DNA from: Octopus vulgaris
Taxonomy: Eukaryota
Length of the DNA: 64,000 nt
Assembly (NCBI GenBank): GCA_951406725.2
Contig: OX597829.1
Location: forward strand, 10,416,001 to 10,480,000
Reading direction: 5' to 3'
This document shows positions 1 to 64,000 of the stretch, one piece after another. A program made the translations under genes and the position numbers. Positions within the stretch are counted from its first letter, which is position 1. Every line of letters starts with the position of its first letter. The notes beneath the pieces were generated by a model. The model saw only the letters and a program-made list of their open reading frames with translations, did not search any database and was not told the origin of the DNA.

Positions 1-132
1 ATATATATATATTGGGTATGGTAGATGAGTTCAGCAAGTGTTTTGTTTCAGATGAATATGGTACGTAAGTTGAGGCACCAGGATTTAGTACGGTATTATC
101 CATACAATTTCAAAGTGAGGTGACTAAAATTA

Positions 133-490
133 AAATAAGCAACAAGGATATCCAGAGGTAATGCAGTACGATCATTTCATGCAACTCTATTTTATTGAAT
201 AATGCAATCATTACATCAATTTAAAATGCAGAGCAATCCTCAGCTGCACAAAGACATAGAATTTAATTAAATTAGAACAGATGGACAAATTAGTATAATT
301 ATACCTTGGATATTTTAGGTATAATTATACTAATGTGTCTATCTTTTCTAATTTAATTAAATTCTATGTCTTTGTGCAGCTGAGGATTGCTCTACATTTT
401 AAATTGATGTAATGATTGCATTGTTCAATTAAATGGAGTTACATGAAACGGTCGTACTGCATTACCTCTAGATATCCTTGTTGCTTATTT
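133..490. repeat. Imperfect long palindrome (arms ~133-306 and ~317-490, ~10-nt spacer)
   Basis: AAATAAGCAACAAGGATATCCAGAGGTAATGCAGTACG... is mirrored by ...CGTACTGCATTACCTCTAGATATCCTTGTTGCTTATTT; the arms match throughout with scattered, mostly transition, mismatches. Confidence 0.9.
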
Positions 491-669
491 GTGTGTGTAT
501 GTGTGTGTGTGTATGTGTAAAGAGAATATACATGTATATATAGGTATGTGTGTGCATAAATATATATGTGTATATGTGTGTATGTATATGTATATATATA
601 TATATTCTCTTTACACGCACACACACACACCACACACACATATATATGCATGTTAAGAGAATACATATA

Positions 670-887
670 CTCTTTTATTCTTTTATTTGTTTGAGTGATT
701 TGACTGCGGCCATGCTGGAGCACCACCTTTAGTTGAACAAGTCGACCCCAGGACTTATTCTTTGTAAGCCTAGTACTTATCCTATCGGTCTCTTTTATCG
801 AACCGTTAAGCTACGTGGATGTGAACACACCAAAAATGGTTGTCAAGCAATGATGAGGGGACAAACACAGACACATAAACATACCTC

Positions 888-938
<51 letters not shown>

Positions 939-990
939 AATATATATATTTTTTCAGTTTCCGTCTACCAAATCCATTCGTAAGGCTTAA
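670..990 (-). mobile_element. tRNA-derived SINE, 5'-truncated (same family as 26620-27028)
   Basis: Shares TTTGACTGCGGCCATGCTGGAGCACC...GTCGACCCCAGGACTTATTCTTTGTAAGCC...GGGACAAACACAGAC...TTCAGTTTCCGTCTACCAAATCCA with the full copy at 26620-27028. Confidence 0.8.
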
Positions 991-1289
991 AAAGAAAATA
1001 AGTCCTAAAGCAGATTATTTCGGCCAAAATTCCTCAGGGCAGTGCCTAAGCATCGCCACAGTTTAATGACTGAAACAAATAAAATATATATATAATTACT
1101 TTCACTTTAATTATTAATTACTCCCCCTTTGGAATCCAACGAACAACATTCTGGGTAGGAAATGCGCCGGTGGTTTGTTTTAGGTTCCAATGCACCCATT
1201 AATACGAATGCCCGCCTCCAAATTCCTCTGAATCTATCCATTCAACCGAACCGTCTCCTTGTCAGTGATAGACGGTGCATTCGCTTCTC

Positions 1290-1560
1290 TGTATCACATG
1301 CCTGTTTGTGAGCTGGGTACCTGTTAAGCTTGACATTATCCCGTCCACTGTCACTCGACAACAAACTTTTTCCTCATACCAGCTCCCTACTATATGGAAT
1401 AAATCAAATAAGGTCCACCCACCAATTCACACCGAGCTCCCTCCTTCTACTGGCACACTTCTCTCACCCATATCTCTCATTTACTATGATTAAACTTCTC
1501 ATCCGTTTTATATCCGCCTTTCCTTGAACACTTCGAAGAGACAAAGCTAGAAGTCAAATT
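1290..1560 (+). mobile_element. Highly decayed LINE 3' fragment (CR1/L2/Jockey-group like)
   Basis: Translation remnant NKLFPHTSSLLYGIN resembles the SFFPRTxxLWN C-terminal motif; weak. Confidence 0.3.
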
Positions 1561-1812
1561 TCCCCCCACTCCTTACGATAAAAGAACTTATTGACATTCA
1601 ATAAAGTAATTGTCAAACACTTAGGTCATTGTTTTAGGTGTTTTACCTCTCTCCTGACTCTCAATATATATATATATTCTGGTTGGTGCGAGGTTGTCAT
1701 CCATTACCGCTAGGGTTGAGCTAATGTCGGTCAACCAAACTATAAACGCACGCACACACGCAGCAGTATTTAAGACGATAACATTATATTTGTTTTTGTC
1801 TTAATCAAGTAT

Positions 1813-2249
1813 ATCATCATCATCATCATCATCATCATCAACAGGACTTTATTTCGTTACGATCTCAGTCAGCTCTATCACCATTGACTTATTTCCAGCA
1901 CTACCATAACCACGAGGGCGTTCAGCGTCATTACAACCGTCATCATCACAATCACCATCATCACCATCTTCATGAGATGGTGAAGCAGCAGCAGCATCAG
2001 CAGCAGCAGCAGCAGCACTGCAGCCAGCACCGACTTCATCATCATTAATAATCAACATCATTATCATTATCCTCATCATCGTCTACTTCTTCTTTTCTTC
2101 TTCTTCTTCTTCTTCTTCTTCTTCTTCTTCTTCTTCTTCTTCTTCTTCTTCTTCTTCTTCTTCTTCTTGTTACTACTATTTCTCCCCATCCTTTCCTCCT
2201 CTCCTCCTCCTCCTACTACTACTACTACCACCACCACCAACAACAACAA

Positions 2250-2291
<42 letters not shown>

Positions 2292-2340
2292 ATTTTCTTC
2301 ATCAACTCCTCCTCCACCTTCCTCCTTTTCTACTTATTCA
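1813..2340. repeat. Compound trinucleotide microsatellite (CAT/CAG/TTC/CTA/CCT)
   Basis: Directly visible repeat runs. Confidence 0.95.
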
Positions 2341-2530
2341 TATTCAGTTAGTTCTCTTTTGATTTAATATATTCTCTTTATTCATATACGTACATACATA
2401 CATACATACACATACAAACATACATACAAACATACATACATACATACACACATACACACATACAAACATACATCCATCCATCCATCCATCCATCCATCCA
2501 TACATACATACATACATACATATATATGTG

Positions 2531-2583
<53 letters not shown>

Positions 2584-2742
2584 ATATGTGTGAGTACTTA
2601 TTTTAGATATATTTGACAGTCTACTCCACATCGTTGTTCGGGTATCCGCATAAGTGGAATCTGGACCGGATTGTGTGTACAGGCATCCAATCGTGTAAAT
2701 TGCCACAATGAAGTCAAATCAAATAATCATATATTGGAGCTC

Positions 2743-2810
2743 TTTAACTGAGGAAGGTCTTACGTAATGGATGCCTTTACATTACGCAAACACGAAACGT
2801 ACGTATTAAA
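2743..2810 (+). ncRNA. Type I minimal hammerhead ribozyme motif, stem II partly decayed
   Basis: TTTAA-CTGAGGA-[..TTACGTAATG..CATTACGCAA..]-GAAA-CGTACG-TA-TTAAA: stem I TTTAA/TTAAA, canonical core, palindromic stem III. Confidence 0.7.
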
Positions 2811-2916
2811 TGGTCTCTATTTGCTTTGATATTTTCATTATTATAATTTATAGGGCTCGGTGCCAGTATAAACTAACCGATCCACCTATGAGTATACTCT
2901 AGCAAATTTGGAATAG

Positions 2917-3069
2917 CTGCGTGGTAAGAAGCTTGTCTAAAAACTATATGATTCCGGGTTCAGTCCCACTGCGTGGCAATTTGGGCAAGTGTCTTCTACT
3001 GTAGCTTCGAACCGACCAAAAGCCATGTGATTGGTATTGGTAGACGGAATCTGAAAGAAGCCTGACGTA
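2917..3069 (+). mobile_element. tRNA-derived SINE, 5' part
   Basis: GTGGTAAGAAGCTTG...CCGGGTTCAGTCCCACTGCGTGGCA...TTGGGCAAGTGTCTTCTAC (A/B-box-like head); same family as 26620-27028. Confidence 0.8.
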
Positions 3070-3071
3070 TA

Positions 3072-4700
3072 CACTGCGTTTCAAATTATTAACGGCGTAA
3101 CATTTTTTCGCTTGCAATAATAATTCTCTAAACGAGATATAAACAGTAACTGCTCCATAACATAAGGGACATCAGCCATCTGAATGTGGCTAGGGACAGG
3201 GCAGGGCGGTGGGGGTATTACTGATGCATTTAGCCCCAGGCGATCATCAACGTCACCAGGAGGGCTGACACCATCACGGTGTCCTCTAGCCTGCAAAGGG
3301 AGATCATTCCCCGAAGAAGCGGATGCCACATACGGACCTAGGTTTCAAGGTATTTGCCTATTATCAACGCATGGCAGACACCGCTCTCCGATGAATAACT
3401 CTCTGTGCAGGCTATATTTAAAGATTTTCACAGTAATACATCAGTAAATGTATTTACTGTGAAAATCTGTAAATGTATTTACTGTGAAAATCTTTAAATA
3501 TAGCCTGCACAGAGAGTTATTCATCGGAGAGCGGTGCCTGCCATGCGTTGATAATAGGCAAATACCTTGAAACCTAGGTCCGTATGTGGCATCCGCTTCT
3601 TCGGGGAATGATATCCCTTTGCAGGCTAGAGGACACCATGATGGTGTCAGCCCTCCTGGTGACGTTGATGATCGCCTGGGGCTAAATGCATCAGTAACAC
3701 CCCCACCGCCCTGCCCTGTCCCTAGCCACATTCAGATGGCTGATGTCCCTTATGTTATTTTTTCGCTTATTTTATTTAAAAACTACTCGTTGGAATTCAA
3801 CGGAATTTCCACAGAATGATAGCAACAGGTATATGCGCATGGTGTTTAAAAACGTAAAGTATAAACAAACTGCGGCCATGATTTCCACGAACTTTCAGTG
3901 TTCCAAATAACAGTGGCCTAATAATCGTATAATTATAGGTCATAAATGTGACTTAACTGCTCTAGAGAAATCTGGTATTACTTCTGAACTTACAAAAGGT
4001 AAATCAACAATATAAATATCTAAAAATCTAAAATGATTGGAAGATACCCCCAAACTGTGAAAAAAATTGTTACAGCTCTTACGAAGAAACGTAAGAGAGC
4101 CGACAATGGTCAGCTGAGGGATGTTCGTCAACGTTCTTTGTCACGAATTAAACTTGAGGCTGATAGTTGGAGCAAGGGATGAGTTGTAAATGGATGAGAT
4201 CGTCACCAACGCTTGAGACGGCAACAAATGGAGGCATCATTATTTGGGTTAGCATTATTGGAGGAATTATGGTTGGTCCTTGGAAAATGCCAGGCGGTTT
4301 AAAATGACCGCGGATGCTTATATAGTCTTTCTGAGGAAACACCTTGAACCTTGGTTAAAAAGCCAAAGGATCACCTTCAAGACAACCATAATATTCATGC
4401 AAGATAATGCGTCCTCACACTCAGCGAAGAAGACTACACAGTATCTGCAGCAATTAGGCTTCTGTGGATTTTAGAAGATGAAGGGGCCTACCTGTTACCT
4501 CAACTTAAACCCAATAAGAAACTTGTGGCGTATTCTAAAGCGACGAGTTTACGAGAATGGACGTCAATTTAGGAGGAAGGACGAACTTTGGTAGGCAATA
4601 GTGGATGTATCTCGTATAACATTAGTAAAGATTCAGAAACCAGCATGTTCCGTGGACCATCACATTTTGACATTGAATATCTTGAAAACTATTAAAGACA
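3072..4700 (+). mobile_element. Degenerate Tc1-superfamily DNA transposon, DD37E (TRT-type) transposase pseudogene
   Basis: TA followed by a terminus CACTGCGTTTCAAATT; transposase remnants at 4150-4620 (RRQQ..GGII, FMQDNASSH, LNPI(R)NLW); 37 codons between the second D and the E position; stops and frameshifts; 3' TIR not found. Confidence 0.75.
3157..3758. mobile_element. Near-perfect ~600-bp foldback (MITE-like) insertion inside the TRT element
   Basis: Arms 3157-3441 and 3473-3758 are almost identical inverted copies (ATAACATAAGGGACATCAGCC...GGCTGATGTCCCTTATGTTAT); centre holds a 25-bp tandem duplication; possible TA target-site duplication. Confidence 0.85.
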
Positions 4701-4714
4701 TAAAAACGCATCTG

Positions 4715-5544
4715 ATATTTTCCGAAAACCTGCAATTTCAAGTTGTTTTTTTTATGGAATATTCAAAAATGTTCAGTGTGGGCACCGTTTGTCACACGGC
4801 ACACATCAAACCGATAGTCCAGTTATTGCCAAACGGGTTCCAGCATTGCGTTATCGATGGTTGCAACAGCTTCCGCGATTCGGGTCTTCAGTTCATCCAT
4901 GTCTTTTGGAAGGGGAGGCACATAGAAAGGACTGGTCCTTTCACAAACGCCCAAAAAGAAATCGCAGTGTGTGAGATCTGAAGATCTGGGAGGCCAGGGC
5001 ATGACAACGCGATCATCTCGCCCAGACCGTCCTATCCATTTGTCTGGCAATGTTGTGTTCAGATACTGTCTAACCTTGAGTCTCCAGTGCGGTGACGCCC
5101 CATCCTGTTGGAAAATGAAGTCCCTACTGGCTCTTCTGATCGATTTACGGGGGCTCCGCTCGAAGGCAGTTTGAACTCGCTCAACCGTATCATCTGAAGT
5201 TGAGGGGCGTCCTGTTCTCTTAGCTGGGCACAAACACCCATCCTTCATGAATTTACCGTGCCATCTCAATATGGAATTCCTTTCTGGTGCCTCTTTTCAG
5301 AATTTTGTGCAAAATGCTCTTTGAACAAGTGTCTATGATTCAGATTTTCCAAATTCAAGGACACAAAACGCCTTTTCTGGTTGAGTGAACGCCAATACTG
5401 GATCTGGAAACATTTAAAATAATCATTAGTATTGCAAAAAAACCTAAGGAATTTAGCTTTAAAATGGTACCAGTTTCATCTTACTACCAATCATAGTCCA
5501 GCAGATATGGGGACTTGAAATGTGCCCAAGACTTCTGGAACACC

Positions 5545-5547
<3 letters not shown>
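4715..5547 (-). mobile_element. Internally deleted DD41D/rosa(VS)-like ITm transposon
   Basis: Terminus CAGGGTGTTCCAGAAG after (TA)n; translation GRPSTS..VERV..AF.RSPRKSIRRASR fused in frame to FQQDGASPH..WIGR..WPPRSSDLTHCDFF. Confidence 0.8.
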
Positions 5548-5584
<37 letters not shown>

Positions 5585-6306
5585 GCACACACACACACAC
5601 ACACACAAACATATATATATATACATATATAGACAAAGATAGATAGATATATAGATAGATAGATAGATAGGTAGATACTCCAAGTATATACACATACACA
5701 GACATACATACAGACAGACACACAGACACATATCTCAAACATCTCAATCGTTTATTTTTCCTGATTCTGCAGTATTTTCAGCAAGTATTTCATTTTAATT
5801 TTTTTCAAAAAACAAAACAAAAAAAAACAATAAGTAGACTTTCCTCTGACAACAACAGAAATAAGAAAACTAATAACCACTACACCAACTACTACTATTA
5901 TAACTGCAATTTAATAACACCACTAACAAAAGCAACATTTTTGCTTTCTGTTTTGATTTTAATAATAACGGCTTTGTATATTATTAATGTTGATGTCAGT
6001 GATGCTGACGTTCTAGCAAAAGCATCAGAATCGGTAGCGGTAGAAGCAGCAGCAGTGGGTGCAGCAGCAGCAGTACTAGTAGTTGAAATAATGAAGCAGT
6101 TGTAGAATAGCTGTTTATCAAATATGATGAGGTTATTGTTTCTAATAAACTAAGTAATGGTTACGGATTTTATAATAATGCCTTTGTTTGACACATATAT
6201 GAACATGTACACGCACGCACACATGTACATATACACATATTCAAATCTAGATATTAGTAGAGTGAGTAATATATATATATATATATATGCATGTATTTAT
6301 GTGTGT

Positions 6307-6365
<59 letters not shown>

Positions 6366-6683
6366 TATATATGTGTGTGTGCGTGTGTATATATATATAT
6401 ATATATACATACTAACATACACATATATATATACATATGCATACCTATATATATATCTATACATACAGACATGCACATACACACATATAAGCACATAATA
6501 TTAAATGCTAGAAATACGAGATTAGAAAAACAGCCAACATATGATGAAGGGTTGTTCTTTATATTGCTTGTTTTGTTTTCCATTTCTGTCTTTCGTTGTT
6601 CGAAAGAATAGTTCATGTTCCATGCACTCGTGCTTCGTACTTTTTTGATATACAAGTTTCATAACGTCCTGTATTCACATATG

Positions 6684-6789
<106 letters not shown>

Positions 6790-6847
6790 CATACATATAT
6801 ACGTATAGATGTAAGCATGTACATATACACATGTGTATATGTGTATA

Positions 6848-6925
6848 TGGTAACTGCGGGTCAATAGAGTAGAATTCAGAAAGGAGATCCTTTCTGAATT
6901 CTACTCTATTGTCCCGCAGTTACCA
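6848..6925. repeat. 38-bp-arm hairpin at the 5' junction of the RTE LINE
   Basis: TGGTAACTGCGGGTCAATAGAGTAGAATTCAGAAAGGA-ga-TCCTTTCTGAATTCTACTCTATTGTCCCGCAGTTACCA, one mismatch. Confidence 0.9.
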
Positions 6926-9259
6926 CAGCGCGGATTGTGACACAGACCACTCACTAATTAGAAGCAGGGTGAGGATTCTGCCTAAAAAAGTCCATCGCTC
7001 CAAGAAAGTGGGCCGACCACGCATCAAAACCGCCAGAACCTCGGACCCTACACTGCGAAAATGTTTTGCTGCTTCTATCAAGGTTGCCCTCAGTAGCTGC
7101 CCAAACTCCTCTGCTGAAAGTAGGTGGGACTATATCAGGGAAGCCTTGTATACGACATCAATAGATACTTTCGGCATGAGAGAAAGGCAAAACCCAGATT
7201 GGTTCAATGCTGGGCTCTCAGAGCTGGAGCCAGTTATCGAAGCAAAGCGTGCAGCTCTGGTGCAATACAAGAGTGACTCTTCTACAAAGTCACTCAAAGA
7301 ACTCAGAAAGGCACGAAATAAAACCCAACTGACAGCCAGACGCTGTGCAAAGAGGTATTGGCAGGAAATCTGTCAGAGTATCCAGTCAGCTGCTGACAGG
7401 GGCGACACCCGTGGGATGTATGCCGGTTTGAAGAAGGCCCTCGGTCCATCCGCAACCAAGTCAGCCCCTCTGAAATCAACTACTGGAGATCTCATCAGGG
7501 ATCAAGGCAAGCAAATGGATGGATGGGTGGAGCACTACCAGGATCTCTACTCACGAGAGACCACAGTGGCTGAGGCTGCAGTCGAGAGGGTCAAGATCTT
7601 GCCAGTCATGTGCGAACTTGACAGTCCGCCATCTATAGCAGAGCTCACCAAGGCTGTTGACTCCCTAGCAAGAAATAAGGCTCCGGGAAAAGACGGCATT
7701 CCCTCAGAGATCATCAAAGCCGGCAAAAACACAATCCTGCTTCGGCACCTTCATGAGCTTCTGTGTCAGTGCTGGGAAGAGGGTACAGTCCCTCAGGATA
7801 TGCGGGATGCCAACATCATTACGCTTTACAAAAACAAAGGTGACCGTGGTGATTGTAACAATTACCGTGGTATATCCCTTCTAAGCACTGTTGGAAAGAC
7901 CTTTGCCCGCGTTATCCTGGCCAGGCTATAACTACTTGCTTCTCGAATCTATCCGGAATCGCAGTGTGGCTTTAGAAGAAGCAGATCAACTATCGATATG
8001 ATATTCTCCATCCGCCAACTTCAGGAGAAGTCCAGAGAGCAGAAAATGCCATTATATATGGCCTTCATTGATCTTACAAAGGCTTTTGACTCGGTAAGCA
8101 GAACAGGCCTCTTCCTCCTGCTCAAAAAAATCGGATGTCCACCAAAGCTGCTGAGGATCATCAAGTCTTTCCATGATGACATGCAAGGCACCATACAGCA
8201 CAACGGTTCAACATCAGCCGCCTTCCAAATAAAAAACGGGGTAAAGCAAGGCTGTGTCCTCGCTCCTACATTGTTTGGCATCTTCTTCTCACTCTTACTT
8301 TCACATGCCTTTCAGACATCAGATGATGGAGTGTTTCTGCACAGTAGAAGTGACGGGAAACTGTTCAATCTCTCGTGCCTGCATGCCAAGACCAAAATCA
8401 GAAACGTCCTGATCAAGATGTTATTTGCTGATGATGCCGCTCTGGTAACACACACAGAAGAAGCCCTCCAAAGGCTCATTAACTGTTTTGAGCAAGCATG
8501 TAACGACTTTGGCTTAGCTATCAGCCTTAAGAAGACAAACATCATGGACCAAGACCACGAAAATGAAGATATACCAGGCATGTGTACTCAGCACTCTACT
8601 GTATGGAAGCGAGACCTGGACGCTATACACACGCCAAGAGCGTCGCCTAAACATCTTTCACCTGCGCTGCCTCCGAGAAATCCTCCGCATCAAATGGCAG
8701 AATCATATCCCCAACAAAGATGTCCCCAGACAAGCAGGAATACCAAGCATGTTTGCACTCCTCACACAAAGACGTATGAGATGGCTTGGGCATGTTAGCC
8801 GTATGAAAGATGGCAGAATCCCCAAGGACATACTCTACGGAGAGCTTGCTAGGGGTACTAGGTCTGTAGGTAGACCGATCTTACGTTACAGGGATGTTTG
8901 CAAAAGGGATATGAAGGCCTGCAACATCAATATTAGCGGTTGGGAGGCAGTTGCCGGCAACCGTGGAAAATGGCGACGTACAGTAAAAGAGGGAATACAA
9001 AAGAGTGACAGAGAGAGAGAGGAGAAATGGAAAGAAAGGAAGAGACGTAAACAAGAGACTATGGCACTACAACCAGCCAGGAACAGTCTTCGCTACATTT
9101 GCGGTACCTGCCAGAGGGAGCGTTTGTCCAGGATACGACTACACAGCCACAGCAGGAAATGTATCAGGACATGAAATATAAAAGCCGGACTAGACTACAA
9201 AAAAAAAAAATGCGCAACTCCATTGTCTCCCGAGACAGAAAGGATGCCAATACAATACA

Positions 9260-9262
<3 letters not shown>
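6888..9262 (+). mobile_element. 5'-truncated RTE-clade LINE (end of APE endonuclease + RT), inactivated
   Basis: DCDTDH, KAPGKDGIP, NYRGISLLS, FIDLTKAFDSV, GVKQGCVLAPTLF, LFADD, LLYGSETW, RWLGHV, terminal CxxC..HSH..C; stop at 7929, deletion near 8550; 3' (TACAA)n tail. Confidence 0.93.
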
Positions 9263-9329
<67 letters not shown>

Positions 9330-9889
9330 ATGTATATATATATATATATATATTATATGATTGGACGCAACGGATTCTCTTTCAAGTAAGTTTTATATAC
9401 ACACACACACTCACACACACACACACACTCACACACACACACACACACTTAGCACACACACACACGCATATAAATATATATATACTCTTCTACATGCATT
9501 GAGTACTTTTTCTCACGTTTGTAAACACAAGCATATAAACGCGTAACAAACCAGAAAGACATGTCCATGTTTTCTTATCTACAGACATCCCTTCATGGCA
9601 TGTCAGCACTGGAGAATTAATTTTAACATTGCGATTATACCGCCCCCGCTTCTCAAATGAAGTTTTTTATGGCTACCATTTGGCAATTAAGACACATCCA
9701 TAGAGGCAGAGACTCTCATACATACATACATACATACATACATACATACATACATACATACATACATACATACATACATACATACATACATACATACATG
9801 CATATATAAATACATACATACATACATCATACATACATACATACATCATACATACATACATGAGAATGTCAGATATGGTGAACCAATAA

Positions 9890-10290
9890 ATAAGGAAAAT
9901 AATACCTCAAGAGCTTAAAGAGAATATGATCATCATCACTCTCAGCTTACGGCAGGCATATTACCCACAATACATTTGCAGTGCCTGTCATGTCGACGTT
10001 TGGTAGCTACAAGAACTGAATTAGAAAGATGTTCTAACAAGCTGTTCGGTGTGACAAGGAATTCAATGGAGATGTAGACAGGCTATACTTCCCACACAAG
10101 GAAGGTGTCCGTGGTCTCAAATCTGTATTTATGTCAAATCTGTATTTATGTCAAGGACTAAAACATCTGCAGCAGAGGAAAGAGACCAGTAACCATCTTA
10201 CTCAAGTTTGTGACCATGAAACTAACAGTATAATTAAGATAGCAAATGATCTTTAGAAGAGTTAAGAAACAAGAACTGACACGTCTTTTT
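9890..10290 (+). mobile_element. Decayed R4/Dong-like LINE RT C-terminal fragment
   Basis: Remnants NTFAVPV and GDVDRLYFPHKEGVRGL match the DRLYxPRxxGGRGL motif; 17-bp local tandem duplication at ~10118-10151. Confidence 0.6.
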
Positions 10291-10839
10291 AAAGAGCAAT
10301 GGTAAAATTTATTTATCAGAACAAAAAAACATATGTATACATATGTATGTATGTATGGATGTATGGATGTAAGGATGTAAGTATGCATCCATGCATGTAT
10401 GCGTGTATATGTGCGTGTATATGTGTGTGTATATATATGTATCTCTCTATATATATGCATGCATGTATATATGCATGTACTCATGTATGTATGAATAAAT
10501 GTATGTATGCATGTATTCATGTATGTATGTATGTATGTATGTATGTATTACTGAATGTGCACTAGCACAAACAGATAATATGCCAACAAAAATTGAATGA
10601 AGAAGGAAAAGTACAAAAAGCCAATTTCGATATTTCTAGAAAGTTCTAGAAATCTTCATGGAATTTCTTACTCTGATCTGCAGAGTGTGTTATCATTCAC
10701 AACATCTGGACGAGAAAGCGAAAATAAGAATATATTTTTAAATCATCATCATCATCAACATCGTCAATACATTAACTATTTTTGTAAAATATTTTCAAAA
10801 TATCTATAAAAAAAAGAGAAAAGGAAAAAGAAAAAGAAA

Positions 10840-11094
10840 TTTGGAAGACGAGGAGAAAGTTGAAAGGGATGAGGAGGACGACGAAGTGGAGGACGAGGAG
10901 GAGAACGAGGAGGAGAACGAGGAGGAGAGCGAGGAGGAAGGGGAGGAAGAAGAAAGCGAGGAAGACGAAGAAAACGAAGATGAAGAAGATCCAGGAAGAG
11001 GAGGAAGAAGAAGATGAGAAAAAGAAGGAAGGAGATTGGAGGAAAATGAGAAGGAGCAAGAACAGGAGGAACGGAAAGAGGGAAGGAAGGGGTT

Positions 11095-11125
<31 letters not shown>

Positions 11126-11215
11126 AAGCAGCAGCAGCAGCAGTAGTAGTAATAGTAGTAGTTGTAAGGAGGAGGAGAAGGAGGAGTCGGGAAGTGGCAG
11201 GAGGGATCGACAAAG
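10840..11215. repeat. Purine-rich compound trinucleotide low-complexity tract (GAG/GAA/TAG/CAG)
   Basis: Directly visible. Confidence 0.9.
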
Positions 11216-11358
11216 AATATAACAACAGTAAAAACCAAACAAAATAAAACTGAGAATAAGAGAAAACAGAACGTCTCAACTTTCGAGTAAGAAAGAGAGG
11301 AGCCAGAGAGAGAGAGAGTGTGTGCATGCTAAAGAGGAAGAGAGAAACAGAGACGGAC

Positions 11359-11393
<35 letters not shown>

Positions 11394-11929
11394 TTTTCAA
11401 AAGTCTTCAGATACTGACGATAGAGTGAGACAGTAATTTCTGTGTTTGCTCGTTTCAGCGGAATCAGCGAATTCTTTCCACGGGAATATGATACGCTAAA
11501 AGTCCCAACTCCTTCAGGGAAACGCTGAGAAACAAACATACTTATACTGTAACCACTTGTAATGTCTGATCGTCTGCTTCTGACCTTGTGGGTGGGAAGA
11601 AAGATGGCCAGTCGATTATTTAGAAAGAATATATCTGTGTGTGTGTGGGTGAGTGTATGTATGTGTACGCGGGTATATATAAGTGTATGTATGAATATGT
11701 ATGTATGCATATATATATATGTGCATATATATATATATACATATCCATATTTATTTATATATATATGAATATATATATATGCATATATATATATAATACA
11801 TATATATATATGTATATATATATGCATATATGTGTGTGTATTATGTTATTTTATATTATATATATATTTCTTTCCCTCTTTCTCTTTCTCTCACGTTATT
11901 TGTCATTCTCTCTCGCATATATATATATA

Positions 11930-11999
<70 letters not shown>

Positions 12000-12113
12000 C
12001 ATATTAAGAGACAGAGAAACAGAGGGACGGAGAATGACATCGGTAGATAAATTACGAGATTTATATATATACATTCAACTACATACACGCAAACTGTTTC
12101 TCTGTCTATCTCA

Positions 12114-12153
<40 letters not shown>

Positions 12154-12295
12154 CACATACGCAAATAAAGATTATACAAGCATATGCATATATGCATGTA
12201 TGCATGTGCGCAAAGGGTGAAAAGACGACTTAAATTTTATCTAATCTTTAATAATAATTTGCGGAAGAAAACATTTTTGTTCTGTGTGTGTGTGT

Positions 12296-12359
<64 letters not shown>

Positions 12360-12985
12360 ACGTGTGCTGCAGCTAATACCACTGATGATTTCAATAATCA
12401 TGAAAATGACGGATGTGATAATGCCGTTGATGATGAGGAAGCGGATGATTAAAAGGTGACTATGGCGGCGACAAACGACGACAACGGCGTCACAACTGCG
12501 ATAACAGTGACAACGACTTGACAATTGTGATGACGATTATATTGATGTTAATTCTAGCGATGGCGGTCGTCGCCTTCCTTATTGTGCTGAACGGGATATG
12601 TCTTGTGTGTCTATGTGTATCTATGTGTGCGAGCGCATTAGAAATGTGTGCTTCCATGCTTGTTTGTAATGAAATAAACTAGACCTGTTAGAATTCTTGG
12701 AGACAGCACGAAGATAGTGGAAGTCAAGTAGTAAAATTAATGTGTTTGTTACATACATGCATGTGTATATATATACACATACATACTCGCGCGCGCACAC
12801 ACACACACACACATATATATAAATATATATATATATATAAATATACATATATATATATACATATACATATATATGTATGTATATATACATACATATAAAC
12901 ATTATGTATACATATATATACATATAAATATATGGTGTATATATATATATATATAGTGTATATATATATATATATTTATATATGG

Positions 12986-13036
<51 letters not shown>

Positions 13037-13166
13037 TATATATATATGTAGACACACCCATGTAGACCAATACATGTATGCTATTCCATATATAAATAGA
13101 ATTGCCGAAAAGAAATTTAGTAAGGAAGAGAATCAAAAGGACTGTCAAAACAAAACATAAAAAAGG

Positions 13167-13301
13167 TAGATAGATACATAGATAGATAGATCGAAAGATA
13201 GGTAGATAGATAGATAGATCGATAGATTGATAGATAGATAGATCGATAGATAGATCGATAGATAGATAGATAGATAGATAGAAAAATAGATAGATAGATA
13301 A

Positions 13302-13393
<92 letters not shown>

Positions 13394-13402
13394 ATAGATA
13401 GA
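13167..13402. repeat. (GATA)n microsatellite, 3' flank of Tx1 copy A
   Basis: Directly visible. Confidence 0.95.
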
Positions 13403-13729
13403 CAACTTTTTATTGTAGCCACACAGGGCTAAACACAGAATAAAATGGACGAAATACAATGTAGAATTTTTTCTTTTCGAGGTGGGATGGGTGGGGCAAG
13501 AAAAAAACCCCAAAAAAAACGTTTGATCAAAAGGGCTCTGTGGGTTGAGTGGTGTATAAAAAAGTAACATATATATATATATAAGGTTCACAGTTTAGGT
13601 GTAGCCTTGGAAAGAAAAACCTACAAAAAAGACCAAGGTCACCTCAGACAGTTCGAAAAGGAACACATGAGTAAGTCGCCTTACATCTCGTTGTCTCTTT
13701 TGGAGTATGTATGTGTATATATGCTTAAA

Positions 13730-16700
13730 ATAGTGTCGTCTTTCATACTGACCATTGTTGCCACTTTTACCCAGTTTTTATTAAAACATTCGTTCGACAA
13801 AGACTTCCTCTCTATTCTCATCAACCTTTTCAAGTGGTAATTGAAAAAGTTGACCAGAGACTGACCAGAGAGGAAGATCTTTGTTTGCAGTCCTTTCAAA
13901 CGCGTCCACCACACACATTCTTTCGCCATAGCCATCAGCGTAACGAAAACAGTTTTCCCTTTCCGTTTAAAGGAAGGTGGTGGAACAATATCCACGATAG
14001 ACTCGGCCGATAGGCGGGCCCGACCTACACGTGACAACAGCTGTTCGACGAAGGTCCACAGCTCTGAAATATCTGGACACTGCACGAGTGCGTGCAGAAC
14101 GGTTTCGTCGCTCTGACCGCATCTCGGGCAGGTCGGTCCGGTGGTGGTTTTCGAACCGTGCCTGTAGCTCTTCTCTCGAACAGGTAGTGCGTCTCGATAG
14201 CACTGCCAAGCCAGGGATTTCTGGAAGTTATCCATAGGCCCCGGCCCGAACGTCGTCCTGAACAGGCGGGTTAGGAATTTCTCGTCGATGCCCAGGTTTG
14301 CCCCGAGTGTGTCGTCGGACCTCCCCTCCACTAGTCCTCTATAGAACACTATAGTCGTTTGTAAGTTGCTCAAATTTGACCCCGGTCGGCAGAGCTGCTG
14401 TAGAGGTTGGCAACACTCTCGGTGCCAATCACCCAGTTTCGGTCACTTTTGATCCACGTTTGCAGTTCGGTCAGTGAGAGGACCTGCGGGAAGGCGTGCC
14501 TCACAAACGGCACCCACACCTGTTCACCGTTGTCGATGAAGTTCCAGAGATGTCGCAGTCTCAGCGCATGCCTGCGCATCATCAACCACGGCATGCCCAG
14601 TCCTCCATTCAACGGATGTTGACAGCAAATGGACTTCCTCCTCACCATCGGAACGCCACCCTTCCACAGGAAGCGGAAGAGTATGCGTTCCAGTTTGGTG
14701 ATGGTGGCGTCGGGAAAAGGTACGACGGTCAGGCGGTAATCGATGACGGATGCGATGTACGCGTTCGCCACCTCCACCCGACCTTTTAGAGACAGCTTTC
14801 TCTCGGCCCATGTTTGGCTGAGAGCGACCACTCTACTCGTGATCTCGTCCCAGTTCTTATCTATTTGGAGGTCCGGACTGAACCAGACCCCGAGCAATTT
14901 AACCGGTCCGTCCGTCCAGCGTCCCACTACTGAGCCGCAGTCGGACGGCATGAGCTTGCTTCTCCAGTTGCCGAGTATCAAACCCACTGACTTTTCCGGA
15001 TTAATCTACGCTCCCGTCACCGTTTCGTATTTTCTTAGTGTCTCGCCTATCATCTGGATGTGTTTGTCGCTCGACACTATGACGGTGACATCGTCCGCAT
15101 ATGCCGACACGCTCGTCCCGCAACCCAGTTCCCGTGGGATGTCCCTCAGTGTCGCCAGCTTCCGCAGTAGCGGCTCGAGAGTCAATACATATAGAAGCGC
15201 CGACAGGGGACACCCCTGACGGACCGAACGCGTGATGTCACACGGTTTCGACAGGTGACCGTTCACCCGAATCACAGATCGGATGCCGCTATACAAGGCA
15301 GCGATCCAACCGCGGAAGACGGGACCGAAACCAGCCGCCCTGATGACGGCCGCCAAGTACCGATGGTCGACCCTATCGAAGGCTTTAGACTGATCCAAAT
15401 TTATCAGCGCCCCACCCATGCCAGGAACCTTAACTAACCTGTCCACAATGTAGCGCATCAGATGGAGATTGTCATGTATGGTTCTGGCCGGCACGGTGCA
15501 TGTTTGCGCCTTGTCGACCAGTTTACCAATGACAAGCGCCAACCTCTCGGCTATTACTTTGGCCAAAATTTTCAAATCTGCGTTGAGCAGAGTGATAGGC
15601 CTGAAATTATCTATAATATTCCCCTTGTTTGGGTCTTTCTTCAGCAACGTGACTGCACCTCGGCTCACGAAACCGGGGATTCTCCCGTTTTGTTGCCAGT
15701 TGCAGTAGACTGATGCCAAGAGGTCGCCAAACAAGTCTGGCATTTGACAATACAGCTCGTAGGGTAAACCATCCAATCCAGGCGAATTATCCCTCGCGCA
15801 GCCCGCCATCGCATCCCACACGTCATCGGCTGTGATGGGACTTTCACAACACTCCGCTTCTCTTGCCGAGAGCCGCGGCAGGTCGGTCAGGTAGGCACTG
15901 AAATCCATCCCGCGTTCCGACCCACCACTCGCACCAAACAGTCGAGCAAAGTGCTGTTGAAAGGCCTCACACATCCTTTCGGGTTCGAGTAAACTGCATC
16001 CCTGTTGACCTATTAGAGACCGAATGGTGGCTCTGTTGCCACGCTGCGCCTCCGCTACCCGGGCCTCTCGCGCAGCTTCGATCCCTTCGTTCCATAAGGC
16101 ACGCATTTTAGCTCTGACGACGCAACCTTCGTGTTTGGCGTTGAGGTTTTGGTCGAGGGCCATCCTCGCAGCCAGCACGTTGGTTGCGCTGCCAGTGGTA
16201 AGTGCCTCTTCTAGTTTCTTAACCAAGTCTCCCTCTATTCTATTTCGTTCTATCACTAATTCCTTGCTAAACCTAATTGATTCCGATTTTATTGCCATTT
16301 TCAGGGCGAACCACCAGCGGTTGTTGAGGACGGCTCCCGTCAGCGCCCTCTTAATTAACTCGCTAATCCGGTTCCTGTAAACCTGTCGCGCTAAGAGCGA
16401 CGTGTTCAGTTTCCAGTAACCGGGACCCTGTCTATGTGTTTTATCTAAGTCGAGCGTACACGTCACAAATTTGTGATCTGTGTATATTTTAAATTGTGGA
16501 CATCCTACACTATCCCTATCCGCTGTCCTGCATAGTATTCTATCTAGATAAGATCTCGAGAATCCTACGCGGTTTGTCCAAGTCCACGTTGGCACGTTCG
16601 GATGGTCGAGTCGGAACCTGTCAGACAAATGGAAACGTCTGAGCAGGTCTTTGAGGCTCTTACACCCCCTTCTATTCCTATCCATTCCCACATAATCTAG

Positions 16701-17156
16701 ATGCGTGTCCAAGGTAGCGTTCCAATCCCCTACAAACAGTAAAGGTCTAGACGTACCCAGGAAAACTTCTAGACGTCTGAAGAAATCCGCCCGACCCGTT
16801 AAGGACGGTGCATAAACTGCCATCAGACGGAATGCACACCCATTTCTGCCATCCACGTCCAAGACAACCAGCCTACCCTCCGGGTCTAGGAATATTGCTC
16901 TTACTTTTACATTTAGACTCTTTCGAAAAAGCATTGCGGTACCTCCACCACTCATGTTGGGCAGACAGGGAGAAAAATAAATGTCAAATTGATTGCCAAA
17001 CATGGACGCGAGGGCCCGCGGCTTACTGAGTCTGGTTTCACTGATATCTACTATATCCACGTTCAGTGACTTGATGTCATTTAGAAGGTAACCTTGCTTC
17101 CAAGACGACGCCAAGCCACGCGCATTCACACAACCCAATTTAAGCATACTTGACAT
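13730..17156 (-). pseudogene. Tx1 copy A ORF2 (APE endonuclease, RT, C-terminal CCHC); 716 aa open then frameshifts
   Basis: CVNARGL, ISETRL, VYAP, GDWNA, YLDRI, TDH; PGLDGLP, FRPITLLNADLKILAK, DQSKAFDRVDH, RQGCPLS, YADD; CPRCGQSDETVLHALVQC. Confidence 0.92.
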
Positions 17157-17221
17157 TTACGAAAATTGTGTTTTACACACTACATTGGGAGAGACAAGAG
17201 GCAAGAGGGGAGGTCACTTAC

Positions 17222-19037
17222 TCATTTTAAAAGTTTCATTTTTTCTTCTTCTTTTGTATTGTTTTTGATGAGGTGTTTGTATAGTTTTTTCGACAGGTAT
17301 CGTTGAAACCCGCCTACCGCTTTCTGAAATATTGTTTTCAGTATGTGGTGTTGTGCTTGTGTTATGTGTAAAATTCTGATGTGTTTCGGTGGTGTGCTGT
17401 GCGGATGATTGTTTGTCTTAAAGTCATCTTCACAGATGTCCGTGTTGGATGTGATGTAGCCCATTAATTCTTTATTGTCTGTGTCTATTGCAGTTAGTTG
17501 TGTGTGTGGTTTTACGGGTTCATTGCTTTTTTGATTGTCTAGTGGGATGCTGTCAGCTGTTATGTATCTCCCTGCTTTACTTCCTTGTTTGGTGGATTTT
17601 TTGGATCTTTTCCTTTTACCCCCTGTGGCTATTTGCCATTCCGTCGAACTTTCGTCGTCCGACGTATCAGTAGGAGGTAAAGGCAAAGCATTTGCATTAC
17701 TATGTATGCTTGTAGAAATTGTTGAGGTTTTGTGCGGTGTTTGTGTTGTTGTGGTGTTAGGGGTAGAATTTGTCTTCTCGTCACTGTTTTCTGTCTTTTT
17801 AGTTGTCGTCCTCGGTGTTGGTGTTGGTCTATTTTTTGTTGGTTCAACATGTTGAATTAGTTGTGACGTCAACGGTGATTGTGTTGGTACTGTTTCTTTT
17901 CTTGGTGATGTTGTTGGGGTTTGTTTGCTGGTTTGTTGTTTTTCTTGGCATTGTTCCATAATTGAGTGTGTTGGTGTTGTTGTTGGTGTTGGTGTTGGCA
18001 ACAAGGGTTTTTTATTTGTTTTCTGATTTGTTCTTTCTTGTTTTTTCTGTACCAGAGCGCACTTGGCAATTAAATGTTCGGGGCTGCCACAGTTGTAGCA
18101 TCTAGACTTTTTGCCTTCTGCTACAACATATAGGCATTGCCCATTTTCCAAGTGGATCTTATCCGGTAGGCTCTCGATAGAGGCCCCCTCAATCTGTATG
18201 GTCACCACTATTGTCTTCCCACCCCAAATGTCGGCAAGGTATACGGCGGTTTCCAAAATGTTGATATTTTTTAAATGGTAACAGATTGCCCCTATTATAC
18301 ATTTGTTAGGAATCTCGGGAGGTACATTTTTAATAGTGATTCGACTCACTCTCTGGTTTTTATGGTATGGGACCATGATGATTTCATCATTTCCCAGTTT
18401 ATATATACTTTTTCTTTCATTATGCTTTTTAAGCATTTTTCTACATCTGTTTTTGTAATCTGTTCATTTAGTTTTTGTTTTTCCTTATAATTTTATATAT
18501 AATTATCTTATTTTCTATTTCTTGCTTTATGTGTTGAGGTGTATGCAGCACTAAATCTTGTCCACGGGTTGTAAAGAGAGCTCTCGTTTCTATGAGCTCT
18601 TCATTTGTAAATGTTACAATCTCTTTCTTCTGACGCAGAGTGTCAGCGAAATTTACTTGTGTTGTTGATTTTTTTTGTATTAACATCTTCACTATTAGAT
18701 AGTTCATTTTTATTGTCGTTCTTGTTGTTGTTGTTGTTTTTTTAATAGTATTCGCGTGAGTTTCATTTTTATCATTTATGTTGGTTGTGGTGGTAGTGGT
18801 GGTGGTGGTGGAGGTGGTGGTGGTAGCAGTAGTAGTCTCGTTGTTGTTGTTGTTGTTAGTGGTGGTGGTGGTGACTGGGCTGTTACCGCACGTAGTTGCA
18901 GCGTTCATTCCAACGATATTCATGTTTGCCCTTTGTGTGCATGAGTTCTTTTTTTCTTCTCCTAGCGTTTCCAAACTAGGAAAATTCTGGTCCATAAAGG
19001 AACGCGACCAGCGTTCTACAATAAAATTTCTCGACAT
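17222..19037 (-). pseudogene. Tx1 copy A ORF1 (Thr-rich, RRM-like region, zinc knuckle), split by a frameshift near 18450
   Basis: Starts MSRNFIVE as in copy C; ITIKNVPPE; CYNCGSPEHLIAKC knuckle; ends 65 nt before the ORF2 ATG. Confidence 0.85.
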
Positions 19038-19236
19038 TTTCTAATGTCGAGAATAAAATTTCAGAAATGAAATGTGGTTGAAACTGCCCCTAGGGGCGAA
19101 TTCCTCACTTGGAAAAGCACTCAAACGAAAGTTGGGTGCCTTATACACCTTATTTGCAAAAATGTACACAAAATATGGGCTATAAATAGTCAAAATAAAC
19201 GATTACCTTCGGAGCCGAACTGACAGCACGTCCGTG

Positions 19237-19237
<1 letters not shown>

Positions 19238-19332
<95 letters not shown>
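19238..19332. repeat. (GATA)n spacer between Tx1 copies A and B
   Basis: Directly visible. Confidence 0.95.
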
Positions 19333-22300
19333 TGTTTCTTTATTAGCCACACAGACGGAACAGATTACAAAGTAGAGCATTTCACTTTTTGAAGAAAAAA
19401 TAAAGTGGGGTAGGTTTTCGATCAAAAGGGATCGAAAGAGGGAAAGAAGAAAAAAAAAGGAAAAGATACAAAAGAAAAAAAAAAGAAAAAATAATAAAAA
19501 AGGAAAGGAAAAAAGGGGAACAAGAAACAAACGATCAATAGGGATCGTGTATTCCCAGCGTCATGATGTACCGTGTAAAGTGGGAAGCAGATAAGGTTTT
19601 TCCGTGGGAAGAAAAGCCTACGGAAAAGACCACGGTAACCTCGGTCAATATTGTAACATGTTACCACATTTGTTTGCAAGTGGGGAACCCTCTGTTATCA
19701 ATTTCTGGGTTCATAGAATTATGCACAAGGTGGCTTCAACATTCATACGTGCCATCCTTGCTACATTCACCCATCTTTTTTTAAAACATTCGCTAGACAA
19801 AACTTGCCTCTCTACTCACACTTTCCTTTTCAAGTGATACTTGAAGATGTTGAAGAGAGATTGACCAGAGAGGAAAGTGTTTGTCTCCAATCCTTTCAGA
19901 CGCGTCCACCAGATACATTCTTTCGCCATAGCCTCAAGGATGATGAAAATAGCTCTTTCTTCTCGTTTGAAAGAAGGAGGCGTGACGATATTAACGATAG
20001 ACTCGACTGATAAACCGACTCGTCCCACACGTGACAGCAGTTGTTCGACATAAGCCCACAGGTCGGAAATTGTTGGACACTGCACGATTGCGTGCAGAAC
20101 GGTTTCGTCGCTCTGACCGCATCTCGGGCAGGTCGGCCCCGTGTTTCACGAGCCGTGTCTGTAGAGCTTATCCCGAACGGTTAGCGCTTCTCGGTAGTAC
20201 TGCCAACCCAGGGATCTCTGGAAGTTGTCCATGGGCCCTGGGCGGAAAGTCGTCCCGAACAGCCGGGTCAGGTATTCCTCGTCGACGTCCAGGTTCGCCC
20301 CGAGCTCGTCGTCGTACCGCCCCTCCATTAATCCGCTATCGAATGCTTGGGTTGTGTTGAAGTCACTCAAGGTCGACCCAGGACGGCACAGTTGCTTGAG
20401 AGCAACGAGTCACTCGCGGTGCCATTCGCCCTTCCTCGGCCTCTTTTTGATCCACTACTGCAGTTCGGTCATGGAGACGAGCTGCGGGAAAGCGTGCCTC
20501 ACAAACTTCTTTTTAACGGGTGTTGACAGCAAATGGATCGCCTGACCATCGAGACGCATCCTTTCCACAAGAAGCGAAAGAGAATGCGTTCTAGTTTGGT
20601 GATGGTAGGGTCGGGACAAGGCACGACGGTCAGGCGGTAGTAGATGATGTACACGATGTACGAGTTCGCCACCTCCGCCCGACCTTTTAGGGACAGTTTC
20701 CTCTCGGCCCATTGCCGGGCAAGAGTGACCACCCTACTCGTTATCTCGTTCCAGTTGTTCTTCATCTGGAGGTCCGGACCAAACCAGACCCCGAGCAACT
20801 CGACCGGACCGTCGGTCCAACGTCCCACGACGGAGGCGCTGGTGGACGGCATGGGCTTGCTTCTCCAGGCGCCGAGTCGCAAGCCCACTGATTTTTCCCG
20901 GTTGATTTTCGCTCCTGTTACCGCTTCGTAGTTTTTCATTATGTCACCGACCTGCTCGATGTGCTCGTGGCTAGACACTATGACGGTGACGTCGTCCGCG
21001 TATGCAGACACGCTCATCCCGCATCCCAGTTCTCGCGGATGCCCCTCAGAGTTGCCAGCTTCCGCAATAATGGCTCGAGAGTCAATACGTATAGAAGCGA
21101 CGAGAGGGGACATCCCTGAATGACCGAGCGTGCGATGTCGAAAGGTCTCGATAGATGTCCATTTACGCGAATTACCGAAAGGATGCCTCTGTACAAAGCG
21201 GCTATCCAGCCGCGGAAGACGGGATCGAAGCCAGCCACACTCAGGACAGCCTCGAAGTATCGATGGTCTACCCTATCGAAAGCTTTCGATTGATCCGAAT
21301 TGACCAGCGCCCCACCCATGCCAGGTTCCTTAACTACTCTGTATATGATGTAGCGCATCAGGTGGAGATTGTCATGTATGCTCCGGCCCGGCGCACGTTT
21401 GCGCCTTGTCAACAAGTTTCTCGATTTCAAGCGACAACCTCTTAGCTAATACCTTGGCCAAAATTTTCAAGTCTGCATTAAGCAAAGTGATGGGCCTAAA
21501 GTTATCTATTACATTCCCCTTGTTTAGATCTTTCTTCAGCAGTGTTACGGCTCCTCGGCTCACAAAACCAGGAATGCTCCCGTCTTCCTACCAGTTGCAG
21601 TACACCGCTGCCAAGACGTCTCCAAACAAGTTTGGCATACAACTGTATAACTCGTAGGGCAGACCATCCAAACCCGGCGATTTGTCTATCGAGCATTCTG
21701 CCATTGCGGCTCGCACATCCGCCGCCGTGATGGCACCTTCCCAGCGCCCTGCCTCTCTTGTCGAGATTCGTGGCTCGCTGTGCAAGTAGGCACTGAAGTC
21801 CACCCTGCGTTCACGCTCGCCACTCGTCCCGAACAGTCGGGTAAAGTGCCGCTGAAATGCCTCGCACATCTTGCTGGGCGCGAGCAGTTCACGCCCTTGT
21901 TCGTCTACCAGAGACCGAATGGTAGCTTTGTTGCCCTGCTGCGCCTTCGCCACCCGGGCCTCTCTCCCGGCTCCAACACCTTCCATCCTTAGAGCACGCA
22001 GCCTAGCCCTGACAGCACACTCTTCGTGTTTGGCGTTGAAGTGTTGGTCTAGGGCCAACCTCGCCGCTAAAACGTCGGATATGATGCCGCTTCTTATTGC
22101 CTCTTCTAACTTCTTAACTAACTCACCCTCGACTCTATTTTTATCTACGGCTAGTGCCTTGCTATATCTAATAGCTTCCGCTTTTACTGCTCTCTTGAGG
22201 GTGAACCACAATTTGTCGTTGATGCTGGCTCCCGTTAAAGCCCTCTTTACTAACGTGTTGATTAAACCTCTCTGGACGGGAAAGATGCATTTAGTTTCCA

Positions 22301-22460
22301 GTAACCGGAACCCTGTCTATGCGCGTTATGTAAGTCTAGCGTACACGTTACGAATTTGTGATCCGTGTAGCTGACTGTGTGGAATTGTGGACCTCCTAAA
22401 TTATCCCTGTCTACTGTCCTACACAGTATCCTATCTAGATACGATCTCGACGACCCACTG
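19333..22460 (-). mobile_element. 5'-truncated Tx1-type retrotransposon, diverged subfamily (copy B)
   Basis: SRSYLDRILC, YTDHKFV, SPGLDGLPYELY, FRPITLLNADLKILAK, DQSKAFDRVDH, QGCPLS, YADD, CPRC..H..C; 3' AATAAA then (TATC)n. Confidence 0.9.
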
Positions 22461-22464
22461 CATG

Positions 22465-24112
22465 ACATGCAAAATATAACACCCTATATCTAATTATCTA
22501 TAAATTAAACGATCAAACTGGGTTCATAAAATACAATGAAATGAAATGAAATAAAAGCAGAATCCTATACAAGAAAATAATATTAGTATATAACAGTCGA
22601 AGTTTTTTCTTAAGAAATATATCGAAATGTATACAAAAACTTTGCGATGTGGAATAAATCATTCATAATAAGAAACAAATCCAACAGTATGATTAAAAAC
22701 TAGTCCAAGAATCAAAAATATACGCTATCCATATGGTATATTGCTAGTCGACATTTTAAATTTAGCTGCGTGTCTGTATGAATTCAAGAGTTCGCTTCTT
22801 TGATTTAAAGAATTATTGTCTTGGAATAAAATAAAATATTTTTCCAGCAAACATAAATCGCACTTGAAATTTCTCTTATGCGCACGTGCCTAATGGTGCC
22901 GCTCTATCTGAAATACTTCATGACACGTTGAAAGGTCGGGCTTCTTTTTCTTTTAATTCCAGACATATTTCGCCAGGCTGGTCTTCGTCCTATTTTCGAG
23001 GTATGTAAAGGAATTTTTATGCGAATAAAATCGGGTTTTTAAATGAATTTCAGAAGCCCCTGTATAAGTTCTATATTTGCACCTTGGCTCTATATACGAC
23101 TCCTTTTTCTAAACATTTCCCTTCCAACGGACAGGAGGATCCATCTTTACAATTACAATTTTAAGAGGATCGGTACTAAGCTTGTTATCAATGAGTTTCC
23201 TGTTGTGCTGGCTAACGTAAGAGGCGAAATTCCTGCAACAAGAATAGCTGATCTTAAGGGTTCTTCTATTAAATATTCTATAAAATTTATGGTCCTTTTT
23301 AAAATGCCTAGAGACTAATTTCAAGAATTCCCTACCTATGTTTGTTTTTACGGCTAAATTGAAAGCTGGGTTGAACCACAAAACTTTCTTGGTCCTAGTT
23401 CTACGCGTAGCATTACTACTAGCATTAACTTGGTTATACTGGATCTTCTCAGAGAATCCACTATTCCTTAATGCGCTCTCGTAATAAGGAGCAACATTTT
23501 GGAATGCTGCCTCATCCGAATAAATTGACGATATTCGCCTACCTACATTGCTGATTATGTTCCTAAGAATAACTGATAGCTTATCATTAAGCTTACGGTA
23601 AGGTTTAAATTTATCCGACCTTAAATCCAAATTTACATCTAAAAAACTACGCTTTTCAGGTTAGTATCTATCGTAACCCGTAAGCCCATCCTTTGGAAGA
23701 AAGCAATAAGGTCCTTCCTAAGTTTATCTGATTCACGGCTGTTTAAATTATGGGTGACTATAAGGCCGTCATCCCTATATAAACCTGCATCTATAAACGG
23801 GAATTCTATTTTTAGATTATGAAGGATATGGGCTCCTATGAGCATACATAACTCAGCCCCGTCGTATGTCCCCATCGGTACATCGAAAAGAGAATCTTCA
23901 CTCTACTTAACCCAGGTGGAATCCTCGAAAAAAAGAAGTGATTTCCTTGCATGAATGATTACGTCAATTTTCGAGTTATCGATGTTGACATACTGTTTGG
24001 CGAAGTCTGATGCTCTTAGGAGTAAAGTCCTAGATATTGACGAGTAGAAGTCAATAATATCAAACTGCGTAAAATTGCAGTTTGAAATGTTTTTTCGGTT
24101 CAATTTTAACAA
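22465..24112 (-). mobile_element. Penelope-like element fragment, Naiad-type RT + GIY-YIG, inactivated
   Basis: FDIIDFYSSI, MGTYDGAELC, GLYRDDGL, WFNPAF..VKTNIG, IFNRRTLKISYSC, CNC..CPL.GKC..GVVYRA..YTG, CDLCLLEK, LNQRSELL..RH; stops and frameshifts. Clade assignment from recalled motif pattern. Confidence 0.85.
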
Positions 24113-24205
24113 AACTGCCCGACGAACGGGAAAGTGAAACTCTGAGTTAAAGCTTTTGTTATATTTCTGCTGCTTTTAAATAAAGTATACTTATATATAT
24201 ATATA

Positions 24206-24520
24206 TTGGAGCACTCCGTCGGTTACGGCAACAAGGGTTCCAGCTGATACGATCAATGGAACAGCTTGCTCATGAAATTAACGTGCAAGAGACTGAGCAA
24301 TCCACAAACACGTGTACCCCTAACGTAGTTCTCGGGGAGTTTCAGCGTGACACAGAGTGTGACAAGGCCAGCCCTTAGAAAATACAGGTACAGTTCATTT
24401 TCGCCAGCTGAGTGGATTGGAGCAACGTGTCTTGCTCAAGGACACAACGCGTCGCCGGGAATTGAACTCACGACCTTATAATCGTGAACCGAATGCCCTA
24501 ACCACTTAGCCACGCGCTTT
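24206..24520 (-). mobile_element. tRNA-derived SINE (second family)
   Basis: Minus-strand head GCGCGTGGCTAAGTGGTTAGGG...GTGAGTTCAATTCCCGG (A and B boxes); second copy at 28380-28680. Confidence 0.8.
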
Positions 24521-24657
24521 CATACGTATATATTCACAATATATACGTGTATTATATATATATATATACCAGATACGCCGAAACAAAAAATTGTCGATAA
24601 CCATTAAATTTATGCGTCTCGAAACAAACCGATAGAAATCTCTACAAAATTCGTTAT

Positions 24658-24715
24658 TACCGTATTGGTCCAATTTCGGGGTTAATTCACAAGAAATTTC
24701 CCCCTCTTCAGCGGA
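24658..24715 (-). ncRNA. Type I hammerhead ribozyme motif
   Basis: CCG-CTGAAGA-GGGG..CCCC-GAAA-TTGGACCAA-TA-CGG on the minus strand. Confidence 0.75.
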
Positions 24716-24930
24716 AATTTTTTTTTATCCTATATCAATTATAAATAGATTAGTGTTCACTTCCGGATTCTATCACTCTGTGAAAGTTTCTAGTTCAAAT
24801 CACACGTGTCTCGAGGTGCGCCGACGATTTTTCTATTTTGGATATATTTGGGGTACTTAGGTCTGCTCGGGACATGGTGCTTGCTTCTTCCGTGGGTATG
24901 AATAAGTATTTCATTTATATCTCGCGTATG

Positions 24931-24989
24931 TGCCGCTGAAGAGGGGAAAATTTCTTATGAATTAACCCCGAAATTGGACCAATACGGTA
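24931..24989 (+). ncRNA. Type I hammerhead ribozyme motif, intact
   Basis: TGCCG-CTGAAGA-GGGG(aaaatttcttatgaattaa)CCCC-GAAA-TTGGACCAA-TA^CGGTA. Confidence 0.82.
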
Positions 24990-25112
24990 ATAACGAATTT
25001 TGTAGAGATTTCTATCGGTTTGTTTCGAGACGCATAAATTTAATGGTTATCGACAATTTTTTGTTTCGGCGTATCTGGCATTAGAATTTTTCTTCTGCCC
25101 TTATCTTGTAAA

Positions 25113-25507
25113 TCTTTATATATAAAAGTGAAGTTGTGTGTCTGTCTCCTACGATTTAGATTCCTAACTACTCCCACATTTTGCGGTGCAGTTTAACCGA
25201 AACCAGGTATCTTATAGTCGTGATTCATATCGAACTCTTCTGGGTATTAGCGCGCGTCTACGATGAGTCTACGATTTAAAAAAAAATTACCATCATTTTT
25301 TTCCATTTTAATGCATTTTTCGCTATTATATAAGGGAAGTAACTCTCTAAAAATGTCTACGATGAGTCAACGATTTTTAAAAAATTACCATCATTTTTTT
25401 TTCCAATTTTAATGCATTTTTTTGCTATTTTTTGGCTATAACTCTCTAAAAATGCTTATATAATTATTTCCCTTACAAACCCGAGCAACGCCGGGCGATA
25501 CTGCTAG
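25113..25507 (+). mobile_element. Non-autonomous Helitron
   Basis: A|TC 5' end (TCTTTATATATAAAAG), subterminal hairpin CCCGAGCAACGCCGGG, 3' CTAG|T; internal ~98-bp tandem duplication. Confidence 0.85.
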
Positions 25508-25595
25508 TTATGTATAAATTTTACCTTTAAAGGCATTTTTTGATATGCTGGCCATTGATAAAATGTTTTTCCCGAAAAAGTTTTTATCATATATC

Positions 25596-25658
<63 letters not shown>

Positions 25659-25729
25659 ATATATACTTACGTACATGCATGTATACATACATATATATAT
25701 ATATATATGTATCTATATATATATATATT

Positions 25730-25930
<201 letters not shown>

Positions 25931-25986
25931 ACAAAAGAATGAATGAGTCTCGATATTATGTAAAATAGAGGAATTTATATTTATAC

Positions 25987-26020
<34 letters not shown>

Positions 26021-26081
26021 GGCGGTGCCCCAGCATGGCCACGGCTCGTGAGCTGAAACTAGATAAAATAAAAAGAAATTA

Positions 26082-26114
<33 letters not shown>

Positions 26115-26252
26115 AATTAGGGTATCTACGAGATACCGTCATGCTGAAAATAGCAGCCATGATCTGACACTAAAACCACCTTAATTGTCCATATCGCAAA
26201 CACGGAGAGAAAACAAAGAGACAAGATGAAACTAGTAAAAAATTACTGGAAA

Positions 26253-26310
26253 ATTCTAGATCCGGATTTCTGACTTTGCATTTAGAAATGCTTTCCCTCG
26301 TCAGTTGAAT
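26253..26310 (-). ncRNA. Decayed type I hammerhead motif
   Basis: ATTCAA-CTGACGA-gggaaaGCATTTctAAATGCaaagtca-GAAA-TCCGGA-TC-TAGAAT; base of stem II broken. Confidence 0.6.
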
Positions 26311-26380
26311 ACACACAGAAAAGAGACATAAATACATATATATATAAGCACAACATACGAATACTTACATATACGAACGT

Positions 26381-26431
<51 letters not shown>

Positions 26432-26619
26432 AGTATGCGTCACTGTATTTACTGCGGTGATATTTTAACCATATCTCACATGGAATTAAACGGCGAGTAT
26501 TTTGAACTGTGCATATATACGTATGCATACGTACAGATATATGCATATATACGTATGCATACGTACATAGATATGCATATATATGTATGTATACGTTCGT
26601 ATATGTATGTATACGTACC

Positions 26620-27028
26620 CTTTACTCTTTTACCCTTTTACTTGTTTCAGTCATTTGACTGCGGCCATGCTGGAGCACCGCCTTTAGTCGAGCAAATCGA
26701 CCCCGGGACTTATTCTTTGTAAGCCCAGTACTTATTCTATCGGTCTGTTTTGCCGAACCGCTAAGTGACGGGGACGTAGACACACCAGCATCGGTTGTCA
26801 AGCAATGCTAGGGGGACAAACACAGACTAACAAACACATACACACACATATATATACATATATACGATAGGCTTCTTTCAGTTTCCGTCTACCAAATCCA
26901 CTCACAAGGCATTGGTGGGCCCGGGGCTATAGCAGAAGACACTTGTCCAAGATGCCACGCAGTGGGACTGAACCCGGAACCATGTGGTTGGTTAGCAAGC
27001 TACTTACCACACAGCCACTCCTGCGCCT
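26620..27028 (-). mobile_element. Full-length tRNA-derived SINE
   Basis: Head GGCGCAGGAGTGGCTGTGTGGTAAG..GGTTCCGGGTTCAGTCCCAC, internal (CA)n, tail GCATGGCCGCAGTCAAATGACTGAAACAAGTAAAAG; several copies in window. Confidence 0.88.
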
Positions 27029-27277
27029 TACGTAGGTTGTATTTATATATATATATGTATTTGTATTTCTCTTCTGTGTGTATTTTACTGACGAGGCAAA
27101 GCATTCCTAAATACAAGGTGGTTTTAGAGTCAGATCATGGCTGCTATTTTCAGCATGGTGGTATCTCGTAGATACCCTAATTTATAATTTTAATAATTAT
27201 TACCTTTGAAGGTTATTCTTTCCATGCTGGCCACTTGATAAAATCGTTGTTTTATTTTAAATTAACGATCTTATCCT

Positions 27278-27401
<124 letters not shown>

Positions 27402-28379
27402 AACATATATATATTTGTATTTACACACAACAATTTGTTATAGAGAGAAGAATTGATGGATATCGTCGCCGAATCAGTTTTCACACCGACATGTAAAAGC
27501 AATACATAGAAATTAAATAAAATTAAATAGATCATGGAACTCGATCTCTTTCGGTTTCGACGATGTGATTTTCATTAACAGGAGATTCATTGTAAATATG
27601 ATGTAATTGCCTTAACTTTTTTAAAACATGTTGCGAAAATAATTTTACCAAATCCTCTAGCAATACATTTTTGACGAGAATTTGGGATAAATGTCTGCGA
27701 TGGCGTCCCGTCCAGCTGGGGGGAACACATACCTCACAGAAACCGGGAAACCGGGCCCATGAGCCTGACTAGGCTTGAAAAGGGCGCAAAAAATGGGGTA
27801 AATGTAATTACTTTCCAGCGAAAATTTATGCGCAATGTGGTAGTTTATCAATGCTTGCCTGTCTGCATAGAGCAGCTATCATTCTGAGAGAAATACCTAG
27901 GAGCTCCCGGCGTTGCGAGGGCTCATTTAACATAAACCCCTCAGATGGATGAAATAAATAGGAGAAAATACAAACAATCATAAATACCACAAAAGTGAAC
28001 ATTTGCGGCACAAAGTGGTAGATGTTTTCACAGCTTACCAACTTAGAAGGCATGGAAAAATTAATAAAATGTACGTAGTTAAAATCTTCAAGGAAAATTC
28101 AAAACTTCAACATAGGAATTTATTATAAGCATTGAACACAGCATTATTTCTGAGTTTCATTATATATATCTTAACGTGGATATTCTGTAATAAAGCCATA
28201 ACACTGCGGTATTCGTCTTGCGAAAGCATCTCGTATATGCTTATAGTGATAAAAATCACAAGAAGTGTGTCACTAGCGGACGAAACATGTCCTGCTGCTG
28301 ATGACACGCAAAGACGAAGAAATATAGATTAAGCAGTTCCATTGTCGCTCCTTGATTCTTTTCGTCTGCTACTGGTACC

Positions 28380-28680
28380 GGTACTCTGTCGGTTACGAAG
28401 ACGAGGGTTCCAGTTGAACCGATCAAAGGAACAGCTTTCTCGTGAAATTAACGTAGAAGCGACTGAGCACTCCACTGACGCGCGTATCCTTAAACGTAAT
28501 TCGCTGGGAACTTCAGTATGACACAGAATGTAACAAAGCTGACCCTTACAAGTACTACATATTTTTTGCCAGCTGAGTGGATTGGAGATACGTGAAATAA
28601 AGTGTCTTGCTCAAGGGCACAATGCATCGCCAGGAATTGAACTCACGACCTTACGATTGTGAGCCAAATACCCTCACTGC
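28380..28680 (-). mobile_element. tRNA-derived SINE (family of 24206-24520)
   Basis: Colinear similarity to 24206-24520. Confidence 0.78.
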
Positions 28681-29077
28681 TACTGATACATACGTGTACT
28701 TTTTAGCATTATGCATTTATACAAGAAGCTTTCTCACGGCGAATACTGCAGCTTTGTAACTTACGTTATGTAGAATGCTATTTTAAAAGTGGAACGCAAG
28801 TCACTGAGAGAAATTCTGTTATTGGAAAATATTATTGTACACGATTTGTTTCTAATCCACAAGGATTAGAAGCGTAAAGAACAATACAGAAGGACAGATT
28901 GACATTCTAAATTAGATTGCCTCCATATACAGACAAATCTTGAAGTCAAAAATGAAAACTCTTTCTTCCATATAATTAATGCCCTATGTCCTGACTAAAT
29001 AGCATGTACAAACTTTAACCTAGCTGTCGCAACTAATTCCTCATTGACTATTGTGAAATCAACCATAAAGTAAATAA

Positions 29078-29312
29078 GGCGACGAATGGCGGAAACATTA
29101 AAACGCCGGGCTAAGTGCTTAGCAGTATTTCGTCTGCCGTTACGTTCTAAGTTCAAATTCCGCCGAGGTCGACTTTGCCTTTCATCCTTTCGGGGTCGAT
29201 TAAATAAGTACCAGTTACGCACTGGGGTCGATGTAATCGACTTAATCCGTTTGTCTGTCCTTGTTTGTCCCCTCTGTGTTTAGCCCCTTGTGGGTAGTAA
29301 AGAAATAGGTAT
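29078..29312 (+). mobile_element. SINE with Meta-like central domain
   Basis: GTTCAAATTCCGCCGAGGTCGACTTTGCCTTTCATCCTTTCGGGGTCGATTAAATAAGTACCAG; repeated at 38137-38428, 57735-57920, 62010-62170. Confidence 0.82.
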
Positions 29313-29940
29313 AGTAAATGATGATCTAGCAGATGAAAAGAAGTGAGTGTGAGGGTGTACATATCTTAAGCAATAAAACCGCGTTGTCTGAAATAAGAGT
29401 AACAGAAATTTTGATACAGTATAGATTGTTCGCAGGAAGGTATCCGCTCATGGAAGGGCATATATTTGGATGAAGACAGATAGAAATAGAGAAGGTGAGA
29501 GACAGACAGACAAACAGATAGAAAGTGTGATTGAGAGAAAAGAGAGAGGCAAGATTTGTGGAATTAAGGAAGAGAGAGAGAGAGAAAAAACAGAAAACTC
29601 AAGAGACATACAGAGAGAAAGTGAGCCCGAGAGACTCAGACAAAAACTTGTAAAGAATGAGATGCTTAGTCAAAACTGGAGTTAAAGTAAACATGCAAGA
29701 GAAAGATGGTGAAAATACAATGAAGTTTAATATAAAGTGGGGAAAGAAAGGCTGCCAAGGCATAGCAAAGACATCACCACGTCTCTCTCCTTCCTTCTTC
29801 CTCTCTCTCCCTCCTGCTTTTTTCTGGGGTATTTCTCAACCGTACTTTTATGTATAAAATTGAAGCACGTTTAGTTGAAAGTACTTTTTGGCTACAACGA
29901 CAAGAAAATATTAAGAACTTATATAGCTAGCTAGCTACAC

Positions 29941-30010
<70 letters not shown>

Positions 30011-31099
30011 TACATACATACATAAATACATACATACTTACATACATACACACATACATACATACATACATACATACATACATACATACATACATACATA
30101 CATACATACATGCATACATACATACATGCATACATACATATGTATATACTTATCTATGCCAGTACCTCTAAGTATACATATATGCATGTACAATCATACA
30201 TAAATATACACACATGCATATACACATGAATGTGTGTACGTTTGTGCGTGTGTGTGTGCGCGCGCATCTAAATATAAATACACCTGTAAAGGCTAAGTGA
30301 GTGTCAGGATGTAATTAAAGACCCAGTCGTGTCAAGCATATTTATAAATTAACATAATGCAATTAGCGCAATTATAATGATATAAATTAATTAAATTAGG
30401 TAAGCCATTTATAGATTTTTATTCATTTCTGTCTTTACCGGTTATTACATTGCGCATTCAATACTACTTATGTGAAATTTTCGACCATCCGAGAACTGTT
30501 CCAAATACAGTACAGTTTTAAAAGAATTAGATCGTTCAAGCGTCTCTACACTTTCAGCCATCTAAACAGTTTTCAAAATTACCGTGGAGTTTCCACGGGT
30601 ATTACCAGTATACATAAATGCAAATATAGACAGACTCATACATGCATATTTACATTAAAGTAACTGATAGGAGAATCGGGTGGCCTTCTTTTTTGCACTT
30701 ATTGCGACTCTGTGATTTGAGTTCGAATTCCATCAACATCAAGGTTCCCTTTCGTGTTTTCTGAGGAAGATAAATTACCTTCACTACTGTTGATTCTTCG
30801 TCTCTCCGCTCTTTTATTTTATTTTTTTCGGATAAATTTACAGTAAGAAGACCTGGAGAGGGACGGGAACCGCCAGTTTTTCAAATGCCCAAATCATACT
30901 CTGTCAAGACGTTGCCGACCGTACTTTGTCAGACGTTAAAACACTGCGCATATTTGCACGCATACATAGATATCTATCTTGATGACGTTGTCAAGATTCC
31001 AATAAAAAGGCCCTTTTTCGGGGTTAGGAAACGATCTTATTTTTATTGATGAGCAAATGTTAAAATTAAATCGGAACATATTTGCATATATACACAGCG

Positions 31100-32250
31100 A
31101 CGTCGACTGAATCAGAAGTAAACATGAGAGAAGAGATTTAAGATCTATCTAAACGTTCTCTGAGTATCGTGTGGTTTTTTATTAAAAATTCATTGGATGA
31201 ACAACAGTAGCAAAAATAATTTCATCAGCTGGGCCTTCACACGCAAAGACAGTACCTTTCTGATCAGGAGTGAATTTCTTAAAAATTTCGTTTCCGATGA
31301 CGTTCCATATGACCTCAGAACTGTTAAGCTAACCTACCTCAACAAATATCAGAAGAAATACTCTGAATACTAAAAAAGAAAAGACATTGAGATCGGATGT
31401 GTTGGGTATGTTTCTCGTATACTCAAGAATGGTACTACTATCGATAAAAAGAGTGGCCTTTCTTTGGCTCGGGAGCGTTATAAGTGAGCCGCAATTTGAA
31501 GTTTACGGCAAAAAACTGAGAAGTGCCCAGAGACTGCCCTGCATGCAGTCTCGAAGGAGAGATAGAATGGAGAGTGGTATGTCGCTAAGTCTCATTGATT
31601 GGGAACTATTAATGGTTTCCGATTCAGCCACAAGGCCAATAATTTTGAAAAATGTGTCTCAGAGTGTATTCGGCAGGTGTCACAAAGGCGTAATGGATGA
31701 TTGCTACGATAGACAAAGAATGAAGGATATGAGATGCTGGTAGTCGAGTTGGGATCAGGCTGCACATAATGAATGCATAACTCCAATAAATAATTAAGAT
31801 AAATTTTTTTAATGTTCAAATAATTTTCGTGTTGGTCACGAATTAGAAATTGCAACAACAAGGTAAAAATATTATGAAACTCTTATAAATAGTTGATTAA
31901 AAAGGTTATGTAATAATGTTGCCAGGACAGGAGAAAATATACATCCTGGATTCACGCCGGTAAACTGTAGCGGTATATCCAGATTGAGTAAGGGCTGTGT
32001 AACGGATACTAATAATAGCAAAATTAATATGTGGTTAGCGTAGTCGCGGACCGTCAAACATTGAAGTAAATGGTGATAAGTGTGAAAATGAATAGGCCGG
32101 TCTCTTCGCGAATATGCTTGGCAAGATGGAAATGCATTATAGCCCGGGCGTCTCAATACTCTGCGAAGTTGGTATTAAAAATATGCTGGTTTATAAGTCT
32201 TGAAGAGGGACGTTCTACTGGCTTCTACAAGGATTTCTATCACGTGATGT
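31100..32250 (-). mobile_element. Possible ancient RNase H-containing LINE remnant
   Basis: Only short remnants (ATLFIDS; VIGNEI near 31290) resembling RNase H motifs; no continuous frame. Confidence 0.25.
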
Positions 32251-33944
32251 CTGGCTGCTGATTGAACCATAACTTAGCTGATCACGTGAACTAGCTGTTA
32301 GTAAACCATGATTTCAACTTGGCAATTTGTCGACTCAGTTTCGAGTCTGACTACAAAGGGATTAGTCGATATCATCATTGTCAGTATTTGACTGTTACTT
32401 TATTTTATTAATCCTGAAAGAATGAAATGTAAAATGGACATCGGCAGGATTTAAATTCAGTTTGTAAAAAGTCGGAATTAACACTGCAATTCATTTCTCC
32501 AAGGATACAACGATTCTACCAAAAACCAAATAAATTTTCCAACACTTAACTGTTAAACAAATTTTATAATTTTCCATGATGAGTGCGCCAATATTTTTTA
32601 GCTTCATATATGAAGTCACTGCGCCAATAATTATCTGTTTAAACTCCATTGCTCAAAAAGACGGTCGACCACTGCCGCAGACTAGTAATAATTGCTGCGT
32701 TCTCTCGTTCTCTCCTGCTTCTGTTATAGCTATCAACAAAACCTACAGAATAGAGGAAAGTAGAATTGGATAGGGAAGGAACTACTTGCTTGTATTGCTA
32801 CACTATACCACAAAAAATAACTCACTGCATGGTAGCGTACACGATGGTTATTTTTTAACGAATAAGCATCTATAGCAATAAACATACGTATCGTACTTAG
32901 TTGTTTGATCGACTATTTTACATGCCAAATCTCTGCCCGTTTCTAGCTAACTTAAGGCCAAACAGCAACAGCGGCAGTTTGCAGATTGTTTAGTCACGTG
33001 CTCCTGTCAACGATACACAGAGCCTCTGTCGACGAAACTTCTTCATGAGTGCACGGAAAATACAGAGACAACGGCGGAAACAGAGAGACAAACAGACAGA
33101 GGTGGGTAGAGAGAATGGGAGAAAAAGTAAATCTACGAGAATCTCGTACATGTGTATATGTATGAACGAATTCGTTTGTGTATCTCTACTCTAACTTTCT
33201 CTTTCACCTTACCATACAACTCTGGTGTCAATAAGAAAATGAAGGATACTAATACCACCAATTTCTCGTTGTTAGCGCAACTCCTCATTTAGGGTGCCCC
33301 TCTATATGATCAGTAAATGATCGCATAAAATTTAACACTTACGATAGGAATTCACCTTTAGTATTAGATAATTATGTGAATTCGTCCTCAAAGTTCTTAC
33401 CAACGATTCCTTGAAATTTAAGGTATTCAACTATTCTATTTTGTAATGGTTAAATTGGAAAAAGTGAGACTGAGTCCGAAAACATATTTCTGATAATGAT
33501 GATGATGATGACGACGACGACGATGATGATGATGATGATGATGATGGTGATGATAAACTATCTGCTTAGTTTCTGAGACATCAAGTGAGAGCTTATTTCC
33601 CATTCGCCAATTGTATACATTTAAATATTAATTGTGCATACTGCTTATATTTGTTGTATTCATGTCTGAAAGCAGGGAAGAGAAAATCAATGATGTGTGA
33701 TAAGCAATTAAAATATAAATCTCATCATTCTGAGATTCTGCATATTACGTCCATATAAAAGATATTAAATAAAACGGATCCTTGAAAAGAACCGTAGAAA
33801 ACACCAAGGAAGTAGTTAAAGAATATCATATTTAATTTCTTATTCCTTAATTACGTAATTTAGAATGCAGCATATAATGATCCAGATGGTCAAGGTTTCT
33901 GTAATGTCCAAGAATATATAGAGTTTTTTTCTTTTTGTTTGATA

Positions 33945-34828
33945 CTACCCCAAACAAACCAGAATTTTGCAATATTATTTTATTCACTTAGTTCTACATG
34001 TTTTACACTTTTATTGCCTTCAAAGTATTCTCCATTTGAAGCAACGCTTTGGTCCAGATGCGTTTTTCACCGTTAGAAGCAATCCCAGAACTCTTGCGAA
34101 GTGATGCCTTTTAACGCCTCCGTCGGTTTTCTCTTTACCTCTTCCACATTTACAAATTCAGTAACACCGGCTTTTGTCACCAGTTATAACCTTCGAAAAA
34201 AGGTCCGGATCATCGTTCAACTGTTCTTTCAGTTCACGACACGCATTCACCTGTGACTACTTTTGATGTTCCGTGAGCAAGTGAGGCACAGATTTTGCTG
34301 CAACTCTTTTTATTCGCAATCGCTCAAAATTCGTCTGCAGGAACTCCAGAACATACCAGTCATATCAACAAGTTCGTCAATTGTTCGGTGACGGTCCTCC
34401 AAGATCACTTCACCAATTTTCATGATGTTTTCAATCGGGCGGGAGGTCGACGGTCTCCCTGAACGAGGCTGAACTTTAAACGACAAGTGATCATTCCTAA
34501 AGCGTGGAAACCACTTATAGACTTGTGTTTTGCTCATAGCAGCCTCCTTGTAAGCTGTCTGAAGCGGGACAACTGTTTCGGCCACCGTTTGTCTCAGCAG
34601 AAAACAGAATTTCGAGGAAGTATGCTGTTCCTTCATTTCAGCCATCGCAAAGATCGAGGAACACTGGAAAACAAATATACACCACGTGGCAATACGACAA
34701 CAACGGACGACACCGGCCAGCAGACTATTGCCAGAGGGTTGCATTAAGTGGCTTCCAGCGGCAAAAGTCCAAACTGCAACAGGCTCGTCCGACAGAAAAC
34801 GTTTCCATTTACTTTTGGGTACCTCCTC

Positions 34829-34829
<1 letters not shown>
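33945..34829 (-). mobile_element. Internally deleted mariner-type transposon
   Basis: TA + TGAGGAGGTACCCAAAAGT terminus; EQH..KFCF....AETV..LQ.AY.E.AMSKTQVYKWF.RF..PRSGRPSTS HTH, ITGD, C-terminal GEYFEG; most of the catalytic domain missing. Confidence 0.82.
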
Positions 34830-34861
<32 letters not shown>

Positions 34862-34862
34862 A

Positions 34863-34949
<87 letters not shown>

Positions 34950-34970
34950 ACCATATATATATATTAATTT

Positions 34971-35005
<35 letters not shown>

Positions 35006-35169
35006 GATGTGTCTGTGTGGTAAGAAGCTTGCTTCCCAACTACATGGTTCCATGTTCAGAGGAAATATCTTTATTTATATTGAAGATGAAAAATAAAATC
35101 ACATATTGCAAAAAGAGAAACAAACACGTAATCCAGCGAGAAAAGTATTAAAAATGACCATCAATAAAT

Positions 35170-36110
35170 ATGGATGTATAAACGCATGGCGCGAGTACAC
35201 TCGCTCATACAAGCATCGGCAAAAATGTGAGCATAAACACAAATGAGGTTTGGTGACTCATGATCACAAAGCTAGTTAGCTATCTACTTGGTGTTTGTAA
35301 GAATGAGGCGGTTAAAAGTAAACTTAAGTCATCCATACCATATTGAGTCGTAAATTAAATTATGTTAACGGTTACTCAAAATTGATTCTCACTGCATTGT
35401 GCCAAAGTACATTTATAAGAGTGTCGGCATCTCGAGAGTCATTCAGAAATTCTTTTAATGATCTTCTCGTTAGTCCATAGAACAGGCAGGAGTAGAGACG
35501 GCACCTCATCGAAATTATATTTTATGGTTTCGCGTACCTTCCTATGGACCAAGTTAGGCTGTATTTCATTTTATCCTCCTTCGATCACCATACAAAATCT
35601 GCAAAATATGTTGAATATCTGTTATTGGTTGTCTTAAAACTGGCAACATGGTTATGATAACGACCTTAAATGAATCGGCCATTCGCTCAATGTAAACATA
35701 CGTCCCTCCCTTTGTGTGCATGGTACATTTATATACAAGATTAATACTCATACAGAGATTGATCAAAGGACATTTTGAATTTTCTCTGCATGAGCATGTA
35801 TCGTATTTATTTGTATATATGATAGTTCCGACTCTATTTACCGTGTTAGCTGTATCACAAGTATTTCTACTACTACAAATTGGTCGTAATTAGTGTTTAT
35901 CATTGCGATTTACATCTCCTTGGTTGGAATTTAGATGCAAATGTTCGCTAGATCCAGTAAGTAGGTTATTGAAACTTTGCCGCATTTTGCCATCGTCTAT
36001 GCGGTGCATATGCTGCTCTAAATTAGCAGAGTTGGCGCAGAATACTTTCACGGTGTGCTGATTAAAAATAGCATGACACCGATTAGATTTAGATGTGTAT
36101 GATTGTGTAT
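35170..36110 (-). mobile_element. Second, older Naiad-type PLE fragment (linker + GIY-YIG + 3' region)
   Basis: HAIFNQHTVKV, CSCRENSKCPLINLC..NLVYKC..VYI..FK, ..SRCRH; HHR remnant at 35175-35211. Confidence 0.65.
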
Positions 36111-36117
36111 AGAAGAA

Positions 36118-36303
36118 TATATTAATCAAAGGAATTCCAAGTTCGTCTAATTTTCAAGTTTTATTTACAATCTTGTAATAATATTAAATAAAGTACTAAG
36201 TTCAATCAAAATATTCTATCACTTCAATTTATTACATTATCTTATATTATATTGTTATAAGATTGTAAATAATAAATGAGAATCAAAGTTGGAATTCCAT
36301 TGA

Positions 36304-36311
<8 letters not shown>
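36118..36311. repeat. Decayed inverted repeat next to the PLE fragment
   Basis: ATATTAATCAAAGGAATTCCAA / TTGGAATTCCATTGATTAATAT and TTATTTACAATCTTGTAATAAT / ATTGTTATAAGATTGTAAATAA. Confidence 0.7.
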
Positions 36312-36363
<52 letters not shown>

Positions 36364-36413
36364 CGCTAGTCACTAAATCTTTTTTATTTTCTGTCTCTGT
36401 TTATTTCTGTGTT

Positions 36414-36451
36414 TCTTTCTGTCGAAGAGCGTAGGCTCGGAACGTAAAAGA
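36414..36451 (+). ncRNA. Variant, probably inactive minimal hammerhead in a short PLE-terminus-like repeat (36361-36536)
   Basis: TCTTT-CTGTCGA-A-GAGC(gtag)GCTC-GGAA-CG-TA-AAAGA; core has two substitutions. Confidence 0.5.
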
Positions 36452-36534
36452 CTTTCTCAATTCCTGAGCGTTAAACTAATATATCTGTTTGTTGTTTACA
36501 CACCCGTCTTTTGTCTTGTTCTTTTTTTTTCCAG

Positions 36535-36585
<51 letters not shown>

Positions 36586-37416
36586 AGCGTTATTAATTAA
36601 AAAACGAAAACAAAGATAAAAATAAACCAATATAACGGCCTTAAAATATATTTGTATGCTATTAAGTATTCTAATGTTTATATACCTTATCGTATTAGTT
36701 TTTATATACCAGGAACGAAAAATTACATATATATATATTGATAAGTTACCAAATTATGGTTGGTAGCGATATAGCATCCAAGAGGGTGCCGTAGTCGCTT
36801 TTACCGGTTATTAATGGTGGCTAATTAATGGTGGCGAGTGTATAAAAATACTCCAGGTAATTTTATTTACTAACGTCAGTCTATCTTCACATCGGTAAAT
36901 CCATATTTAGATTATATCTTAACAAAGCTGTTGATTTTACCCTGAAGAAGTGCCAACTAACATAAAGATGTAAATTTTGCAGTGTGCATTAGTTAAAACA
37001 TGTTAAGTGTAGAAACGAAAATAAGTAATTAACTGTCAAACTAAAAGACGATTTGAAACGATGCAAGATTCTCTTTTCTTCCTGAGAAAACAAAGCAACA
37101 GAACGCAGTACCTGGAACCGGTCCTACTTCTCTTCAGTTCAAAGATTTGAACAAAGTTGACGCCAGCGTCGGGGTGAACTTCGTGCAATCATGAAGGCAT
37201 GCTGGCAAAATGCTGTTCTTCTAAATGGAAGCCTTACTTGTCATTGTGATTTTGTAGCCTTGCTGTCCACTCAAGAAAACACATAGTAAATGATCTATAA
37301 GCATTCGAGCAAACTCAGTCCTAAACTTTTTCCATTTGTAAAAAGGTTTTCAAGGCACCAGCAGGCCTCAAGAGACACATTAAGACTTTATTTTACAGAC
37401 CTCTCTCATTTGTCGT

Positions 37417-37620
37417 TCACGACAAGAGAATCCATTCGTGCATATAACGAGGACCACTTGTAAATGATGATGGGAGGATTATAAGTTGCTCTATGTTTTG
37501 AATATCACCATCTGTCCTCAGAGCACATTGGAGATGAACGTAATTTTTAGCCCTTAATTTTGTTTTATTGTTACGAATATGGAGGAGACGCGCACTCTCA
37601 ACTTTAGAATACATATCAAC
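37417..37620 (-). mobile_element. Helitron Rep-helicase coding fragment (Helitron_like_N region)
   Basis: MYSKVESARLLHIR.N..KLRA..YVHL..AL.....IILPSSFTSGPRYM. Confidence 0.8.
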
Positions 37621-38020
37621 GAGTTATTGCTGAAATATATAGCGGTACATGTGTGATTGATTTGATTGTTCTGATTTTAACATCAGTTGGTAAGGAAAAA
37701 GTCATTTGACGACACCTTTTTATTTGTAATTGGCTCTCCATGGAATATTGAAACGATACCCAACTTGTCCATTCCACAAAATAAGAGGATACTGGAGAGC
37801 ATCGTAAAAGGGATGAGTTTCTGAAAATGTTTAAAGTTGTTATCTCAAGCGCGAATGAGAATATCACGATTTTCAATGGGGATCACCTACTATAAGGATA
37901 GGAGCTTCATTAGAAGTGGGCTTATTAAAACGGCATAAAATATCCTTTACTGTAGTTTATCATAAACGTAACGAACGCAGAAATACACACTGACAGACAC
38001 ACACACACACACACTCATAC

Positions 38021-38104
<84 letters not shown>

Positions 38105-38136
38105 AATTGTCTAAGGCTTAACATGAAAATAATAAA

Positions 38137-38428
38137 AAAGGCAAAGTCGATCTCGGCGGAATTTGAACTCAGAACGTAAAGACAGACGAAATACCTATTT
38201 CTTTACTACCCACAAGGGGCTAAACACAGAGATGACAAACAAGGACAGACAAACGGATTATGTTGATTATATCGACCCCAGTGCGTAACTGGGACTTATT
38301 TAATCGACCCCAAAAGGATGAAAGGCAAAGTCGACCTCGGAGGAATTTGAACTCAGAACGTAGCGGCAGACGAAATACCGCTAAGCATTTCGCCCGGCGT
38401 TCTAACGTTTCTGCCAGCTCGCCGCCTT
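38137..38428 (-). mobile_element. Meta-domain SINE with partial tandem duplication
   Basis: Reverse complement of 29078-29312 plus an extra internal segment at 38137-38195. Confidence 0.8.
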
Positions 38429-39877
38429 GGATATTATTACAGATGTGCGTGATACTCCAGCTACCTCGACGATAACGATCACTTCTGAACTCAAAGTTCC
38501 ATGACCTACAGTGCCAGGACAGTTATCAACACAATGTTTTATAATGGCATTGAAGGATGTTCGTTTTCCGGTTTTGCTACCTTCTCTGTAATAGAGATAG
38601 ACTCAGAGAAAATTGCAATCCAAGACGAGTCCTAGCAGTAGGAAGATACCAGAAATTCATTGTGAAAGATCTCCTTAAAGCTGACTATTACAATCTTCTT
38701 AATTTTTTTTATTTTGTCTTCTTCGATTCACTTCATATTCAGTAGGGTAGTCAAGGAGTTTGTCTCCTTGGTAAATGTTCTGACAAGAAATAGAGATCCA
38801 TCAGAGCTAATGTTCTTTTACAGCGCGCTGGTTCACCATCGAAAAAGTACTTCTGTGTCCCTGTATACAACTGATGGGTCGTGGTTAACACTGTATTGAG
38901 TTAACCCGACAATCAAGTTTTTTTCTTGTTTGCTTTCTATGCCCCCTTCTCACAAGGCTAAACTGGTTGTGGGGTCAATGTGTCTTAACGACCTCTCCAT
39001 GTACTAGGCTCTTCTAGAATGTACTGGAGTGTCTCGGAACCAACGATGTTATCTGCCATATACACATAACATATAGAGATTTATTCGTTCACTTAACTGT
39101 TACATACACACACACGCACATGTTCATGTTGATGCACACACATATACATACACAAAATTACACAGACATTCTCTCACACTCTTCTCACATATTCTCACAC
39201 ATTTAATCATAGGCAAAGATGCATATACATACCTTACAAATATGTACACAAGTACACGTATACGCACAAACACGTTCATTTCATTTTATTTTACATGACT
39301 TAGAAGAGCGGGTGGGAGAGGGGATTACCTGTGACATTTCTTTTTAGGGTACCCCGAGACTCCTGGGGTGAAGTGAAGGGGAAAAAGGCCAGATGATTTG
39401 GTCTGAATACGGAACATATCTAACGGCCACACAGTCACACAAATACCCCTAGAATCCACTCAGTGTTCAAATTTGAGTACCCCTAATTGGTTAATTGACA
39501 AAGCCCTCTTAATAAATGACCCCTTAATGTTCCCTTACGATCAAACTATTGTTTATATATTGGTTTCATTGTCTCTTTATTTTTTTAAGATTTGTTACAT
39601 TGAGTATTGGAGCGTTGGGTGGGTGAGGTGAAGAATAAAGCGAAGGGAGCGGGAAAGTGGACATGTAGGAGAGAAGGGAGGTGAGAAACAAAGAGAAGAG
39701 AGAACAAAGAAGAGAGGGTGGGGAAGAGGGAGAAAGAGAATGACTGAGACACGGAGCAAAGCCAACAGTGACGCGTGCTAGGTACAGGGCTTCGTTAGAA
39801 GATATACACTTTTCAATAAACAGCTAACACTTCAGGCTGTCTTTATATGTACAAACACACGCACACATGCATGTGTA

Positions 39878-39908
<31 letters not shown>

Positions 39909-39966
39909 TTGAGTAATTGAATGAATTACCTTATTAAGGATAATTCAAAAGATAACCGATACATAC

Positions 39967-40018
<52 letters not shown>

Positions 40019-40054
40019 GTGTATATATGAGTATATATATGTATATATAGGCGC

Positions 40055-40085
<31 letters not shown>

Positions 40086-40116
40086 CTGTGTGTCTAAGTG
40101 TATCTATTCACGGTTT

Positions 40117-40151
<35 letters not shown>

Positions 40152-40242
40152 GTAGTTAATCCAAACATGAAAATACAACAACGCGAGGACGTGGAACAAG
40201 TATAGTATTATTGGACGCTCAGGAAAGACGGAAAGAAGGAGG

Positions 40243-40277
40243 GTTTAACGTTTCGAGCGGAGCTCTTCGTCGGAAAC
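40243..40277 (-). ncRNA. Variant minimal hammerhead in a PLE-terminus-like repeat (~40152-40356)
   Basis: GTTT-CCGACGA-A-GAGC(tcc)GCTC-GAAA-CG-TT-AAAC; U4C core variant with an extra A. Confidence 0.6.
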
Positions 40278-41044
40278 ATAGGAAAAGGAAAGATCCAGTG
40301 AAGGGAAGACGGAGGAAAAAAAATCGCCAATGGTACACACGCGGTCACATTTTAAATATGTATGTATATACATATATATATATATATATATATACATTCA
40401 TGTATATATGTATATATATATATATGCATTCTTTTATTCTTTTACTTTTTTACTTGTTTCAGTCATTTGACTGCAGCCATGCTGGAGCATCGCTTATTTA
40501 TTAATATAGCAAATGTAAAAAAGTAATTCACTTCACGTGTGTGTGGTGTGTGCTGTGAATGTGTATATGTATGTATGTTTGCACGTGACTTCATTATGTA
40601 AATTTGTTTGTATGGGTGCATATGTCTATGACTTTATGTCGTGTGTTTGGGTGCTTGTGTGCATGTGTATATTGTATGTGCGTGCGTGTACATTTGTGTG
40701 TGTGTGTGAATGTGATGTGATTCCTTGTCTTTCATTTACCCTGTGTCTCTATATCTATGGTAGTAGTGTGTTGCGTGTGTGTTGCGTGTGTGTGTGTGTG
40801 CGTGTGTGTATGTGAGTGTGTGTGTGCGTGTATCGTGTGTGTGCACGCGGTATGATCCACCTATCTCATTGTAACTGTTTGCCGTTGTTACTTCACTGCT
40901 CAGACTGGTGCTGAATATGGTGCTGTTGTTATTGTTGTTGTTGTGGTTGTTGTTGTTATTCTTGATTTTGCTATCGTTTGATGTGTGTGACTGTGTGACT
41001 ATTTCTTTTACTGTTTACCTTTTTTATAACTATCTTTTCTTGGC

Positions 41045-41087
<43 letters not shown>

Positions 41088-41115
41088 TATAAATATATGC
41101 ATGTATGTATGTATG

Positions 41116-41146
<31 letters not shown>

Positions 41147-41174
41147 GCATGTATGAATGTATCTATGTATTATG

Positions 41175-41280
<106 letters not shown>

Positions 41281-41639
41281 TGTATGTATGTATGTATGTA
41301 TGTGTCTGTATGTGTGTGTGTATGTGATATTTCTTTCTTAGAATGGAATTGGCAAATAAAAGTGTTTGCGATGTACAGCAGCAGGATAAAGAAAGGCAGG
41401 TTTGAGATAGCTTGTGTGTCGTTGTAAGAAATGTGGGAACTTGCCCTCGGGTGACCTTACTAAATTATAAAAGAACACTACCTTAAAAAAAATATTAATA
41501 ATATATATATAAATATATGTATAATAAAAACAAAAAGTAATAATAATAACAATAACAACAACAATAATATTACTGCTACTAATAATAACGATAATAATAA
41601 TAATATTAATAATAATAATAATAATAATAATAATGATGA

Positions 41640-41740
<101 letters not shown>

Positions 41741-41848
41741 TGTAAAATAAAATAAATAAGCAAGTGTTATTTATTTATCGCATTTAATGGTGGTGGTGGG
41801 TAGTGGCGACGGCGGCGGCGGCAACAGAGCAACAAAGTCAGCGGCACC

Positions 41849-41925
<77 letters not shown>

Positions 41926-42658
41926 CAGCAGCAGCAACAGCAACAGATGATGAGGTGGTGGTGGTGGTGGTGGTGGTGATTGTGTGTGGGGTCGGCCCTG
42001 GATTGCTTGGTGTTGCGGTCGTGTTGATGAAGGTAATAATAATGGCTGCGGTTGTGAAAAGAGGCGAAAGCGGTTTAAGTAGTGAAAAATCATCATTACA
42101 TGGCGTCGGTGTCAGTGGCAAGCAGCTCTGACGGCCTTTAAACGGTTCATCTTCCATTTATTATTGCTGTTGTTCTGTTATTGTTAATATTGAATGAATA
42201 AATTATGATAATGCATATTTATTTATTTATGTATTTAATTCGAACGAGTGAATAAATTTCTTAAACTGAAAATCACGTTATTGTTAACGAACTCCCGAGT
42301 TTTTATTATATGTCTTCCCACGTCCGGTTACGCGTGTGTATGTGCGTGTGTGTGTGTGCGTGTGTGCGTGTGTGCTTGTGTGAGTATGTGTGTGCGACAA
42401 CGTGTGTGTGTGAGTGTGTGCACGTGCGGGTGTGCGGGTGTGTGTATGCAAGTATGTGTGTGTGCGAGTACGTGTGTGCATGCGACAATGTGTGCGTGCG
42501 TTCGAGTACGTGTGTGTGTGCATGTGACTCTGAATGTTGCTTTTTCTGTGAGTGCAAAACTTTGGTCACGTTTTATGTATGCGCATAATTTATACATGTT
42601 TGTTGTTACGTGAGTTTATGTGCACATGCACGTACACTCACACATACACATACATACA

Positions 42659-42736
<78 letters not shown>

Positions 42737-42767
42737 GATATATATGCATATATATATATACATATAT

Positions 42768-42869
<102 letters not shown>

Positions 42870-43701
42870 TATATATGTATGGTGTATGGGTACTGGACAT
42901 ACCATCATGAAGTACGAAACCAACGAGTTATGCCGGGGCAGTGCATGTATGTATGTATATATGTATATATACACATATATCTATATGAGTATTTCGATAG
43001 GTGAATGAATTATCCTATGTTTACCGTCAACATGGAAAATTCGATGAACCGATACTAGGGTAGCAAATTCACGTCAGAAACACGGTTGAAGCAACCTGTC
43101 CAAGGGTAGAAACTCCGGGTTCATGTGCAGAAATTTGTGTGGTATATGTGAATAAATAAATAATTTATTCACATAGATCTATATGTATATACCTACATAT
43201 GTATATATGCACATATGTATCTATCAATCTATTTATCTCTCTACATGTGTGTATATGTGTGTGTGTATGTGTGTGTATATGTGTGTATGTGTGTCTGTAG
43301 TGTGGTGTGTGTGTGTGTACATGTGTATGCAAATATATACAAAAATAAAAACATATATGAAAATAACAGATACATATACATACATCTCACAAGGCACTCT
43401 TCGCCATAATTTAACTTCAACGCGTTTCTGAATAAGTTATAGATCATTAACTAAATTCATTAGACCCATGGCAGCAATGGCTTTGTGAATATAACGAGAC
43501 TGGACAGAGAATGTCAGTTTCAGCATACGAAAGTGATATGTTTTTATTACCTTAAATCCTCGCCATAATATTAAGTTTTGAGATGCAGAAGGACAAAAGT
43601 CTTATAAGCCGAGATGTATCACCAATATTCAGTCTGAATATTGGTGCTACGGATCTGTTCCATTGGGAGACATCGTCTCTAGCTGGGCAAACGACACGAT
43701 G

Positions 43702-43742
43702 TGTGTATCGCGATTTCTGGGTTATTTCTCTTCATCAGCGCA
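43702..43742 (-). ncRNA. Decayed type I hammerhead motif
   Basis: TGCG-CTGATGA-agagaaataaccca-GAAA-TCGCGA-TA-CACA; core and palindromic stem III intact, stems I and II eroded. Confidence 0.55.
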
Positions 43743-44199
43743 GAATGATTGTTCGGCTTGCGGTGGCGCTGCCAAATTCCGCGTTCGAAATATATAGTTT
43801 TTAAAGTCACTGATCTAGTAATCTTCCCAATCATGAGATGTTTTAAACCTTCAAAACTACTAAATTGGGTAAGATGCAATTTGTTTAAAAGAAATCGTAT
43901 GTATTCTGTAGCAATTTATGTAGATTATAGATACATTACTAAACAAGGACTTCCTTTCAGTAAAGTTAATAAGCAAAATTAATGGGAACTAGGACCAAGT
44001 TTAAACTAAAAATAGAACGTGGCAGAAAAATCTGAGATAGATCATGTCAGAACATGCAGAGACACATATGTGTGTGTGTGTTTGTGTGTGAGAGTGTTTG
44101 TGTGTTTGTTTGTGTGTGTGCGTGTGTTTGTTTGTGAGTGTGTGTGTGCGTGTGTGTTCGTATGTGCGTATATATAATATACACACTCACGCAGACGTA

Positions 44200-44490
44200 C
44201 CTCTGTGGTAAGATGTTTGCTTCATAACCACAAGATTCCGGGTTCTGTTTCATAGCGTAGAACCTCTGTGTGTGTGTATGTGAGTGAGTGGGTGTATGTG
44301 TATGTGTGTGAGTGTGTGTGCTTTGTGTTTGCCTCTGTCTTGTCCCCTGCCACAAAATCTGATAAAATAAGTACTAAGCTGTGAACAATATAAGTGCAGC
44401 AGTTGATTCAGTCGATTAAAATTCTTCAAGGTGGTATTCCAGCATGGCTGCAGTCTAATGACTGAAACAAGTAAAAGATAAAAGATATAC
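44200..44490 (+). mobile_element. tRNA-derived SINE, internally deleted
   Basis: Head CTGTGGTAAGATGTTTGCTT..CCGGGTTC and tail CCAGCATGGCTGCAGTCTAATGACTGAAACAAGTAAAAG. Confidence 0.7.
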
Positions 44491-44606
44491 ATACAGGTAT
44501 TATTGTATGTATATATATATATGCATAATACGTGTATATACATATATATATAATAAATAATATATAATTATAACATATATATATATATATTTGTACGTGT
44601 GTGTGT

Positions 44607-44667
<61 letters not shown>

Positions 44668-44964
44668 TATATACACATGCATACATATATGGGTACAGAA
44701 CGTCACCAACGATGCAAATAACATGAAATACTTAAACAAAGGAGTTAAATATGTAAACAACGAGAAAAAAGGGAAACGAGGACAAGTAAACCCAGAGAAA
44801 GGGCCCTTCATCAGTTGTCGGCTGTCTATCTACTCCTCGTCTCGAGCAGTCAACGACAACATGAGTCTTCAAAGACAGTTGCTCCCATAAATTTTAAAAT
44901 TAAATTTATAATTTATGGAGGGTCAAAGTTGGGAACAAAAACACGACAGTGGAGATACACACAC

Positions 44965-45300
44965 ACCTTGATCAACTTGACCGACCAGTCCGTCAGGCGT
45001 CCATTTGACACCCCTGGTCACAGCACGCTGTCCACTCCTCTCTGGATCGCGCCCTTCTCATCCACGTGATCCCAATCGCCCTCTTAAAATCGTAACTCCA
45101 CCGTCGTGGAGGCCTTCTGAGTGGTCGTTTCCGCTCGCGCGTGTACCACTCAACAACTGCGCGGGTCCACCGATTACCGGTGAGCCGGGTGACGTGTCCA
45201 GCCCATCTAAACTTGCTGCGTGCATACTCTGCGATGACATTCCTCACGCCGGACTTCTCTCTGATGACCACGCTACTGATGTGCTCTCTCAACAAGATTC
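44965..45300 (-). mobile_element. RTE-clade LINE 3' fragment
   Basis: IREKSGV..KFRWAGHVTR...RWT..V.EW..R..KRP..RPPRRW...W...A..REEW. Confidence 0.8.
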
Positions 45301-45475
45301 CACACACATATGTAGTTTAGTTGAGTTGGAGGTTAAATTAACCGTCTAAGTGATAGAAGTATCCATTACAAATGTAAACATATGCTCATGCGCTATAAGG
45401 AAAGATAAGGTTAAGCATGGGTTTATTGGGAATGAAAATTTAAAGAAAACGCAATATATACACATACGAGCTACT

Positions 45476-45644
45476 AATAATTTCTGCCATTAGAGACACG
45501 TGTTTCTTGACAGTTTTTACAACACGTCTTGTGTCTCCAAGCAATCTCTAGGTTTGAGCACATTATTTGAAGATTGCATGGAGGTACAAGACGTGTTATG
45601 TAAACAACCTACCTATATCCGTGTCTCCAAAGCAAGAAACTATT
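45476..45644 (+). other. Long imperfect hairpin
   Basis: Inner 27-bp stem 45521-45547/45571-45597 with two G:U pairs; outer stems GAGACACG/CGTGTCTC and AATAATTTCT/AGAAACTATT. Confidence 0.7.
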
Positions 45645-45821
45645 TGCAGATCGCATTTTTACACTTTCTACATTAAACGGTATTCATAGATAACTGGATG
45701 GAATACTTCTTTTAGTTGAACTTATCATGACAGAACAGAAAACTATACACACATACATACACACATACATACATACATACATACATACATACATACATAC
45801 ATACATACATACATACATACA

Positions 45822-45852
<31 letters not shown>

Positions 45853-45854
<2 letters not shown>

Positions 45855-46250
45855 GGCTGTGTGCAAAGTAACTCGCTTACCAACCACATGGTTCCGGGTT
45901 CGGTCTCACTTTGAGCAAGTGTCTTCTACTATAGTCCCAGGCCGACCAAAAACTTGTGAGTAGATTTGGTTGAGGAAAATGAAAGAAGCCCGTTGTATAA
46001 GTGTGTGTGTGTATGTGTGTGTGTATGTGTGTGTGTTGTGTATTGTGTGTCTGTGTTTGTCCCACCCACTATCACTTGACAACCGATGGTAGTGTGTTTG
46101 CGTCCCCGTAACTTAGCGTTTCGGCAATAATGACTGATAGAATAAGTACTAGGCTTACTAAGGGTGAGTCCTGGGGTCGATTTGTTTGCCTAAAGGCGTT
46201 ACTCCAGCATGGCCGCTGTCAAATGACTAAAACAAGTAAAAGAGTAAAAC
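45853..46250 (+). mobile_element. tRNA-derived SINE, near full length
   Basis: Same head, body and tail as 26620-27028 in opposite orientation. Confidence 0.82.
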
Positions 46251-46258
46251 GATTATAC

Positions 46259-46299
<41 letters not shown>

Positions 46300-46553
46300 T
46301 AATCCAAACGGAAAACAAAAAAACAACAACAGTGGAACAATTACAGTATTATTATTAATAGGCGCTCAGGAAATATATATATACATACATACATATCTAC
46401 GCACACAGTTCTCATTTGTTTGTGTTTGTGTTTGCGTGTCTGTGAGTACGGGTGCGTGCGGGTATGTGAACGCGTTTGTGTGCGAATGTAAATATGTAAG
46501 CATCGGTTTGTAAGTTTATTCGCTATTTGCCCTTCATTTTCTGCCCTTCTTTC

Positions 46554-46670
<117 letters not shown>

Positions 46671-49600
46671 GTGTTCATTGTTGGATCGGCTCGTAAGTCA
46701 ATCGCCTTTTTTTTTATTGTTTTTTGAAAAAGTTTCGTTTAAATTTTTGCACACGTAGTGTGTAAGACACCCAGGTTTCGTCTGGGTGTGTTTTCCGGAG
46801 AGGATTTTGCCCCCAGGGGCAATTTCAGCCTTGATTATATATCAACATTTTTGCTTCCTCATAACGCATAGCCGCTGTTTTCTCTCTTTCTCTCTCTGTG
46901 TTGCATCCATTTGTTTACGTTTTACATTTTCGGAGTTTTCAACTTTTCAAACGCCCAACTTTCGTTTGGGTGTTTTTTAAATGTAGAATTCGCCCCTAGG
47001 GGCATTTTCATCAATTGATTTTTTATTTCTCGATAAAAAAATGTCGAGAAATTTTATCGTAGAACAGTATTCTGCGATTTTTTCTAAGGAGGATTTTCAT
47101 GCTTTGGAAAAGACAGTCAACAAAGACGCTGCTACAAAGAAGGATAAGACTGTAATCAACACCACCACCACCAAAACCAAAACTATCACTGACACAACAA
47201 CCGTTAACAATAACAACAACAAGAATAACAACAACAAGAATGAAGTAAATATAAATGCCCATGATGTTTCACAAGATTTAATTATTTAATTATTCACATA
47301 TTGGTGAAGATATTATTAACATGAAAAAAGTACCAGTCCCTGAAAAAGCTACAAACACTACAACAACCAACAATAATTCTGATACAACAACAACAAAAAC
47401 ACACAACGACAACAACTGCCAGAAGAGAACTGTGAATTTCGCTAACACCCTGCGTCAAAAAAGAGTAATTGTACATTTCACAAATGAAGAGTTGGTGGAG
47501 ACAAGATTACTCTTCACAACTTCAGGACAAAATTTAATTCTACACACACCACAGCATGTGAAAGAAGATATGGGGAAGAGAACAATTTTATATAGAATTA
47601 TAAAAAAAATCCCAAAAAAAACAAAACAGAACAGGTAACAAAAGCAGACATTGAAAAATGAGCCAAGTATATTATGAATATAAAACAATGCATAAACTGG
47701 GGTCCCTAGTTTAATACAGTGGTGGTCCGCTTCCATAATCAGGAAGAGGCAAAAGCTCACTCTACGGAGACATTACAAAATGAAGAACTCATCATGGTCC
47801 CATATTACATGGGACAAAGAGTGAGTAAGATAACAATAAAAAATGTCCCGCCCAAAATCACACCCAAATGGATAACATCGGCGATATGTTATCATTTAAA
47901 ATCGATAAACATATTAGAAATCGCCGTGTTTAAAATTGATAATTGGAGTGGTAAATCGATAGAGGTGACCATTCAAATCGATGGGTCTTATAGCGAGAAC
48001 TTACCTAATATTATATATTTGGAAAATGGCCAAAGCCTGTATGTGGTAGCGAAGGGTAAAAAACCACGATGTTACAGCAGATCTTAATTGCGAAGTGCAT
48101 TCTAGGACAGAAAAAAAAGAAAGAACAAATCAGAAAACAAATAAAAAACCCTTGTTACCAACATCAACACACTCAATTATGGAACAATGCCAAGAAAAAC
48201 AACAAACCAGCAAAAAACCCCAACAACATCACCAAGAAAAGAAACAGCACCAACACAATCACCGTTGACGTCGCAACCAATTAAAGATACCGAACCAACA
48301 CCAAAAGACAGACCAACACCAGCACCAAGAACGACAACTAAGAAAACAGATAACAGTGATGAGTAGATAAATTCTACCCCTAACACCACAACAACACAAA
48401 CACCGCACAAAACATCAACAATTTCTACAAACATACATATTAACGCAAATGCTTTGCCATTATCCCCTTCTGATTCGTCGGACTCGTCGTCCAACGACGA
48501 AAGTTCGACGTAATGGCAAATAGCCACAGGGGGTAAAAGGAAAAGATAAAAAAAGCCCACCAAGCAAGTAAGTAAAGCAGGGAGATATTTAACTCCGGAC
48601 AGCATCCCCCTAGACAATAAAAAAATCAATGAACCCGCAAAACCACACACACAACTAACAGCAATAGACACAGACAATAAAAAACTAATGGATTACATTG
48701 CATCCAACACGAACATCTGTGAAGATGACTTTAAGACAAATAATCATCCGCGCATCACACCACCGAAACACGTAAGAATTGTACACATAACACAAACACA
48801 ACACCATACACTGAAAACAATATTTCCAAATGCGGTAGGGGGTTTTCAGAGATACCTCCCCAAAAAACTATACAAACATCTCCTCAAAGACACTACAAAA
48901 GGAGAAGAAAAAAATGAAACTTTCGAAACTTTCTTGCCTCTTGTCTCTTCCAATGTAGCGTGTGAAACACAAATTTCTTAAACGTCAATTATGCTTAAAT
49001 TAGGTTGTGTGAATGCGCGTGACTTGGCGTCGACTTTGAAGCAAGGTTACCTTCTAAACGACATCAAGTCACTGTACGTGGATATAGTAGCTATCAGTGA
49101 AACTAGACTCAGCAAGCCGCGGGCCCTCGCGTCCATGTTTGGCGATCAATTCGACATTTATTTTTCTCCCTGTCTACCGAACATGGGTGGTGGAGGTACC
49201 GCGGTGCTTTTTCGAAAGAGTCTAAATGTAAAAGTAAGAACAATATTCCTAGACCCGGAGGGTAGGCTGGTTGTCTTGGACGTGGATGGCAGAAATGAGT
49301 GTGCATTCGGTCTGATGGCAGTTTAACGGGTCGGGCGGATTTCTTCAGACGTCTAGAGGTCTTCCTGGGTACGTCTAGACCTTTACTGTTAGTAGGGGAT
49401 TGGAACGCTATCTTGGACACGCATCTAGACTATGTGGGAATGGATAAGAACAGAAGGGGGTGTAAGTGCCTCAAAACCTACTCAAACGTTTCCATTTGGC
49501 TGACAGGTTCCGACTCGACCATCCGAACGTGCCAACGTGAACTTGGACAAACCGCGCCGGATCGTCGAGATCTTATCTAGATAGAATTCTATGCAGGTCA

Positions 49601-52600
49601 GCGGATAGGGATAGTGTAGGATGTCCACAATTTAAAATAGTCAGCTACACAGATCACAAATTTGTGACGTGTACGCTCGACTTAGATAAGACACATAGAC
49701 AGGGTCCCGGTTACTGGAAACTGAACACGTCGCTCTTAGCGCGACAGGTTTACAGGAACCGGATTAGCGAGTTAATTAAGAGGGCGCTGACGGGAGCCGT
49801 CCTCAACAACCGCTGGTGGTTCGCCCTGAAAATGGCAATAAAATCGGAATCAATTAGGTTTAGCAAGGAATTAGTGATAGATCGAAATAGAGTAGAGGGA
49901 GACTTGGTTAAGAAACTAGAAGAGGCACTTACCACTGGCAGCGCATCCAACGTGCTGGCTGCGAGGATGGTTCGACCAACACCTCAACGTCAAACACGAA
50001 GGTTGCGTCGTCAGAGCAAAAATGCGTGCCTTAAGGAACGAAGGGATCGAAGCTGCGTGAGAGGCCCGGGTAGCAGAGGCGCAACGTGGCAACAGAGCCA
50101 CCATTCGGTCTCTAATAGATCAACAGGGATGCAGTTTACTCGAACCCGAAAGGATGTGTGAGGCCATAGAACGGCACTTTGCTCGACTGTGTGGTGCGAG
50201 TGGTGGGTCGGAACGCGGGATGGATTTCAGTGCCTACCTGACCGACCTGCCGCGACTCTCGGCAAGAGAAGCGGAGTGTTGTGAAAGCCCCATCACAGCC
50301 GCTGACGTGCGGGATGCGATGGCGGGCTGCGCGAGGGATAAGTCGCCTGGATTGGATAGTTTACCATACGAGCTGTATTGTCAAATACCCGACTTGTTTG
50401 GCGACCTCTTGGCATCAGTCTACTGCAACTGGCAATAAAACGGGAGAATCCCCGGTTTCGTGAGCTGAGGTGCAGCGACGTTGCTAAAGAAAGACTCAAG
50501 CAAGGGGAATTTTATAGATAATTTCACGCCCATCACTCTGCTCAACGCAGATTTGAAAATTTTGGCCAAAGTAATACCCGAGAGGTTGGTGCATGTCATT
50601 GGTAAACTGGTCGACAGGGCGCAAACATGCGCCGTGCCGGCCAGAACCATACATGATAATCTCAATCTGATGCGCTACATTGTGGACATGGTAGTTAAGG
50701 ATCCTGGCATGGGTGGGGCGCTGATCAATTTGGATCAGTCTAAAGCCTTCGATAGGGTCGACCATCGGTACTTGGCGGCCGTCATCAGGGCGGCTGGTTT
50801 CGGTCCCGTCTTCCGCGGTTGGATCGCTGCCTTGTATAACGGCATCCGATCGGTGATTCGGATGAACGGTCACTTGTCGAAACCGTTTGACATTCACGCA
50901 TTCGCTCCGTCAGGGATGTCCCCTGTCGGCGCTTCTGTATGTATTGACTCTCGAGCCGCTACTGCGGAAGCTGGCGACACTAAGGGGATTCCCACGGACT
51001 ATGTCACTGTCATAATGTCAAGCGAAAAACACATCCAGATGATAGGCGAGACACTAAAAGAATACGAAACAGTGCGAAAATTAACCCGGAAAAGTAAGTG
51101 GGTTTGATACTCAGCACCTGGAGAAGCAAGCCCATACCATCCGACTGCGGCTCAGTAGTGGGACGCTGGACGGACGGACCGGTTAAATTGATCGGGGTCT
51201 GGTTCAGTCCGGACCTCCAAATGGATAAGAACTGGGACGAAATCACGAGTAGGGTGGTCGCTCTCAGCCAAACATGGGCCGAGAGAAAGCTGTCTCTAAA
51301 AGGTCGGGCGGAGGTGGCGAACGAGTACATCGCATCTGTCATCGATTACCGCCTGACCGTCGTACCTTGTCCCGACGCTACTATCACCAAACTGGAACGC
51401 ATACTCTTCCGCTTCCTGTGGAAGGGTGGCGTTCCGATGGTGAGGCGGTAAATTTGCTGTCAATATCCGTTAAATGGAGGAATGGGAATGCCGCGGTTGA
51501 TGATGCGCAGGCATGCGCTGAGACTGCGACATCTCTGGAACTTCATCGATGACGGTGAACAGGTGTGGGCGCCGTTTGTGAGGCGGGCCTTCCCGCAGCT
51601 TGTCTCACTGACCGAACTGCAAACGTGGATCAAGAAGAGACCGAAACTGGGCGATTGACACCGAGAGTGTCACCAAGCTCTACAGCAGCTCTGCCGACCG
51701 GGGTCAAACTTGTGCAACTTGCAAACGACTAAAGCGTTCTATAGAGGACTAGTGGAGGAGAGGTCCGACGACACACTCGGGGCAAACCTGGGCGTTGACG
51801 AGAAATTCCTAACCCGCCTGTTTAGGACGACGTTCGGGCCGGGGCCTATGGATAACTTTCAGAGATCCCTGGTTTGGCGTTGCTATCGAGACGCACTACC
51901 TGTTCGAGAGAAGAGCTACAGGCACGGTTCGAAAACCACCACCGGACCGACCTGCCCGAGATACTGTCAGAACGACGAAACCGTTCTGCACGCACTCGTG
52001 CAGTGTCCAGATATTTCAGAGCTGTGGACCTTCGTCGAACAGCTGTTGTCGCGTGTAGGACGGGCCCGCTTATCGGCCAAGTCTATCGTGAATATTGTTC
52101 CACCACCTTCCTTTAAACGAGAAGGGAAAACGGTTTTCGTTACGCTGATGGCTATGGCGAAAGAACGTGTGTGGTGGACGCGTTTGAAAGGACTGCAAAC
52201 AAACACCTTCCTCTCTGGTCTGTCTCTCGTCAACTTTTTCAAGTACCACTTGAAAAGGAGGATGAGAATAGAGAGGAAGTCTTTGTCGAACGAATGTTTT
52301 AATAAAAAGTGGGTAAAAGTGGCAAAAATGGTCAGTATGAAAGACGACACTATTTTAAGCGTAAATCTGTAACCAAAAGAGACAACGGGATGTAAGGTAA
52401 CTTACTCTTGTGTACATTTCGAACTGTCTAAGGTGACCTTGGTCTTTTTTGTAGGTTTTTCTTTCCAAGGCTACACCTAAACTGTGAACTTTATATATAT
52501 TGCTTTTTATACACCACATAACCCACAGATCCCTATTGATCGAACGTTTTTTCTTTGTGTGTCCCACCCATCTCACCTCGAAAAGAAAAATCTCTACATT

Positions 52601-52653
52601 GTATTTCGTCCATTTTTCTGTGTTTAGCCCTGTGTGGCCACAATAAAAAGTTA
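46671..52653 (+). mobile_element. Apparently full-length Tx1-type retrotransposon (copy C), many lesions
   Basis: ORF1 remnants 47041-48981 (MSRNFIVE.., ITIKNVPP), ORF2 remnants 48991-52372 colinear with copy A, 3' AATAAAAAGTT. Confidence 0.92.
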
Positions 52654-52665
52654 TCTATATATCTC

Positions 52666-53190
52666 ACAGCAGCCATATTCCTACCACTCTATGTCACGCT
52701 GGTGAGACCCATATTGGAGTATGGGATTCAAGCCTCTTCTCCTTATCTCCTCAAAGACATACAGCATCTCGAAAGAGTCCAGAAGCTGGCTACCCGCATG
52801 GTTCATGGTCTCAAAAATTTGTCCTACGAAGAAAGGCTGAGGACGCTCGACCTTTATTCTCTTGAAAAACGCCGCCGCCGTGGTGATCTCATTCTCGCCC
52901 AAAACATCATAAGCGGAAAGTGTAACCTCTCGAAAGAGCTGTTCTTCACTCCTGCTCCAGAGCGTCGGCTGCGGGGTCATTCCGAAAAGCTCTACCTGCG
53001 ACGATTTCATCTCAATCGAAGGAGAGGAGCTTTCTCCGTCCGGGTTGCGGATCCGTGGAACAAGCTGCCAGACGAGATGGTGAAGATGCCTGAACTCTTT
53101 ACATGAACACCACCCTGTACTTAACTCCATGTCCCCCTACATGGCCTTGCTATTTGCTTTTGAGCCAAATTAACTAACTAACTAACTAAC
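52666..53190 (+). mobile_element. CR1-group LINE 3' fragment with (TAAC)n tail
   Basis: LYVTLVRPILEYG..SPYL.KDI..LERVQK.ATRMV.GL..LSYEERL..L.LYSLE.RR.RGDLI..LRGH..F..RV...WN.LP; tail TAACTAACTAAC. Confidence 0.88.
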
Positions 53191-53191
53191 A

Positions 53192-53500
<309 letters not shown>

Positions 53501-54025
53501 TTGACTATATCTGTCTGTCTAACATTCAGTCTGTCTCCCTAAATTTCTCTTCCTTACTTTTCTCTTGTCTTTTCACGTTTGAAGCTGAGATTAAGGATGG
53601 AACAATATATATTATGGACATAAATGGCCGTAGATTGTCCTTTCAAAGAACAGAGCAGAAAATAAAGTGATGGGAACTATGTAGGAAAGGAAAACAGCCA
53701 GTGAGAGAGAGAGAGAGAGTTATAGGGTGGAAAGGAGAAAGGGTAGGGCTGAGAGAGGAATGATGAATGTGAGAAAGAGTGATGTGACGGGGGTGAAGAA
53801 ACAACAAGAAAAATGTGGTGCTACGGAGTGTTGATGGGGGCAATGAATGGCGTTGGGGCTGAGGGATGAAAGAATTGAATGGTGTGGAATGGGTTGGAAT
53901 GGAGTGGAAGTAAGGGGTAGCGTCAGTGAAGGAAGAGAGAGAGGCAGAGAGAGAGAGAGAAAGTGACAAAAAGATAGACAGACAGATACAGAGATACATT
54001 AATAGAGAGACAGACCGACAGATAA

Positions 54026-54082
<57 letters not shown>

Positions 54083-55949
54083 CAGGTAGGCAGACAAACA
54101 GACAGACAGACAGACATCAGACAGACAGACAGACAGATAGATAGATAGATAGATAGATAGACAGGTAGGCAGACAAGCAGACATACAGACAAATAGATAC
54201 ATACATAATACATACTCACATGCATACATACATACATACATACATACATACATACATACATACATACATACATACACACATACATACATACATACATACA
54301 TGCAAGCATGCATATAAGGAGCATGAAGGATTAGAGGGCAAAGAAAAGTAGGATGAGAAGGATAGAGTGATAGAATGAGAAAGGGAGGTGGTTGGAAGGA
54401 GGAGGATGATGTGTGTGGATGGTGGTTAGAGGCAAATGAAAAGGAGAATGAGGTGGGGGGGTTGGTTGCTGTAGTTGTTGTTATGGTGATGCTGGTGGTG
54501 GTTGTAGTGTTGGTGGTGGTGGGAAAATATTTGAAGAGAAGAGGGAATAAGAGTAAAAGCGTTAAAACGAAGAAAGATGTGTGAAATAGGAAGAGAATTT
54601 TAAGAGCCAAGAGAGGTAGAGAGAGAGAGAGAGAAAGAGTGAGAGGGGCATATGAGTGAGAGGGTTAATATGAAGAAAGTGGAAGATAGGGAGGAGATGG
54701 AGAGAGAAGAGGGTGAGGGTAGGAGAAATGTAAGAACAAAGATAGAAGTAAATGGTGGATGAAGTGTGAAGGAGGCCAGGGCTGAGAGTGACAGTGTGTG
54801 AAGAATGGGTAGAGGGCGAAGAGAGAGAATAAAGGGAAAAATGGCGGAGATTCGTTAGGAGGAGGCGGAGGAGGGGTTAAGACAGTTGGGAATTAGGAAA
54901 GACAAAAGTGAAACAGAAAGTGACGATTGAAAGGATGGGAGAAAGACAAGAACTAATGACAGAAAGAAAGAAACAAACAAACAAACAAACAAACAAAGAA
55001 AAATAAAAGGAGGAAGAAAGAAAGAAGCACAGGAAGACAATAGAGAAATGAAGAAAGGGACTATAGAGGAGAGCAAGTGATAGAAAAAGAGACAGAAAGA
55101 ATTGAAGAAAGGTAGAAAGAAAGAAACAAAGGAAGACAGAAAGAAAGAATAAAGGGTGTTTGAATGAATGAATGTATGTGTGTGTGTATGTATGTATGTA
55201 TGAATGTATGTAGGACGGGTGTTGTGAGTAGGGATAAGGAGTAAAACGAAAAGCATGAATATTAAGGTGGTTTGTGTTTGATAGTTGGTGGATAAAGAAG
55301 TGGTCAGGGATAGGAGAGTGGAATGTCAGTGCTAAAGAGACAGACAGTCAGATATAAATACTGTCTGTCTAATACTGACTAACTGACTAACTGACGCAAG
55401 CACAGGTAGACTGATTGACGGACAGATAGGTAGACAAACTGACAGAGAGAGAGGAGGAGGCGGGGGGAGACTGGTATGCAAACGTCATAGATATAGAAAA
55501 ACTAACAAAGTGAAAAGCTTAGGATTTGTATTTTATTTTATATCTACGCGTAAGACTAAATTTAGATGTAATAGAGAATATATACGTGTGCATACATGCA
55601 GAAACGTGTATATATTTGTGTATGTGTGTATATGTGTGAATGTGCATATAGTACATATGTCTGTGTCTGTGTTGTGTGTGTGTGTCTGCGTGCGTAATTG
55701 GTCGTGTGATTAAACCTGTATATACGTCTATATGTGTATGTCCTACACAAACATACATGTATATATATAATGCTCCTTATAAGTTACCTCCCGTGTCTGT
55801 AAATTTGTTTCGAGATCCCGTACAGATTCGTGCCATCTTTTATATTCTCTTCCAAAATGGAGACGAGTACCCGCATTTCTATGTGGTACGCTTCAACAAT
55901 TGTAAAGATTTCTTTGCATGAAACCATACCCTTGTAAGCTACAATATAA

Positions 55950-55982
<33 letters not shown>

Positions 55983-57543
55983 TGTATGTATGTATGATGG
56001 ATGGATGGATGGATATCAGGTTGTTTACAAGTGCTACTAATAATATTTAGTCTGGTACGATTTGTTGTGTGATCTTTTCATCGGTGACTAAATCGGATGC
56101 CTCTTAAGTGTTACCTGGTAAGAATAGTAGCCGCAAAGCAGCAGAACGAAAAACAATAAGTTTATCTTTAGGTTTAGGCCTTGCTGAAACTGAGTTGGCT
56201 CATAGTCAACTGAAAGAGTTGTAAACAACCTTAAATTAGGCTAGAAGGTGCATGTTATTGCGTCTCAAAAATTCTTGTTTCATAAAAGTGGGTATCACAT
56301 TAAAATACTAGTGATCAATTCTCGTTGAGTAAATATCCTTGGTTTCTGCATCAAAACAATCCTGTTAGGCACAAGACCACAAGAGAACAATGCACGGGAA
56401 AACAGGCTTAACTGACAGCACAATGCCTGCAGAAATTATTTGAAATGGTAATTGTTTTCAGTAGCAATACTCAACCAGCGATTTTTTGAAGTTTTATTAT
56501 ACAACTGCACTGAAAGTCCTCCGGAATACAGTTCAGTCTTTCGTCGATGCCTAGATTCTCTCAGCGACGTTCTCCCCTGCGTCTAATAATCTAAAGCATA
56601 CAAAGGTTGCCTGCCTAAAGTCTGCATCGGAAGGTTTATAGAGAATGTGAAGCTGACAACATTTTAGATGTGAGATGCCCAATCTCGATAGACGAACTTT
56701 AGCTCTGTCAAGAAAAAAAAAAAAGAACGAACTGAAGGAAGGCGAGTTCGTCTTACTGTCCAGGAAACTCATCAGATGCAGCTTATTCATGCATATAATT
56801 TAATTATGTCTAAGTATTATTCACGCAATCGTTTGTCATCGCTTACATGTTGAACATAGAAATTCGGGAAGTTCGGTTTTCGGGGTAAATCAAAGATCAC
56901 CTGCAGCACACTATAGGTTCCGTTCAACTCGCAACTTGTACATTATCAAGAGCAAATATTTATAGATACTAAAAGTAGTCCTAACGGGAATTTGAGGAGA
57001 GTTGATCGATGTCTTTTCCCATCGTCGCTATGTGTTTGGTACTACACACCCCATCAGCTCAGAATTGTTCTGTCGAAGAACCGAAACGTTTTATTTAATA
57101 TTTTTCTTTTCTGATTTCTAAAGAATGTCACTGACTTAACAGCCTCGCATCCCTAGATTTAGATATGGTGGTTATCAACGTTACCACTTACACCTTTTTC
57201 TTTGAGACTTCTCGCATGCAGATCTTCCAATCGGTTCGGTTGGGGCGGAAAGGCAGAGATGCTTATGAAAGATTTCCATCATGAGGAACATGTGATCTTC
57301 AGAGACTCAGGTGTTCACGTTTGATTTAGAGACAAGGTCCACTCCTAAATGTGATGTCTGTATTTTCATTAAATTTGGATTAGATTATGTTTTAGAATTA
57401 TTTACCTTCCATATTATGTTACATTTAAATAGCTTGGAAAGAACTTTTATCTTCAAATTACAAGGATCAACTCGTTTAATAGAAATTATTCAACTTAATA
57501 TATTGCACATCTGAGATCACATTGCTTAAATATGTTCAGCCAC

Positions 57544-57660
57544 TGATAGAAGGAAAACAGAATTGATAGAACGAAAACAGAATTGATAGAAGGAAAACAG
57601 AATTGACAGAAGGAAAACAGAATTGATAGAAGGAAAACAGAATTGATAGAAGGAAAACAG
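57544..57660. repeat. 20-bp minisatellite (TGATAGAAGGAAAACAGAAT) x ~6
   Basis: Directly visible with two point variants. Confidence 0.92.
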
Positions 57661-57734
57661 GACTACCCCAGTGTGTTCATGGTCAATTCCATTGCAACAA
57701 AATAAAACTAAAATATGCAATAAGAAAAGCGTAA

Positions 57735-57920
57735 TGGTAAAGTCAACCCCGGCGGCATTTGAATTAATGATAATATATATTGATACAAATTCTGCCGAAG
57801 TTACTTTGCCTTTCCTCCTTTCAGGATCGGTAAAATAAGTACCTGTCTCGCATTGGGGTCAATGTAATCGACTAGCGTCCCCCACCAACATTTCAGGCGT
57901 TGTGCTTCTTGTAAAAAGGA
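57735..57920. mobile_element. Decayed Meta-domain SINE pieces (short inverted piece plus plus-strand body)
   Basis: CAAATTCTGCCGAAGTTACTTTGCCTTTCCTCCTTTCAGGATCGGTAAAATAAGTACC. Confidence 0.6.
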
Positions 57921-58024
57921 ATATATTGATACGACAGGTAACATAATTTATAGATCAGCGGTAAGATCGGAAACACGAACTCTGAGTAACAGTTTTTGTG
58001 ATAGTTTTGCTGCTTTTTGATCAA

Positions 58025-58131
<107 letters not shown>

Positions 58132-58145
58132 GTATATATATATGT

Positions 58146-58602
58146 ATAGCTAACTTAAGGCGATGGCCTCATGGAGCTAATAAGCGGACAGCTTTATTCT
58201 TATTTTTATAAGAATGCCATATTAGTATGGCGATAACTATTATTTTCCAGGAACGCTGCCGTGATCTCTTTTAGAGAGACTTAGTAATTTTAATATTTCT
58301 ATTATTGAAAACAAGTGAATGTATTCCACCGAAGCTAGGTAAATAAAACCTTCGAACAGAGATTGTCGGAAGCGACACCTACTGGTCTGACTACGCTACA
58401 TTGAAAAGGGGCAATACCCCGAAACGCGTCTGTAGCTGTCGGTCAAGTAGTGTGGAGCGATTGACCTCCCTTGTTCGAAGGTTATATAGATACAGTTTGT
58501 GTATCAAATAGCTAACTTAAGGCGATGGCCTCATGGAGCTAATAAGTGGACAGCTTTATTCTTATTTTTATAAGAATGCCATATTAGTATGGCGATAACT
58601 AT

Positions 58603-58605
<3 letters not shown>
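58146..58605 (+). mobile_element. Retrozyme-like non-autonomous element: 362-bp unit plus 98-bp terminal redundancy, one HHR
   Basis: Direct repeats 58146-58243 and 58508-58605 (one mismatch); no plausible coding capacity; HHR at 58395-58436; (TA)-rich tracts on both sides. Confidence 0.75.
58395..58436 (+). ncRNA. Type I hammerhead ribozyme with U3:A8 core
   Basis: GCTACA-TTGAAAA-GGGG(caata)CCCC-GAAA-CGCG-TC^TGTAGC; perfect 6-bp stem I, GUC cleavage triplet. Confidence 0.85.
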
Positions 58606-58700
<95 letters not shown>

Positions 58701-58745
58701 AAACAAGTCAAAATAGAAAATGCTAAAATAATTTTATAAAGAACA

Positions 58746-58789
58746 TTTCAGTACCGTTTTCGGTCATTTTGAGACCTTTTCAACTGTAA
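58746..58789 (-). ncRNA. U3:A8 hammerhead in the inverted PLE terminal repeat, stem III mutated
   Basis: CAG-TTGAAAA-GGTC(tcaaaat)GACC-GAAA-ACGG-TA-CTG. Confidence 0.7.
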
Positions 58790-59409
58790 CGATTAAATAA
58801 TTAAATTTAGAAAAATTAGAAGAAAAGTTTTTTTAAAGGAATATTTGTATAGTAGTGTTCAAATATAAGTGGCATTCTGCCTTTCTCTGACTCCCTTGTT
58901 TGCACTTGTGTGTTCGAGGTCGTTGTGAATTCTTGGTAGGGTAGAAGAAGAAGAAGGCTGAAGAGGAGAGGGGGTGGAAAGATTTGGGAGTGCCTTGATT
59001 GTTGTATTTTGAATGGTCAGTGACGGCTAGCAGTTGCAGTTCAATTCAGGAGAATATTTCTATTGAGAGATTTGTTTATGGAATTTGCGTAGGTGTTTTA
59101 CTAAAAAGCATTAGTGATAAAGTTAAGAGGTAGAAGGTGGAGCAGAAGAAGAAGAAGAAGAAGAAGATGACGATGTTGATGATGATGATGATGATGAAGA
59201 AGAAGAAGAAGAAGAAGAAGAAGAAGAAGAAGAAGGAGAAGGAGAAGAAGAAGATGATGATGATGATGATGGTGGTGATGATGATGACGATGATGATGAT
59301 AATGATTTTGATGAAGAAGAAGAGGAAGAAGAAGAAAACAGAGAAGGGAGAATATGAATGGGTGAAAGTAGTGAGGTGTTGTATGACTTGAAGTTGGCAT
59401 GTTATGAAC

Positions 59410-59839
59410 CCTACGATACAGACTGATCTCTAGATATCCTATGACTAGGTTGGCAAAGGAGGGGGAGCATTCGTGTACCCATCGCAGTCGCCGATTTTTG
59501 TCGGTAGAAGTTGTCGTTGAAGGCGAAGAAGTTATTTTCCAGGATGAATTTAACCCCTTCTATCACGAATTCGTTTTTGATGCGATGTGGTAGTTCGTTG
59601 GCGTGATTCTCTAGCCAGAATTGGATTGCCTCTAGTCCTAGGTTGTGGGGGATATTGGAGTAGAGGTTGACTACATCGAAGGATACCAGTATGGTGTTTT
59701 TGTTTATAGTATTCGGTAGGTGATTGAGCATATCCAAGTCGTCCCTTATATAGCTTTTGACATGTTTGAGGAGTGGTTTTAACAGGGTGTCTAAAAAGTT
59801 ACTGAGGCGGTGGGTTTCGCATGCGGGACCTGCTATTAT
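59410..59839 (-). pseudogene. PLE RT fragment of the inverted copy
   Basis: IIAGPACETHRLSNFLD..LKP..SYIRD, LVSFDVVNLYSNIP, ILENNFFAFN, TAMGT; ends at an internal deletion. Confidence 0.88.
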
Positions 59840-61113
59840 GGGTTAAATTCATCCTGGAAAATAACTTCTTCGCCTTCAATGACAACTTCTACCGACAGAA
59901 ATCGGCGACTGCGATGGGTACACGAAATGCCCCCTCCTTTGCCAACCTAGTCATAGGATATCTAGAGATCAGTCTGTATCGTAGGCTTCTAGAAAGATAT
60001 GGCAGCCCTTTCTCCATCTACATAGAAAACAACTGGAAGAGATATCTAGATGACTGTTTCATCCTTTGGCATGAAAATATTGAGAAACTCATAGAATTCC
60101 AAGAAATTTTAAACGGACTGGACGTAAACATCCAATTCACGATGGAATACAGCCAGCAACAACCCCCCTTCCTCGATATCCTCATTAAGAAAGCTAATAA
60201 TGTAATAGAAACAGACATATATTATAAACCTACAGACTCTAAGCAATATCTTCCATTCAATTCATGCCACCCCAGACACACCAGGATGAATATCCCCTTC
60301 AATCTAGCAAAAAGGATATGCACTATAGTCTCTAATGCAAACACCAGAGACTCACGACTACAAGAACTAAAAGATACCCTTATCACCAGGAACTATCCAC
60401 CTTCACTTATTGACAAGTGCATTCAACTTGCACTTCAACTTAACATCAAGGAACTGAGACATCCCAAATCAAAGAAAAACTTACTACCAAAAGCCTTACC
60501 ATACATCTCCATACACAACCCTCTCAATAACGAAGCCTTCAGCACCATCCTCCACAACATACCCCTCCTAAAAAAAGACCACAAAATGAACACAATCCTC
60601 CAAACACACACGATCATAAAAAGCAAGAGACAGCCTAGATCCATGAAAAGTCTCCTAACACAAGCCCGAATTCACTCTTCAACACAGAAGCCGACAGTAA
60701 AAAAATGTGGAAGACCCAATTGCGGGATATGCGACTATCTAATTGAGGGATCAGAGTTCTCCTTCAAACAGGGACAACGGTTCACAGTGAAAAGCAACTT
60801 CACATGTGTTTCGGAGAACCTAATATACTCACTAACCTGCTCCGGGTGTCAAGAGCAGTACGTAGGCCAAACAAAAAATAGTTTGCGTAAAAGAATGGCC
60901 CTGCACAGATCCCAGATAAAAATTCCCCAAAACAGAAAAATAGCTTTCAGCCAACACATAGATACTTGCGCCAACAACAAAACACCAGGCTTCAGGATTT
61001 TCCCCCTCTACCAATTTAGGGACGATACAACCTCGAGACAACGAATAAGTAAAGAAACTCTCTTTATTACAAAATACAGGCCACTTCTTAACGGATCTAC
61101 GACAAACGATTAA
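59840..61113 (+). CDS. PLE ORF C-terminal ~420 aa, open but 5'-truncated: RT palm/thumb, Cys linker, GIY-YIG endonuclease
   Basis: AMGT..APSFANL, WKRYLDD, FLDI, YYKPT, SCHP, KCGRPNCGIC, NLIYSLTCSGC..QYVGQT, R..H, E..FI, LN; the ATG at 59821 comes from the inverted copy and is not a native start. Confidence 0.88.
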
Positions 61114-61813
61114 TATACCTCAACTTTAGAATAAAAGAAATACACACACAAATATTACATTCCAAAGAATCCATTACTAATCAGCCCCAATCACAGCTAT
61201 AATCCATAACATGCCAACTTCAAGTCATACAACACCTCACTACTTTCACCCATTCATATTCTCCCTTCTCTGTTTTCTTCTTCTTCCTCTTCTTCTTCAT
61301 CATCATCATTATCATCATCATCGTCATCATCATCACCACCATCATCATCATCATCTTCTTCTTCTCCTTCTCCTTCTTCTTCTTCTTCTTCTTCTTCTTC
61401 TTCTTCATCATCATCATCATCATCAACATCGTCATCTTCTTTCTTCTTCTTCTTCTTCTTCTGCTCCACCTTCTACCTCTTAACTTTATCACTAATGATT
61501 TTTAGTAAAACACCTACGCAAATTCCATAAACAAATCTCTCAATAGAAATATTCTCCTGAATTGAACTGCAACTGCTAGCCGTCACTGACCATTCAAAAT
61601 ACAACAATCAAGGCACTCCCAAATCTTTCCACCCCCTCTCCTCTTCAGCCTTCTTCTTCTACCCTACCAAGAATTCACAACGACCTCGAACACACAAGTG
61701 CAAACAAGGGAGTCAGAGAAAGGCAGAATGCCACTTATATTTGAACACTACTATACAAATATTCCTTTAAAAAAACTTTTCTTCTAATTTTTCTAAATTT
61801 AATTATTTAATCG

Positions 61814-61857
61814 TTACAGTTGAAAAGGTCTCAAAATGACCGAAACCGGTACTGAAA
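61814..61857 (+). ncRNA. U3:A8 hammerhead in the PLE 3' terminal repeat
   Basis: CAG-TTGAAAA-GGTC(tcaaaat)GACC-GAAA-CCGG-TA^CTG; palindromic stem III. Confidence 0.8.
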
Positions 61858-61935
61858 TGTTCTTTATAAAATTATTTTAGCATTTTCTATTTTGACTTGT
61901 TTTTTTATATATATCAACTCGTGTGTTCCTTTTCA

Positions 61936-61986
<51 letters not shown>

Positions 61987-62009
61987 TGTATGTTTGTATA
62001 TATTATATA

Positions 62010-62170
62010 TTATTCAAATTCCGTCGAGGTCGACTTTGCCTTTCATCCTTTCGGGGTCGATAAATTAAGTACCAGTTACTCACTGGGATCGATGTAATCG
62101 ACTTAATCCGTTTGTCTGTCCTTGTTTGTCCCCTCTATGTTTAGCCCCTTGTGGGTAGTAAAGAAATATA
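62010..62170 (+). mobile_element. Meta-domain SINE, 5'-truncated
   Basis: Near-identical to 29153-29308. Confidence 0.8.
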
Positions 62171-62204
62171 TATTATATATTATATATTATATATTATATT
62201 TTAT

Positions 62205-62566
62205 CAAAAAATAGTTTGCGTAAAAGAATGGCCCTGCACAGATCCCAGATAAAAATTCCCCAAAACAGAAAAATAGCTTTCAGCCAACACATAGATACTT
62301 GCGCCAACAACAAAACACCAGGCTTCAGGATTTTCCCCCTCTACCAATTTAGGGACGATACAACCTCTTGGTAGGGTAGAAGAAGAAGAAGGCTGAAGAG
62401 GAGAGGGGGTGGAAAGATTTGGAAGTGCCTTGGTTGTTGTATTTTGAATGGTCAGTGACGGCTAGCAGTTGCAGTTCAATTCAGGAGAATATTTCTATTG
62501 AGAGATTTGTTTATGGAATTTGCGTAGGTGTTTTACTAAAAAGCATTAGTGATAAAGTTAAGAGGT
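62205..62566. mobile_element. Third rearranged fragment of the same Neptune PLE
   Basis: 62205-62346 copies ~60873-61034 (+); ~62347-62566 copies ~58933-59132, i.e. the 3'UTR in inverted orientation. Confidence 0.85.
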
Positions 62567-63432
62567 ACAAGGGGGAGCAGGTAGAAGCTGAAATGCGAAA
62601 AAGTTGGTTTCTTGGTTGTTTGTCTCATTTAAGAGGTGGTAGATGGAGTCGGATTGGCGCGAAATTTTACAGAGAGATGTAAAAAGAGACGAGAATGCAA
62701 CTGGACTAGGTTAGAAACCTCTATCTCAAAAGCTGTGGTTACTAGGGCAACAAAACCCAGACTTTGACAAGTGTTTGTCGTTTCTCTTTTTCGGATATCA
62801 CTCTGTCTTCCTCGATCTCTCTCTTTCCTTCCTTCCCTCCACATTCTCTCTATAACGACATTTGACACATTCCACCCTCATTCCCTCTCCGCCTTCGCCG
62901 TCTCTCTGTTACTCTTTCTCCCACTACCTCTCTCACTGTACTTCTGTCTGTATCTATAGAGAGAAAGCGTTAACAGCCGAAAAAGTTTTAATATTCCTGC
63001 CACAGGTCTTTTAGAACGGTGAATTATTATCGCCCACCACCACCGCACAATCATAACAGATATTACTAATCAGATATGTTCTGTTAATCAATATCTATAT
63101 AGCTGAAATGCGAAAAAGTTGTTTAATTTCTTGGTTATTTGTCTCATTTGGGGATGGGAACGGTTGAAGGGGCAGTAGATTGGGTCGGGTTGGTGCCAAA
63201 ATTTGCAAAATGGGGTGGGCAATAGTGTGAGGAGGGTTGCGAGTCGCTCGGGGCTACAGTCTGGTTGCCATGGTTAAAGTAGCTAGGGTTGTCTTTTTAC
63301 AAAAGTGAAAGGATTTTGTCTATTTATTTTGACAGTGATTAAATTGACGCGGAACACTGTACCAATTAAGCAACCTAAACCGTCCAAACAACGGGTGCGT
63401 TTGCTGGTATATAATATATTATATATATATAT

Positions 63433-63715
63433 GGAGGCGCAATGGCCCAGTGGTTAGGGCAGCGGACTCGCTGTCGGAGGATCGCGGTTTCGATTCCCAG
63501 ACCGGGCGTTGTGTGTGTTTATTGAGCGAAAACACCTAAAGCTCCACGAGGCTCAGGCAGGAGGTGGTGGCGACCCCAGTTGTACTCTTTCGCCTCAAAT
63601 TTCTCTCACTCTTTCTTCCTGTTTCTTGAGTACCGCTGCGATTGACTGGCGTTCCGTCCAGCAGGGAGGAATACACACGCCATAGAAACCGGGAAACCAG
63701 GCTTGAAAAAGGCGT

Positions 63716-63716
<1 letters not shown>
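63433..63716 (+). mobile_element. tRNA-derived SINE (third family)
   Basis: GGAGGCGCAATGGCCCAGTGGTTAGGG..GGTTTCGATTCCCAG head; tail CGTCCAGC..GAAACCGGGAAACC..GGCTTGAAAAAGG shared with 27705-27790. Confidence 0.82.
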
Positions 63717-63788
<72 letters not shown>

Positions 63789-64000
63789 GTATCCATATTT
63801 ATAAATATGTGTACATACATTCACGCTCACACACATACACAATATAACTGTTGTTAAACACCACTGCGGGCGTTAGAAACACCTACGTCGCTAGAAATTA
63901 GAGCTAAACGTTCTTATGTTGCAGTCAAAGCACATAATTGCATACATAATTGCAGACAGGGACCATAATAGCTCGAAAAGCAGCGGTCAAGATATTCTCA

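Follow-up and report, generated by a model that had tools for sequence, protein, structure and literature searches.

A retrozyme and a Penelope-like element facing each other over one (TA)n tract of the octopus genome share a U3:A8 hammerhead core that is a genome-wide trait

The window, i.e. the whole 64-kb stretch of DNA that was analysed, belongs to an octopus genome of 2.8 Gb and holds a small retrozyme and a Penelope-like element (PLE) whose 3' ends face each other over a single (TA)n tract, each with its own termini. The following features could be placed (positions are those of the window):

58028..58145, no strand: (TA)n target tract to the left of the retrozyme, read from the sequence
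58146..58608, plus strand: non-LTR retrozyme insertion, one-armed, of the young subfamily, ending at the short end of the family
58395..58436, plus strand: type I hammerhead of the retrozyme, core UUGAAAA at 58401-58407
about 58608..58697, no strand: (TA)n remnant separating the two facing 3' ends, read from the sequence
58698..59843, minus strand: left (inverted) arm of the PLE, with its short end at 58698
58752..58791, minus strand: second copy of the PLE hammerhead, core at 58777-58783, helix III insert ACGG, palindrome broken
59844..61113, plus strand: right arm of the PLE, a 5'-truncated ORF with the C-terminal part of the reverse transcriptase (RT), a CX4CxxC linker and a GIY-YIG endonuclease
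61114..61905, plus strand: 3' UTR / pseudo-LTR of the PLE with a (TTC)n/(ATC)n tract, up to the short end
61812..61860, plus strand: minimal type I hammerhead of the PLE, core UUGAAAA at 61820-61826
61906..61938, plus strand: PLE 'tail' of about 33 nt, present only on the right arm and followed by (TA)n
62205..62580, no strand: extra PLE fragment, an endonuclease piece (plus strand, equivalent to 60872-61034) fused to an inverted piece of the 3' UTR

The three cores listed read TTGAAAA in the DNA, and behind each of them come a stem II of 4 bp, GAAA and an insert of 4 nt. A sequence-only reading of this stretch had described them as three hammerheads with unrelated stems, separated into two elements by about 90 bp of (TA)n. 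The sequences and the (TA)n spacer are as claimed, but only two of the motifs are independent because both PLE motifs lie in the arms of one inverted insertion (58689-58974 and 61629-61914, 96% complementary), and the stems of these two are therefore not unrelated. By itself the heptamer is no more frequent than expected by chance (63 matches over the 64-kb window against 65.9), so its count was dropped as evidence for hammerheads and only the full topology was considered. A descriptor with three helices around N3 U4 G5 A6 N7 N8 A9 / GAAA / UH, stem I being open, found two U3:A8 and two C3:G8 motifs over the 64 kb and no more. The type I topology is satisfied by the retrozyme motif and by the right-arm motif of the PLE; the left-arm copy fails at helix III, where ACGG replaces the expected CCGG and breaks the palindrome.

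The retrozyme hammerhead contains a 6-bp stem I with an extended bulged helix, a stem II formed by GGGG/CCCC with the loop CAAUA, and a palindrome (ACGCGU) that can make a 6-bp helix III in a homodimer, the cut being predicted after position 58430 (GUC). In the PLE hammerhead stem I is short, stem II is formed by GGUC/GACC and the palindromic helix III reads ACCGGU, with the predicted cut after position 61851 (GUA). Rfam gave no match to the retrozyme motif at E<=5 and scored the PLE motif at 20.9 bits, below the gathering score of 52. Sub-threshold scores are expected for a variant core, and the earlier statement that canonical models miss U3:A8 is borne out here.

The PLE (58698-61938) is one two-armed insertion, in whose left arm an RT piece (59405-59843) is joined through an internal deletion to a copy of the 3' UTR (58698-59405). 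The linker between RT and endonuclease, CGRPNCGIC, is of the CX2-5CxxC type, and in the GIY-YIG endonuclease a CxxC sits between the GIY and YIG motifs. The element shows the attributes of an EN+ PLE, namely an RT, a C-terminal GIY-YIG, CCHH and DKG motifs, a pseudo-LTR with a hammerhead, an inverted truncated copy and a one-sided tail. By the linker definition of PMC8557442 it would be of Neptune or Nematis type, and Neptune is the likely name, the linker being common to both clades and the 82 PLE homologues found carrying no clade names. A full-length copy elsewhere (L062) repeats the 3' UTR / pseudo-LTR end at its 5' end and has an additional upstream ORF of about 410 aa in a different frame; another candidate, a pair of hammerheads in direct repeat (L061), was rejected as a full-length element since it consists of two solo ends. 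A 34-nt pattern for the lineage of the window element (PLE-A) gave 1869 exact matches, and among the 100 listed 99 have U3:A8 and one U3.G8. The U3:A8 lineages A, B-E and F form one branch in a quick tree (SH-aLRT 97), with proteins 48-58% identical, and young copies exist in lineage A (98.0% pairwise among the 24 top matches) and in B-E (pairs up to 99.1%).

The retrozyme insertion comprises 1.28 copies of a non-coding unit of 362 nt (GC 0.40), with direct repeats at 58146-58246 and 58508-58608 that differ by 2 mismatches in 101, and the unit folded as a circle has a z of -6.0 with respect to 60 shuffles. The attributes of non-LTR retrozymes are present: a non-coding unit within 170-400 nt, one type I hammerhead, tandem and dispersed copies, low GC and high self-pairing. 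The unit, as judged from its sequence, fits the elements of PMC7229834. The family is dispersed over many contigs (1781 first-look candidates) with up to 5 units in tandem. A 31-nt pattern in which positions 3, 7 and 8 were free gave 321 exact matches, with U3:A8 in all 100 matches listed. Among 113 in-register copies across 63 loci (3 of 116 rows were left out as out of register) the core is U3:A8 in 109 and C3:G8 in none, and the four remaining copies look indel-shifted; the core is thus conserved within this family, as it is within PLE-A. Position N7 varies freely (57 C, 55 A and 1 U). The family comprises a young subfamily of 40 loci, with a pairwise identity of 97.5%, and an older subfamily of 30 loci, with 87%; the two are about 13% apart. 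Contigs from sequencing runs (three guessed to be RNA, one untyped) cover the unit piecewise, without joints, and at a 10% share neither 58401 nor 58406 has an alternative letter.

The U3:A8 pair is widespread in this genome. In the class of motifs with a 4-nt S-rich insert, 7711 U3:A8 cores face 261 C3:G8 cores (reversed-pattern controls 186 and 68, respectively), and a further 924 of the 8896 matches are mismatched at positions 3 and 8, i.e. matched pairs exceed mismatched ones about 9 to 1. The resulting ratio of 30 to 1 was rejected as a genome-wide value since it is confined to this class: when helix III is not limited, 31041 U3:A8 and 21174 C3:G8 matches are obtained (controls 12976 and 3348), about 18,000 each, counts that contain chance matches because the patterns ignore base pairing and the reversed-pattern control is crude. 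The variant, called uncommon in the sequence-only reading, here accounts for roughly one in two hammerhead-like motifs. By hand count, the first 100 U3:A8 matches listed in the 4-nt class could be assigned to PLE-A (38), the retrozyme (15) and other families (the remainder), and several motifs of these other families lie behind PLE ORFs 48-58% identical to PLE-A. In 20 stretches around other motif families (14 with the canonical core and 6 with U3:A8) a PLE protein was found in one, belonging to a U3:A8 family, and therefore no canonical-core PLE was placed on the tree. A search of mainly open-access literature, main texts only, found no account of U3:A8 abundance in cephalopod genomes; supplementary family tables may already contain such motifs.

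A second retrozyme lineage, with a unit of 359 nt and 337 matches, shows how the pair at positions 3 and 8 can vary. Among the 100 matches listed, 48 are U3:A8, 43 C3:G8 and 9 C3.A8 (hand count), copies of the three states being 83-94% identical, so the state of the pair changes inside a lineage. After masking of the two core letters, a tree of 37 of the 38 loci places every C3 copy on a single branch (100/99), with U3:A8 in the basal position under a midpoint root only. The mismatched C3.A8 subfamily was still amplified (6 loci). A wider proposal, possible although we regard it as rather doubtful, would give U3:A8 a share of about one half among some 35,000 hammerhead-like motifs and make it the ancestral core of a whole Neptune-like PLE clade and of several retrozymes carried along by that clade, with C3:G8 being reached through a C3.A8 state that still transposes.

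Since three PLE lineages and other repeats carry U3:A8, and since the state switches in the second retrozyme, the core is not specific to the pair found in the window. The shared U3:A8 is a genome-wide trait and no badge of partnership between the retrozyme and the neighbouring PLE. The retrozyme has no significant homology to the PLE (best blastn E = 0.38 over 9 PLE library pieces), and its hammerhead is nearer to that of the second retrozyme (80% over 35 nt, E = 0.003). Neither a shared terminal sequence nor a family-specific signal was found for the retrozyme and PLE-A; a common target and an overlapping period of activity were found, in PLE-A and also in lineage B-E. The specific link that had been drawn from the core to the neighbouring PLE is thus not supported, and the variant, the two classes of element and the hypothesis that PLEs mobilise retrozymes were already known.

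The sequence-only reading had also proposed that both elements prefer (TA)n and possibly inserted together, and had named a shared age as a test of the pairing. Target and age agree: 83 of 108 retrozyme 3' ends enter (TA)n and the PLE likewise targets it, and the young subfamilies overlap in age, which is also what a real pair would show. Joint insertion as one cDNA was rejected. The 3' ends of two-armed insertions point outwards, and here the 3' end of the retrozyme and that of the PLE left arm face each other over the same tract, hence two events in one target. No young PLE-A was found near a retrozyme at 26 top-match loci (+-1.5 kb) or at 36 position-list loci (+-5 kb), 0 of 62 overall, and no retrozyme in 47 PLE-A stretches. 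A genome-wide pattern for retrozyme and PLE-A ends that face each other at no more than 130 nt matches at 5 places, the window locus and four others that are also tail to tail; the same test for B/C ends gave 2 places, in proportion to the abundance of B/C, about a quarter that of PLE-A (10 vs 38).

Some figures point the other way. The five facing pairs, all on one strand, exceed a rough expectation of 0.6-2.6, derived from tract densities and from copy numbers that were estimated from the listing of U3:A8 matches. Of the 18 retrozyme loci in the initial 133 Mb of C1, 5 are less than 100 kb from a PLE-A copy (1.9 expected, p = 0.036), with p = 0.18 for the median distance and none of the 18 within 5 kb. 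Three retrozyme loci have old PLE-A-like ends (72-78% identical) within 5 kb, two of them at 204 and 351 nt. A shared taste for long (TA)n tracts accounts for both excesses of adjacency without a special pair, and leaves room for a mild excess.

The retrozyme copies themselves carry the footprint of PLE insertion, i.e. back-to-back arms, a short and a tailed end, and (TA)n. Of the insertions at 62 other loci, 37 have two arms, one finishing at the short end and the other at the tail end, 17 have a single arm and 8 are of other kinds; the same pairing of short and tail ends is seen in 7 of 7 two-armed PLE-A loci from position lists, and both ends are present in every PLE lineage examined. The tail, which is the gap between the short and tail ends, measures about 60 nt in the retrozyme and about 33 nt in the PLE. 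For a lizard PLE, purified protein was seen in vitro to cleave AT-rich DNA on both strands and to extend both, and reverse transcription begins at two internal sites whose spacing equals the tail (PMC11167929). Given the footprint, mobilisation of the retrozyme in trans by a Neptune-like RT/endonuclease is likely. In this scenario, the GIY-YIG endonuclease would nick both strands of AT-rich DNA, and each nicked end would serve as a primer from which the RNA is reverse transcribed, beginning at one of two fixed positions inside it, giving the back-to-back arms. As these two positions are both downstream of the predicted cut and the copies continue back across it, in tandems, the RNA that is copied would be either circular or an uncut multimer. 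Both hammerheads have a palindromic helix III, and each would presumably cut best when paired through that helix with a second copy of itself.

We therefore consider it probable that the locus consists of two separate insertions, a one-armed retrozyme with a 362-nt unit and a two-armed Neptune-like PLE, which lie tail to tail in the same (TA)n tract and were both likely written by Penelope-type enzymes, with U3:A8 as a trait of the genome at large. The proposal that the RT and GIY-YIG of a PLE move the small RNA survives in its general form, but nothing points to the neighbouring PLE specifically. The enzyme may come from lineage A, B-E or F; by abundance A is the likeliest single candidate, although nothing here singles it out, and age does not name the partner lineage because both A and B-E have young copies.

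A dedicated partnership, in which the retrozyme would be the non-autonomous companion of PLE-A, with a core owed to common descent or co-adaptation and with occasional joint insertion, seems unlikely. Core, target and overlapping age are alike in the two, no family of its class outnumbers PLE-A (the hand count of 38 given above), the five facing pairs exist, and among the 57 retrozyme families of Xenopus there are 24 that match known elements, PLEs being 21 of these 22 (figures as given; 10.64898/2026.07.22.740005). Yet the same core is common to lineages B-F and labile elsewhere, homology to PLE-A is lacking, the geometry is tail to tail, and the hammerheads belong to different classes, the helix III palindromes leaving two central mispairs in a heterodimer (by inspection). 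The sole direct retrozyme-PLE junction seen (L118) contains a PLE piece that is 85% identical to lineage B-E and 77-79% to A. Spread of the retrozyme by another retroelement (LINE) or by duplication at the DNA level, its likeness to PLEs being incidental, would agree with a unit free of PLE-derived sequence, and LINEs are kept as possible mobilisers in PMC7229834; it is very improbable in view of the two fixed 3' ends without poly(A), the back-to-back arms and the (TA)n targets, which are the PLE pattern both here and in PMC8557442, and of copies dispersed over many contigs.

It might also be argued that AT-biased drift produced the U3:A8 motifs and that they are now inactive and passively carried. 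The amplification of the mismatched C3.A8 subfamily and the 924 mismatched cores of the 4-nt class fit that idea, and hammerhead mutants do not stop PLE insertion in vitro (PMC11167929). It is nevertheless improbable, as both retrozyme subfamilies, which differ by about 13%, keep core and stems but let N7 vary freely, as matched pairs prevail about 9 to 1, and as activity in vitro is reported for U3-A8 ribozymes (PMC3088659). This alternative touches activity only and is compatible with the preferred account of the locus as two separate insertions.

A shared variant core must accordingly not serve to pair elements, and hammerhead counts limited to CUGANGA can be about half the real number. If U3:A8 does form half of the motifs, censuses with canonical descriptors would miss half of the ribozymes of such an animal, and a slow core may be favoured since the templates required by PLE enzymes, uncut or circular, extend over the cut site. 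The identity of the enzyme that mobilises animal retrozymes has so far been a matter of proposal, and the octopus family supplies start points that are mapped, with PLE lineages A, B-E and F as candidates. What remains of interest is the scale of U3:A8 in the octopus genome and the stepwise switch at positions 3 and 8 in the second retrozyme.

Metazoan non-LTR retrozymes include repeats of 350-390 bp in mussel and 330/350 bp in axolotl (Cervera & de la Pena 2020, PMC7229834). The octopus unit resembles them in its low GC (40%), non-coding sequence and length of 362 nt, in the single type I hammerhead per unit, the partial tandems, the strong self-pairing and the short palindromic helix III; it differs from them in its U3:A8 core and its two-armed, PLE-type insertions with two fixed ends. 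Mobilisation of retrozymes by PLEs was proposed in that paper (2020) and argued from Xenopus (bioRxiv 10.64898/2026.07.22.740005, 2026), where, as in the octopus, both kinds of element occur in one genome. Many Xenopus retrozymes match PLE termini, whereas the octopus retrozyme has no homology to the PLE ends tested and its link to PLEs is the insertion footprint. The octopus PLE shares with Neptune/Nematis EN+ PLEs (PMC8557442) the RT, the CX2-5CxxC linker, the C-terminal GIY-YIG with CCHH, the pseudo-LTR with a hammerhead, the inverted truncated copy, the one-sided tail and the microsatellite targets; unlike them, copy L062 carries the extra upstream ORF of about 410 aa, and its clade is suggested here by the linker. 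Natural U3-A8 hammerheads, active in vitro, have been reported (PMC3088659), and Cercyon PLEs of Schistosoma mansoni contain U3-A8 minimal hammerheads (about 1,300 hits, compared with about 2,000 for canonical min-HHRs; Cervera & de la Pena 2014, PMC4209133). The same covariation is thus found in the pseudo-LTR hammerhead of both PLEs and is missed by the canonical descriptor in both. With respect to Cercyon, the octopus PLE is distinguished by a 4-bp stem II, a 2-bp palindromic helix III and a Neptune/Nematis-type linker, and the octopus genome by a whole clade of U3:A8 families together with retrozymes that bear the same core.

A second retrozyme, with a unit of 359 nt, was found with hammerhead core positions 3 and 8 in three states, defining U3:A8, C3.A8 and C3:G8 subfamilies (fetched genome stretches L169-L218, e.g. 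G000:C1:20002279, C1:23282298 and C4:80857197). The mismatched C3.A8 copies form a young subfamily that occurs as tandems and may represent an intermediate or a product of CpG decay of C3:G8. Hammerheads of the PLE lineage B-E have a stem II of just 1-2 bp (G000:C1:644920, C1:7828096 and similar), and some of them carry the core-like heptamer as a tandem repeat; their activity is doubtful or might be protein-assisted. In a very abundant U3:A8 motif family (L143-L146), a bulged G precedes the 5-bp stem II and the palindromic helix III is missing; a PLE ORF was absent from all four of its fetched stretches. In the window, an inverted two-armed element placed in (TA)n (24560-25080) belongs to another abundant family, which recurs among the genome-wide matches. 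Its hammerheads combine the canonical CUGAAGA core with a long loop 2 and, in helix III, an insert of 9 nt.

An additional PLE fragment lies 270 nt away from the main PLE insertion, with 98-100% identity to it:

Window 62205-62580, chimeric PLE fragment, an endonuclease piece joined to an inverted 3' UTR piece

The window also holds a minisatellite of about six copies with a 20-bp period (57544-57660) and two open frames (51659-53106) that may represent C-terminal pieces of LINE reverse-transcriptase ORFs.

Direct fusions were seen at two other loci. At L062:1783, the 3' end of PLE-A, the window's own lineage, is fused without (TA)n to a lineage B-E element at its 5' pseudo-LTR, possibly through a template jump between PLE families or a nested insertion. 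At L118:3322-4720, an old retrozyme copy is fused directly to part of a PLE RT of the B-E lineage type; this junction, present twice with the duplicate in inverted form, is the sole direct retrozyme-PLE junction seen in the analysis.

In L062, an upstream ORF of 410-450 aa is present both in the full-length PLE-A and in the element of lineage B-E that lies immediately behind it:

L062:4860-6086 (-), upstream ORF
L062:183-1526 (-), upstream ORF

These ORFs gave zero Pfam matches at E < 0.1, and they overlap or abut the RT-endonuclease ORF in another frame. Canonical EN+ PLEs are described as having a single ORF.
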